Source of the DNA: Saccharolobus islandicus REY15A
GTDB taxonomy: Archaea > Thermoproteota > Thermoprotei_A > Sulfolobales > Sulfolobaceae
Assembly (NCBI RefSeq): GCF_000189555.1
Contig: NC_017276.1
Direction: 5' to 3' (one strand)
Length of the DNA stretch: 64,000 nucleotides
Positions 1-64,000 of this stretch are shown here, one piece after another. Positions within the stretch are counted from its first letter, which is position 1, and each line of letters opens with the position of its first letter. The position numbers and the translations under genes are program-made. The notes beneath the pieces were generated by a model. The model was given only the letters and a program-made list of their open reading frames with translations, was not told where the DNA came from and searched no databases.

Positions 1-2
1 AT

Positions 3-1079
3 GCTAAAGATTCAGAAAGAGTTGTAATAGTAGGTAGGACAGGTACTGGGAAAACAGCAACTGTTAGATTGTTTGGTAAAAATTTTGAAGATATTGCGGA
101 GAGAGAGTACGGAGTTAAAGTAAAGTATGTTCATGTAAATTGTTATAGGCATAGAACATTGTACTTGATAAGTCAAGAAATAGCTAACGCGTTAAAACTA
201 CCAATACCGTCGAGGGGATTATCAGCACAAGAAGTATTTAAGATTATCCATGAATATTTAGATAGGAGAAATATACATCTAATAGTTGCATTAGATGAGT
301 TTGGACATTTCCTGAATACTGCAAATACTGAGGAAATATACTTCTTAGTAAGATTGTATGATGAAATATCAGCAATAATAAAGAGAATTAGTTATATATT
401 TATAGTTAATGAAAGCCATTCTATTTATAAATTAGATAGAAGTATAAGGGATCATATAGCAAGAAGATTAATTGAATTTCCCCCTTACAGGTCTATGGAA
501 CTTTATGATATTTTGAAGTATAGGGTAGATGAAGCTTTTAATGATAATGCTGTAGATGATGAGGTATTACAATTCATATCAAATACTTATGGCTATGATA
601 AAGGGGGTAATGGTAATGCCAGAATTGCAATAGAGACTCTAAGTTTAGCTGGAGAAATAGCAGAGAAGGAGGGATCACCAGTGGTATTGTTAGATCATGC
701 TAAGAAGGCTAATTCTACAATAAATCCAGAGATTCAAGAGATTGTGGATAGTTTATCGTATCTTGATTTGCATCAACTTATACTCTTGAAAGCGTTAATA
801 CGGGTTTTAAATAAGAGTAAAGCTGATGAGGTTACAATGGGAACCTTAGAAGAGGAATATATATCATTAGCCAGAGAGTTTAATGAGGAACCTAGAAGAC
901 ATACACAAGTTTATGAGTATCTGAGGAAACTTAAGGTAATAGGGATAATTAATACTAGGCAGAGTGGGAAGGGAATGAGAGGAAGAACGACTCTAGTTTC
1001 CCTTTCTCTACCATTAGATAAAAGATTAGATGATTATATTATGCAACAAATAGTGGTGAGGTTAAAATCGAAGGCTTAA
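3..1079 (+). CDS. cdc6-2: Orc1/Cdc6 AAA+ initiator family protein (Cdc6-2/Orc1-2 type), 5'-truncated by the window edge
   Basis: Frame is open from position 3 (AKDSERVVIVGRTGTGKT = Walker A). Walker B IVALDEF, GNARIA sensor, C-terminal wHTH. Its position next to moaC/rfc matches the Sulfolobales cdc6-2 locus. Confidence 0.9.
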   Translation, partial: AKDSERVVIVGRTGTGKTATVRLFGKNFEDIAEREYGVKVKYVHVNCYRHRTLYLISQEIANALKLPIPSRGLSAQEVFKIIHEYLDRRNIHLIVALDEFGHFLNTANTEEIYFLVRLYDEISAIIKRISYIFIVNESHSIYKLDRSIRDHIARRLIEFPPYRSMELYDILKYRVDEAFNDNAVDDEVLQFISNTYGYDKGGNGNARIAIETLSLAGEIAEKEGSPVVLLDHAKKANSTINPEIQEIVDSLSYLDLHQLILLKALIRVLNKSKADEVTMGTLEEEYISLAREFNEEPRRHTQVYEYLRKLKVIGIINTRQSGKGMRGRTTLVSLSLPLDKRLDDYIMQQIVVRLKSKA

Positions 1080-1096
1080 TCTATAATTCATCTAAA

Positions 1097-1316
1097 ATGA
1101 AGATATTATCTATATTGATAAAGCATGGTGATATGAATATCACTAAATTATATAGATTGTCTAAGATCCATTACGATAAATTAAGAAGGGAACTGGAAGA
1201 TTTGCAGAAGATGAGTCTAGTTGAAGTAATAGGTAGTGATAAAAAAATAGTTAGATTAAACTACTCTAACCCTAAAGTAGTAATCTTAATTAACCTATTG
1301 GAAGAGTTGGATAAAA

Positions 1317-1333
<17 letters not shown>
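1097..1333 (+). CDS. Small winged helix-turn-helix protein
   Basis: 78 aa; NITKLYRLSKIHYDKLRRELEDLQKMSLVEV is an HTH plus wing pattern. Coupled to moaC. Confidence 0.7.
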
Positions 1334-3969
<2,636 letters not shown>

Positions 3970-3990
3970 TATCTCACCTCATGAATGAAA

Positions 3991-4464
3991 TTACTTTCTC
4001 TTATATTTACCCATTACGAATCCTTTATCTATCTCATGTCCCTTTATTAACGATTTCAATTTGTTAGCATCAACGTTCTTAATTTCGTTTAGTAATGTAT
4101 CTACTGCATAAACATAAAAATAGTATCTATGAGGTGAGTGTGTTTTAGGGGGACATGGGCCGTTGTAGCCAACATTCCCAAAATCGTTTACACCTTGTAT
4201 GCCATATTGTGATTTATACACTTTTGGTACTCCTTCCGGTAATCTATTGGTAGTTATGTTATATATTACCCAGTGTATAAAAGTTCCTCCAGGCGCATCT
4301 GGATCTTCTACAATAACTGCATAACTTTTAGCATTAATAACAAGATCCCACTCTAACTCTGGAGACAGATCTTGTCCATCACAAGTATATTTAATGGGTA
4401 TAAAATCCTCGTTCTTAAAGGCTGAAGATACTACCCTCATCAAATATATACTTTCATCATTCAA
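3991..4464 (-). CDS. YbhB/YbcL family PEBP (Raf kinase inhibitor-like) protein
   Basis: DPDAPGG.FIHW, YNGPCPP, HRYYF motifs. Confidence 0.9.
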   Translation of the reverse strand: MNDESIYLMRVVSSAFKNEDFIPIKYTCDGQDLSPELEWDLVINAKSYAVIVEDPDAPGGTFIHWVIYNITTNRLPEGVPKVYKSQYGIQGVNDFGNVGYNGPCPPKTHSPHRYYFYVYAVDTLLNEIKNVDANKLKSLIKGHEIDKGFVMGKYKRK

Positions 4465-4520
4465 AATTAAAAACGCTTTATACCAACTGGAAGCTTCGCC
4501 TTCTTAAGGCAAGGAGGAAA

Positions 4521-5147
4521 TCAGACCTTCTTATTTAAGTAGAACTCTAATTCCTCATGCCCTTTACTGTGAATTTTTGCTACTATAACGCCAGTACCCG
4601 TAAAGGAATCTCGCTTTATTGCTGAGAACACAGCCCTCTTAGCTAGGTCAGCTGCCTCATCTAAAGTCATTTTGGGATTATACTCATCTTCTAGCACTCC
4701 CATAGCTACTGGTGAACCAGAACCAGTTGCAACATAATTTTCTTCAGTTATGTCGCCCAAATAATCCAAATTGAACAATCTTGGCTGGTCATCGTAACCA
4801 CCTATTAGGATTTGAACGATATAAGGAAAATACTTTGTTGCAGATAATACGTTTGCTAATCTAGTTGCAATTCCCTTTATGGAAATTGGTCCATATTTAG
4901 TAATACTATTATAATGATATATATTTTTCAGTACATTATATATAAACTGTAAATCGGCTACACTACCTGCGGTAGTTATTCCTATTTTATCTGTAATATA
5001 TAGTACTTTTCTAACCATTTTATTCGCTACGAAAAATCCTGCACTAGCTCTCCTATCTGCTGCAAGAACTACTCCATCATTTACCTTAATTCCTACAGTT
5101 GTGGTTCCCTTAAGTATCTTATTTTCTAATTGCAACTCATTCCCCAT
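4521..5147 (-). CDS. psmB: Proteasome beta subunit
   Basis: Propeptide then G-TTTVG, AADRR, GSVAD, TGSGS, RDSFTG. Start moved to the ATG at 5147 (MGNELQ). Confidence 0.95.
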
Positions 5148-5211
5148 AATTACCATTAAAAGCAAGAATAAAAAGGTGACAGTCAATATAGGATACAATA
5201 TCAGTAGACCA

Positions 5212-6405
5212 TTAATGTTTTCCTACAACGTTTAAAATATATTCAGTTACCTCAAGTAAATCCCCATCTTTATACAACTCTCCGCTTATCATTAAACCAA
5301 CTGGCAACTCATTAAGGGTAGAAAATGGTATGCTTATTGATGGTGCCCCAACTACATTAAACAGTTCAGTATTAGCTATTAGATATTCTCTAAATTGAAG
5401 AGGATTAGAGAGTACGTCAGAAATTTTAGGTGCAACAATTTTTGTTGTTGGAGACAAAATAAAATCAATATTTTTAAATACTTTTATATACTCTTCTATT
5501 AATACCCTTCTATATCTAATTGCATCTATATAGTCTGTAGCAGAGATCTTCATACCATCAAGGAGTAACGTATAAGTATCTTTAAAGTATTTATCACTAT
5601 TTTCAGTTATCCAATCTTTATGATAGGAAGAAGCTTCAGCCAATGATATAGTTCTTCTAGTTTTAGACCCATATTGCCTTAGTAAAGGAAGATCGACCTC
5701 GACTATATCAAAATATGAAGATAATTTTGCATATATTTCTTTCAACAATATTCTTGAAACTTCCATTTCATCAAATAAAAATAAACCTAGACGCGGTCTT
5801 GTTCTTAGTTTAGCTATTTCAACCTTCTTTTTTTCATTTGGTAAAATAGCATCAAAAACTCTTCGTAACAGTCCAATGTTATCTTTCACAATTATCCCCA
5901 CAGTATCCAATGACCAGCTAAAGGGTATTACACCATCAGTAGGTATCAACCCAGTAGTTGGTTTAAATCCTATTACTCCACATAAAGACGAAGGAATCCT
6001 TACAGATCCTCCAGTGTCAGTACCAATTCCCACATCTATCATGTCTAATTTCACTGCAACAGCAGAGCCACCACTAGAACCACCACTTATTCTTTCTGGA
6101 TCAATTGGATTTCTTGCAGGTCCTCCTATACTTGATGTATTAGTTGCACCTAACGCAAATTCATGGGTATTGGTTTTTCCTATTATCTTTCCTCCTTCTC
6201 TAAGTATTGCATCAACAACGTACGCATTTTTTTGTGGAACATAGTTTTCTAAAATTCTCGAACCAGCAGTAGTCCTTATGCCTTTAGTTAGAATAACATC
6301 CTTTATTCCAAACGTAACATCCTTTAACTTACCTTTATCGTTTTCTTCGATATTATGGAGAGTGATAAATGCGTTATATTTTGAATTTAATTCTTCTAAT
6401 TTCAT
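5212..6405 (-). CDS. Amidase signature family enzyme
   Basis: [24 protein letters not shown] catalytic motifs. Confidence 0.93.
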
Positions 6406-6472
6406 CTTCCATCACGCAGAATAATGGTTCAGGTAACTTTTTAAGGATTGGATCTTTATCGTTTTCCGTCAT
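6374..6472 (-). CDS. Possible 32-aa upstream ORF overlapping the amidase start
   Basis: Read by hand: ATG at 6472, [32 protein letters not shown], in a different frame from the amidase. Confidence 0.25.
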   Translation of the reverse strand: MTENDKDPILKKLPEPLFCVMEDEIRRIKFKI

Positions 6473-6611
6473 CGTTATAATACTTATTAATTTGGTAATA
6501 AAAGCTTACAAATAATCTCTCATGGGAACGCTATACATATTATTTTTAAAAATATATCAAGTCTACTATGATAGATAATATTTTTTATACAGTTTAAACA
6601 CAATCTAACCG

Positions 6612-7613
6612 ATGAAAGCCGTAGTAGTTCAGGGTAAGCAAAAAGGATATAGGATAGAAGAAGTTCCAGATCCAATCCCAGGAAAAGATGAAGTTGTAAT
6701 TAGGGTAAATAGAGCAGCATTATGTTATAGAGATCTATTGCAACTGCAAGGTTTTTATCCAAGAATGAAATATCCAGTAATTTTAGGACATGAAGTAGTT
6801 GGTACAATAGAACAAGTTGGAGAGAACGTTAAAGGCTTTAAAGAAGGTGATAAGGTAATTTCGCTTCTTTATGCACCTGATGGAACTTGTCATTATTGTC
6901 AAATGGGCGAGGAAGCATATTGCCACTCCAGGTTAGGTTATTCAGAGGAATTAGACGGCTTCTTTGCTGAAAAAGCAAAGATAAAAGTTACAAGTCTCGT
7001 AAAAGTTGGCACTAACGTCCCAGATGAGGGAGCGGTTTTAGTACCTTGTGTAACTGGAATGGTTTATAGAAGTTTGAGAAGGGCAAAGTTGCAAAAGGGG
7101 GAAACAGTTCTAGTTACAGGGGCTAGTGGTGGTGTTGGTATTCATGCCATACAAATTGCTAAAGCACTTGGTGCAAAAGTGATAGGAGTAACTACATCAG
7201 AGGAAAAAGCGGCTTTCATAAGGAAATTCGCTGACCATATAATAGTAGGTAGTAAATTCTCAGAAGAAGCAAAGAAGATAGGCGATGTAAATGTAGTTAT
7301 TGACACAGTAGGTACACCAACAATAGATGAAAGTCTGAAAAGTTTGTGGATGGGGGGTAGGCTGATACAAATAGGTAACGTCGATCCAACTCAGATATAT
7401 CAATTAAGATTAGGATACGTCATATTGAAAGATATAGAAGTAATAGGTCATGCGTCCGCAACCAAGAGGGATGCAGAAGAAACTCTCAAGTTAACTGGAG
7501 AAGGAAAGATAAATCCCGTAGTCGCTGCAACAGTAGGGCTAGATGAGATAGATAAGGGATATGAAATACTAAAGGATAAGCATAAGATTGGGAAGGTACT
7601 AGTAAAGCCTTAA
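6612..7613 (+). CDS. Zn-dependent MDR oxidoreductase, likely NADPH acryloyl-CoA reductase of the 3HP/4HB cycle
   Basis: C.RD, GHE, GASGGVG motifs. As I recall it, the sequence closely resembles the Sulfolobales acryloyl-CoA reductase (Msed_1426 type: LCYRDLLQLQGFYPRMKYP). Confidence 0.8.
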   Translation: MKAVVVQGKQKGYRIEEVPDPIPGKDEVVIRVNRAALCYRDLLQLQGFYPRMKYPVILGHEVVGTIEQVGENVKGFKEGDKVISLLYAPDGTCHYCQMGEEAYCHSRLGYSEELDGFFAEKAKIKVTSLVKVGTNVPDEGAVLVPCVTGMVYRSLRRAKLQKGETVLVTGASGGVGIHAIQIAKALGAKVIGVTTSEEKAAFIRKFADHIIVGSKFSEEAKKIGDVNVVIDTVGTPTIDESLKSLWMGGRLIQIGNVDPTQIYQLRLGYVILKDIEVIGHASATKRDAEETLKLTGEGKINPVVAATVGLDEIDKGYEILKDKHKIGKVLVKP

Positions 7614-7637
7614 ATTTTTAAACATTTTTAAGTTATT

Positions 7638-8252
7638 GTGAAGCTTAAAATTTCATGGATAGAGCTTAGTCAAGATTTATTACCACATTCAGATTTAGAT
7701 TCCGCAGAAGATCTAAAATTGGTAAGTAACGAGATTCTTGAGGCCTTCGAAATAGGAGGGTACTCAGAGGAATTAGAATTGGATGATAAAATATTGACAG
7801 TAACTTCTGTTTTCTCATCAAAGCTACTACAAGATATTTCAAAATCGATAAAAATTTATGAAATGGGAAGATGGGGCAAGCTATTATCTGGTGACGTAGT
7901 TACTGTTGTAGGAGAAACTATAACATATGCTCTTCTAAATCAGTTATTTGGCATAAGCATTAATGATATATTACCATTTAGAAACGTAAAGTTCCTAGGA
8001 ACAATATCAGATTTAGCTATTAATATAGAAAAATATGATAAGTTAAGAAAATTTTTAAATGCTAAAAATGGATTACTATTTGTAGAAGCTAAAGCAACAA
8101 TGACCTTTAGAAGATCGCAAATTGTCAATACGATATCAAAAAGTTTAGTTACAATAGAAAATTTAAGGTATCCAGACAATTATGGGTTAATATCTTACGT
8201 TGTAAAATACAATAATCAATTGTATGATATGATGATATTAATAAAACCATAA
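7638..8252 (+). CDS. Hypothetical protein with PD-(D/E)XK nuclease-like motifs
   Basis: GE in a helix, then ISDLAI, then FVEAKAT. Confidence 0.55.
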   Translation: MKLKISWIELSQDLLPHSDLDSAEDLKLVSNEILEAFEIGGYSEELELDDKILTVTSVFSSKLLQDISKSIKIYEMGRWGKLLSGDVVTVVGETITYALLNQLFGISINDILPFRNVKFLGTISDLAINIEKYDKLRKFLNAKNGLLFVEAKATMTFRRSQIVNTISKSLVTIENLRYPDNYGLISYVVKYNNQLYDMMILIKP

Positions 8253-8253
8253 A

Positions 8254-8751
8254 GTGAGAAAAATGAACTGCATTGAGAGTCTTCATAAAGCTTATATCTT
8301 AACGTGGATTGGAGATTATAAAACGTCAAGTGAGTTAGCAAGGGAATGTATCCAACTTCTTTCAGATTCTGTGAAGATAAGAAGAAAAGTAAAGGAGGTA
8401 TTAAAGAAAGCGGATAGAGAGTATAAGGTATCGAAAAAATTAAGGGAAGAAGGTGTAACTACTACTGATCTAATTCAAGTTGCCCTTTACTATTTAGCAA
8501 AGAGATTATCAGTTAAAAAAGATAACGATATAGAAATAATTGAAAAAGGGAATATTAAACTATCTGTAATTGAGAATTCGTTAGTTAAAGAGGTTAGAGG
8601 ATATTGTGAAGGATGTAAAGGATATAAATATTCTCTGCTAAATAAGGCAAAAGGATATTTAATTCTTTATGATGAAATAATATATGCTGAATTCTTTGAG
8701 GGAAATAAGGACGATGTCATTGACGAGATACTAAAAAACACTAAACTTTAA
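8254..8751 (+). CDS. Hypothetical protein (CxxC near the C-terminus)
   Basis: 165-aa ORF coupled to the previous gene; YCEGCKG. Confidence 0.6.
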   Translation: MRKMNCIESLHKAYILTWIGDYKTSSELARECIQLLSDSVKIRRKVKEVLKKADREYKVSKKLREEGVTTTDLIQVALYYLAKRLSVKKDNDIEIIEKGNIKLSVIENSLVKEVRGYCEGCKGYKYSLLNKAKGYLILYDEIIYAEFFEGNKDDVIDEILKNTKL

Positions 8752-8783
8752 ATTACATCCTTTACTTATTTTATAGCGACTAC

Positions 8784-8876
8784 GCCGCGGTGGTTTAGCC
8801 CGGTCAAGCGCAGGCACCGAAAGAATGCGGGCCTCTCGAGCCCGTGACCCGGGTTCAAATCCCGGCCGCGGCACCA
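8784..8876 (+). tRNA. tRNA-Glu(CTC) with a 15-nt D-loop intron and encoded CCA
   Basis: GCCGCGG/CCGCGGC acceptor stem, CGGGC-CTCTCGA-GCCCG anticodon arm, GTTCAAATC T-loop. BHB intron at about 8807-8821 (CGGT/ACCG helix, CAA and AAA bulges). Confidence 0.93.
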
Positions 8877-9048
8877 TTTCTATTAGTTAATCTATTCTTT
8901 AAAAATTTTTAATATTATAGATTTATGGAAAAAGAGTAAATGATAACTATTTATTACTGTTATTATTATCATCGTCTTACACTATAACAATGTTTAACTG
9001 TTTGATAATATTTGTTAATTAATTCCTTGGAAAAAGAGATACAAGTAG

Positions 9049-9091
9049 TGGGCCCGCTGGGATTTGAACCCAGGACCTCTGCCTCGTAAGG
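9049..9091 (-). repeat. Attachment-site direct repeat (3' 43 nt of tRNA-Val), left end of the element
   Basis: TGGGCCCGCTGGGATTTGAACCCAGGACCTCTGCCTCGTAAGG is identical to 15150-15192. Confidence 0.97.
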
Positions 9092-9247
9092 ACTCATACA
9101 GTTGCAATCTTCCGATATATGCAACGCATATATGTTGCGTCTAAATATTTTAAAACATGAAAATCTCATGTATGGACTATTTAAATAAATAATAGGTGAA
9201 AACGTTAGCTCTTGCGTCTTATTATTCCATACTTAACTCCATTCCTA

Positions 9248-9338
9248 ATGAACCCTTCATCTCCACCGGGAAACAAGTTATTCAAAAAATAGCAATTAAT
9301 GTACATTTATTTCATGAATCCCTTATCTGCAGGGAAAC
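9248..9338. repeat. Two imperfect hairpin-forming direct repeats separated by 39 nt
   Basis: ATGAACCCTTCATCTCCACCGGGAAAC (9248-9274) and ATGAATCCCTTATCTGCAGGGAAAC (9314-9338). Confidence 0.55.
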
Positions 9339-9380
9339 TCGATATTTTATAGAAGTAATTGAAAGATAAGAATGATAGAA

Positions 9381-10916
9381 TTAAGTTAAATCTAAAATTA
9401 AATTATCCCTAACATAATCCGGTAAATCTAACTTATTGAAGACTCCTACAAAATGCCAATAGGGAATTTTAACTTCCTTCTCCTTCTTCCTAAGAAGAGA
9501 AGGAGAGTAAGAGCTATGGCGTTTACCAAATAGCCAATAACCGTAAACCTTAGCCTGGTCTTCCTCTTCAACGCTAAACAAATTACCGTTAGCTATAAGA
9601 TAAGCCATTTTAAGAGCGTATTTTAGCACGTATTGCTTAGGGGATAGTATTTTCCTATATGCAGCACCACTGCTATATTCTATAACTGCATCTTTTGGTG
9701 GCTTTCCCTTCCACTTACCGTACTTAATTCTGTGGATTTCGTTTACCGGTCCTTGAATTCCCTCCTTCCTCTTAAAGTCCAAGTAAGCCTGGAGTAAATT
9801 CATATGAAGAGCTGACCCAAAATCCTCTAGAATGTCCATTAACCACTTATCAAGAAGAGCCGTAAATATGTACTTACTGATAAGCGTCTTATCCTTGGGC
9901 TCTAACTTCTTCTCTTTCATCTTTGCTTCCAGGTCTGAGGGTAAGGAGATATTATATCGATAACGTCTAGTATAGTATGTGAAAGGGTCTTCTTTCTTAC
10001 TTCCGAATTTCCTACTCCAATTTATAAGATATGGTATACCAAAGATAAAAACGTGAACGTGAAGAACGTAATCACCGTGAAATTCATAAGCCGTAAAGGT
10101 CTTGATATCCTCACCCTTCCACATTTCTCTTACCCATTTTACCATTCTATTCTTAAGCTGAGTTAGAATAGAGTCTTGTAATGGAATATAACCAATAACC
10201 TTTCTTCCCTCCTTCAACGGAATCACGAGAGGGAATATATGAGGGGTTGTAAGCGTAATCATAATTGCGTTCTTGTATTTCTTGAAGGCATTATCTAACG
10301 CCTTACTACTCTTTATTACTTGTATAAGAGCCTTTTTATTATCGTTAAACCTTGTCTTTTCGGGCATGATCATAAAGTTCCCATTATCGTCCTCAAGGAC
10401 TATAACATTCCTATTCCACTCCTTTATGTTCTCTCTGAATAGGAAAGCGATATCTGAATACTCTCTAGTGCAAGGGCATATTGAGTGCTTATACTGAGAA
10501 ATAAGAAGTGCTCTTTGCCTATATCTGTTAGCCCTTGTGATAACCCTTATCCCTATCTTCCTCAACTTTTTTATTTTTTGCTCTCTGTTTGTGCTTTTTC
10601 CTAAACTGTCAGAATTGCGATTACTTAAACTCAAGTCAAAGCTATCGTTAAGCCGAAAATTTTTTGTTGAAGGTAAAACAAATTGAATTGGCAATTTTTT
10701 CAATTTAAATGAGACCGGATAAGTAGGCAAACGTTCTACTATCCCATTCTCTACAAGGGTTTTAAGGTGTCTTTCAAGTATCTTATAGGCTGAGCGCTTT
10801 GATATTCCCCTCTCCTTTGCATAGTCCTCAGCCATAATAGTAAGTGAGACTGAATTTTCCTTCTTTAGTCTATTTATAATCCAAGAATCAACAAAAGAAG
10901 GAGAAAAAGAGTACAT
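9381..10916 (-). CDS. rep: Rolling-circle replication initiator (HUH endonuclease, two-Tyr type) with N-terminal wHTH
   Basis: Motif I MITLT (about 10248-10262), motif II LHVHVF (HVH at 10053-10061), motif III YVLKY (9618-9632), in canonical order. Confidence 0.85.
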   Translation of the reverse strand: MYSFSPSFVDSWIINRLKKENSVSLTIMAEDYAKERGISKRSAYKILERHLKTLVENGIVERLPTYPVSFKLKKLPIQFVLPSTKNFRLNDSFDLSLSNRNSDSLGKSTNREQKIKKLRKIGIRVITRANRYRQRALLISQYKHSICPCTREYSDIAFLFRENIKEWNRNVIVLEDDNGNFMIMPEKTRFNDNKKALIQVIKSSKALDNAFKKYKNAIMITLTTPHIFPLVIPLKEGRKVIGYIPLQDSILTQLKNRMVKWVREMWKGEDIKTFTAYEFHGDYVLHVHVFIFGIPYLINWSRKFGSKKEDPFTYYTRRYRYNISLPSDLEAKMKEKKLEPKDKTLISKYIFTALLDKWLMDILEDFGSALHMNLLQAYLDFKRKEGIQGPVNEIHRIKYGKWKGKPPKDAVIEYSSGAAYRKILSPKQYVLKYALKMAYLIANGNLFSVEEEDQAKVYGYWLFGKRHSSYSPSLLRKKEKEVKIPYWHFVGVFNKLDLPDYVRDNLILDLT

Positions 10917-10927
10917 AACTTAAGCCC

Positions 10928-11236
10928 TTAAGGTCTCTGTAAGAGGACATCAACCTTTTGATATAACTTCCTTTCCCAATAATACTCTAAATCGTTAGGT
11001 AATGTAATGATATAGTAGTTATTATGCCTTGAAGGAGTCCTTATCCCTATTGGAAACTCCTTACTATCTACTATAATCGTTACTAACCATTCCTTATCCT
11101 TAACGTAAGCCTCAAAGTCTCTTGGAATATAAATAAAGTACTGAGAGTACTCGTATTCCCTTCCCTTGTTGTTAATGTGCCTAGTAAGTTTCTGCAGTTT
11201 AACGCCTGGAATAAGAAGTTGGGGAATTTCAAGCAT
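10928..11236 (-). CDS. Small protein with tandem AbrB/SpoVT-like (swapped hairpin) motifs
   Basis: QYFIYIPRDFE and YYIITLPNDLE repeats. Probable start is the ATG at 11236, overlapping the upstream stop. Confidence 0.55.
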   Translation of the reverse strand: MLEIPQLLIPGVKLQKLTRHINNKGREYEYSQYFIYIPRDFEAYVKDKEWLVTIIVDSKEFPIGIRTPSRHNNYYIITLPNDLEYYWERKLYQKVDVLLQRP

Positions 11237-11615
11237 AAGCCATAACCTCACGCTTTAATATTCTCCTCAATTTGTCAGCATTCCTTACCTTATCTGAATG
11301 TTTAGGAGTGAGGAGAAACGCAATATTTCCCCTAAATGTAATCGTTAGTAGTTCCTTTCCTCTCTGTCTTATCGTAAGTCCGTAATCCTCAATCTCTAAC
11401 GTTAGATTAGCCTCATACTCCACGTAATTTAAGTGAAGTTCTGGTATTGAATCAGCTTTTACGTGATCTATTACGTATTCGGCAATCCTCTTTGGTACTG
11501 GAATATCGTTAATGTAGGCGTTATGGCGGTCTATCGCTATATAAATGCCGTTTATCGTTAGGCTCTTGAAGTCACCATTTGTTACCTTAGCCTTAACTTG
11601 CGTTATTATCTTCAT
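11229..11615 (-). CDS. Hypothetical beta-rich protein
   Basis: 128-aa ORF overlapping both neighbours; GGTGG SD-like sequence before the ATG. Confidence 0.7.
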   Translation of the reverse strand: MKIITQVKAKVTNGDFKSLTINGIYIAIDRHNAYINDIPVPKRIAEYVIDHVKADSIPELHLNYVEYEANLTLEIEDYGLTIRQRGKELLTITFRGNIAFLLTPKHSDKVRNADKLRRILKREVMAYA

Positions 11616-12246
11616 TAACGCCCACCTTGTGAGGGCAAACCTTACTAAATGCGCAGTACTTGCATTCCCAATTATGCCTTGGAACCTTCTCAGCCCTTAA
11701 GAAAGACTTGACAAGATTCTCTAACTCTGTATCCGTTAGTTTTTCATCATAGTGAAATTCCGCAATCCTATCGGGTGTTATATAAAGTAGAACGCCGTGA
11801 GTTGAGCCTAATAGTGTCATATAAATCTTGAGTTGAGTCTCGTGTTCATGAACTGGAATTTTAGTATCGTTCTTTGAGGTCTTTATTTCTATTACAGTAT
11901 CCCCTAAAATTGCGTCAGCCCTTCCTATTAGTTTATAAACTTCATTACCTATCGTTAGCTCTTTGGTTATTGGAACTTCGGTTTTAGCATTTAATTCCCT
12001 TGTAAGGATTCCCTCTATACTTTCGTGAATTAGAGAACCTTGTAGTGTTGAAGGATTATAAGCCTCAGCTAATGTTAGTTCCTTAAACTGTTCTCTGAGT
12101 CTAGGCTTTAATGGACAATATAGTAGGTCTGTTACATAGATGGTATTACTGTCCTTCTTCTCATGAACTTTCTTATCGCTTAACCGTGACTTAAATAGCG
12201 TTCGCGTGAGAGAAAGGTTTTTAAAGTTAGAGTATAAACTTTGCAT
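11593..12246 (-). CDS. cas4: Solo Cas4-like RecB-family nuclease (4-Cys Fe-S); N-terminus possibly disrupted by a nonsense codon
   Basis: LYCP, GSLIHE, GRADAI, IEIKT, QLKIY, CKYCAFSKVC. An in-frame ATG at 12303 is followed by TAA at codon 5. Confidence 0.85.
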   Translation of the reverse strand: MQSLYSNFKNLSLTRTLFKSRLSDKKVHEKKDSNTIYVTDLLYCPLKPRLREQFKELTLAEAYNPSTLQGSLIHESIEGILTRELNAKTEVPITKELTIGNEVYKLIGRADAILGDTVIEIKTSKNDTKIPVHEHETQLKIYMTLLGSTHGVLLYITPDRIAEFHYDEKLTDTELENLVKSFLRAEKVPRHNWECKYCAFSKVCPHKVGVNEDNNAS

Positions 12247-12299
12247 AGTGGGCGCCTCTGGCTTTTTCTTGACTTGTGATTGAACTGCTTAGGCTGAAT

Positions 12300-12464
12300 T
12301 CATGATGAATTTTCTAAATGGCGTTTAATGAAGCGTTTAGCTAATTCCCTTAGTACTGTTGATTTTCCGCGATATCCTTCCTTTTTTACTATCTTATCAA
12401 GTGCCTCTACTTCTTCTTTATCAAGTATGACCGATACCTTTACGGGCTTCCTTACCTTTTTCAT
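12300..12464 (-). CDS. CopG-like ribbon-helix-helix regulator (54 aa, below the ORF-track cutoff)
   Basis: Translated by hand: MKKVRKPVKVSVILDKEEVEALDKIVKKEGYRGKSTVLRELAKRFIKRHLENSS*, an alternating beta strand plus two helices. Confidence 0.85.
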   Translation of the reverse strand: MKKVRKPVKVSVILDKEEVEALDKIVKKEGYRGKSTVLRELAKRFIKRHLENSS

Positions 12465-12709
12465 AGTATTCACTAAGAAAATATATGCGGAAAATAGTGC
12501 TTATCAATATTTCCCATATCAGAAATAGTATTAATTATTTTTAAATTTTTTCCTAAACTTTGGTTATCCGGAAACTCATATATAACGAAAGTAACGTTAT
12601 TTTTTCCTAAACTTCACACCTTAGAACTAACGTTACTAACTTTTCCTTTCTGTATTATGAAAGTTATACCTTATTTCCACTGGAGTAATACTTAAACTAG
12701 TTACCCATT

Positions 12710-12731
12710 TTGGTATAAGCGCTTATACCAA
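12710..12731. repeat. Perfect 22-bp palindrome; candidate origin hairpin or operator
   Basis: TTGGTATAAGCGCTTATACCAA. Confidence 0.8.
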
Positions 12732-12742
12732 TTTGGAACAAG

Positions 12743-13108
12743 TCACTCCTTTTTTAACACGTAACCTTTTACTGTCCTCATTGAAAAGCCTTCTTTTATA
12801 GTGAACTGCTTCTCCTCAAAGAATTGCCTTATACGTTCCGGTAACTGTTGATAGTACTGCTCACTCATGAACCTAACGTTATTCACATCAGCCTTATCAT
12901 AAAGATAACCCCTAACTTCAAGAACTTTAAGGAACTCCTTTATAGCTGAGAGCAATGGGAAGTAGTCTAAAAGTATATCGTGATAGGATAAGTTTGTTTC
13001 ACTCTTGTATTTTTTAATCCCCTCTTCCTCTTGAGGAGAAAGACGTAATGTAATTGTAACATGATTCTTTAACCATCTCTGATAATAAGTAGTTCTTCTC
13101 CTTGACAT
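12743..13108 (-). CDS. Putative DNA-binding protein (RHH-like N-terminus)
   Basis: VTITLRLSPQEEEGIKKYK..LSYHDILLDYF. Confidence 0.6.
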   Translation of the reverse strand: MSRRRTTYYQRWLKNHVTITLRLSPQEEEGIKKYKSETNLSYHDILLDYFPLLSAIKEFLKVLEVRGYLYDKADVNNVRFMSEQYYQQLPERIRQFFEEKQFTIKEGFSMRTVKGYVLKKE

Positions 13109-13218
13109 AACGTTTTTACCCTCTCATTTTACGTTTATATGCCTTTCCCATATTGAATGCAATATTGCTTATCAATATTAAATGAGGAGAAATACCCGTA
13201 AAAGAGCGTAAATTTAGA

Positions 13219-13250
13219 TTGAATGCAAGTTTGAATCAACATTGAATCAA
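13219..13250. promoter_or_regulatory. Tandem TTGAAT(G)CAA boxes upstream of the 121-aa gene
   Basis: Copies at 13219-13228, 13231-13239 and 13242-13250, plus one at 13153-13162. Confidence 0.45.
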
Positions 13251-13597
13251 GAGCCTAAGGACACTAGATAAAATTAGTTATTGTGATAGTTAGTTAAAAT
13301 CTATTCATTTATTGTATAGAAAGACTAAAGAAAACGGATATTTTTAAAAGCAATAGAGAATTATCACGTTAAGAAAACTTTCCGAAATTACTCGATTTTT
13401 CATGAAAGCACAAATTTCCCTTATTTTTTTATGAAAAAAGCATTTACTTAATGAGAAATTTCTGTAAAGGCGTTTCATAGAAAAACGAACTGACTTTACT
13501 AATGTACTTAGCGTGGCAATTTCAGAAATCTACATTAAGGGTTTAAGAGGAAATAAATCTTATATGCAGTTTCCTCTTTTCCCTTGTTAAGTAGTTC

Positions 13598-13702
13598 TAA
13601 AATGACCTCATATACATCTTTATAGTACTTGTCTTCATTCATTAGTTCTTTAATCATCTCTTCTATTTCTTCTTTTTTAGGTCTAGGAATTTCATCTTCC
13701 AT
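13598..13702 (-). CDS. Possible 34-aa micro-ORF or remnant downstream of the integrase
   Basis: MEDEIPRPKKEEIEEMIKELMNEDKYYKMYMRSF*; GGA shortly before the ATG. Confidence 0.3.
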
Positions 13703-13758
13703 GTTTATCCAGTAATATGAACTAGTTTAGAATTTTAAACATATTCTCTAGTTTAAAA

Positions 13759-15039
13759 CTAGAGAAGCTTGGGGGCGTATTTATCATACCATTCCCTTAG
13801 CTCAATTTCTGATATTACGAAATAGTTCTCCTCCATGATCCTAAATTGTTGAGGAGGTGCTCTGCCTTGCAGCAAGTTCACTATTGTACCCGGAACTTTT
13901 TGCTTAATCATGTAAGAAGTGAAGAAGCTTCTGAGATCATATAATCTAAACTCTTTACCCAAAATCTTCCTCATAGCCTCTTTAATCTCAACCCTAAGAT
14001 TATCTTCTCTGAAGGGGAATAGTTTACTCTTCCACTCCTCTATGTTAATACCTTGGGTGGGGTTAGCTTCTGCTAACTTCTTCAAAGAACTCTCGTATTT
14101 CTTAATAAATTCCTCACGGTAGGGTAAGTAGATATCTTTTAGCCATTTAGCCGTCTCTTCATGAAGAAATGTTATGTAAGCTCTCTTAGTTTCACTGACT
14201 TTGCCCAGGTGAATTATCCTGTGCTCAAAGTCCACCTGGTCTACCCTTAAGTTAAGGACTTCCCCCACTCTCAATCCCGTCTCAGCTAAGAGAAGGAAGA
14301 ATGCTTTAGCACCTAAATCCTTTATATTATTAAATATTTGTTTAATAGTGGCTATATCGGGGATAAAATGCTTATACTTAGGCTTAGTTTTAGGAGTTTT
14401 AAATGATTCGTAAAGCTCTCTTGCAATCCTCGGGCTCTTAGGCTTTATTATCTCTCTGATAAATAATTTTAAAGCCTTGGCAGCATGTTCAGCCCTCCCC
14501 TTACTTTCCTCTGATAGGTCTAAAATGTACTCCTTTAACTTAGTAGGAGTTAACTCATAACCCAGTTCAGCTAAAGCCCTCCTTAAGTAATTTATTCTCT
14601 CTTGTGCAGTCTTCTTACTCTTCTCTTGCCTTACCAGTTTCTCAAAGAGTTCAACATCTTCTTTTGTAACTAAATAAGAATTTGAGGGCTCTCTTAAGTA
14701 ATCCCCTAATTCTTGCCATAGTAATGTAAGGAAGAAGTTCCTAAAGCCCTCATCCTTCTTAGCCTTAACTATCACACTTATAGCAGTAGTAGGGTCTACA
14801 TCAGTACTCCTTAAACCGTAAATTATATCACTTAACTCATCAGCTGTTAAAAGTTCTGAGGCCTTCTCAACAACCTCATTAGGGATCCTCTGAATCTTCC
14901 CGTTCAGGTAACGATTTAATGTTGACCTATCTACACCTATAAAACGGGAAACGTAACTTAGGCCATGCTTTTCAATTGCCTTTTTCAATACGTTAAGCTT
15001 TTTCTGGTCATCTATTTTCTCCACGTTAATTTTTGACAT
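13759..15039 (-). CDS. int: Tyrosine integrase, pNOB8-type (unsplit), with N-terminal HTH
   Basis: N-terminal LSYVSRFIGVDRSTLNRY HTH, ETGLRVGE (catalytic R), YDLRSFF, C-terminal ENY tyrosine; gene lies wholly inside the att sites. Confidence 0.93.
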   Translation of the reverse strand: MSKINVEKIDDQKKLNVLKKAIEKHGLSYVSRFIGVDRSTLNRYLNGKIQRIPNEVVEKASELLTADELSDIIYGLRSTDVDPTTAISVIVKAKKDEGFRNFFLTLLWQELGDYLREPSNSYLVTKEDVELFEKLVRQEKSKKTAQERINYLRRALAELGYELTPTKLKEYILDLSEESKGRAEHAAKALKLFIREIIKPKSPRIARELYESFKTPKTKPKYKHFIPDIATIKQIFNNIKDLGAKAFFLLLAETGLRVGEVLNLRVDQVDFEHRIIHLGKVSETKRAYITFLHEETAKWLKDIYLPYREEFIKKYESSLKKLAEANPTQGINIEEWKSKLFPFREDNLRVEIKEAMRKILGKEFRLYDLRSFFTSYMIKQKVPGTIVNLLQGRAPPQQFRIMEENYFVISEIELREWYDKYAPKLL

Positions 15040-15145
15040 AAAATCTCTTTACCACTTATTAACTTTTACATTGTTGCAAATTTAACCTTTACTGTTGCAT
15101 TCACGCATCATTCTATTAATAGAATCACTTTCAATTATATAGAAA

Positions 15146-15225
<80 letters not shown>

Positions 15226-15266
15226 CTGATTATTTGATTATTACGATTTCACTTTAAAAGTTTTCT

Positions 15267-17186
15267 TTAGGCTACTCTTAGGCTATCCAATATTGCTGGG
15301 GTGTATATAAAAGGCTTATATCCCAATCTATCATCTCTTATATAGTTCGCGAATGCCTTTATTGCTGACGCTTCTCCGTGATTTAATATTATATTTTTAG
15401 GCTTTGGTTCAATGGTTCTGAGGAAGTTAAACAATTGCCTTCTATCAGAGTGTCCAGAAAATCCTTCAACTGCCTCTACTTCCATATTAATTTGTATTGA
15501 CTCCACTCTTCCATCCCTATCTAGAATTTGTACTTCTTTTGCGCCATCTCTCACTTTTCTGCCTAATGTGCCCTCTGCTTGATAGCTTACAAATATTATT
15601 GCATTTTTAGGATCTGGCGCCATGGTCTTGAAGAACTCCACAGCTGGGCCTCCGTTTAACATTCCGGAGGTTGCTAAAATTATAGAAGGTTCACCTTTTG
15701 CTATATCCTCTTTATATCCTTCAATTCTCTTAAAGTGTTCTGAGGTAAACGGGTTTTCATCCTTGTATAGAATTTCCTCTCTTACTTCCCTTCCTAGCCA
15801 TTCCGGATATGCATTATGTATAGCTGTAACTTCATCAACTAATCCCGTTAGATAAACTGGAACTTCCGGAATAAGCTTCTTTTTCATGAAATCGTTTATT
15901 ATGAGCATAATTTCTTGTCCTCTTCCCACAGCTAGTACTGGAATTAATACTTTCCCTCCTCTATTAAGCGTTTTATTTATAATCTCTAACAACTCTAATT
16001 CCGATTCTTCTCTATTTGGCTGATCTTGTGCTCCATAGGTAGTTTCCATGATTAGTGTATCAACCCTCGGGAATTCCGTATTTGCCTTATCAAGCAATTT
16101 GGTTTTCGCGTATTTGAAATCGCCAGTATAGACTATGTTATGTTTTCCATCGCCAATGTGCAAATGAGCCATTGCAGATCCTAATATGTGACCAGCATTA
16201 TAGAATGTTAACCTTATGTCTGGGGCAATGTCAGTAACCTCTCCATAATCTAACGTTATTGTATGTAATAGCTCTTTTCTTACTTCTTTAGCGGAGTAAG
16301 GTAGAGGTTTGCCTTCCTTCTCTACAACGTCAAGCGAGTCTAATTGCATTAATGCCATTATATCCCTTGTTGGTACAGTAGTGTATACTGGCCCCTCATA
16401 TCCATACTTAAAGAGAAATGGCACCATTCCGCAATGATCTAAATGTGCATGTGTGATAACTACAGCATCTAACTCCTCTATTTTTAATTGGTCAATGTCA
16501 AGCCTAGGAAACAATTTCTCTCCAAACATATTCGCGCTAGGGTTAAGTCCCACATCTAGCAATACTTTACTTTCTGGAGTTTCTACTAATACTGCAGATC
16601 GTCCAACTTCTAGAAAGCCTCCTAATGCCGTAATTCTCACGTACTTATCTTGAAATACTGTCTCCCTATGTATCCTTTCTCCAAAAACCTTTAGTATTTT
16701 AGCTCTATATTCAGTCTCATTGTAAATATGCTCTAGAATACTGTCATATGTCCTAGACCTTATTGGCGGTTCTCTAACTATTTCAGCCTTCCAAAATGTC
16801 TCCGCAAATATCCTTTGTTGTAATGAGCCACCTTTTCCTATTACTAACCCTGGTTTCTTCGCTTTTATTAATACCTCACCTAAGTCATCGTCAAATTTTA
16901 TATCCACAATTTCAGCTTCCGTAGGTACAATTTTCTTTATTATTTCAACAGCTTCCTTCTTATCCTTCCTTACTGAAGGATCTGCCTTTATTATTATTCT
17001 CTTTTTAATATCCTTGGCAATCTTCTTTATTACTTCCCCCTTTTCTGTTACCATTGTCGGCTTCTTTACATATACCGCTATTGTAGGTCCTTCATATTCA
17101 ATTCTGGTTATTCCCAAATCTTTTAGTTCAGAGTATATTAACGATATTGTGTTAATCCTATTTAGAGATGCCAATCTATTCACCAA
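15267..17186 (-). CDS. fttA: KH-domain beta-CASP ribonuclease aCPSF1/FttA (transcription termination factor)
   Basis: N-terminal KH domains (PGLVIGKGG), THAHLDH, AGHILGS, SGHSD, NHGE. Confidence 0.93.
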
Positions 17187-17255
17187 CTTTAAGAAATAGC
17201 TACAACTGAACTTATCTATGCTAATTTTTAATATTTAAATCTTCTCCTTTTATAT

Positions 17256-18311
17256 GTGAATGTAAAAGAACACGTAATCAGTTTACCTAGAAGGGTTTTC
17301 GTAGGACATGACATAATATATGACATTTCTATTTACTTCTCGCAACTAGGCATAACTTCTCCATTTCTAATAGTCACAGGGACAAAATATACTAAGAAAA
17401 TAGCGGATAAAGTTATAGAAAATCTTCCAAAAGATGCTAAATATGAGGTAATCGAAATAGATACTGCTACTTTAGACGATGTATATAAGGTAGAGGAGGT
17501 TGTTAAGAAGGTTAATCCTAATATATTGCTAGGAATAGGTGGAGGGAAAGTTATAGACGTTACGAAATACGCAGCGTTTAGGAATAACCTAGAATTCGTC
17601 AGTATACCTACCTCTCCATCACACGATGGAATCACATCGCCATTCGCTTCAATAAAAGGATTACAAAAGCCAGTTTCGGTAAAGGCAAAAGAACCATTAG
17701 CAATTATTGCAGACATAGAAATTCTAAGCTTGTCCCCAAGAAGATTAATAAACGCAGGAATAGGAGATACAATAGGGAAAATAATAGCAGTGAGAGATTG
17801 GAGGTTAGCGGCTAAGTTAAGAGGAGAATATTATGGCGATTACACGGCATCTTTAGCGTTAATGTCAGCAAAACACGCATTTCAATGCACTAAGATAATA
17901 AATAAGGACATAAAGTACGGTGTAAGAATGCTAATAGAAGCACTAATAAGTAGCGGAGTAGCAATGGGAATGGCTGGAAGCACCAGACCAGCAAGTGGCT
18001 CTGAACATCTCTTTGCACATGCGGTTGAGTTATTACACCCAGAGGGGGTATTGCATGGTGAACTTGTTGGTTTAGGAACAATTATTATGGCCTACTTGCA
18101 TGGCATAAATTGGAAAATAATAAGAGACAGACTTAAAAAAATAGGATTCCCAGTAAAAGCCAAAGACTTAGGTCTTTCTGATGAAGAAGTAATAAAAGCC
18201 TTAACCATAGCTCATACTATAAGACCAGAGAGGTACACAATTTTAGGGGATAGGGGTTTAACTTGGAGTTCTGCAGAAAAAATATCAAGAGTAACAAAAA
18301 TTATAGATTAA
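17256..18311 (+). CDS. egsA: sn-glycerol-1-phosphate dehydrogenase
   Basis: [26 protein letters not shown]. Confidence 0.95.
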
Positions 18312-19015
18312 GATGAAGAGAAAGTACTTTTAGTATATTGTTGTAAAATCTCCACAGTATAATCTGCCAAAACATAGCTTACTATTTCATAAGCTAAAGA
18401 GTAAACATTAATTTGTAAATCCTCCACCAGATAAAGATCCTTTGGTATAATAATTCTAACACTCTTCTTCCCATCATCAAGCTCGACGTTAAAACCACTG
18501 GCGTACTTTGAGGAAAATCTCCTCTCTATCAAAGCCATAACCTTATCCTTAGCGTTATCGAGAACCTTGACGACCTTAACATTATACATCAAAGTCCTTC
18601 CAGCAAGTGGGTGATTTAGATCTAAAACAACCCTACCTCCACTTACACTCCTTATTACTGCAAGACTACCATCACTTAATCTCAATACATTGTTTGGAAC
18701 TGGCGTTATACCTTGCCTTCTCAATTCTCCTAGAGGTACAATCTTAATTTTACTATTATCTCTTTCACCATATGCCTTCTCAGGTGGGATTTCTATCGTT
18801 TTCTCCTCGTTCAAATTAAAATTATATAAAGCCTCTTCCAATCCCTTAATTAGCCTATTTTCACCTAAAATCACAAGTCTAGGACCATAAGTTCTAGTCT
18901 CATCATAAATATTAGCCTTCTTTGCCTCCTCTTCATTAGTTGTATCAACAATTTCTCCAGTATCCTTGATTCTTGCAGTATATTCGATATAAATAAAGTC
19001 GTTATTCTTAAACAT
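18308..19015 (-). CDS. FKBP-type peptidyl-prolyl isomerase (SlyD-like, long type)
   Basis: [24 protein letters not shown]. Confidence 0.93.
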
Positions 19016-19303
19016 TATCCAGCCCTAAAAATACATTCTGGGTTAGTTTTTAAAACTACTGAAAAACAACAAGCAAGTAGCCTTCTCAATGCGTCAAGAC
19101 AAGATAAACCAAATTAATAAGCTTTTAGATGAATCGATAAAGAGAACAACCTAAGGTGTGAAGGAACTCTTTTAGAAACTATATACACAAAAAAGTAGCT
19201 AAATCATTCGGCACAGTGCTAGTTGATAAAAAACATATAACGTTTCCGACTGACAGGACCGCAATAAAACTTATAATTGATAACTTAAATAAGTCTAATT
19301 AGA

Positions 19304-19392
19304 CCCGCCGTAGCTCAGCCCGGTTTAGAGCGCCCGGCTGTAGATAGGGGACAGTAACCGGGTGGTCCGGGGTTCAAGTCCCCGCGGCGGGA
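19304..19392 (+). tRNA. tRNA-Tyr(GTA) with a 13-nt canonical intron (about 19344-19356)
   Basis: CCCGCCG/CGGCGGG acceptor stem, CCCGG-CT-GTA-G anticodon arm with an insertion at 37/38. Confidence 0.93.
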
Positions 19393-19440
19393 CTTCTTTA
19401 CCCAATAATTTTTAAATCCAGCTCAAGATGATTTTGATAG

Positions 19441-19680
19441 GTGAATTTTTTGGCAGAAACAGCGCATAAGGTATTGGCAGAGTCATTAAATAATCTAGTA
19501 TTAGTTAAACTAAAGGGAAATAAGGAAGTAAGAGGCACACTGAGGAGCTATGATCAGCATATGAATTTAGTCCTATCAGACTCAGAAGAGATACAAAGTG
19601 ATGGTAGTGGTAAAAAGTTAGGAACCATAGTAATAAGAGGAGATAACGTAATTCTAATTTCTCCTCTACAAACTTCTTAG
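19441..19680 (+). CDS. Sm-like archaeal protein (SmAP1/Lsm)
   Basis: [14 protein letters not shown] and IRGDNV (Sm1/Sm2 motifs); upstream of rpl37e. Confidence 0.95.
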
Positions 19681-19694
19681 TTAGGTGAGCTAAA

Positions 19695-19880
19695 ATGAAA
19701 GGCACACCGTCATTTGGAAAGATGAACAAATCTCATACTCATATAAGGTGTAGGAGATGTGGTAGGAACGCTTATAACGTAAGTAAGCACTACTGTGCAG
19801 CTTGTGGATTTGGAAAGACGAAGAAGATAAGGAGATACAGTTGGCAAAATAAAAAGGTTAATGGGGTCAGAATAAGATAA
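19695..19880 (+). CDS. rpl37e: 50S ribosomal protein L37e
   Basis: [18 protein letters not shown]. Confidence 0.97.
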
Positions 19881-20785
19881 TGTTTGGTTGGCATTGGCTT
19901 CTAGAATGGCAAACGCCATACGAGTTTCACGGTCACCTAATAGAAAAAGTATTCGCTGAAGAGAAGACCCCGTACCAACACGTTACATTAGTAGAATTTA
20001 CCAGATTTGGAAAAGGACTTATAATAGATGGAAAAGTGCAATCAACTCTTTACGACGAGCACATTTATCATGAATTGTTAGTTCACCCCTTATTGCTATC
20101 ATTGCCAAAACCTCCTAAGAATGTGCTAATTTTAGGTGGCGGAGAGGGTGCAACTCTTAGGGAGGTTCTTAAGTATAAGTCTGTAGAAAAAGCAGTAATG
20201 GTTGATATAGACGAGAAGGTTATAGAATTTGCTAAGAAATATTTATATGAATGGCATCAAGGAGCTTTTGAGGATAAGAGGACTAGCCTAGTAATTACTG
20301 ATGGTATAAAGTTTATAAATGAAACAAAGGATAAATACGACGCTATAATTCTAGATCTAACAGATCCGATCAAGGATTCCACGTCATACATGCTTTACAC
20401 TAAGGAGTTCTATGAGAAATTGAGAGGAATATTAAATCAAGGAGGTGGTATAGTAACACAAGCTACATCTCCATCATTTTCTCTAGAAGTATATGTGACG
20501 ATTTACAATACTATAAAGGAGGTGTTTAAGGAAGCCTCAGCTTCATACACATATATGGCATCCTTTGATGGATTATGGGGATTCGTTTATGGGGGAGTAA
20601 GGCCAGACTTACTTTCGGAGGATGAAGTAAATTCCAGAATAAGGGAACGTATTAGTGGACAGCTAAGGTTCTATGATGACTATTCTCATAAGATTTCGTT
20701 TAGTTTGCCTAAGAATATAAAAAGTGAATTCAAGAAGATAACCAAAGTATCCACGGAGAAAGATCCGATTTACGTTCCTGCGTAA
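19880..20785 (+). CDS. speE: Polyamine aminopropyltransferase (spermidine synthase family)
   Basis: [26 protein letters not shown]. Confidence 0.93.
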
Positions 20786-20817
20786 TTTTTTAAATTTTTA
20801 TCGATATATATTTAATT

Positions 20818-20925
20818 GCCGGGGTGCCCGAGCGGTCAAGGGGGTAGGCTCGAGACCTTTCCAGCGTTACTGCGAGGGACCTACTGCCTCTCTGAGGCAC
20901 ACGGGTTCGAATCCCGTCCCCGGCG
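20818..20925 (+). tRNA. tRNA-Ser(CGA) with a 24-nt intron (about 20855-20878)
   Basis: GCCGGGG acceptor stem, GTAGG-CT-CGA-G...A-CCTAC anticodon arm, long variable arm. Confidence 0.92.
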
Positions 20926-21278
20926 TATATTGATTCCTATAGAATTTTTAAAATAATAAGGTCTAACTAACATAACATTTTAGGTGATTGTTCCTCATTT
21001 ACCTCATTGTGCAATCCTATCATTTAAAGTAGATCTTTCTTATTGTATTTAGCACGGAGTTTAGTCTGGCTACGCCTACTCTATACTTTATACATTTGTA
21101 TTCCATAGTATACAAAATAATAGTTGGCAACGTCTAATAAATCATTTTTAACCTCTTCAAGAGTCCAATTGGATTTGAAACTTGTAAACCTTGATTTGTA
21201 ATCTTTTCCTAATTTAGCCTTATGTTTAATCTTTTTATTTCTGCGCAGTGTATTAGCAAATTCAAAGTAAAAATTTCA

Positions 21279-21352
21279 TGGGCCCGAGGGGATTTGAACC
21301 CCTGACCACTCGGTTATGAGCCGAGCGCTCTACCGAGCTAAGCTACGGGCCC
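21279..21352 (-). tRNA. tRNA with CAT anticodon, most likely tRNA-Ile2 (agmatidine) rather than Met
   Basis: GGGCCCG acceptor and CTCGG-CTCATAA-CCGAG arm look like archaeal Ile isoacceptors; no initiator A1-U72 pair or three GC pairs in the anticodon stem. Confidence 0.85.
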
Positions 21353-21400
21353 ACATATACAATAACTGAAAAACTGTTTTTAAGACTTGCGTTTAAACCT

Positions 21401-22654
21401 TTAGGTCCCTGATTTCCATTGTTCCAAGTACTCTTTTTGCTCCTCCGTCAACTCGTCAATTTGAATACCCATGGATTTCAACTTTATTCTAGCCACTTCG
21501 TAATCCAATTCCATTGGCATATTATACACTTTCTTCTCTAATTTTCCTCTATTCTTAACTAGGTATTCTACGGCTAAAGCTTGATTTGCAAAGCTCATAT
21601 CCATTACTTCGCTAGGATGACCCTCTGCTGCAGCTAAATTTACTAACCTACCATCTGCTAGTAAGTACACTTTCTTACCGTTAGGTAAAGTATACTCATC
21701 AACATAAGGTCTTATGTTTCTTACCTTAACTGCAGTCTCCTTTAACCCTTTTACGTCCACCTCTACGTTAAAGTGTCCTGCATTAGATAAGATTGCACCA
21801 TCTTTCATATTGAGCATATGCTCTACTCTTATAGCCTTTGTATTTCCAGTAGCTGTTACGAATATGTCACCGACCTTTGAGGCCTCTGCAATAGGCATAA
21901 CGTCAAAGCCATCCATTACTGCTTCAAGCGCTCTTATTGGATCTACTTCAGTTACTATGACTCTAGCACCCATTCCTCTTAATCTATTAGCTATTCCCCT
22001 ACCTACCCATCCATATCCAGCTACAACTGTGATTTTCCCTGCAATTAGAATGTTTGTAGCCCTAAGTATTCCATCTATGGCACTTTGTCCAGTTCCATAT
22101 CTGTTATCGAAAAGGTACTTGGTATATGCGTTGTTTACTGCGATGAGAGGATACTTAAGGACACCGTCCTTCTCCATTGCCTTAAGTCTAATAACACCAG
22201 TTGTGGTTTCTTCAGTTCCGCCATAAATATCAAGTTTAGAACTTACCTTTTCATGAATGTAAGCGTGTAAATCAGCACCATCATCCATTACAATATTTGG
22301 CTCGTGAATCTTTACAATACTTTCAATATTGGAATAATATTCTGTCTCATTTTCTCCTTTCCATGCGAATACTGAGATTCCTTCCTCTACTAAGGCTGCT
22401 GCTACATCATCTTGAGTTGAAAGGGGATTACTTCCAGCTAAAGCAACGTTAGCTCCACCTATTTTAAGGGTTTTAACTAGCGCTGCTGTTTCCTTGGTAA
22501 CGTGAAGTACTGCTGATATGTTAATACCTTTTAGTGGTTTTTCAGCTTCAAATCTCTTCCTTATTTCCATCAATGTTGGCATGTGTCTTTCTGCCCATTC
22601 TATTTGCTTTTTTCCCTCACTTGCGAGAGAAAGGTCTTTTATTTTGTAGCTCAT
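21401..22654 (-). CDS. ahcY: S-adenosylhomocysteine hydrolase
   Basis: [38 protein letters not shown]. Start moved to the ATG at 22654 (MSYKIKD). Confidence 0.97.
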
Positions 22655-22729
22655 CGGAAGTTTTTTATCGAAAGAACATAAAAAGCTTAGGATTTTTATC
22701 TGTTTATCCATGTATGCAAATTTTATCAC

Positions 22730-22814
22730 TGCGGGGGACGGGATTTGAACCCGCGAAGGCCTTCGCCAGTAGGGCCTGAGCCTACCCCCTTCGACCTAGC
22801 TCGGGCACCCCCGC
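22730..22814 (-). tRNA. tRNA-Leu(CAG)
   Basis: GCGGGGG acceptor stem, GTAGG-CTCAGGC-CCTAC, variable arm. Confidence 0.95.
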
Positions 22815-23155
22815 ATGTTAAATTAAGTAGAAGTTTTTGGTAATAAATTATTACCATTATAACTTGGGGCGATTCAGGTCTCTTTTGCGAATTGTAATTT
22901 GTGAATAAGATTGGCATAATAAAGTAAACTACTGAGCGTGGATCTCCACCTAGTCAGTGTGGTGGTATTTGATTAAATTCATTACGATTCTTTAAATAAA
23001 CTGAATTCGCAAAGGATGCGTGAATGACCCTAACTTTAGAAGGATTGCATTTTTCTTTTAAGCATGATTTTAACGGTTACATGGATAAGTGCGTATATAT
23101 ATCAACTTCCTATTATTATGAAAAAATATTTAAACACTAACCAGTTAAATTTCAT

Positions 23156-23311
23156 ATGGCTGTAGGAACTGCGGCCGGAATATCTCTAAGTTCAATCTTA
23201 AGTACAATAGGTGGGATTATTGGAGCAATAGGTGCTTCATTAGACATAGCACAGCAGCAGTGTGAGATGATTTCACTGAAAGAGTATTATAAATATAAAA
23301 TAGAGGGGTAA
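23156..23311 (+). CDS. 51-aa hydrophobic Gly/Ala-rich peptide, or N-terminal fragment of a decayed gene
   Basis: MAVGTAAGISLSSILSTIGGIIGAIGASLDIAQQQCEMISLKEYYKYKIEG*; same frame as 23432-24382. Confidence 0.45.
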   Translation: MAVGTAAGISLSSILSTIGGIIGAIGASLDIAQQQCEMISLKEYYKYKIEG

Positions 23312-23431
23312 CAAAAAGATGTATGAGATTTATCCTGCCATAGCTGTTGCTGAAAGAATATCAGCTGTTGCCGTGTCAAACAGTTCAAGTGCTTATTAAT
23401 TGAAAACTAAGATTTTTAGACACAAGGTATT

Positions 23432-24382
23432 TTGATTAAGACTGAGGATACTGGAGAATACTATTACATTGGAGGAATATCACCAGTGTGGGTAGGTGGT
23501 AGTAATATTGTAGTATATCAAGGTGATGCGGCGTTTAGGGGTTCAGTAAAATTGCCTGCTAAGGCTAGGGATATTTTTATAAGTAATGGAGGAATTGGAA
23601 TTATACCGTTAAAAAGGGTATCAGCACAGATTGAATGGTATAATCCAGCTAGGTTTAAATCTTGCCAAGGTCTACTTGGTGCAATTTGGGATTACATAAC
23701 TACAATAGGTGTTGTTTCAGTAGTTGCAATCGCAAGTTTAGCATCAGAAATAACGCTTTCTTCTCCAAGAAGTATAGATGATTTAGTCTATCCCGGTAGT
23801 TGTTGTAGTTATTATGTTTCAAAAACTCTCATAGGGAGTTCGTTAGGAGGAGAGAGGTCTGATGAACTTCGTACTACTTCTGATCAATATCCTTTCATCT
23901 ATCTGGCTTTGGCCTTATTTAAGCAAGTAGCTAGTGGGGTAGGTTTATCAAATTATCCTGCAGTTACGGTTAATGGTCAAATAGATGTGGTCTTAAATAA
24001 TTGTAACCAAATCATGCCTAGTGAGTATTGTACAAGAATTGCAGTAGGAACTGTATTTCAACCGTTTACTCTCGATTTCAAGTTTAATGATATTGATATT
24101 GGTGCTCCAGTGTTCAGTAGACACTTCTGTGCAACATATTGTTCAGAATTTGGATTAGTGGGACTAATCAAATCCTTCTCGACAAGAACTATTAATGTGC
24201 CACTTGGTAATAATTTGCAATATCCAGTTGAATTCGTCTTTTTGGACGTTGTTAAGTCTCCCACTGATTTCACTACAGCTGGTATCGCAAATTACACTAA
24301 GGAGCTGAATATAAGCGAGGGATTTAACATTAGTAGTTATTGGAAATTCTTAGCTGATTCTTTTGCAGAATCAAGATGTTAG
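23432..24382 (+). CDS. Cys-rich hypothetical protein, probably 5'-truncated
   Basis: 316-aa ORF with weak TTG start, no SD, a central hydrophobic segment and several Cys. Confidence 0.55.
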   Translation: MIKTEDTGEYYYIGGISPVWVGGSNIVVYQGDAAFRGSVKLPAKARDIFISNGGIGIIPLKRVSAQIEWYNPARFKSCQGLLGAIWDYITTIGVVSVVAIASLASEITLSSPRSIDDLVYPGSCCSYYVSKTLIGSSLGGERSDELRTTSDQYPFIYLALALFKQVASGVGLSNYPAVTVNGQIDVVLNNCNQIMPSEYCTRIAVGTVFQPFTLDFKFNDIDIGAPVFSRHFCATYCSEFGLVGLIKSFSTRTINVPLGNNLQYPVEFVFLDVVKSPTDFTTAGIANYTKELNISEGFNISSYWKFLADSFAESRC

Positions 24383-24397
24383 CAAGCTACGAACTTA

Positions 24398-24787
24398 TTG
24401 GACTTACTAATGATAATAGATGCCATTAATAAGGAGAAAAAGACTATTGCTGGGATTTCTGCAGTTTTTCCAATAGCCATTGCTGAGTTGGCTGCACTTG
24501 CCATTGATTGGTCTGAAGTGTCTTATGAAGATGGTTATAGGCAAGTTGAGGAGAGGGCTATGGAATTAAAAAACGTGTATAATGAGGTTTTATCTACGAT
24601 AAATAACTGCATTGAAGCTTATCCCGGTTTAACTAGGAATCAGAAGACAATGTATGAGCAAATGGTAAGGGATTATCTGAATGGTGTTTTACCACTTGTA
24701 AATCCAGATTGGAGTCCCAACGAGTTAAAGGGTTATTTACTACAAGAGGCCACAAATTACTTGTCAAATTATGAGATCTCGTGTTAA
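24398..24787 (+). CDS. Helical hypothetical protein
   Basis: 129-aa ORF coupled to the previous gene. Confidence 0.6.
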   Translation: MDLLMIIDAINKEKKTIAGISAVFPIAIAELAALAIDWSEVSYEDGYRQVEERAMELKNVYNEVLSTINNCIEAYPGLTRNQKTMYEQMVRDYLNGVLPLVNPDWSPNELKGYLLQEATNYLSNYEISC

Positions 24788-24841
24788 TTTTTGTAGTATT
24801 AATTTCCTCTTTTTCCAAAAATCGAACGAATAGAGTTATTA

Positions 24842-24941
24842 TGCGGGGGACGGGATTCGAACCCGTGCAGGCCTTCGCCAGCGGATCTCTTACTTGGGGG
24901 TCTTAAGTCCGCCCCCTTTGACCAGGCTCGGGCACCCCCGC
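24842..24941 (-). tRNA. tRNA-Leu(TAA) with a canonical intron of about 15 nt
   Basis: GCGGGGG acceptor stem, GCGGA-CT-TAA-G[intron]A-TCCGC. Confidence 0.93.
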
Positions 24942-25030
24942 AATCTATTATACTGAGTTCAGTTTTACCTTATATGTTTTTCCAACAAAAATCTTAATTA
25001 TGTGGCATATAATGAGTAAGAGGGAATATT

Positions 25031-25336
25031 ATGGTTAAACATTCGAGGGGTTATCGAACTAGATCAAGGAGTTTATTAAGAAAGAGTCCTAGAGAGAGGG
25101 GTGCAGTTCCATCTCTAAGCAGACTAATGGTTGAATATAAGGAAGGAGATAAGGTCGTAATAAAGATAAACCCATCAGTACATTCCGGTATGCCTCATAG
25201 ACGGTATCAAGGTAAAGTAGGGAAAATTATTGGAAAAAGAGGTAGGGCATATTTAGTTTCGGTCACATTGGGCGATAAGGAAAAGGTAATAATTGTTAGG
25301 CCTGAGCATTTGGTTTCTTTTAGTTCTAGTGGGTGA
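25031..25336 (+). CDS. rpl21e: 50S ribosomal protein L21e
   Basis: HSRGYRTRSR, GMPHRRYQGK, RPEHL. Confidence 0.97.
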   Translation: MVKHSRGYRTRSRSLLRKSPRERGAVPSLSRLMVEYKEGDKVVIKINPSVHSGMPHRRYQGKVGKIIGKRGRAYLVSVTLGDKEKVIIVRPEHLVSFSSSG

Positions 25337-25343
25337 TTAGTAT

Positions 25344-25685
25344 TTGTCATCTGTATACATAGTTGAGGAACACTATATTCCTTACTCAGTGGCAAAAAAA
25401 TTACTAAGTGATGTAATTAAATCTGGCAGTTCATCTAATTTATTACAAAGGACTTATGATTATTTAAATAGTGTAGAGAAATGCGATGCTGAGTCCGCAC
25501 AGAAGGTTGTTGAAGAGTTGAGCAGTATCATAAGTAGGGAAGATGTTAGAGCGGTTTTAGCTAGTATTTGCCCTATTACACTTGACGAGGTAAGGAGTAT
25601 TTTGATAATGGACAGTAATAGGACATATACTTCTGAGGACATACAAAAAATAATTGATATAATTAGGAAATACATTAAGAGTTGA
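25344..25685 (+). CDS. rpo4: RNA polymerase subunit Rpo4 (F)
   Basis: HRDC-like, ICP.T.DEVRSIL; conserved position after rpl21e. Confidence 0.9.
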
Positions 25686-25726
25686 GTTTTTACTTTTAGA
25701 ATCTATTACTACTTAGGGAAGTAGAA

Positions 25727-26353
25727 TTGCAAAGAAAAAGGGTAGTAAAGGAGCGAGTAGTGTATGTTTTAGATTATATGAGGGAAGGTAATCCATTAGA
25801 TAGGCATAAGTTTCACAGGGATAAGCCTCTTATTCAAGCTGTAGGTGAGGATTACTTCTTATTGCTTGAACTCACTCCCCTATCTTATAATTTGGATTTC
25901 TTTCCCGAGGATAAGATTGAATTGGACTCAAATTCCAGTGTTAAGGTAGATGCTCATATTTCTTACGAGGATCTTACATCAGTATCTAAAGATAATTTGC
26001 CTAAGATCTTGCATAAAATAGTTTTAGAGAAAGAAAAAGTCTTCGTGGAGATTTTTAACAAGGCTGAGCCATTAACGTTGAAGCTTCATGCGTTGGAGTT
26101 ATTGCCAAACATTGGTAAAAAGACTTTAAGAATAATTCTGGAGGAAAGAAAGAAAAAACCCTTTGAGAGTTTTAAAGATATAGAGACGCGTATAGGCATT
26201 AAGGATTTGGCTTCAATACTAGTAGAGAGGATAATAAAGGAGATGCAAGGTGGAGAGAAATACTATCTGTTTGTATATCCTCTTGTATCAGATGAAAATA
26301 AAAGATTAGAACAGCAATTCATTTACGTGGGTTATATTGAAAAGCTAAAGTAA
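25727..26353 (+). CDS. DUF655 putative RNA-binding protein
   Basis: YVLDY, H.LELLP.IGKK HhH, F.SF.DI; conserved order rpo4-DUF655-rsmA. Confidence 0.88.
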   Translation: MQRKRVVKERVVYVLDYMREGNPLDRHKFHRDKPLIQAVGEDYFLLLELTPLSYNLDFFPEDKIELDSNSSVKVDAHISYEDLTSVSKDNLPKILHKIVLEKEKVFVEIFNKAEPLTLKLHALELLPNIGKKTLRIILEERKKKPFESFKDIETRIGIKDLASILVERIIKEMQGGEKYYLFVYPLVSDENKRLEQQFIYVGYIEKLK

Positions 26354-27006
26354 GGCTTTCACAAGTTTTTCTTATTGATAAGAGTTTTATAGAAAAGTTT
26401 ATTTCATACGTGGATACTGGAATCAGACCTATTTTAGAGATTGGATGTGGAAAAGGAAATATTACTAAATTTTTAGAACCGGATATTTGTATTGAATTAG
26501 ATGAGAAAATGACAGACTATTTGAAAGATTATAATCTTGTAATAGCAGATGCAAGATATTTGCCAATACTAAGGGGTCAATTAGTTTCTTCTCTACCTTA
26601 CCAGATAACTTCAGATTTTTTCAAGGAGGTAGTTAAACTTGACAATATAAGTAAGCTTATACTGATTTTGCAAAAGGATTTTGTGGATAAGATTCTTAAT
26701 GATCCTACATATATTTCTTTTTTGCTTAATTATGTGTTTGATATACAGACTAAAGACATAATTCCACCAAGATGTTTCAGTCCTCGTCCAAAAGTCTATT
26801 CAATTATTACAGTTTTTAATAGGGTAAGAGAATATAATGACGATGTTGATAGTTTAATTTCATGTATTAGTAGATATAGGAATAAAACTTTAAAAAATGC
26901 TTCTAAGTTGTGTGGGCTTAGTTCAGATAATAATTTGAAGGTGAGGGAATTTAAACCTTGGCAAGTGTTAGAATTGTTGAATTCCGTGGATTTAAGTTAT
27001 GTTTAA
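26350..27006 (+). CDS. rsmA: 16S rRNA dimethyladenosine transferase RsmA/KsgA; N-terminus extends upstream of the first canonical start (26410)
   Basis: In-frame LSQVFLID (KsgA GQNFL-like motif) at 26356-26379, EIGCGKG, SSLPYQITS, F.PRPKV.S. Confidence 0.85.
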   Translation, partial: VRLSQVFLIDKSFIEKFISYVDTGIRPILEIGCGKGNITKFLEPDICIELDEKMTDYLKDYNLVIADARYLPILRGQLVSSLPYQITSDFFKEVVKLDNISKLILILQKDFVDKILNDPTYISFLLNYVFDIQTKDIIPPRCFSPRPKVYSIITVFNRVREYNDDVDSLISCISRYRNKTLKNASKLCGLSSDNNLKVREFKPWQVLELLNSVDLSYV

Positions 27007-27581
27007 ATGATCAGACGTATGAACCTTCTGATGATACCGATATTCTACTTAACCTACTAAAGGTAGGTAAAGGGGAAAAGGTCTTAGATATGGGATCTGG
27101 TTCTGGGATTTTAGGAATATGGTCTCTGATAATGGGAGGAAAGGTAATATTTGTAGATATAAATCCATATGCGACGACATCTACATTATGTTCCTTAAAA
27201 GTTAATAATTTGTATAATAGTCCAAATTATTTAGGTGTTCTTAATTGCGATTTGTTGTCTTGTCTTAGAAAGTATGATTTTGATGTAGCTATTTTTAACC
27301 CTCCCTATTTACCAGTGGAGGAGTATAATGAATGGATAGGGTATAGTTGGTCTGGTGGAAAGGATGGAAGTAAAGTTCTTGTTGATTTTTTAAAAACTGT
27401 AAAAGCTAATAGAATTTATACCCTATATTCTTCTTTAAGTGATGAAGATAGGATATTATATGCTATTAATAAGGGAAGATTCAAAATTTCACAGAAGTAT
27501 GAGAAGGTTATTGGGTATGAGAGATTGATAGGATTGGAGTTGGTGAAGGAGGATGATAAGGGTAGTTTTAGTAGAGCCTGA
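26958..27581 (+). CDS. HemK2/MTQ2-like N5-glutamine methyltransferase
   Basis: YEPSDDT, DMGSGSG, FNPPY. Confidence 0.88.
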   Translation: MASVRIVEFRGFKLCLNDQTYEPSDDTDILLNLLKVGKGEKVLDMGSGSGILGIWSLIMGGKVIFVDINPYATTSTLCSLKVNNLYNSPNYLGVLNCDLLSCLRKYDFDVAIFNPPYLPVEEYNEWIGYSWSGGKDGSKVLVDFLKTVKANRIYTLYSSLSDEDRILYAINKGRFKISQKYEKVIGYERLIGLELVKEDDKGSFSRA

Positions 27582-28266
27582 AGGTGAATATAACATTGGT
27601 TTTGTTGCCAGGTTATGTAGAAATTTTTCGGTTGATGAACTCTATATAGTTAATCCAAGGGCCAACGTTTCTGAGGCTTTCAAGTTTTCCGCTGGTGGGA
27701 AAGAATTTTTAGAGAAGGCTAAAATTGTGAACAGCTTTGATGAGGCTATAAATGACGTCGATATTAAGATAGCTACTTCCAGTATAGCAGATAATAATGG
27801 AGATATTTTACGGAAATCTATAAGACCGTGGGAACTGCTGTCTTTAATTCAAGGTAAGAAAGTCGCATTGGTTTTTGGTAGAGAAAGCGTTGGTCTAACT
27901 AGAGAAGAGATATTTAGGTGTGATTTTCTCCTTTATATCCCAGCAAATCCTAGTTATCCCGTTCTTAATCTTTCTCATGCTGTTGGCATAGTATTATATG
28001 AAATTTGGAAAAATAGAGAATTATTGAATAATCCCCAGACTTCTACAATTTCTGATCAATCAATAAAATTAATAGATAGATATGCCGAAATTCTCTATAA
28101 AATGCTTAAAAGATCTGATGACGATTATAAGATGTATATAGCACTAAAGCGTACAATTATAAAGGGAGTAAAGGATGAGGAAGAGGCTAGGGTCATTGTG
28201 CATTTTTTGAGAAAACTTTATACCAGAATAATCCACAATGAAAAGGAGATGAATAATGTCAGCTAA
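27553..28266 (+). CDS. trmJ: SPOUT tRNA 2'-O-methyltransferase, TrmJ family
   Basis: VLVEP...NIG..AR, VFGRESVGL, LNLSHAV. Confidence 0.88.
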   Translation: MIRVVLVEPEGEYNIGFVARLCRNFSVDELYIVNPRANVSEAFKFSAGGKEFLEKAKIVNSFDEAINDVDIKIATSSIADNNGDILRKSIRPWELLSLIQGKKVALVFGRESVGLTREEIFRCDFLLYIPANPSYPVLNLSHAVGIVLYEIWKNRELLNNPQTSTISDQSIKLIDRYAEILYKMLKRSDDDYKMYIALKRTIIKGVKDEEEARVIVHFLRKLYTRIIHNEKEMNNVS

Positions 28267-28882
28267 AGGAGGGACAATCAAGGATAAGTGGAAAATGAAG
28301 AAATGGTATAGTATAATTGCACCTAAAGTTTTTGGAGAGGTTTCCTTAGGTTCTACACCAGCCTACGATGTGACTCAAACCATAGGGAGAAGAGTTGAGA
28401 CGACTTTATATGATCTCACTGGTGATTTCAGCCAAGTTTACGTTCACTTATACTTTAAGATTGTAAGTAATGAAGGGGACAGATTGATTACGAGATTTGT
28501 TGGACATGAGCTCTCGAGAGATTACTTAAGATCATTAATTAGGAGAAAGAGCTCTAAAGTAAACAGCGTATTTGATGTTACTACTAAGGATGGCTATGTA
28601 GTAAGGGTTAAGGGATTAGTTCTAACTACGTATAAATGTCATCAATCTCAAAAAACTGCGATTAGAAAAATAATTAATGAGACCATATCCAAAAAAGCTA
28701 GTGAACTTACCTTTGATGATTTTACACAAGAGGTAGTATTTGGGAGATTAGCTAATGAAATATTTGAGGCAACAAAGAAGATATACCCACTAAGGAAGGC
28801 TGAAATAGAAAAAACTAAAGTGCTAAAAGTGCCAGAAAATTTAGGTAAACAAGTTGAAAGCAGTAGTGTTAGCAGCGGGTAA
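28256..28882 (+). CDS. rps3ae: 30S ribosomal protein S3Ae (eS1)
   Basis: KDKWKMKKWY, GRRVE, IYPLRKAEIEK. Confidence 0.97.
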   Translation: MSAKGGTIKDKWKMKKWYSIIAPKVFGEVSLGSTPAYDVTQTIGRRVETTLYDLTGDFSQVYVHLYFKIVSNEGDRLITRFVGHELSRDYLRSLIRRKSSKVNSVFDVTTKDGYVVRVKGLVLTTYKCHQSQKTAIRKIINETISKKASELTFDDFTQEVVFGRLANEIFEATKKIYPLRKAEIEKTKVLKVPENLGKQVESSSVSSG

Positions 28883-30077
28883 AGGAGAGAGATTAGAACC
28901 AATAACTCATACAAGACCTAAACCTTTTGTTCCTGTTCTTGATACTCCTTTAATTTTAAGAAATATTAGAATAGTTAAGAAATATGTTAATGATGTTGTA
29001 ATTGTAATAAATTCAAATCATAAGGAATATTTTAAACTTATTGAAGGAGTTAGCCTAGTTGAGCAGACTGAAGGGAAAGGTACTGCGGCAGCTTTACTAG
29101 CAGTGGAAAAATATCTTGAGAGGGATGACGAATTTTTAGTTATATATGGGGATCTTCTTTTTGAAGAAGAAGCAGTAGAGAAAATAGTTAACACTAACGG
29201 AGAAGCAATTCTAGCTACAGAATCTGACGATCCTAAAAAATATGGCGTTATAGTTAAAGATTCGGAAAATAGACTGGTGAGAATAGTTGAAAAGCCCGAA
29301 AATCCTCCTTCGAAATTAATTAATGCAGGTATCTATAAGCTTACCTATGATATTTTCTCATATATAGACAAAATAGGTTTATCAAGCAGAGGTGAACTTG
29401 AGCTTACAGATGCTGTAAATCTTATCGGAAATAAGGTGAAGGTAGTTACATACAATGGGATATGGTTAGATATCGGAAGGCCTTGGGATTTAATAGAGGC
29501 TAATAAGGTCCTTTTAGATAGGGAGAAGGATAGAAATCTAGGTGTGATAGAGGAGAATGTCAAAATTAAAGGTAAGGCAATTATTGAAGATGATGTTGTA
29601 ATAAAATCTGGTACCTATATAGAGGGCCCCGTTTATATAGGCAAAAATTCTGTTATCGGACCCAATGCCTATATAAGGCCATATAGCGTGATAGGAAGTA
29701 ACGTTAAGATGGGTGCGTTCAATGAGATAAAGGAAAGTGTGATAATGGAAAATACAAAGATACCGCATTTAAGTTATGTCGGCGATAGTATAATCTGTGA
29801 AGATGTGAATTTTGGGGCAGGAACGATAACAGCTAATCTACGATTTGATGAAAAGGAAGTTAAAGTCAATATAAAAAATGAAAGGGTAGGCAGTGGAAGA
29901 AAGAAATTAGGTGCAATAGTAGGCGCTCATGTAAGAACTGGGATTAACGTATCCATATTGCCTGGAGTAAAGATTGGTGCATATGCTTGGATTTATCCAG
30001 GTGCTATCGTAGATAGGGATGTTGAGAAAGGCGAGAAATTCGTTCCATACTACTTAAGAAGGTCTAGCGGTACTTGA
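28854..30077 (+). CDS. Bifunctional sugar-1-phosphate nucleotidyltransferase/acetyltransferase (GlmU-like)
   Basis: LAAGKGERL.P.T..RPKP, hexapeptide LbH repeats, HLSYVGD. Confidence 0.9.
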   Translation: MKAVVLAAGKGERLEPITHTRPKPFVPVLDTPLILRNIRIVKKYVNDVVIVINSNHKEYFKLIEGVSLVEQTEGKGTAAALLAVEKYLERDDEFLVIYGDLLFEEEAVEKIVNTNGEAILATESDDPKKYGVIVKDSENRLVRIVEKPENPPSKLINAGIYKLTYDIFSYIDKIGLSSRGELELTDAVNLIGNKVKVVTYNGIWLDIGRPWDLIEANKVLLDREKDRNLGVIEENVKIKGKAIIEDDVVIKSGTYIEGPVYIGKNSVIGPNAYIRPYSVIGSNVKMGAFNEIKESVIMENTKIPHLSYVGDSIICEDVNFGAGTITANLRFDEKEVKVNIKNERVGSGRKKLGAIVGAHVRTGINVSILPGVKIGAYAWIYPGAIVDRDVEKGEKFVPYYLRRSSGT

Positions 30078-31280
30078 CACAATCTTTATTACATCATTGT
30101 TCTGTAGTTGATAATTCTCTCCAACTCTCATTTTCCTCTTCACATCAATAGCGTATAAGAAACCTTTTGCTAATTCCGTATGTATAGCGTTAGCTAAATC
30201 TTTTGGAGTAGAACCTTTCTTTAGGAGTATCGCGTCCGGTAAAACGTTTCCATTTCTGTCAGTCAGTTTCTTCTCATCTTCTACTGGATATGTTACGATC
30301 ATGTTCAACGCATCAAATGTTGCTGTATTTATGGCTTCTTGTACTCCAGTACTTCCATACACTTGTAGCACACTACTTCTAATATATTCTAGAGCGCTCT
30401 TTTGTTTCTCGTTTAATGGTTTAAGTATGGTAAAATCATTATCTCCTGGAATGTAAGCTATTATTCCAGCCTTTGCTGCTTTCCTTAGAGCCATCTCTGA
30501 TGCTGCACTAGTTGGAATAACCCACTTGTATTTCTCTTTTAATCTCTTAATGTTATTTCTAGCTTGTGGTAAATCGCTCTTGTTTGCAGCAATTATCATA
30601 GGTTTACTTATTTCTCGTAAAGTTTTAGCTAATGCCCTTAAATCTTGTTCTGTCCATTGCATTAATTTTAGGTTTTCCAATTTTGTAGCTTTTAGAGTTT
30701 CAATAATATGTGATCTATTTACAGATATTCCAGATAATTTACTTAGTAAGGCATCTACTAGATCTTTTCCAGACAAATCTATTGTTCTTGCAAATTTAGC
30801 CCAGTCTTTATTAATAATGGAATAAAACCATTCATTGAGCTCATTTTCTATAAACTTTATATCTTCTTCTGGGTCTCTTGACCCCGGCTCTACTGGGACA
30901 CCCTCTTCATTTGTGGATCCACTTGCGTCAATTACATGTATTAGTGCATCAGCTTGACGTAAATCATCTAGGAACTTGTTTCCTAATCCTCTTCCTTCAT
31001 GGGCACCAGGTATTAATCCAGCTACATCTATTAGTTTTACTGGTATGAATCTATAATCATCTATGCAAATGGAATTCTTCGGATTACATTTGACATTAAA
31101 TTCAGTATGAACACATCTCACTCTTACATATCCTATACCTTCATTTGGATTTATAGTTACAAATGGTCTGTTAGCTATTTCCACATCTTTTAGTGTAGCT
31201 GCTGCAAAAAACGTACTTTTACCTACATTGGTCTTTCCTATAATTCCAATGGTAATCATATGTTCTGATTTAGTGGACAC
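30054..31280 (-). CDS. ychF: Obg-family YchF/OLA1-like GTPase/ATPase with TGS domain
   Basis: [23 protein letters not shown]-terminal TGS. Confidence 0.9.
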
Positions 31281-31314
31281 ATTTATTAATTAGATGCTTA
31301 GCATAGTATTTTGA

Positions 31315-32423
<1,109 letters not shown>

Positions 32424-32923
32424 GCTGTTTCCTTACGTCAAAAGGTTAGGATATAACATGGTTTTTAGTGAAGATGGTTTGGTTGGTATAAAAAGGGTTA
32501 CTATAAAAGCGGAAAATGGGAATCAACTGAAAAAGATGCTTAAGAAGCCTTTTATTGAGAGAGATGTATTAGTTTTTGTAAAACCTCTTTCAATAGATGC
32601 CTTAAAGTATGCTATTATCAACAAAAGGGTCAATGCTGTGATATTGGCTGATGATAATATGAGGATATTTAAGAAAAGTATGCTAAACCTATTAAGATCT
32701 TATGACAAATTCGTTGAAGTTTCACTTAAATCTTCTAGCGGGTTATTATATAATGCTATAGTGTTTGCATATAAATGGATACCTAACATTATTTTCTCCT
32801 CATATGCAAGTGATTTTAACGAGATCTGGAGTCCAATCTCTAAAATAAGTTATTTGACCGTATTGGGAGCTGATGAAGAGGAAGCTTATAAGTTTGTTAT
32901 ATTAAATCCCATAAAGTTGTTGA

Positions 32924-33355
32924 ATGAACTCAATTCAACTAATAATTGACATTATATTAATATTATGGCTTCTCATATTAACTGTATTATATCTCAGAAA
33001 AAAGAGCTTAAACCTTAATATTGTGAAAAATAAGAAAATAGTAAGAGCTAAAAGATATATAGTGTTTTACGTTATTGCAGAATCCAAAGTAAAAGGTGAT
33101 GATTTAGAGAGGGTTGTTCGTAACTCCTTGAAGGATCTATTAGGTAATGTATGGCTTAATATTGCAAATCCTAAAGTTGTTACATATAGAGAGGATACTC
33201 AAGAAGGGATTATATCTACTAATAGGATAGGCTATAAGGCTGTTTTAGCTAGTTTACCTTTTGCTAAGGAAATTAATGGTAACAAAATACTTATAGTTCC
33301 AAGAAGAACAACCGGAAGCTTAAAAAAGGCTAAAAAACTAATCGGATTAAAGTGA
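32924..33355 (+). CDS. rnp2: RNase P protein Pop5/Rpp14
   Basis: [21 protein letters not shown]. Confidence 0.9.
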
Positions 33356-33404
33356 TGAAGCCGCTCCAGACTGTATCGATGATGTTCTCTGCGACGAGCT
33401 GAAC
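33351..33404 (+). ncRNA. C/D box guide sRNA
   Basis: Box C GTGATGA at 33352-33358, D' CTGT at 33371-33374, C' ATGATGT at 33379-33385, box D CTGA at 33399-33402; GC-rich 12-13 nt guides. Confidence 0.75.
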
Positions 33405-33453
33405 GATATTTTTAAAATTAGGGATTACTCAGTATTTCATGAGTGAATAGTAT

Positions 33454-34179
33454 ATGGCGTTCGGACCAGCCGCTATGGGATATGATAGGGCAATAACCAT
33501 ATTCTCGCCCGACGGATCACTATATCAAGTAGACTATGCATTTGAAGCTGTAAAAAAGGGATGGACAGCAATAGGTATTAAATCAAAATCTGGTGTTGTT
33601 ATTGCAAGCGAGAAAAGAAAAGCCCAATCATTATTAGATGTAGATAGTATAGAGAAAGTATTTTTAATCGACGATCATGTAGGGTGCAGTTTTGCTGGGC
33701 TAGCCTCTGATGGTAGAGTTTTAATAGACTATGCGAGAAATATAGCATTACAACATAGGTTAATATATGATGAACCAGTTAGTATTGATTATCTAACAAA
33801 ATCAGTTGCTGATGTTAAGCAAATGTACACACAACATGGAGGAGTTAGACCATTTGGTGTTGCACTAGTGATTGCAGGAATAGACAAATCAGTTCCTAAA
33901 CTATATATGACCGAACCTAGTGGGCAATATATGCCATATCAAGCTGTTGCAATAGGACAAGGTTATTATACAGCTACTGAGTTTTTAGAGAAGAATTACA
34001 AGGAGGACTTGACTATAGAAGATACTATACTCCTAGCCTTAAAGGCCTTATCGGCTACTCTTAAGCCTAATGAAAAGTTAACTCCAAATACTGTGGAAAT
34101 AGGATACGCCTCAACCCAAACTGGGCTGTTTCTAAAAATGACCAGTGAAGATAAGAATATGTATTTACAGAAGTTATAA
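33454..34179 (+). CDS. psmA: Proteasome alpha subunit
   Basis: [22 protein letters not shown]. Confidence 0.97.
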
Positions 34180-34196
34180 TAAGGTGGATTTTTTTT

Positions 34197-34898
34197 ATGA
34201 CGAAGGAGCGTGATTATGTAGTAGTTAAATATGACTCACATGGAGAGAGGTTTGAGATATTAGCTAAGCCAAAAGAAGCATTAGCTTTTAGAAGTGGGAA
34301 GAGCATAAGTCTTTCTGATGTAGTAGTTTCTGACACTATTTATAAGGACGTGAAGAAAGGTTTGAAAGCATCTCCAGCATCACTCAAAAAAGTTTTTGGT
34401 ACTACTGATTTCGAGACAATTGTAAAAGAAATTTTACTTAAAGGTGAATTACCGGTAACTGCAGAACAAAGGAAAGAGATGTTAGAAACTAAGAGAAAGC
34501 AAATAATTGATTTTATTCATAGAAACGCCGTTGATCCCAAAACTAATTTACCAATTCCACCAACTAGATTAGAGATGGCAATGGAACAAGCTAGAATACA
34601 AATCGATTTAAACAAAGACGTGGAGGCACAAGCTATGCAAATAGTAAAGGAGATTTCTAAGATAATTCCAATTAAAATAGCGAGAGCTCTGCTTAGTATT
34701 AAAGTACCATCAGAATATAGCTCTAAGGTTAGATCACAATTACATAACTTAGGGGAGGTAAAAAAAGCCAATTGGTTAGAAGATGGTACATTATTAGCTG
34801 AATTGGAAATACCAGCGGGTGCACAGCAAGACGTTATAGATAAGTTAAATAATCTGACAAAAGGAGAAGTTGAAGTTAAAGTATTGCAAGTGAGATAG
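34197..34898 (+). CDS. Ribosome maturation protein SBDS/Sdo1
   Basis: [18 protein letters not shown]. Confidence 0.95.
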
Positions 34899-34900
34899 AA

Positions 34901-35644
34901 ATGAGTCAGTCCCAGAAAATTGTTTTACAGCCAAGATCAATAGTAGTGCCTGGCGAGTTATTAGCTGAAGGCGAGTTCCAGATTCCTTGGTCTCCTTATA
35001 TATTAAAGGTTAATAGTAAATATTACTCTACAGTTGTTGGACTTTTTGATGTAAAAGATACTCAGTTTGAAGTGATTCCGTTGGAAGGTTCGTTTTACTA
35101 TCCTAAGGTCAATGATGTGGTAATAGGTTTAGTGGAGGACGTTGAAATCTATGGTTGGGTGGTTGACATAAAATCGCCTTATAAGGCATATTTACCAGCC
35201 TCAAATCTTTTAGGAAGATCCGTTAATGTTGGAGAGGATTTAAGGAGGTATTTAGATGTAGGTGACTATGTTATAGCTAGAATTGAAAATTTTGATAGAT
35301 CAATAGATCCCGTTTTATCAGTTAAGGGCAAGGATCTAGGTCGTGTGAATAATGGTATAGTCATTGATATAATGCCAGTTAAAGTTCCGCGTGTTATAGG
35401 TAAGAATAAAAGTATGTATGAGACTTTGACCTCAAAAAGTGGATGCAGTATGTTTGTTGCCAATAATGGTAGAATATGGGCTACTTGTCCTTCCCGCTTT
35501 TCTGAAGAAATTTTAATCGAGGCCATTAGGAAGATTGAAAATGAGTCACATATAAAAGGATTGACAGATAGAATAAAACAATTCATTGAGGAAAAATTAG
35601 GTGAGAGAAATGCTTCAAGTGGAGAGACCAAAACTAATCTTTGA
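34901..35644 (+). CDS. rrp4: Exosome subunit Rrp4
   Basis: VVPGE, S1 domain, KH motif RVIGKNKSM. Confidence 0.95.
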
Positions 35645-36347
35645 AGATGGAAAGCGAATAGATGGTAGAAAGCCAGATGAATTAAGGAGTATAAAGATAG
35701 AATTGGGAGTTCTCAAAAACGCTGATGGTTCAGCGATTTTTGAGATGGGAAATACAAAGGCTATAGCAGCGGTTTACGGTCCAAAAGAAATGCATCCAAG
35801 ACACTTATCTCTTCCGGATAGGGCAGTATTAAGAGTTAGATATCATATGACACCATTCTCTACAGACGAGCGAAAGAATCCCGCACCTAGTAGAAGAGAG
35901 ATTGAGCTTTCTAAGGTTATAAGAGAAGCTTTAGAATCAGCTGTTTTAGTGGAATTGTTTCCAAGAACTGCCATAGATGTTTTTACTGAAATATTACAAG
36001 CAGACGCGGGATCCAGATTAGTTTCATTGATGGCTGCGTCTTTGGCGTTAGCTGATGCTGGAATTCCTATGAGAGATTTAATAGCTGGGGTAGCTGTAGG
36101 GAAGGCTGATGGAGTAATAGTTCTAGATTTAAATGAACCCGAGGATATGTGGGGAGAGGCTGATATGCCGGTTGCAATGATGCCTTCTTTAAACCAGGTG
36201 ACGTTATTTCAGTTAAATGGTAATATGACTCCGGAGGAATTTAGGCAAGCTTTTGATTTAGCAGTTAAGGGTATAAATATAATATATAATTTAGAGAGGG
36301 AGGCTCTAAAAAGTAAGTATGTAGAGTTTAAAGAAGAGGGTGTATAG
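35601..36347 (+). CDS. rrp41: Exosome subunit Rrp41
   Basis: [22 protein letters not shown]. Confidence 0.97.
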
Positions 36348-36349
36348 AA

Positions 36350-37177
36350 TTGTCTTCAACTCCATCGAATCAAAATATTATACCTTTAATCAAGAAGGAA
36401 AGTATAGTAAGTCTTTTTGAGAAAGGCACTAGGCAAGACGGAAGAAAATTAACGGATTATAGACCTCTTTCTATAACCCTGGATTATGCAAAAAAGGCTG
36501 ATGGTTCTGCGTTAGTTAAGTTAGGCACGACAATGGTATTAGCTGGGACAAAACTTGAAATAGATAAACCTTATGAAGATACGCCTAACCAAGGAAACCT
36601 CATTGTGAATGTTGAACTCCTACCTTTAGCCTATGAGACCTTTGAACCTGGGCCTCCAGATGAGAATGCTATTGAATTAGCTAGAGTAGTAGATAGAAGT
36701 TTAAGGGATTCTAAAGCTCTAGATCTAACTAAACTTGTAATAGAACCCGGTAAAAGTGTATGGACAGTATGGCTTGATGTTTACGTATTAGACTATGGTG
36801 GGAATGTATTGGATGCATGTACGTTGGCCTCAGTTGCAGCATTGTATAATACTAAAGTGTATAAGGTAGAACAAGATTCTAATGGGTTTAGAGTCAATAA
36901 AAATGAAGTTGTGGGTAAATTACCATTGAATCATCCAGTAGTTACAGTGTCTATAGCAAAAATTGACAAATATTTAATAGTTGATCCAGATTTGGATGAA
37001 GAGTCAATAATGGACACTAAGGTTTCCTTTTCCTATACGCCAGATCTAAAAATAGTGGGGATTCAAAAGAGTGGAAAGGGCAGTATGTCATTACAAGATA
37101 TTGATCAGGCTGAGAATACAGCAAGATTAGTAGCTGTCAAGCTTTTAGAAGAACTTAAAAAGCAGTTAGGAATTTAA
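36350..37177 (+). CDS. rrp42: Exosome subunit Rrp42
   Basis: RQDGR..DYR, ARVVDRSLR, LDYGGN. Confidence 0.97.
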   Translation: MSSTPSNQNIIPLIKKESIVSLFEKGTRQDGRKLTDYRPLSITLDYAKKADGSALVKLGTTMVLAGTKLEIDKPYEDTPNQGNLIVNVELLPLAYETFEPGPPDENAIELARVVDRSLRDSKALDLTKLVIEPGKSVWTVWLDVYVLDYGGNVLDACTLASVAALYNTKVYKVEQDSNGFRVNKNEVVGKLPLNHPVVTVSIAKIDKYLIVDPDLDEESIMDTKVSFSYTPDLKIVGIQKSGKGSMSLQDIDQAENTARLVAVKLLEELKKQLGI

Positions 37178-37192
37178 TTATAGGTGGCAATT

Positions 37193-37405
37193 ATGGGGAA
37201 AGTCACGGGAATTGCTGGAAGATACGGGGCTAGATATGGATCTACTTTAAGAAAAAAGTGGAAAGAAATAATGGAAAAGAGGTATGATGACCATAAATGT
37301 CCCTATTGCAAGACCACTGGTAAGGTTATCAGATTGGCTTCTGGAATATGGTACTGTAAGAAATGTAATTCTAAGTGGGCCGGTCTTGCATATACACCGT
37401 ACTAG
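37193..37405 (+). CDS. rpl37ae: 50S ribosomal protein L37Ae (eL43)
   Basis: AGRYGARYG, CPYC, CKKC; AGGTG SD before the ATG at 37193. Confidence 0.95.
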   Translation: MGKVTGIAGRYGARYGSTLRKKWKEIMEKRYDDHKCPYCKTTGKVIRLASGIWYCKKCNSKWAGLAYTPY

Positions 37406-37898
37406 AATAGTTATAACTTCATCTAGAGATCCTAGTATTAGAACAAGAAATTTTTTAAATATTTTAACTTCTCTGTTACCAGACTCAGTTAAAATTACAC
37501 GGGGTAAAAAAAGTAAGAAAGAGATATTTGAAAGGGCTATTAATTTAGGAGCAATATATTTATTGTTCGTATTAGCTAAGAATGGTAATCCGTTGAGAAT
37601 AATTGTTTATGATTTAGAAACTTTTTCTATAAAATATTTTTTTAAATTACACGGTTTATCACTACCTTCTGACTATAATATCCCATTATATCAGATAAAA
37701 AGGCATAATAGTGTATGCATAGAACTAAATAGGTGTGATTTTCTAAGAGATTTTCTAGTCGATATGAATATCTACAACTTGTCAAATAATTGTGATGTTA
37801 TTGTGAACACGAGGCTAGTCTCTAATGATATTTGTGAACTTTTGTTTACGTTATCTACGAAAAACATTAAGTTTTTGAAGATGCTATTAGAAGTGTGA
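37386..37898 (+). CDS. Brix-domain ribosome biogenesis protein
   Basis: ITSSRDPS.RTR.F, GNP; TTG start at 37386 chosen over 37284. Confidence 0.8.
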   Translation: MHIHRTRIVITSSRDPSIRTRNFLNILTSLLPDSVKITRGKKSKKEIFERAINLGAIYLLFVLAKNGNPLRIIVYDLETFSIKYFFKLHGLSLPSDYNIPLYQIKRHNSVCIELNRCDFLRDFLVDMNIYNLSNNCDVIVNTRLVSNDICELLFTLSTKNIKFLKMLLEV

Positions 37899-38170
37899 AG
37901 ATAGAGATTTCAATTTATCCAGATAATTTCAATAAAAACGAATTACAGGATATAATATATGATTCGATAATAATTGAAAAGATAGATACTAAATATGTAA
38001 AAATTAAGAAATCCCCTTTACAGATTGAGATAGATGCACCATCAATTACAAGAGCTAGGGCTATAATGAACTCTTATATACTTTGGATCTATACAATTCT
38101 AAAGTCACTGGAAGAGGTGGAAAAAAGTGGCCGAGAAATTACCTCCAGAAGTTCAAGCTCAACTAGCTAA
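37895..38170 (+). CDS. pcc1: KEOPS subunit Pcc1
   Basis: [20 protein letters not shown]; conserved position before pfdB. Confidence 0.8.
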
Positions 38171-38507
38171 GTTTCAACAGTTAAAAGATCAGCTTGATAG
38201 ATTATTATTGGAAAAGTCTACTATAGAGAATGAATTAAGGGAGATAAACAAGGTATTGGAAGAATTATCAGTTCTTAATGCAGATGCTACTATTTATAAG
38301 ATTGTAGGGAATTTATTGGTTAAATCGGATAAGACATCAGTAGAAAAGGAGCTTAATGATAGGAAAGAATTGTTAGAACTCAGATCAAGGACTTATCAGA
38401 AGCAAGAAAGTATTTTAAGAAAGCAGCTAGAAGACTTACAAGCTAAAATAAATGAGATGTTATCGAAATATTATCCGCAAGGTGGCCAAACAGGTATAAA
38501 AGCTTAA
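38127..38507 (+). CDS. pfdB: Prefoldin beta subunit
   Basis: Coiled coils flanking [10 protein letters not shown]. Confidence 0.95.
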
Positions 38508-38528
38508 GCTAAATAACTTATTAGTGTT

Positions 38529-39230
38529 ATGGTAATTAGAATTTATGCTGATGATAGGGAAAAGGCTAGTGGTATACCAGAATTATTAAAGGAGTTGGGA
38601 ATTACAGTAATATTCTCTCAACTTAGTGTTGCTGATTATGTGATAGGTGAAGATGCTGCAGTAGAGAGGAAGTCGGTAAATGATTTGGTAAATTCGGTTT
38701 TTGACAAGAGGTTTTTTGACCAAATCAGTAGGCTTTCAGAGGTTTATAATTTTCCAATGTTAATTGTTGAAGGTGATATTAATGAAATTAGGAAAATAAC
38801 TGAAAAGTGGAGAGCGATAAATAACGCTTTAATTTCTGCCACGATTGATTATGATGTTAAAGTATTTTATTCTAGAGATAAAAAAGATACTGCGGAAGTT
38901 TTGAAAAAAATAGCAGAGAAGTATCAATTTGGCGAAAATGGGAGTAGGAGAATTAATTTACATAATAAGGCTAAACTAGAAAGTATTTCTGATATGCAAC
39001 TTTATATTGTAGAATCTTTTCCTAATGTTGGTTCTGTACTTGCTGAAAGGCTACTACTTAAGTTTGGAACTATACAGAATATTTGTAATGCGTCTATATC
39101 AGAATTGGAAAAAGCATTAGGTAGTAGGAAAAAAGCTGAGGATATTTATAAAATTTTAAGGGCACACTATTCTAAAACTAACGCTGATAATGATAGTAAG
39201 AAAAGTACCTCTTTATTTGATTTCCTTTAA
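38529..39230 (+). CDS. xpf: XPF/ERCC4 structure-specific endonuclease (short crenarchaeal form)
   Basis: ADY, VERKSVND, tandem HhH, C-terminal PIP box SLFDFL. Confidence 0.95.
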   Translation: MVIRIYADDREKASGIPELLKELGITVIFSQLSVADYVIGEDAAVERKSVNDLVNSVFDKRFFDQISRLSEVYNFPMLIVEGDINEIRKITEKWRAINNALISATIDYDVKVFYSRDKKDTAEVLKKIAEKYQFGENGSRRINLHNKAKLESISDMQLYIVESFPNVGSVLAERLLLKFGTIQNICNASISELEKALGSRKKAEDIYKILRAHYSKTNADNDSKKSTSLFDFL

Positions 39231-39308
39231 ATTTTTTAGTCTCTTTTTTAGCATTACCTTTTAATATGGGTCTAGAGAAGTTTAAGTGCAAGAAGTTGGT
39301 GATTTCAT

Positions 39309-41519
39309 TTGCCTAGATATAAGACAGTAGAGCAAGTTCTAAGCCTAATGAAAGATAGAACGAGAGTTAGGAATATAGGTATAATTGCTCACGTGGATCA
39401 TGGAAAAACCACAACTAGTGATACGTTATTGGCAGCATCTGGTATAATATCTCCTAAAGTAGCAGGTGAAGCTCTAGCATTGGATTACTTAAGTGTTGAG
39501 CAACAAAGAGGTATAACAGTAAAGGCTGCTAACATTAGTTTGTATCACGAAGCGGAAGGTAAAGGTTATGTCATTAACTTAATTGATACACCTGGACACG
39601 TTGATTTCAGCGGAAGAGTCACGAGGAGTCTAAGAGTTTTAGATGGCTCAATCGTAGTTGTGGACGCAGTGGAAGGAATTATGACACAGACTGAAACAGT
39701 ATTAAGGCAAAGCTTGGAGGAGAGAGTCAGACCAATTCTATTTATAAACAAAGTAGATAGATTGGTAAAGGAATTAAAATTAAGCCCACAAGAAATGTTA
39801 AATAGGTTATTAGATATAATTAGGCAAGTTAATAACTTAATTGATATGTATGGAGAACCAGAATTTAAAGAAAAATGGATGATTAATCCACAAGCTGGAA
39901 ATGTGATATTTGGATCTGCTAAAGATAAATGGGGATTTAGTTTACCTATGGCACAGAAAAAAGGAATTAATATGAAGAATGTTATTGACGCATACACTGC
40001 TTCTGATAAGTCTAAACTTGAAGAGCTAGCTGCGCAAGCTCCTATTAATGAAGCGTTACTAGATGCTGCTATAAAGTTCGTTCCCAATCCTATTGAAGCG
40101 CAAAAGTATAGAATTCCAAAAATCTGGAAAGGAGATCTAGATAATGAATTAGCTAAGGCGATGTTAAATGCTGATCCGAATGGTCCCATAGTATTTATGA
40201 TAACCGATATGAAAGTTGATCCTCATGCAGGACTAGTGGCAACAGGAAGAGTATTCTCAGGTACCCTTAGGTCTGGTGAAGAATTGTGGTTAGTTAACGC
40301 TAAGACCTCACAGAGGATACTTCAAGTTAGCCTATACATGGGTCCAACTAGGGAACTTGCAGAAGAAATTCCAGCAGGCAATATCGCAGCAGTATTAGGT
40401 TTAGATAGAGCAAGATCCGGTGAGACAGCTATATCTGTTGGTTTTAGTAATGTTCAAGGAAGTTTTGAAAGATTACATTACATATCTGAACCAGTAGTTA
40501 CTATAGCCGTAGAGCCTAAGAATCCTAAAGATTTGACTAAGATGATTGATGCATTAAGGAAGCTTAGTATTGAAGATCCAAACTTAGTGGTTAAAATAAA
40601 TGAAGAAACTGGAGAATACTTGTTATCTGGAATGGGTTTCTTACATTTGGAGGTATCATTACAGCTATTACGTGAGAATTATGGTATTGACGTAGTTACT
40701 ACTCCGCCAATTGTTGTTTATAGGGAAAGTATAAGAGCTAAGAGCCAAGTATTTGAAGGAAAGTCTCCAAATAAGCATAACAAATTCTACTTAAGTGTGG
40801 AGCCTTTAAATGACAAGACTATAGAGCTAATAAGTAATGGCACGATAAGGGAGGATATGGATAGCAAGGAGATGGCTAAGATATTAAGAGATGAAGCCAG
40901 TTGGGACTATGATGAAGCTAAGAGAATTATTGCAATAGATGAAAACGTTAACGTCTTTGTAGATTTAACTAGTGGTGTCCAGCATTTAAGGGAAGTTATG
41001 GATACAGTACTTCAAGGATTTAGGTTAGCTATGAAAGAAGGTCCTTTAGCTCATGAACCAATTAGAGGTGTTAAGGTCATCTTACATGATGCTGTAATAC
41101 ACGAGGATCCTGCCCATAGAGGCCCAGCTCAGATATACCCTGCAGTTAGAAACTCCATATTTGCAGGATTCTTAACTTCCAGACCGACTTTACTAGAGCC
41201 AATACAGAAACTGGACATAAGAGTGCCTGCAGATCTTATAGGTAATGTCACTGCAGTAATAACGAGAAAAAGAGGAAAGATATTGGACGTCTCTCAAATA
41301 GCTAACATGTCTAGGATAACCGCTGAGATTCCAGTTTCAGAGTCATATGATATGGCGAGTGAACTAAGAGGATCTACTGGAGGTAGAGCGTTCTGGGGTA
41401 CTGAGTTTAGTAGATGGGCTCCGGTTCCGGATAGTATCTTACTGGATGTGGTTACTAAGATTAGAGAGAGGAAAGGATTACCTAAAGAGCTACCTAAAGT
41501 AGAAGATTTCTTGTCGTGA
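39309..41519 (+). CDS. fusA: Elongation factor 2
   Basis: [18 protein letters not shown], diphthamide site HEDPAHRG; TTG start. Confidence 0.98.
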
Positions 41520-41525
41520 GTCGAA

Positions 41526-42254
41526 TTGTCGATTAATTATAAAATATTCAATAATGTAAAGGCAGTGCTTTTTGATTTTGATGATACATTAGTCGACTTT
41601 AGTACGAAGGCTAAGGACGCTTTAGATGCTGTAAGTAAGGATATATATACGTACATAAAGGAGAATTATCGACAAGAAATTGACATAAATATAATTAAGA
41701 AATTAGTAGAAGAGGAAAGTAAGAAATTAGATAACCAAGGGGAGTATAATAGAAATAAATGGTGGGAGAGTATTCTAAAATCATTAAATATTGTTCACAT
41801 AGATAAGTCTCAGCTTTACGATTGGACTAGCTTGTATTGGTCAATTGCTAGCCAAACTGAACCATACGAAGATGCAAAGGAAATTATAGAATATCTAGAT
41901 AGTAAGGGATATAAACTTGGCATAGTTACAAATAGTGATGGAGAAGGGGGAAATAAAAGTAGTAGATTGAAAACCTTTCCCTTAATAGATAAATTCGATT
42001 TGATATTAATAGCTGGAGAAGGAGGTATTAGACCAAAGCCTAATTTAGAGCCGTTTATAATATCATGCGAAAAGCTTTCAGTAGATCCCACTTCGTGTGT
42101 TTTTGTGGGAGACGAGCCAGTAAAAGATTGTTTAGCAGCTAAAAAGGCTAACATGATTAGTGTGCTAATAGACAGAGAAGGTAAAGTGAAAAACGCCGAA
42201 CTTTATGCAGACTTTGTAATATCCAGTCTTAAGCAATTAGAAGAATTTCTTTAA
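41526..42254 (+). CDS. HAD-superfamily hydrolase
   Basis: FDFDDT, VTN, KP, GD..VKD. Confidence 0.9.
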   Translation: MSINYKIFNNVKAVLFDFDDTLVDFSTKAKDALDAVSKDIYTYIKENYRQEIDINIIKKLVEEESKKLDNQGEYNRNKWWESILKSLNIVHIDKSQLYDWTSLYWSIASQTEPYEDAKEIIEYLDSKGYKLGIVTNSDGEGGNKSSRLKTFPLIDKFDLILIAGEGGIRPKPNLEPFIISCEKLSVDPTSCVFVGDEPVKDCLAAKKANMISVLIDREGKVKNAELYADFVISSLKQLEEFL

Positions 42255-43703
42255 TACGAAATAAATTTTGTTAATGTATTCGGTAGTTATTGATTCCTTT
42301 AATTCATTAATATAATATAAATAAAACCTGTAAAATATTTCATCATTTCTTAGTCTTTTTATACATCCTAAATCCTCGATACAAACGTCATTTTTTCTTG
42401 CAATTTTTAATCCCTTAATCTTATGAAATAGTTCAACTGTAGAATAAGGTTGATTAAGTTCTAGTATGCCTCCATATAATTTTACAATCTCTCTATATGC
42501 CTCCATATAATTTTTATCAAGTAAATCCTCAACATTTACTAAGTATGATTTTAGTTCTGCTGGTAATTCCACAAGATCTTTCTTAAGTTCTTCTTTCATT
42601 TCACGTGTTTTATACTCTATATTTTCATTAATTATTCTATTAATTATATCTAATATTGTACTCGCATTTAAAAATGCGTTAGACTTGTCATTTTCTATAA
42701 CGTCGTACTCACCATGATAATGAATATTTCCTAAACTCTCTATTGTAATACTTGGAATTCCAACTTTTATGTATGAATACCCATCGCTATATATCTCAGG
42801 GCTTTCAACTACATTTTTAAAGTATTTCCTGGAGAGTTCAAGAAGTCCAGGTACAGCTTTTAAGATCAAACTTTCCTCACTTATATTATCCATGTTGATG
42901 TTAAGTAAGATATCGTCAGTGTTTTTGTAATTTTTCAAAAATTCTCTAGAACCGTGCGACCATGAGAAGGTTGAGAAATTTAAAGAGCCCGATTCCTCTG
43001 CAGTAAATGAAATTAGATGGGTTTCGTAAACATTAGATCTAAATTCTCTCAATAAAGCCACTGCTAAAAGATTGTCTCTCTCTCCTTTAAACCAATGATC
43101 ATGATGTGCTGTAATATGTATTATCTTATTTTCATTTTTCGAATTTCTTATGGCTTCGATAATATAACCTGTTGCAAAAGGATTTATGTCAGTTTTTAGT
43201 GATATTCTACACCTACCCTTTATGTAAGGAAAATCGTTCTCCTTAATATAAAACGCTGGTATTGGCGGTGGGTAGCTGGGTTGATGGCTTAGAAGGTCTC
43301 CATACTTTATCACGAATTTTCTTTTCTCATTATTTAGGGAAAAGATTATTCCTAAACAATCATTTTCTACTGCCTCTATATACAATTTATTGATTTCGTA
43401 TAGATTTTTTATCCTAATTTTCATTAACTTTCTACCATTACATTCTTTAAAGTTATCTGCTACATCTGCTTCAACCTCAGTTGATAAAGAATATGGAAGC
43501 GAAATTGCATCTATTGTTTTTGATTCGCACTCAAAAATTAGTTCTTTCTGTTCCCAATTAAGAACTCTAATCGGGATTTGCCTAATTTCGTCACTATTAT
43601 CTTCTAGCATTTTTCTAATTTCTCTCACTAATTTTATCTCGTTCTTTGATCCCGTTATTATTTCGCCATAATTAGATAAGGTTTTTAGATGTTGTAATAG
43701 CAC
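42237..43703 (-). CDS. M28-family metallopeptidase-like protein
   Basis: AHHD, DN, AEE, NMD, SDG, HYH. Confidence 0.75.
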   Translation of the reverse strand: MLLQHLKTLSNYGEIITGSKNEIKLVREIRKMLEDNSDEIRQIPIRVLNWEQKELIFECESKTIDAISLPYSLSTEVEADVADNFKECNGRKLMKIRIKNLYEINKLYIEAVENDCLGIIFSLNNEKRKFVIKYGDLLSHQPSYPPPIPAFYIKENDFPYIKGRCRISLKTDINPFATGYIIEAIRNSKNENKIIHITAHHDHWFKGERDNLLAVALLREFRSNVYETHLISFTAEESGSLNFSTFSWSHGSREFLKNYKNTDDILLNINMDNISEESLILKAVPGLLELSRKYFKNVVESPEIYSDGYSYIKVGIPSITIESLGNIHYHGEYDVIENDKSNAFLNASTILDIINRIINENIEYKTREMKEELKKDLVELPAELKSYLVNVEDLLDKNYMEAYREIVKLYGGILELNQPYSTVELFHKIKGLKIARKNDVCIEDLGCIKRLRNDEIFYRFYLYYINELKESITTEYINKIYFVLKKFF

Positions 43704-43712
43704 AAGTGATTT

Positions 43713-44300
43713 ATGAAGAAGTTTTTAAAAATGTTCTTTCCTCATGACGGGATATATGAGGTGTTAGTCGGTACTTCTGGGATAAAACCTATAATAAAAC
43801 CACTAGGTATAATAGTTGAAGCAAATGAGCTTCGATTTAAAATATATAAAAGTACATTAACATATTCTAATCTAGAAAAGAATCGGATATGTTCTATACA
43901 TGTAACCTTAGATATAAATTTTTTCATCCTTTCCATGCTAGATAAGCTGAATTTTAATATGGATAGTGAGTATAATGTCCCAATTCTCAATAATCTGAAT
44001 ATTATTTACGCAGAGTGCAGTAAGGTCTCTAATGCTGATCCATCAATATTTTCAGTAAATCCACTAGATTTAGAAATAAATTCTAATTTAACTAGAGCGT
44101 ATAATAGGGGTGATTACATTTCGGTTGACTTTCTAGTTAATTATACTAGATTAGATATATATAAGGGTGAGGAACTAGAAAAGCTTATTAGAATTTTAGG
44201 TTATGAATTTGGCGTCATAAAACGTACGTCCCCTCAAACTTATAATCTCTTAGGGGAGATAGCGAATAAGATAAGATCAAAAGGTTTTAAGCTAGACTAA
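43713..44300 (+). CDS. DUF447-like (split barrel) protein
   Basis: EVLVGT, KPLGI, S.TY.NL, YNR pattern. Confidence 0.6.
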   Translation: MKKFLKMFFPHDGIYEVLVGTSGIKPIIKPLGIIVEANELRFKIYKSTLTYSNLEKNRICSIHVTLDINFFILSMLDKLNFNMDSEYNVPILNNLNIIYAECSKVSNADPSIFSVNPLDLEINSNLTRAYNRGDYISVDFLVNYTRLDIYKGEELEKLIRILGYEFGVIKRTSPQTYNLLGEIANKIRSKGFKLD

Positions 44301-44312
44301 TTTTCTTTACAT

Positions 44313-45323
44313 ATGACTTTTCAAGTAGCCGTAATTCCTGGTGACGGCATAGGACCAGAGTTATACGAAGGAAGTAAAAGAGTTATAGCTAAGCTAATAG
44401 AGAAATACAATCTTGATATTAACTTAATTGAAGTTGAGGCTGGTGATACAGCATTAAATAAATATGGCGAAGCCTTACCTAAACAAACCTTAAGCGTTAT
44501 AGAAAAGGCGGATATAATTCTAAAAGGTCCAGTTGGAGAGACTGCAATGGATGTTGTAGTTAAATTGAGACAAATGTATGATATGTATGCAAATATTAGA
44601 CCAGCTAAGTCACTGCCAAATGTTCAGTCAAAATATTCTAATGTTGATTTACTAATTGTAAGAGAAAATACAGAAGATTTGTATAAAGGGTTTGAATTTG
44701 TTCCGTCTAGTGGAGTAGCAATAGCTATTAAAGTAACCACTGAGTTTGCCTCTAAAAGAATAGTTAATGTAGCATTAAATTACGCTTTAATTAGACGTCA
44801 TAAAGTTACGTGTGTCCATAAGGCTAACGTTATGAGAATTACGGATGGGCTTTTCGCAAGCGTCTGTAGGGAAGTCTTGAAAGGCAAGGTGAATTTCGAT
44901 GAGATGTATGTTGATGCAGCTGCCGCCAATTTAGTGCGAGATCCAACTCGGTTTGACGTAATAGTGACTAGTAACGTTTATGGCGATATTCTAAGTGATG
45001 AGGCTAGTCAGATAGCTGGAAGTTTGGGTCTAGCTCCATCTGCAAATATTGGAGATAGGAAATCTATGTTTGAACCAGTACATGGCGCAGCTTTTGATAT
45101 TGCAGGAAAAGGGATAGCTAATCCTACCGCATTTCTATTATCTGTCTCCATGATGCTTAGTAGAATGTATGATGTATCTAAGGAGAATAAATATATATTG
45201 GCATCAAAATCGTTAGAGGGTGCAATTATAGAGACCTACAAAAGTGGGAATAAGCTAACGGAGGATGTTGGCGGTAATGCTAAGTTAAAGGATATGGTGG
45301 ATGAAATATATAAGTATATATGA
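44313..45323 (+). CDS. leuB: 3-isopropylmalate dehydrogenase
   Basis: PGDGIGPE, NIRP, RENTED.Y, HKANV, N.YGDILSD, EPVHG. Confidence 0.9.
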   Translation: MTFQVAVIPGDGIGPELYEGSKRVIAKLIEKYNLDINLIEVEAGDTALNKYGEALPKQTLSVIEKADIILKGPVGETAMDVVVKLRQMYDMYANIRPAKSLPNVQSKYSNVDLLIVRENTEDLYKGFEFVPSSGVAIAIKVTTEFASKRIVNVALNYALIRRHKVTCVHKANVMRITDGLFASVCREVLKGKVNFDEMYVDAAAANLVRDPTRFDVIVTSNVYGDILSDEASQIAGSLGLAPSANIGDRKSMFEPVHGAAFDIAGKGIANPTAFLLSVSMMLSRMYDVSKENKYILASKSLEGAIIETYKSGNKLTEDVGGNAKLKDMVDEIYKYI

Positions 45324-45417
45324 TATAGGTGTGATGTAAGGTTGATTGGGTACGAAGTTTAATTTTTATAAACTTGTCAAGTTTAATAGGGTATGGTGAG
45401 TTGAATTATCCACCGTT

Positions 45418-48400
45418 ATTAAGCCTCTTACTGGTAATTATGATCCTAAGAAGATCGAAGACGAAATAATTTCATTTTGGGAAGAGAATAAAATTTACAA
45501 TAAATTAAGAGATATTGTAAGTAAAAGAAGGGAAAAGTTTCTGTTTATAGATGGCCCTCCATATCCTTCAAGCCCTACTCCTCATATAGGGACTATTTGG
45601 AATAAGGTAATAAAGGACTGTATATTGCGCTATGAAAGATTACTAGGTAAAAAAGTTCATGACCAACCAGGATATGATACACATGGATTACCTATAGAAG
45701 TTGCAACTGAAAGGCTACTTGGAATATTAAATAAGCAAGAGATTATAGATAAAATTGGAGTAGAGAATTTCATTAATAAATGCAAAGAGTTTGCGTTATC
45801 CAATGCGACTAAAATGACACAAAACTTTAAGGACGTTGGAGTCTTTATGGATTGGGAAAGGCCTTACTATACATTAGACCCTTCTTATATAAGCTCTTCA
45901 TGGAGCGTAATTAAGAAAGCTTATGAAAAAGGGATGTTAGATAAGGGTACCGCAGTATTACATTGGTGTCCTAGATGTGAAACAACTCTATCAGATTATG
46001 AAGTGTCGGAGTATAGGGATTTAGAGGATCCTTCGATCTATGTTAAGTTTAAGATTAAAGGAGAGGAAAATAGATACCTATTAATATGGACTACTACACC
46101 ATGGACTATACCATCTAATGTTTTTGTAATGGTAAATAAAGACTATGATTATGCTGATGTAGAGGTTAATGGTGAGGTACTAGTACTTGCAAAAGATCGT
46201 ATAGAGGCTGTTATGAAAGAGGCAAGTATAACTAATTATAAGGTACTCAGAACCTACAAAGGCAGTGAGTTAATAGGAGTAAAATACAAGCATCCCCTAA
46301 GAGATTTTGTTAGCGCACAAACTAAATTAGATGATTTTCATCAAGTTGTAGATGCTGGTAATGTAGTTACATTAACCGATGGTACCGGTCTTGTACATGC
46401 TGCCACTGGACATGGTGAAGAAGACTTCTTGATAGGTCAAAAATATGGCTTTCCAGTAGTAATGTTCGTTAATGATAGGGGAGAATTTACTGAAGAAGGT
46501 GGGAAATATAAAGGATTGAAAGTTAGAGACGCATCTAAGGTGATAATTAACGATCTGAAGTCGAAAAACGCTTTATTCTTCGAAGGGAAAATAGTTCACC
46601 GTTATCCAGTATGTTGGAGATGTAAGACTCCATTAGTACTTAGGGCTATTGATCAGTGGTTCATAAGAGTCACGAAAATAAAAGATGAAATGCTTAAGGA
46701 GATAGAGAATGTAAACTGGATTCCGGATTGGGGTAAATCCAGAATATCTAACATGGTTAAGGAGCTTAGAGATTGGGTTATAAGTAGGCAAAGGTTCTGG
46801 GGAACTCCTCTTCCTATATGGATTTGTGAAAAGTGCAATAATGTGATAGTAGTTGGAAGTAGAGAAGACTTAGAGAGTATAGCAATAGATTCAGTTCCTA
46901 ACGATTTACATAGACCGTGGATAGATAATGTAAGGGTAAAATGTAATAAGTGCGGTGGAGTTGCTAAGAGAATTGCTGATGTGGCAGACGTTTGGTTCGA
47001 TAGTGGTGTGGCTTTCTTTGCTAGTTTAGGTAAAGATTGGCAAGAGAAGTGGAAGGAGTTAGGTCCAGTAGATCTAGTTCTAGAAGGTCATGATCAGTTA
47101 AGGGGTTGGTTCTTTAGTTTGCTTAGATCTGGGTTAATATTGCTAGATAAAGCCCCCTATGTTTCTGTATTAGTTCATGGATTTATGCTAGACGAACAAG
47201 GTAGAGAAATGCATAAGAGTCTAGGCAATTATGTCGAACCTTCTGTAGTAATTCAAAGGTATGGAAGGGATATATTACGTTTATGGCTTCTCAGAAACAC
47301 TACATGGGAGGATGCAAGATTTTCATGGAGAGCGTTAGAGCTAACTAAAAGGGATTTGCAAATAATTTGGAACACTTACGTCTTTGCATCAATGTATATG
47401 AATTTGGATAACTTTGAACCCGTTAAGTATACTCTTGACGATGTTATAAAATATGCTAAGATAGAAGATTTATGGATACTATCGAGATTTAACTCAATGT
47501 TAAAGAAGGTAAATGAGTCAATGAAGAATTATAAGGTTCATGAAATGGCTAATTACTTGATAAACTTTCTAGTTGAAGATGTAAGCAGGTTTTACATAAG
47601 GTTAATAAGAAAAAGAGCGTGGATTGAAGCTAACACTCAGGATAAGATAGCAATGTATTATATTCTCTATTTCATATTAAAACAATGGATTATATTAGCA
47701 TCTACTATAATTCCGTTTATTTCAGAGAAAATTTATAAATCCTTTGTAGTTAATCCTAAGGAATCAGTATCAATGGAGTCTAGTATTAATTACGATGAGA
47801 GATTTATCGATAATGAATTAGAAAGAGCTTTTGAAGTTGCCAGGGAAATAAACGAGGCGTCGTTAAACGCTAGAGCTAAGGCTGGAATAAAATTAAGATG
47901 GCCATTGGCTAAGGTTTATATTTTCGTAGAAGATGAGGATACGTTGGCTAAGGTTAATAGAATAAAAGATGTCTTGTTATCTCTGCTAAACGCTAAAGAT
48001 ATAGAAATAAGTAAAATAGAAGGATTCAAAAGTTTCAGTAAATATAAGGTCGAGCCTAATAGGTCGATCATAGGTAAAGAGTATAAGAGTATGTCTCCTA
48101 AAATATTGGATTATATTAGAAATAATAGCGATATAATAGCTATAGACATACTTAATAAAAAACAGCACGTTGCTAGAATAGATAATGTTGATGTAATACT
48201 TAATACTTCGCACTTGATTATCTCAGAAGAGACTATTGAAGGTTATGTTTCATCTAAATTTGCTCAGGGTATAGTGGTCATAAGTAAGGAAATTTCCGAG
48301 AGTGAAGAGGAAGAGGGATTAGTTAGGGACATCATAAGGAGGATACAATTCATGAGAAAACAACTAAAACTGAATGTTGTAGATTATATTGAGATTAGTA

Positions 48401-48567
48401 TAAAGGCGCCAGAAGAAAGAGTAAAAACGATACAAAAATGGGAGGAATTTATTAAGAGTGAGACTAGGGGGAATAAGGTAATTTTAGGTGATCCTAAAGG
48501 GGATATCGTAATGGATTGGGATATAGAAGGAGAATCTTATATAATAGGGATAAAGAAGTCTACATGA
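45418..48567 (+). CDS. ileS: Isoleucyl-tRNA synthetase; true start lies upstream of the ORF-track TTG (45625) and is not ATG/GTG/TTG
   Basis: In-frame upstream segment encodes DGPPY and the HIGH-like PHIG; also GYDTHGLP, editing domain [14 protein letters not shown]. The ATT start at 45418 is inferred. Confidence 0.93.
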
Positions 48568-49313
48568 TGTTTCCTTTTCCACGCTATAAGCCCTTAAATG
48601 TTGTTCTTTTTTTGTCTATATTTGATATTGAAAATTCTCTTCTTGAAATTACGTTAAAACTTTCATTTATACTTAGAGTCACAAATACATTTAGAGTCAA
48701 TAAAATTTACTGGATAACAGATTCCGTAAATTCTACTAAATTAGAAAAAATAATTAAAGATATTACAAAATATGCTCTTTTACCTCCGTATCTTAAAAAA
48801 TATGTTCCTATAAGTCGTAATTTAAAGAAAGTTGGTTTAATGAGTCCCTTGGCAATACCATATCACCTTATTTTTAAACAAGTTGTTGAAGGCGAGATAA
48901 GATTAGGCTTTAAGGGTGATTTCGGTTTAAAAAAGAGAATAAATTCATCATCAAAGTCCATTCTGATTACTGACTCCCTAAAAGTTGGTTATATCGATTA
49001 TAGTGGTTTCTATTATAGCGGAGTTAAAAACGAGTTTGTAGACTTTAACAAGATACTCAACTTTGATAATCTTATAATTGCCAGTAGGAATGGAAAAAAT
49101 CCCTTAAAAGCAAAGGAAGAGTTGGCCAACTTGTACAGCAAATATGGCCTTACTTTGCTTATTGGACCACCAGCTGGAAATCTATTACAAAGGTTAGGTA
49201 AACAATATTTGGATAAGTCATATAACTTTGTTATTAAACAAGGAGTTTTAGATATAAGGGCGGAAGAGGCATTGGCTTATTCTCTGTCTATTCTAAACCT
49301 TCTGTTAAGTTAG
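48564..49313 (+). CDS. Putative SPOUT RNA methyltransferase (DUF171 type)
   Basis: PPYLKK, LKKVG.MSPL, IRAEEA; conserved position before rpl3; ATGA overlap with the ileS stop. Confidence 0.7.
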
Positions 49314-49363
49314 ATTTATAATGCTTGAGTGATAGGTGAAATAGCAATTAGCGGGGATTAAGA

Positions 49364-50419
<1,056 letters not shown>

Positions 50420-50425
50420 AAGTAA

Positions 50426-51229
50426 ATGTATTTAGAACTAGTTAAGAAAAACTCTGTGATTTTAGATAAAGATGGAAATAAGGTAAAAGAGGTAGAGTTA
50501 CCTTTCATTTTTTCGTTTCCGGTAAGAAAAGATATAATAAGAAGAGTATTTTTAGCAGAGTTTACACATTCTCTGCAACCAAAAGGCAGAGATCCTATGG
50601 CAGGCAAAAGAACATCAGCTGAGAGTTTTGGAATAAATCTAGGTATGGCCAGAGTTCCTAGAGTTAAAAACTCTGGAGAAGCTGCCTTAGCACCTAATAC
50701 CGTAGGTGGTAGGTTAACATTTCCGCCTTCGGTAGACAAAAAGCTTGTAGAAGAGGTGAACGATAAGGAGAAACAATTGGCAGTAATTAGTGCGTTAAGC
50801 GCTACAGCAGACACAGTTTTCGTTAAGGCTAGGGGACATGTATTTAAAGATTCAGTAAGTTTTCCTATAGTAGTAACTGACGATATTGTTAGTTTAAAAA
50901 CTGCAAGCGAGGTTGAAGAATTTTTAGAGAAGATAGGTGTTTATGATGATGTAAAGAGAGTAAAAGAGAGGATTAGGATAAGGGCTGGAAAGGGCAAAAT
51001 GAGGGGTAGAAAATATAAGGAACCAATAGGCCCACTAATAATAGTACACGACAGTAATTCTCCAATAGTTAAGGCAGCACGAAACATAGCTGGAGTTGAC
51101 GTAGTTAACGCTAAAGATGTAAGCGTTATTCATCTGGCTCCAGGTGCACATCCAGGCAGGCTTACTATTTATACTGAAACTAGCATAAAGATTTTAGATG
51201 AGCGATTGAGTAAGAGGTTGGTGAGTTAG
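50426..51229 (+). CDS. rpl4: 50S ribosomal protein L4
   Basis: [25 protein letters not shown]. Confidence 0.97.
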
Positions 51230-51230
51230 A

Positions 51231-51476
51231 ATGATTCAAATGGCTTTAGCTACAGAGAAAGCATTAAAACTTATTGAGTCCTATAATACACTTACATTAA
51301 TAGTAGATAAGAGTGATACAAGGGATGACATTAAGAAATCTGTTGAGAGATTATTTAGTGTTAAGGTGGTAAAAGTTAACGTAGTTATAACACCTCAAGG
51401 TTACAAGAAGGCATATGTAAAATTAGCACCAGAATATAAAGCAAGTGATATAGCCCACAGATTGGGCATTTTGTGA
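51231..51476 (+). CDS. rpl23: 50S ribosomal protein L23
   Basis: TEKA, KVN, KKAYVKL. Confidence 0.95.
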
Positions 51477-51487
51477 GGTGATATAGA

Positions 51488-52204
51488 ATGGGTAAGAATT
51501 TATTACAGCAGAGGGCGGGAAAAGGTTCTCCAACTTTTAGGAGTCCAAGTTGGCTACGAATAGGTAAGGTAAGGTATCCTAACATATTTGGACATCTTGT
51601 AGGCAAGGTAATAGACATAGTGCATAATCCAGGGATGAATGCGCCTGTTGCTATCATAAAATTAGAGAACGGAACCAAGTTTTTAACGCAAGCAATTCAA
51701 GGTTTGGTTATTAACCAGAAGATCGAATTCGGTAAAGGATCTCCAATAGCTAATGGTAATGTTATAGAGATAGGTGATGCGCCAGAAGGTACAATAGTAT
51801 GTAATGTTGAAGAAAATTTTGGAGACGGAGGCAAATACGCTAGAAGTGCTGGTTCATATGCAGTAGTAGTAGGCAAGAGCGGTGATAAGGTGTTAATTAA
51901 ATTACCTTCAGATAAGATAAAAGCAGTTTCGAATAAGGCTAGAGCTACCGTTGGTGTAGTGGCTGGTGGTGGAGTTGTAGAAAAACCACTATTGAAGGCT
52001 GGAGCTAATTATTGGAAGTATAAAGTAAAGGCTAAGAAATGGCCTATTGTAAGGGGAGTTGCAATGAATGTAGTCGATCATCCTCATGGTGGTGGGCTAC
52101 ATCAGAGTGTAAGCAGACCTTCTACGGTATCTAGAAATGCTCCTCCAGGTAGAAAAGTTGGTCATATTGCGGCAAGGAGAACAGGGAGGAAGGAGGGTAA
52201 GTGA
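51488..52204 (+). CDS. rpl2: 50S ribosomal protein L2
   Basis: GK...[18 protein letters not shown]. Confidence 0.97.
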
Positions 52205-52240
52205 ATTTTATAAATGAAAAGGGGGAATAGGTGAAATTAG

Positions 52241-52663
52241 ATGTCATTAGAAATACCACCTGAATGGAAGAACTTTAAATACAGAGGTAAGAGTATAGAT
52301 GAGTTACTAAATATGCCAATGGATGAGTTTATTAAGTTACTACCTTCAAGGCAAAGGAGATCATTAAAACGTGGATTTACTGATGCACAAAGGCACTTGC
52401 TGGAAAAAATAAGGAAATATAGAAGAGAAGGAAAGGTTAATAAGACCATAAAGACGCATGTCAGAAACTTAGTTATATTGCCAGAGCTAATTGGTCTTAA
52501 GATGGCTGTCTATAATGGCAAGGAATTTGTTGAATTTACAGTTACGCCAGAAATGATAGGTCATTACTTGGGAGAGTATTCAATAACCACTAAGAAGGTT
52601 GAACATGGAGAACCAGGGTTAAAGGCTACAAGGTCAAGTTTATTCTTAGCAATGAAAGGATGA
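52241..52663 (+). CDS. rps19: 30S ribosomal protein S19
   Basis: [13 protein letters not shown]. Confidence 0.97.
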
Positions 52664-52669
52664 TCAGCT

Positions 52670-53143
52670 ATGGCAAGTTGGAATTATCCTCAATTAAATC
52701 TTGATGAGTTGAAAATTGCAAAAGCTGTGATAAGAGATGTTCCTGCATCCATAAGAGATCTTTATAATGTTTGCAAAGCTATTAGAGGAATGTATCTTAA
52801 TGATGCGAAAGATTTTCTAAACAGAGTTTTAGAAGAAAAGGAAGCCCTACCATTCTGGAGATATAATAAGGGTGCATCACATAAAGCTAATATATCTGCT
52901 AAATGGAAAATAAAGGCTGGTAGATATCCAAAGAAAGCTATAAGGCAAGTGTTAAAGTTGTTAGAAAACGCTGAGGCTAATGCAACTAATAAAGGGCTGG
53001 ATATCGATAAATTAATTATAAGGCATATAGCTGCCCACAAGGGTATAACATTAGAAAGATATATGCCCAGAGCATTTGGGAGGGCTACTGCAAAGTACAG
53101 AAGGACATCTAATGTAGAGGTAATCTTGGAGGAGGTGGAGTAA
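52670..53143 (+). CDS. rpl22: 50S ribosomal protein L22
   Basis: GRYPKKA, PRAFGRA. Confidence 0.97.
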
Positions 53144-53144
53144 G

Positions 53145-53834
53145 ATACCAAACATCAAGAGATATTTCCTTGAGAAGTCTATAGTGAAAGTCAAGATTGA
53201 TGAGTATCTAGCTAAGCAATACTATAATGCTGAGTATGCAGGAGTAGAGGTATTGAAGACTCCAATTGGAACTAGGGTTATAATATATGCAGGAAGACCT
53301 TCAATGATTATAGGAAGGGGTGGAAGAAATATAAAACAGCTTGCACAAATCTTCGAAAAAGTTTTTGGGTTAGAGAATCCACAAATTACAATAACGAATG
53401 TGGAGAACCCGGAGCTCAATGCTAGAGTAATGGCATTTAGGTTGGCGATAGCTTTAGAAAAGGGATATCACTTTAGGAGAGCCGCTTTCATATCAATGAG
53501 AAGAATTATGAATGCCGGTGCATTAGGTGCGGAAATAATAATAAGCGGCAAGCTTACTACGGAAAGGGCAAGATATGAGAAGTTAAAGGAGGGTATTGTG
53601 TATAAGAGCGGGCAACAATTAGAGAAGATGATAGATAGAGCAATTGCTATAGCGATGTTAAAGCCTGGAATATTTGGTGTCGAGGTAGTTATAACTAAAC
53701 CACTGAAGATTGAAGATAAAATCAGTTTGAAAGAGTCTCCTTCCGTTCCTCAAGAGGTATCAGTAACTAATGTAACTTTTATTGAAGAATCCTCACAAAA
53801 GAGTGAGGAGAAAGGTGAGGGTGAGAAAGAATGA
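53145..53834 (+). CDS. rps3: 30S ribosomal protein S3; probable ATA start
   Basis: GGAGGTG SD at 53131-53137, 7 nt before an in-frame ATA; the extension [12 protein letters not shown] precedes the GTG at 53184; KH motif IIGRGG. Confidence 0.93.
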
Positions 53835-54058
53835 CGGTAGATCTTGAAGAGTTAAGGAAAATGGAAAAAGGAGAGTTGTTAAAAAAGGTGGATGAGCTAA
53901 GATTGGAATTAATGAAACTTAGAGTGCAAGCTAGAATGGGAACTTTAAAGAACACTGCAAGCATTAGAAACACAAGAAAAGACATAGCAAGAATATTAAC
54001 AGTTTTAAGTGAAAAGAAGAGAGAAGGTAAAGGAAAAGCAAAAGTGGAGAATAAATAA
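53831..54058 (+). CDS. rpl29: 50S ribosomal protein L29
   Basis: [13 protein letters not shown]. Confidence 0.96.
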
Positions 54059-54071
54059 TTTTATATGTTTT

Positions 54072-54311
54072 ATGATTTTGGATTATATTAATTCTAAAAT
54101 AAGGATTTTATGGTACACGGATCCTTCTCTAATTTCTAGAGAAGGTCTAATTTTACTAGAGACAGAAAAAACATTTTTGATTAGGTTAAGGGGGAAAAAC
54201 AAGGTTATAAGGATATTTAAAGCTCATGGTATATTTGAGATAACTTTTAAAGGTAAGTCTTTTATAATAGCTGGCTATAGGCTGGTAAGAAAACCTTGGA
54301 GAAGAATTTAG
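54072..54311 (+). CDS. rnp1: RNase P protein Rpp29/Pop4
   Basis: G.IL.ETEKTF, IFEI, P.RR; conserved position between rpl29 and rps17. Confidence 0.8.
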   Translation: MILDYINSKIRILWYTDPSLISREGLILLETEKTFLIRLRGKNKVIRIFKAHGIFEITFKGKSFIIAGYRLVRKPWRRI

Positions 54312-54320
54312 GTGAGCTAG

Positions 54321-54665
54321 ATGGGATCTAAGGGGAAGATGGTAAAGGACCCGGGAATACCTAATGTTGTTATTCCCGAGAAGGCATGCGAAGATGAAGA
54401 TTGCCCTTATCATGGATCATTGAGAGTTAGGGGCATTACACTGGAAGGAGTAATTGTAAAGTATAAAGGTACTAAAGCTGCAGTTATAGAAAGGCAATAC
54501 TTATACTATGACTCGAAATATAAGAGATATGAAAGGAGAAGGAGTAGGATACATGCTCATGTACCACCGTGTGTTAACGTTAGAGAGGGGGATAAAGTTA
54601 TAATTGGCGAATGCAGACCTCTTTCTAAATCTATAAGTTTTGTGGTATTAAGCAAGGTGAGTTAA
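54321..54665 (+). CDS. rps17: 30S ribosomal protein S17
   Basis: [16 protein letters not shown]. Confidence 0.97.
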
Positions 54666-54666
54666 A

Positions 54667-55083
54667 GTGTCAGAAAAGATTCAAGTTTTAGGATCCAGAA
54701 AAGGTTTAACGCCAAGTCTCCAGCATTATTCAGTAGTTAACGTTGCTGATAATAGTGGAGCAAAAGAAGCTATGATAATTGGAGTGTATGGTTATAGAGG
54801 TGTTCTGAGAAGAGTTCCATTTGCCAATATTGCCGATATGGTTATGGTCTCAGTTAAGAGAGGAACACCAGAGGTTAGAAAACAGAAATTTAGGGCAGTA
54901 ATCGTGAGACAAAGAATGCCATATAGAAGACCAGATGGTACATGGATCTCCTTTGAAGATAATGCAGTAGTCATAATAAACCCAGACGGAACACCAAAAG
55001 GTACTGAAGTTAGGGGTCCAATAGCAAGAGAAGCAGCTGAAAGATGGCCAAAAATAGCAAGTCTTGCTACATTGGTGGTGTAG
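54667..55083 (+). CDS. rpl14: 50S ribosomal protein L14
   Basis: ADNSGA, FEDNA.V, GPIARE. Confidence 0.97.
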
Positions 55084-55088
55084 GAAAT

Positions 55089-55448
55089 ATGGTATCTCTT
55101 AAACCTTCTAAACAGAGGAGATTATTACACACTTTACCATTACATCAAAGGAAGAAGTTGTTGATTGCTAAAGTCTCTGATGAGATTGCCTCTCAATATG
55201 GTATAAAACGTATTAGAGTGAGAAAAGGTGATACTGTTAGGGTAATGCGGGGAAGTCATAATGGAAAGGAAGGGAAGGTAACTGAAATTAATACTAGGAC
55301 TGGAAGATTAGCAATAGAAGGGATAACGAGAAAAAAAGCTGATGGAACACCAGTATATTTGTGGATTCACGCATCTAAAGTAATGATAACTAAGCTAGAT
55401 CTGAGTGATCCAAGAAGGAGAGAAAAGTTAGAAAAATCTAAGAAGTGA
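55089..55448 (+). CDS. rpl24: 50S ribosomal protein L24
   Basis: KPSKQR, KGD.V.VMRG, IHASKV; start at the ATG at 55089. Confidence 0.96.
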   Translation: MVSLKPSKQRRLLHTLPLHQRKKLLIAKVSDEIASQYGIKRIRVRKGDTVRVMRGSHNGKEGKVTEINTRTGRLAIEGITRKKADGTPVYLWIHASKVMITKLDLSDPRRREKLEKSKK

Positions 55449-55454
55449 TGAAAA

Positions 55455-56174
55455 ATGGCTCACATAACAAGATTTGAAACACCTTGGTTTTTAGTAATAA
55501 GCAAAAAACAATATAAGTGGACGGTTAGACCTAATGCTGGACCTCACCCTATAGAGAAAAGTATACCTTTGGCTGTTGTAATTAGGGATTATCTTAAACT
55601 TGCGGAAACGGTAAGAGAGGCTAAGCATATAATATTTGACGGTAAAGTTTTAGTAGATGGCAAGGTAAGGAAAGACTATAAATACCCTGTTGGTCTTATG
55701 GACATTGTTTCAATTCCCTCCGCTGATCTATATTTTAGAGTTATTCCTGATAACGTTAGGTTTATGAGGTTATCCAAGATATCCGCAGATGAGGCTCATT
55801 ATAAGTACGTTAGGATCATGAATAAAACTACAGTAAAGGGAGGTAGTATTCAGCTTAATTTAGAGGATGGAAGAAATATCCTAGTCGATAAAGAAACTGC
55901 AAAGAGTTTCAAAACGCTTATGACATTAAAGATTGAGTTACCAAGCCAAAATATAGTGGATTCATTCATTATCTCTGAAGGCTCATATGCAATCTTTGTA
56001 GGCGGTAAGAACGTCGGTATTCACGGTGTTGTTAAAAATATAAATTTGAGTAAGTTTAAGTCTAGAAAATATAGTGTGATAACACTAGAAAGCAAAGATG
56101 GTAATACTTATCAGACTAATCTCATGAATGTGATGAGTATAGGTAGGGAAAAATCTGACATGAGAGTTGATTAA
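55455..56174 (+). CDS. rps4e: 30S ribosomal protein S4e
   Basis: [19 protein letters not shown]. Confidence 0.97.
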
Positions 56175-56175
56175 A

Positions 56176-56715
56176 ATGACAGAGTCTACTTTATCTGTTA
56201 ATCAAAATCCAATGAGGAAAGTTAAGTTAGCCAAGGTTACTGTTAATATAGGACTTGGTGAATCTGGAGATAGGTTACAAAAAGCTTATCAACTTTTACA
56301 AGAGTTAACTGGAGCTAAACCAGTATATACTATTTCCAAGAAAACTATAAGGGAGTTTGGAATTAGAAAAGGTCAAGAAATTGGAGTTAAGGTGACCTTA
56401 AGGGGTACTCAAGCTGAAGGATTCTTAAGAAAGGTTTTAGAAGCTATAGGATATAGATTAAAGAAAAGTAGTTTTGATGAATATGGTAACGTATCTTTTG
56501 GGATTGCGGAACATGTGATCTTACCAGGTGCAAGATATGATCCAGAAATAGGTATATTCGGCATGGATATAGCTATCACTCTCGAGAGAGCTGGCTATAG
56601 GATTTCGAGACGAAGAAGAAAAAAGACTAGAATTCCAAGGAGGCATAGGGTTACGAAGGAAGAAGCTATGGAATTTTTAAGAAATAATTTTAATGTACAG
56701 TTGGTAGAAGGGTGA
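56176..56715 (+). CDS. rpl5: 50S ribosomal protein L5
   Basis: NPMR, KVTVN, FGIRK, FGI.EH, GMD. Confidence 0.97.
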
Positions 56716-56720
56716 ATGAA

Positions 56721-56885
56721 ATGGGAAAATACAAGCCTCCAGCCGAGAGAAAATATGGTAAAGGAGTTCAAGCTTGCCAGAGATGTGGAAGTAGGGATTC
56801 TGTAATTCAAAAATATGGGATTTATTTATGTAGACAATGTTTTAGAGAAGTCGCGTATGAGTTAGGGTTTAGGAAGTATTGGTGA
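56721..56885 (+). CDS. rps14: 30S ribosomal protein S14 (54 aa, below the track cutoff)
   Basis: Translated by hand: MGKYKPPAERKYGKGVQACQRCGSRDSVIQKYGIYLCRQCFREVAYELGFRKYW*. Confidence 0.96.
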   Translation: MGKYKPPAERKYGKGVQACQRCGSRDSVIQKYGIYLCRQCFREVAYELGFRKYW

Positions 56886-56891
56886 TAGGTT

Positions 56892-57293
56892 ATGGTATTC
56901 GTAAATCCGTTGGCAAATGCGTTAACGTCTATCTACAACAATGAGATGAGAAGGAATAAACAAGCTATTATAATGCCAGCATCTAAATTGGTAATAAATG
57001 TTTTAAGAGTTATGCAGAAGGAGGGTTATGTAGGAGAATTTGAGTATATTGATGATGGTAGATGGGGCAAGATTACAGTACAGTTGTTAGGAAGAGTTAA
57101 CAAGTGTGGACCAATAACTCCACGATATCCTCTTAGTTATAGACAGATGATTGCATTACCAGATTATATCAGGCGTTACTTACCATCAAAAGAGATTGGT
57201 ATAATTATTGTTTCGACATCTAAAGGAGTAATGTCTCATAAAGAAGCAGCTAGAATGCGACTAGGAGGAGTAGCATTGGGATATGTATATTGA
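56892..57293 (+). CDS. rps8: 30S ribosomal protein S8
   Basis: [22 protein letters not shown]. Confidence 0.97.
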
Positions 57294-57304
57294 GGTGATT
57301 TTTA

Positions 57305-57850
57305 ATGCAGATAGTAATTTTAAGGGAAGAGATTGAAATTCCGAGCAATGTAAATGTTGATTTAAAAGACTCAGTAATTAAGATGAAAGGACCTAAAGGT
57401 GAAGTAGTCAAAGATTTCAGCTTTGCTAGGGGTATACAAATTAGTTTAGATGGAAATAAGATAGTGTTAGAAACTACATTTGCTAATAGACGAAAAAAGG
57501 CGGCCTTCTATAGTATAGTTAGTCATATCAAAAATATGATAACTGGAGTAACTAAGGGTTATAGGTATTATCTTAAAATTATATATACTCACTTTCCAAC
57601 ATCTGTAAAGGTAGTAGGGAACGAAGTTCAAATAACTAATCTAATAGGTGAAAAGAATATAAGGAGGGCGCCAATACTACAGGGCGTTAAGGTTACTGTG
57701 AAAGGTGAAGATATAGTTGTGGAGGGCCCGAATTTAGATGCTGTTGCCCAAACTGCAGCAAATATTGAAGCAGCTTCAAAGATAACTGGTTTTGATAGAC
57801 GTATCTTCTCGGATGGAATTTTCATCTATAAAAAAGAGGTGGTTGAATGA
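57305..57850 (+). CDS. rpl6: 50S ribosomal protein L6
   Basis: KGPKG, HFP, DRRIF.DGIFI. Confidence 0.97.
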
Positions 57851-58263
57851 CCGAAGAAAAAATACAGTCATATAGGAAAAAGATTTATGTAATAAGGCAA
57901 AAGCTTAAGGCAAAGAAGCCAAGGTTCTTACGTTATGATTCCGACAAGTTCTTCAGATTAGGAAGACAGGAAAAATGGAGAAGACCCTACGGAAGAGATA
58001 ATAAGACTAGATTAAAAGTTAGGGGATTTCCTGCTATAGTAAGTGTTGGTTACAGACTGCCTAAAGAAGTTAGGGGATTTCATCCAAGTGGATTAAAGCA
58101 AGTTATAGTTCATAATGTTAACGATCTAGTTAAAGTGCAAAATCAAAAAGACAGTGTTATTGTAACAATAGCTTCTTCAGTTGGTTTTAAAAAGAGGCTT
58201 GAAATTCTAAATAAAGCTAGGGAATTGGGTTTGAAGGTAAGTAATGAGGGTGTCAGTGCATGA
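57847..58263 (+). CDS. rpl32e: 50S ribosomal protein L32e
   Basis: KPRF.R, WRRP.G, GY, HPSG. Confidence 0.96.
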
Positions 58264-58718
58264 CTAACTTGAAAGCTCAAAAAAGGCTAGCAGCATCGGT
58301 TGCAAGGGTAGGAATAAGCAGAGTTAAGATTGTTGAGGATTATATTGAGGACGTTCAAAGTGCACTAACCAGAGAAGAAATTAGGAATTTGATAAAGGAT
58401 GGTAAGATTATAATCCTTAAAAAGGTTGGAATAAGCGACGGTAGATTAAAGGAGAGAAGAAAAAAGAAGAGCCTTAAGAGTGAAGGGAAAAAGGCAGGAA
58501 GTAGAAAAGGCAAGAAGGGAGCAAGGGCAAATAGCAAACGAATGTGGGTTAAGAGGATAAGAAAAATAAGGGCTTATCTTAAATGGTTGAGAGATCATAA
58601 GGTTATTGATAGTCATACTTATAGGGAATTATACTTAAAAGCCAAGGGTGGCAACTATAAGGGAGTTTCAGATGTTAGGAACGTCTTAATACAGATGGGG
58701 AAATTAAGAGGTGAGTAA
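58260..58718 (+). CDS. rpl19e: 50S ribosomal protein L19e
   Basis: QKRLAA, GSRKG..GAR, WVKRIR. Confidence 0.96.
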
Positions 58719-58720
58719 AT

Positions 58721-59311
58721 TTGGCCAATGGTCCTAATTATAAGATAAAACCTAGGAGAAGAAGAGAAGGAAAAACTAACTACTATAAGAGATATGTTTA
58801 TGTCATAAGTAAACAAATAAGGTTTATTATAAGAATAACGAACAAATACGTTATAGTTCAAATTGCAAAAATCGATCCTAAGGGCGATATCATGGTTGCT
58901 AGTGCTCATTCTTCAGAACTTACTAAAAAGTTTGAATGGAAGGGAGATGAAAATAATACTCCCTCCGCATACCTTACTGGATATTTAGCAGCTTTAAGAG
59001 CTGTGAAGAAAGGCGTAACAGAGTGTGTTGCAGATATAGGACTTCATGTACCGTCCAAGGGTAATAAGGTGTTCTATGCAATAAAAGGTGCAATAGATGC
59101 TGGGTTGAAAATTCCGATAGGTAATATAAGTATAGAAAACGATAGAATAAAGGGAGAGCATATAGCCAAGTATGCTGAAAAGTTGAAATCTGAGAATTTA
59201 GATTTATATAATAAACTATTTTCAAGGTATTTGGGAAGGGGACTAAATCCTGAGAACTTACCCTCTCATTTTGAGGAGATATTAAACAAGATTAAATCTT
59301 CTGGTGGTTGA
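58721..59311 (+). CDS. rpl18: 50S ribosomal protein L18
   Basis: [23 protein letters not shown]. Confidence 0.96.
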
Positions 59312-59312
59312 A

Positions 59313-59957
59313 ATGGCAGAGGAAGTACCAAGTATAAATATAGAAGAATGGAAGCCACGAACCTCCATAGGTAATCTCGTAAAGAATGGAAAGATATCAT
59401 CTATAAAGGAACTATTTGATAGGAATCTTCCTATTACTGAACCAGAAATTGTGGATGTTCTGTTACCTAAGCTAAAATATGAAGTTGTAGACATTAAAGT
59501 AGTTCAGAAGCAAACTGATGCAGGAGAGATATCTAGATATAAAGTTCTAGTTATAATGGGCAACATGGATGGATATGTCAGTATAGGAACTGGAAAAGCT
59601 AAACAGTTAAGGGTTGCAATTCAGAAGGCAATTAGGGATGCTAAGATGAATATAATACCAGTAAGAAGAGGCTGTGGTAGTTGGCAGTGTACATGTGGCG
59701 AACCACATAGTCTACCCTTTAAAGTAGTTGGAAAAGCGGGTAGTGTAGAAGTTAATTTGTTGCCTGCACCCAAAGGTACTGGATTAGTAGTTGGTAGCGT
59801 ATTAAAGACCTTGTTAACTTATGCTGGTATTAGGGATGCTTGGTCTACTACAAAAGGTGAGACTAGAACTACAGAGAATTTTGTCAGAGCTGGATATAGT
59901 GCACTTTATAACACTTATAACTTCGTAACTTTACAAGATTGGGCTAGGAAGAGGTAA
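59313..59957 (+). CDS. rps5: 30S ribosomal protein S5
   Basis: WKPRT, QKQTDAG, GCGSW, PAPKGTG. Confidence 0.97.
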   Translation: MAEEVPSINIEEWKPRTSIGNLVKNGKISSIKELFDRNLPITEPEIVDVLLPKLKYEVVDIKVVQKQTDAGEISRYKVLVIMGNMDGYVSIGTGKAKQLRVAIQKAIRDAKMNIIPVRRGCGSWQCTCGEPHSLPFKVVGKAGSVEVNLLPAPKGTGLVVGSVLKTLLTYAGIRDAWSTTKGETRTTENFVRAGYSALYNTYNFVTLQDWARKR

Positions 59958-59963
59958 TCAGAT

Positions 59964-60440
59964 ATGGTGGAGCTACTAGGCATAATTAGAATTAGAGGTT
60001 GGGCAAAGGCTCCTTGGTATATTAATGAGACATTAGAGATGTTGAGATTAAGGTATAATTTCAATACGATGATGTATCCAAAAACATCTCAAATACTGGG
60101 TATGCTAAATAAAGTTTCTCCATATGTCACATGGGGAGAGATAGATCCAGATACTTTAAAGCTACTAATTATAAAGAGACTTGAAACAGCAAAAGGGGAT
60201 AAGGTTTCAGATAGTTATGTTAAAGAAGTGTTAAAGATTGAAAATATTGATACAATGGTAAAACAGCTATATGAAGGCAAGATTTACCTACATAAACTTG
60301 ATCAATATTTTAAGTTGCCTATTCGATTACATCCACCCAAAGGTGGGTTTAAGGGTAGTGTTAAAAGGCCCTATAAAAATAAAGGTGAGTTCGGATATAG
60401 AGGAGATAAGATAAATGAATTAATGAGGAGGATGATGTAA
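59964..60440 (+). CDS. rpl30: 50S ribosomal protein L30
   Basis: IRIRG, LRLR, RLHPP.GG. Confidence 0.96.
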   Translation: MVELLGIIRIRGWAKAPWYINETLEMLRLRYNFNTMMYPKTSQILGMLNKVSPYVTWGEIDPDTLKLLIIKRLETAKGDKVSDSYVKEVLKIENIDTMVKQLYEGKIYLHKLDQYFKLPIRLHPPKGGFKGSVKRPYKNKGEFGYRGDKINELMRRMM

Positions 60441-60441
60441 A

Positions 60442-60876
60442 ATGGTAGTAAGAAGAGAGAAAAAGAGTAGAAAAATGAGAGGATCGCGAACCATGGGATG
60501 GGGTATTAGGGGTCAACATAGGGATAGAGGATCACAGGGTGGTAGACAAATTGGCATGCATAAGGAGAAATGGTCATGGTTAGTTAAATACGGTGAAGGA
60601 TGGTATGGGAAGCATGGATTCAGAAACCCCACTACAAAATTGACAAGTGCTATTTCGTTGAGAAAACTTAATGAGTTATTAGTGAGTGGTTCTATAAAAA
60701 TTAAAGAAATAGATGGAAAAAAGATAGTAGACTTAAATGAGTTAGGGTATGATAAATTACTCGGTGGTGGTATCATAAGTGTTCCCGTTACTATAAAAGT
60801 AGGTAAGGCTACCGATAGAGCGATACAGAAAGTGAAGCAGATAGGAGGAGAAGTAATATTAAGCCCAACTGAGTAA
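60442..60876 (+). CDS. rpl15: 50S ribosomal protein L15
   Basis: RGSRT.G.G, YGKHGF, KLLGGG. Confidence 0.96.
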   Translation: MVVRREKKSRKMRGSRTMGWGIRGQHRDRGSQGGRQIGMHKEKWSWLVKYGEGWYGKHGFRNPTTKLTSAISLRKLNELLVSGSIKIKEIDGKKIVDLNELGYDKLLGGGIISVPVTIKVGKATDRAIQKVKQIGGEVILSPTE

Positions 60877-60892
60877 TTTTTTTGAGTAAATT

Positions 60893-62892
<2,000 letters not shown>

Positions 62893-62896
62893 AATT

Positions 62897-63346
62897 ATGG
62901 AGCTAGGTACGATATATATTTTTTTAATTTCATTTTTATCGAATTTTATAGTTTATCTAATTTATAAGTATTACTTTTATGGCAAAATAAGTAATAAGAT
63001 AAGTCTTGTTGAAAAATATGAGGAGAGGCTAAAGAGTATAGCATCATCTAAAAGAAGAGAGAAAACTTACAAGAAAATTTCCAAAGAGTTAGAGTCCTAT
63101 ATCTCATCAATTAGATATTATATGTTTTTACGATCAATGATATTAGTAGGAGTTTATATAGTTGATCTTGTAATTATATTAAATTATTTAAATACTAATA
63201 TATATCTTCCATTCTATATACCTTATCTTACAGTGAAAAGCAATAATGGTGAGTATTTGATGCTTAACGGATCGCTGTTTGAGTTTATAGCATCTTATAT
63301 CTTATTTACCCCTCTTTCTTTAAGATCAAATTTAAAAACGAGATAG
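62897..63346 (+). CDS. Membrane protein, DUF106/EMC3-like by position
   Basis: TM - coiled coil - TM layout between adk and rpl34e. Confidence 0.6.
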   Translation: MELGTIYIFLISFLSNFIVYLIYKYYFYGKISNKISLVEKYEERLKSIASSKRREKTYKKISKELESYISSIRYYMFLRSMILVGVYIVDLVIILNYLNTNIYLPFYIPYLTVKSNNGEYLMLNGSLFEFIASYILFTPLSLRSNLKTR

Positions 63347-63359
63347 GATAGATTAAGAT

Positions 63360-63617
63360 ATGCCTAGACCAGCTTTACGCTCTAGGTCGCTTAGAAGGAT
63401 TTATGTAAAGTTACCAAGTGGAAAGACTGCAATACATTATGAAAGGAAGAAAAACGATATATCAAAATGTGCGATGTGTAAGAAACCTTTACATGGTGTA
63501 AAAACTAACTTTTTACATAAGTATGGTAAGTCTGAGAAGAGACCAGAGAGACCTTTTGGTGGATATTTATGCTCATCTTGTCTCGCTCAACTGATCAAAG
63601 CAATGGTAAGGCAATAG
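63360..63617 (+). CDS. rpl34e: 50S ribosomal protein L34e
   Basis: [19 protein letters not shown]. Confidence 0.96.
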
Positions 63618-63664
63618 ATTCGATGATATAATTTAATTTTTGATTACAATGAGGAAGGAAATTG

Positions 63665-64000
63665 ATGATAATTATAATAAGTGGACCTCCAGGCAGTGGT
63701 AAAACCTCAGTAGCAATTAAACTCGCAAACGAGTTGTCATATAAATTTATTTCAGCAGGGAAAATTTTTAGAGATATTGCTCAAAAAATGGGATTAGATA
63801 TTATAAATTTGAATAAGGTTGCAGAATCTAATTTTGATATAGACAAGATGGTTGATAAAAAGATTTTTGAATTCATATTGAGTGAGAAAAATCTTATCAT
63901 AGAGTCGCATATTGCTGGCTGGTTATTTAGAGAATACACTAATATCGCGATATATTTATGGGCCCCACTTAAAATCAGAGCAAATAGAATAGCCATTAGG
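63665..64000 (+). CDS. cmk: Cytidylate kinase (3'-truncated by the window)
   Basis: Read by hand: [15 protein letters not shown]...SAG.IFR...ESHIAGW, running off the end. Confidence 0.93.

Follow-up and report, generated by a model that had tools for sequence, protein, structure and literature searches.

Organization of the element carrying rep

The window analysed here, a stretch of 64,000 nucleotides from Saccharolobus islandicus REY15A (NC_017276.1), carries on its minus strand the gene rep (9381..10916; ATG start, 511 aa), an open reading frame found exactly as the sequence-only reading had stated, whose product comprises a winged helix, a linker and a predicted two-tyrosine HUH nuclease domain. 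The gene sits on a 6.1-kb element (window positions 9049-15192) inserted in a tRNA-Val gene, a context absent from that reading. The ends of the element are marked by a 43-nt direct repeat: one att copy lies inside the tRNA-Val(TAC) gene (15149-15225) at 15150..15192 (minus strand), and the other, a perfect duplicate of the 3′ half of the tRNA-Val, at 9049..9091 (minus strand), 290 nt downstream of rep, so that integration leaves the rep operon whole. The Rfam scan returned only two tRNAs and the att fragment. Beside the tRNA-Val gene lies an intact tyrosine integrase gene (13759..15039, minus strand; 426 aa, with the Pfam domains HTH_3 and Phage_integrase), which matches the integrase genes of pNOB8, pKEF9-like and related elements by blastn; an intact integrase next to the tRNA and a 3′ tRNA part duplicated at both ends are the marks of the pNOB8 type. 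Matches of the element to PLSDB plasmids at the DNA level were confined to the integrase and att.

The same element occupies this site in S. islandicus, and a related element was present on a metagenomic contig of 7672 nt with a 141-nt terminal overlap, which implies a circle of 7531 bp. The att region of this contig joins the two arms that are separate in the integrated S. tokodaii copy; the 7.5-kb circle is thus a free form of a related element.

Genes of the predicted rep operon and conserved non-coding DNA

We read the same-strand cluster RHH-Cas4-like-ORF128-ORF107-rep, with rep in last position, as an operon. It includes (all on the minus strand): a ribbon-helix-helix (RHH, CopG-like) gene in first position (12300..12473; PF01402, E 5.4e-7), whose S. 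tokodaii orthologue showed a weak RepB-RCR_reg match; a gene for a Cas4-like PD-(D/E)XK nuclease of 217 aa (11593..12246; TIGR00372, E 6.8e-23; PF12705 and PF01930); and two conserved partners of rep without assigned function, ORF128 (11229..11615; phrog_37938) and ORF107 (10928..11251; phrog_14319). On the same strand the element gene survey added ORF121 (12743..13108), the best conserved gene of the element, with an RHH-like N-terminus and a weak DUF6290 match, and, downstream of the integrase gene, ORF55 (13535..13702), which encodes a small acidic protein. Searches of ORF128, ORF107 and ORF121 against PDB sequences gave chance-level matches only.

A non-coding block (13109..13260, minus strand), nearly identical in five elements, is a candidate origin and/or operator. 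It contains the iteron-like sequences TGATTCAA and GCATTCAAT, each present twice, a TATA-like box and the hairpin AATATTG-ATAAG-CAATATT (13160-13178), of which the repeat search detected a second inverted-repeat copy, AATATTG-ATAAG-CAcTATT, just upstream of the RHH operon (12493..12511). Every element of the family also has a perfect 32-nt palindrome at the place corresponding to 12705..12736 (half-sites CCATTTTGGTATAAGC and GCTTATACCAATTTGG), with positions that covary across elements. Since the hairpin copies lie directly upstream of TATA-like boxes, they may be operators only; the best candidates for the origin are the iteron/hairpin block 13109-13260 and the palindrome 12705-12736.

Catalytic motifs of Rep

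The motifs ITLT (from aa 220), HVHV (aa 286) and YVLKY (aa 429) occur in the order of Rep proteins, as had been proposed from the sequence. Alignments and AlphaFold2 (AF2) models delimited them as follows: motif I, IMITLT (aa 218-223; 10248..10265, minus strand), on strand E216-223; motif II, LHVHVFIF (aa 285-292; 10041..10064, minus strand), on strand E285-292 and including H286 and H288, which we take to be the metal-binding histidines of the HUH signature; and motif III, YVLKYALK (aa 429-436; 9609..9632, minus strand), on helix H426-442 and including the predicted catalytic tyrosines Y429 and Y433. Eight motif residues (T221, T223, H286, H288, Y429, K432, Y433 and K436) are invariant in the alignment of 49 full-length Sulfolobales homologues. 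A wider alignment was extended by 14 distant sequences down to ORF1 of HRPV-1 (identity 21-26%), and there the sole invariant columns are R189, T221, E278, H286, H288, Y429, Y433 and Y460. With motif residues conserved to this degree, the match is more than chance.

Each motif has the expected form. Motif I fits the pattern uuTuT, T221 being invariant in the close and distant sets and T223 in the close set; motif II lies on a beta-strand and has two histidines flanking a hydrophobic residue, with more hydrophobic residues behind them, H286 and H288 being invariant in the 49 close and 14 distant sequences; and the two-tyrosine pattern Y-x-x-K-Y has both tyrosines invariant in the two alignments and K432 in the close set. 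The helix bearing Y429 and Y433 is C-terminal to HUH, 141 residues beyond it, which is the order of Reps and not that of relaxases, whose catalytic tyrosine is N-terminal to HUH.

Relatives and distribution of Rep

The Pfam family REP_ORF2-G2P (PF23343) was matched by all 49 homologues (best E 1.6e-7) and is present as a precomputed domain in four of them. The window Rep scored 17.9 bits (E 0.0038), under the gathering threshold of 27.8 bits, yet with the whole set of homologues matching and HRPV-1 ORF1 reaching 28.1 bits, above the curated cut-off, it is at family level a divergent PF23343 relative by sequence, sub-threshold individually. HRPV-1 ORF1 was also found by tblastn with Rep (E 6e-5); Rep is thus homologous to the Rep of alphapleolipoviruses. 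Some members of the family showed weak Pfam matches to Phage_GPA.

The architecture had been called unusual, which proved overstated: distant relatives of 460-500 aa align from profile position ~20-55 to ~485, from the winged helix through the C-terminus, and the layout of winged helix plus HUH domain is common to the whole family. The searches agree with the view that few Reps of this sort are known from Sulfolobales: no PLSDB plasmid had a protein match to Rep and no paper on them was found. In the phage collection the matches were restricted to HRPV-1 and a fragment in SMV2, and strict peptide-pattern scans detected one locus in GTDB genomes and one in IMG/VR. The SMV2 fragment (gp48) is degenerate: it has no winged helix, H286 is replaced by Y and Y433 by N, and it adjoins genes annotated as ‘conserved conjugative plasmid protein’. 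The copy of M. yellowstonensis is split into 98 and 323 aa, and short copies are present in S. shibatae and A. brierleyi.

Predicted structure of Rep

The two AF2 models of Rep are confident (pLDDT 80.2 and 81.4; pTM 0.69 and 0.81). They show a winged helix at aa 8-72, followed by a linker that is disordered (aa 81-108; 10593..10676, minus strand; pLDDT <50) and an alpha/beta core, in which motif I and HUH are on neighbouring strands and YVLKY is on a helix. The suggestion that the first ~75 aa form a winged helix (its quoted string corresponds to aa 24-62) was confirmed in the models, with the H-H-H-beta-beta succession H8-19, H25-36, H40-56, E60-63 and E69-72 (10701..10895, minus strand), and by Foldseek matches at the maximal probability score to CadC, Zalpha, ST1889, MarR, MecI and AspA. 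The claim that long insertions separate the motifs was true in part: members of the Sulfolobales clade carry two insertions that distant relatives lack, one of about 15 residues behind motif I (aa 232-244, forming a beta-hairpin) and one of about 45 residues behind motif II (aa 297-343).

Significant structural matches of the model were obtained only to predicted structures of related Reps (Foldseek, BFVD): protein 1 of HRPV-1 with the core (E 1.2e-11, about 500 columns), and numerous replication initiators of microviruses together with the Rep of a Vibrio inovirus (E 1e-6 to 1e-3). When the PDB was searched with the full model and with the core-only model (aa 165-480), the top matches of non-trivial probability to the core were all HUH nucleases (Helitron, AAV Rep, MVM NS1, WDV, circovirus), none of them significant (best E 0.011-0.03, TM <=0.35). 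PDB sequence searches with Rep and with the profile of 49 sequences returned nothing useful, and hhalign against phiX174 gpA aligned the HUH strand alone (E 0.013, low probability). The conservation of the motifs, PF23343 in 49/49 homologues, the homology to HRPV-1 ORF1 and the microvirus and inovirus fold matches support the assignment of the sequence-only reading to two-tyrosine initiators of superfamily I type; sequence and model thus support the view that Rep is an HUH-superfamily protein with its motifs in the order of Reps and a winged helix at its N-terminus.

Proposed function of Rep and alternative explanations

We conclude with good confidence that rep encodes the replication initiator of the 6.1-kb integrative element (9049-15192) in tRNA-Val. 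The integrase would excise the element as a circle, and, if phiX174 gpA and further HUH Reps are taken as analogues, the winged helix would anchor Rep on double-stranded origin repeats. On the same analogy, H286 and H288 would hold a divalent metal and one tyrosine would nick one strand, becoming covalently linked to the 5′ phosphate; the free 3′-OH would prime the host polymerase for unidirectional synthesis; and, after one round, the second tyrosine would cut the regenerated site, while the first would close the displaced strand to a single-stranded circle. For the winged helix the sequence-only reading had suggested origin recognition or autoregulation as possible roles; the operon, however, has a candidate regulator of its own, the RHH protein (12300-12473), which would probably act as its repressor.

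HUH enzymes serve in both replication and transfer, and Rep might instead be a relaxase-like mobilisation nickase, nicking the excised element for single-strand transfer or packaging and not for vegetative replication. The integrase is of the type of Sulfolobus conjugative plasmids and the SMV2 fragment adjoins the genes annotated as conjugative mentioned above; the motif order is nevertheless that of Reps, with the tyrosines after HUH, the nearest relatives that could be identified are replication initiators of viruses and plasmids, and neither a replication protein other than Rep nor transfer genes were recognisable on the element (Pfam, NCBIfam, PHROGs). Moreover, we know of no relaxase in Sulfolobus conjugation, and we regard this role as very unlikely. 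The two tyrosines with HUH are also those of IS91 and Helitron, and the Helitron transposase was the top PDB match to the core, though at E 0.03, which would fit a Y2 transposase (IS91, ISCR or Helitron-like) moving the element by rolling-circle transposition. Against it, the ends of the element are defined by a duplicated tRNA att with a tyrosine integrase gene next to it, Y2_Tnp was not matched in Pfam even at E 1, the N-terminus is a winged helix and not a zinc finger, and a free circle with an att junction exists; the chance that Rep is such a transposase is very slim indeed.

Several genomic copies are truncated or broken (SMV2 gp48, M. yellowstonensis, S. shibatae, A. brierleyi), as would be expected if rep were a decaying or domesticated remnant encoding a DNA-binding protein without nicking activity. 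The window copy, however, is full length with every catalytic residue, all eight genes of the element are intact and the 43-nt att repeats are still identical, making decay of this copy highly improbable. Least credible of all is a non-HUH initiator, Rep_trans or Rep-Arvir-like, with fortuitous motifs. Errors of this sort are documented, the motif-based HUH assignments of the archaeal Reps of pRT1 and pAMT11 having been wrong (PMC13107129), and the PDB fold matches of Rep were not significant; but neither Rep nor its homologues matched Rep_trans (PF02486) or DUF7845 (PF25227) in Pfam to E 1, Rep_trans structures were not among the Foldseek matches listed, the significant structural matches were HUH-type Reps of microviruses, an inovirus and alphapleolipoviruses, and the family-wide invariant columns singled out were the HUH and Tyr motif residues. 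A pleolipovirus-like provirus was also considered and rejected because the element has no structural module: none of its eight ORFs matched a VP3-like membrane protein, a VP4 spike, ORF6/7 or an ORF8-like ATPase (Pfam, NCBIfam, PHROGs), and Rep is the sole part in common with Pleolipoviridae.

Significance

Rep is known in kind, while the integrative replicon family to which it belongs appears to be undescribed: literature searches found no published description of it in Sulfolobales, and the genome paper of S. islandicus LAL14/1 does not mention the element. The Rep-Arvir paper (PMC13107129) deals with a different, non-HUH family. Acting as a replication initiator, Rep would connect the mobile elements of Sulfolobales with the family of Reps used by haloarchaeal pleolipoviruses and by small replicons from hot-spring metagenomes. 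To our knowledge, the plasmid replication proteins of Sulfolobales known so far are primase-polymerase/helicase or MCM-like, so that a replicon based on an HUH nickase would give this model order a second way of replicating plasmids, with a different mechanism. The 2.8-kb operon and about 500 nt of conserved non-coding DNA could provide a compact, integrase-switchable shuttle vector, and more than 130 ‘hypothetical proteins’ and PHROG 25834 would receive a predicted function.

A more speculative extension, which we consider unlikely as it stands, is that the 6-7.5 kb elements are the first HUH-driven rolling-circle replicons of Sulfolobales, and maybe satellites, with spindle-shaped or tailed-spindle viruses in the same cell packaging their circles in single- or double-stranded form; a hint of physical contact with viruses of this sort comes from the degenerate rep fragment that SMV2 carries. 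If true, it would imply a single-stranded-DNA stage at ~80 °C and low pH, and Sulfolobus genetics would gain a new vector backbone of small size.

Comparison with known systems

Among the HUH enzymes of Sulfolobales mobile elements, the only one that we know to have been studied by experiment is the rudivirus Rep SIRV1 ORF119. As it is outlined in PMC13107129 (citing Oke et al. 2011), it is a dimeric protein of 119 aa acting on a linear hairpin-ended genome, with one tyrosine and no winged helix, unlike the window Rep. No similarity between the two was detected in any search run. The plasmids of the pRN family and of the pSSVi/pXQ1 type resemble the element in their Sulfolobales hosts, size (5-8 kb) and tRNA integration, and in pRN1 a CopG-like RHH gene likewise heads the replication operon (PMC4234260); these plasmids replicate through the primase-polymerase/helicase RepA (PMC2777425), whereas the element has no RepA and a predicted HUH nickase.

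The initiators of the phiX174 gpA, microvirus and inovirus gpII types share with Rep the motif order, Y-x3-Y on one helix and the lack of a helicase domain, although the similarity in sequence to gpA is confined to the HUH strand. We know of no N-terminal winged helix or integrative lifestyle among gpA-type phage initiators. The betapleolipovirus SNJ2 is a temperate archaeal element with a hairpin origin that, like the element described here, pairs an integrase with an initiator of rolling-circle replication that includes a DNA-binding domain (PMC13107129); its Rep-Arvir protein, however, has a Rep_trans/TBP-like fold and not an HUH one (PMC13107129), and the rep operon of our element is not split by integration. 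The same logic is followed by the pSAM2-type elements of actinomycetes, which are small and reside in a tRNA gene, from which a tyrosine integrase excises them before an HUH Rep amplifies them (PMC2440964); they differ in being bacterial, larger (11-17 kb) and equipped with conjugation genes, and their rolling-circle initiator RepSA is of a different HUH subfamily, its sole match (E 0.049) being to HRPV-1 ORF1.

HRPV-1 infects Halobacteria and not Sulfolobales, and as a virus it has genes for a spike, a membrane protein and an ATPase, none of which is detectable on the element. Its ORF1 has a helix-hairpin-helix insert near the C-terminus that is absent from the window Rep, and the inserts that follow motifs I and II are particular to the Sulfolobales clade. 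Despite an identity of just ~22-27%, the two proteins are homologous across the catalytic core, similar in length (500 and 511 aa) and both without a helicase domain, with the same motifs, VTLT, HLHV and YLGKY in HRPV-1 ORF1.

The Rep protein and its homologues

The rep gene (9381-10916, minus strand) begins with ATG and encodes 511 amino acids, with ITLT (motif I), HVHV (motif II, the HUH motif) and YVLKY (motif III) starting at residues 220, 286 and 429. The sequence-only reading had given this ORF and these motifs, all of which were found as described, and the N-terminal string it quoted maps to residues 24-62. A word-indexed search returned 139 homologues, every one from a Sulfolobales genome or a hot-spring metagenome (named sources: Saccharolobus islandicus, S. 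shibatae, Sulfurisphaera tokodaii, S. ohwakuensis, Acidianus brierleyi and one Sulfolobus single-cell genome); almost all are annotated as hypothetical, and one is a 'rolling circle replication-associated protein' (UniRef). In the alignment of 49 full-length homologues (52-76% identity to the window protein) T221, T223, H286, H288, Y429, K432, Y433 and K436 are invariant. A profile search run exhaustively over 1.84 billion cluster representatives found 148 clusters with E <= 1e-3, and several distant relatives of 460-500 amino acids aligned to the profile from position ~20-55 through ~485. Only eight columns (R189, T221, E278, H286, H288, Y429, Y433, Y460) are invariant once these relatives and ORF1 of Halorubrum pleomorphic virus 1 (HRPV-1) are aligned with the window protein (21-26% identity); five of them (T221, H286, H288, Y429, Y433) belong to motifs I-III.

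Against Pfam PF23343 (REP_ORF2-G2P) the window protein scores E 0.0038 and 17.9 bits, under the 27.8-bit cut-off; the family is matched by all 49 homologues (best E 1.6e-7), and HRPV-1 ORF1 lies above the cut-off. ORF1, a rolling-circle endonuclease, is the hallmark of the alphapleolipoviruses (PMC10599561). It was one of two tblastn matches among phage records (27% identity over Rep residues 168-308, E 6e-5), the other being a 283-aa protein of Sulfolobus monocaudavirus SMV2 (54% identity). Residues 173-511 match PHROG 25834 ('unknown function'; E 7e-178), and no relative is encoded by the PLSDB plasmids. Motif conservation, the PF23343 matches and the homology to HRPV-1 ORF1 bear out the earlier identification as a two-tyrosine HUH Rep; the protein belongs to an already known kind of Rep.

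Altered or distant copies occur elsewhere. In the bicaudavirus SMV2, gp48 (L001 5995-6846, corresponding to NC_029020.1 42308-43159) is a shortened, degenerate rep copy without the winged helix, with H286 replaced by Y, Y433 by N, and ambiguous residues in the record; judged from its sequence, it is evidence of past recombination between rep elements and a virus. The homologue of Metallosphaera yellowstonensis MK1 (L004 9965-11451) is broken into ORFs of 98 and 323 amino acids and is therefore probably a pseudogene; this locus has no ORF of integrase size at the usual place upstream of the RHH (CopG-like ribbon-helix-helix) and Cas4-like genes. Distant relatives (~25% identity) are also encoded on three hot-spring metagenome contigs of 4-9 kb (L010, L011, L012) that have Laminin_G_3 or DUF2341 genes but lack an integrase; these contigs could represent small viruses or plasmids with other thermophilic archaea as hosts.

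Predicted structure and domain layout

In the AlphaFold2 model built on the 49-sequence alignment (mean pLDDT 80.2, pTM 0.69), residues 8-72 form a winged helix of three helices and a beta-hairpin, and residues 81-108 are disordered. Motif I lies on a strand (216-223), the HUH motif on another (285-292) and YVLKY on a helix (426-442), with a helical insert at roughly residues 311-385. The winged helix matched CadC, Zalpha, ST1889, MarR, MecI and the pNOB8 centromere-binding protein AspA, all with probability 1.0. Compared with predicted viral structures, the model matched HRPV-1 protein 1 (E 1.2e-11, ~500 columns aligned) and the SMV2 protein (E 5e-33) and, between E 1e-6 and 1e-3, a Vibrio inovirus Rep and dozens of replication initiators from microviruses. 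Solved structures matched by the catalytic part with non-trivial probability were all HUH nucleases (MVM NS1, Helitron transposase, AAV Rep, wheat dwarf virus Rep, circovirus Rep), none better than E 0.011, a limit that a core-only model (pLDDT 81.4, pTM 0.81) left unchanged; no member of this Rep subfamily was found among the solved structures. The fold comparison therefore supports an HUH domain, short of proof.

The sequence-only reading had called this architecture unusual, which was overstated. V23, Y32, L54, G58, I59, E61 and P67 of the winged helix are invariant in the 49-member alignment of the Sulfolobales clade, and the distant relatives align with it, some giving weak HTH Pfam matches; the layout of winged helix plus HUH domain is thus a family trait. 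Specific to the Sulfolobales clade are ~15 additional residues past motif I and ~45 past motif II, whereas HRPV-1 ORF1 has its own helix-hairpin-helix insert, absent from the window protein.

The integrated element and its relatives

The rep gene lies on an integrated element of 6.1 kb (9049-15192), between perfect 43-nt direct repeats (9049-9091 and 15150-15192), the second forming the 3' half of tRNA-Val(TAC) (gene 15149-15225). All genes between the repeats are on the minus strand: an intact tyrosine integrase (426 aa, N-terminal HTH) whose DNA resembles integrases of pNOB8-type conjugative plasmids, ORF55, ORF121, RHH, a Cas4-like nuclease (TIGR00372, E 7e-23), ORF128, ORF107 and rep. The genes from RHH through the Cas4-like nuclease, ORF128 and ORF107 to rep overlap one another or adjoin directly, and appear to form a single operon. 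Beyond the repeats are ordinary chromosomal genes (an FttA/aCPSF1-type nuclease on one side; tRNA-Ser, alcohol dehydrogenase and amidase on the other). Pfam, NCBIfam and PHROGs revealed no recognisable capsid, spike, ATPase or transfer gene on the element, which we therefore call an integrative plasmid; it may have a satellite lifestyle. Sulfolobus turreted icosahedral virus 1 has an unannotated stretch (14570-14676) that resembles, at 75.7% identity over 109 nt, the region from the end of RHH into the beginning of the Cas4-like gene (12210-12318).

An S. islandicus genome (L008 4744-11403) carries this element too, at the same chromosomal site and with the same att (82% identity over 6.1 kb); S. 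tokodaii strain 7 has a related integrated copy, and further relatives occur on metagenomic contigs. They share integrase, ORF121, RHH, Cas4-like, ORF128, ORF102/107 and rep, and vary past the integrase and past rep. Compared with S. islandicus (L008 10638-11184), the window element (9268-9297) lacks ~550 bp encoding a 177-aa ORF downstream of rep, where other relatives have unrelated ORFs of 105-208 amino acids; this site beside att is therefore a variable cargo slot.

The two ends of a 7672-nt metagenomic contig (L002, JGI 3300026813) overlap by 141 nt (99.3% identity), implying that a related element forms a circle of 7531 bp. In place of a tRNA-Val fragment, the att core of this element is CCCTTAAGAGG. 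In its rep-to-integrase spacer, the arms separated in the integrated S. tokodaii copy are joined around this core, as an excised form should look. On the host side of the S. tokodaii-type core stands a conserved GC-rich stretch of ~60 nt (GGGGTGCCCGTGGCGGAATTAGAAG...CGCCGCGGGTAAACA; L006 11330-11400 in S. tokodaii), duplicated in M. yellowstonensis (L004 12236-12304 and 13429-13497); ARAGORN found no tRNA in it, and the stretch may represent a small RNA gene that lacks annotation and serves as integration target. TGCAAC repeats in both arms flanking the att core in all elements (window 9101, 9120, 15073, 15094; L002 3400-3640) are probably arm-type integrase binding sites.

Conserved non-coding blocks

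ORF121 and its upstream spacer are the best-conserved DNA of the element family (84-85% identity; rep only 72-77%). The non-coding block upstream of ORF121 (13109-13260) shows almost no differences among five elements with genes of only 72-85% identity, and contains two copies each of the iteron-like repeats TGATTCAA and GCATTCAAT, a TATA-like box, and a 7-nt inverted repeat with an ATAAG loop (hairpin AATATTG-ATAAG-CAATATT, 13160-13178), which recurs as a near-copy upstream of the RHH-rep operon (12493-12511). Just past ORF121 is a perfect 32-nt palindrome (12705-12736, CCAnnTTGGnATAAGCGCTTATnCCAAnnTGG) conserved in every element (L002 6684-6705; L008 7187-7208; L009 3206-3227), with three copies in S. 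tokodaii (L006 6887-6908, 8085-8106, 11150-11171), one within the Cas4-like gene. One base pair covaries between its arms (T-A, A-T, G-C). In single-stranded form its folding is much stronger than that of shuffled controls (z -4.6). Possible roles are an origin hairpin or a site bound by a dimeric protein. Together, these blocks resemble the iteron-plus-hairpin origins of rolling-circle plasmids and form a candidate origin. They adjoin promoters, a position that suits operators just as well.

Alternative roles and proposed mechanism

Two archaeal plasmid Reps have been misassigned as HUH proteins on motifs alone (PMC13107129). The DUF7845 (Rep_trans-like) family of that work gave no signal in the window protein or its 49 homologues, and the matches of our model to predicted viral Rep structures (HRPV-1, microvirus, inovirus) make a non-HUH fold unlikely. 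A relaxase is unlikely, given the order of the motifs and the kind of proteins to which Rep is related, and a Y2 transposase is improbable on an element whose ends are made by the integrase. A dead gene is improbable for the window copy, which is intact; decayed copies occur in M. yellowstonensis and SMV2.

The analysis shows homology, motifs, domain layout, operon and element structure, and that the family has a free circular form; from the biochemistry of phiX174 gpA-type enzymes we infer how it might act. The integrase would excise the element as a circle, and Rep would dock at the origin repeats via its winged helix, H286 and H288 binding a divalent metal. One tyrosine would nick one strand and remain joined to the 5' end while a host polymerase extends the 3'-OH; the second tyrosine would cut the regenerated site and the first reseal the displaced strand. 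Expression level would be set by the RHH protein.

No description of an element combining integrase and HUH Rep in Sulfolobales was found in the searchable literature, from which many subscription papers are missing, so that the negative result carries little weight. Parallels are the pSAM2-type elements of bacteria, with integrase and HUH Rep in a tRNA gene (PMC2440964), and an RCRE-bearing provirus of haloarchaea (PMC10599561). In the window element att lies 290 nt past the rep stop codon, so that integration leaves the rep operon unsplit, unlike in SNJ2 (PMC13107129).
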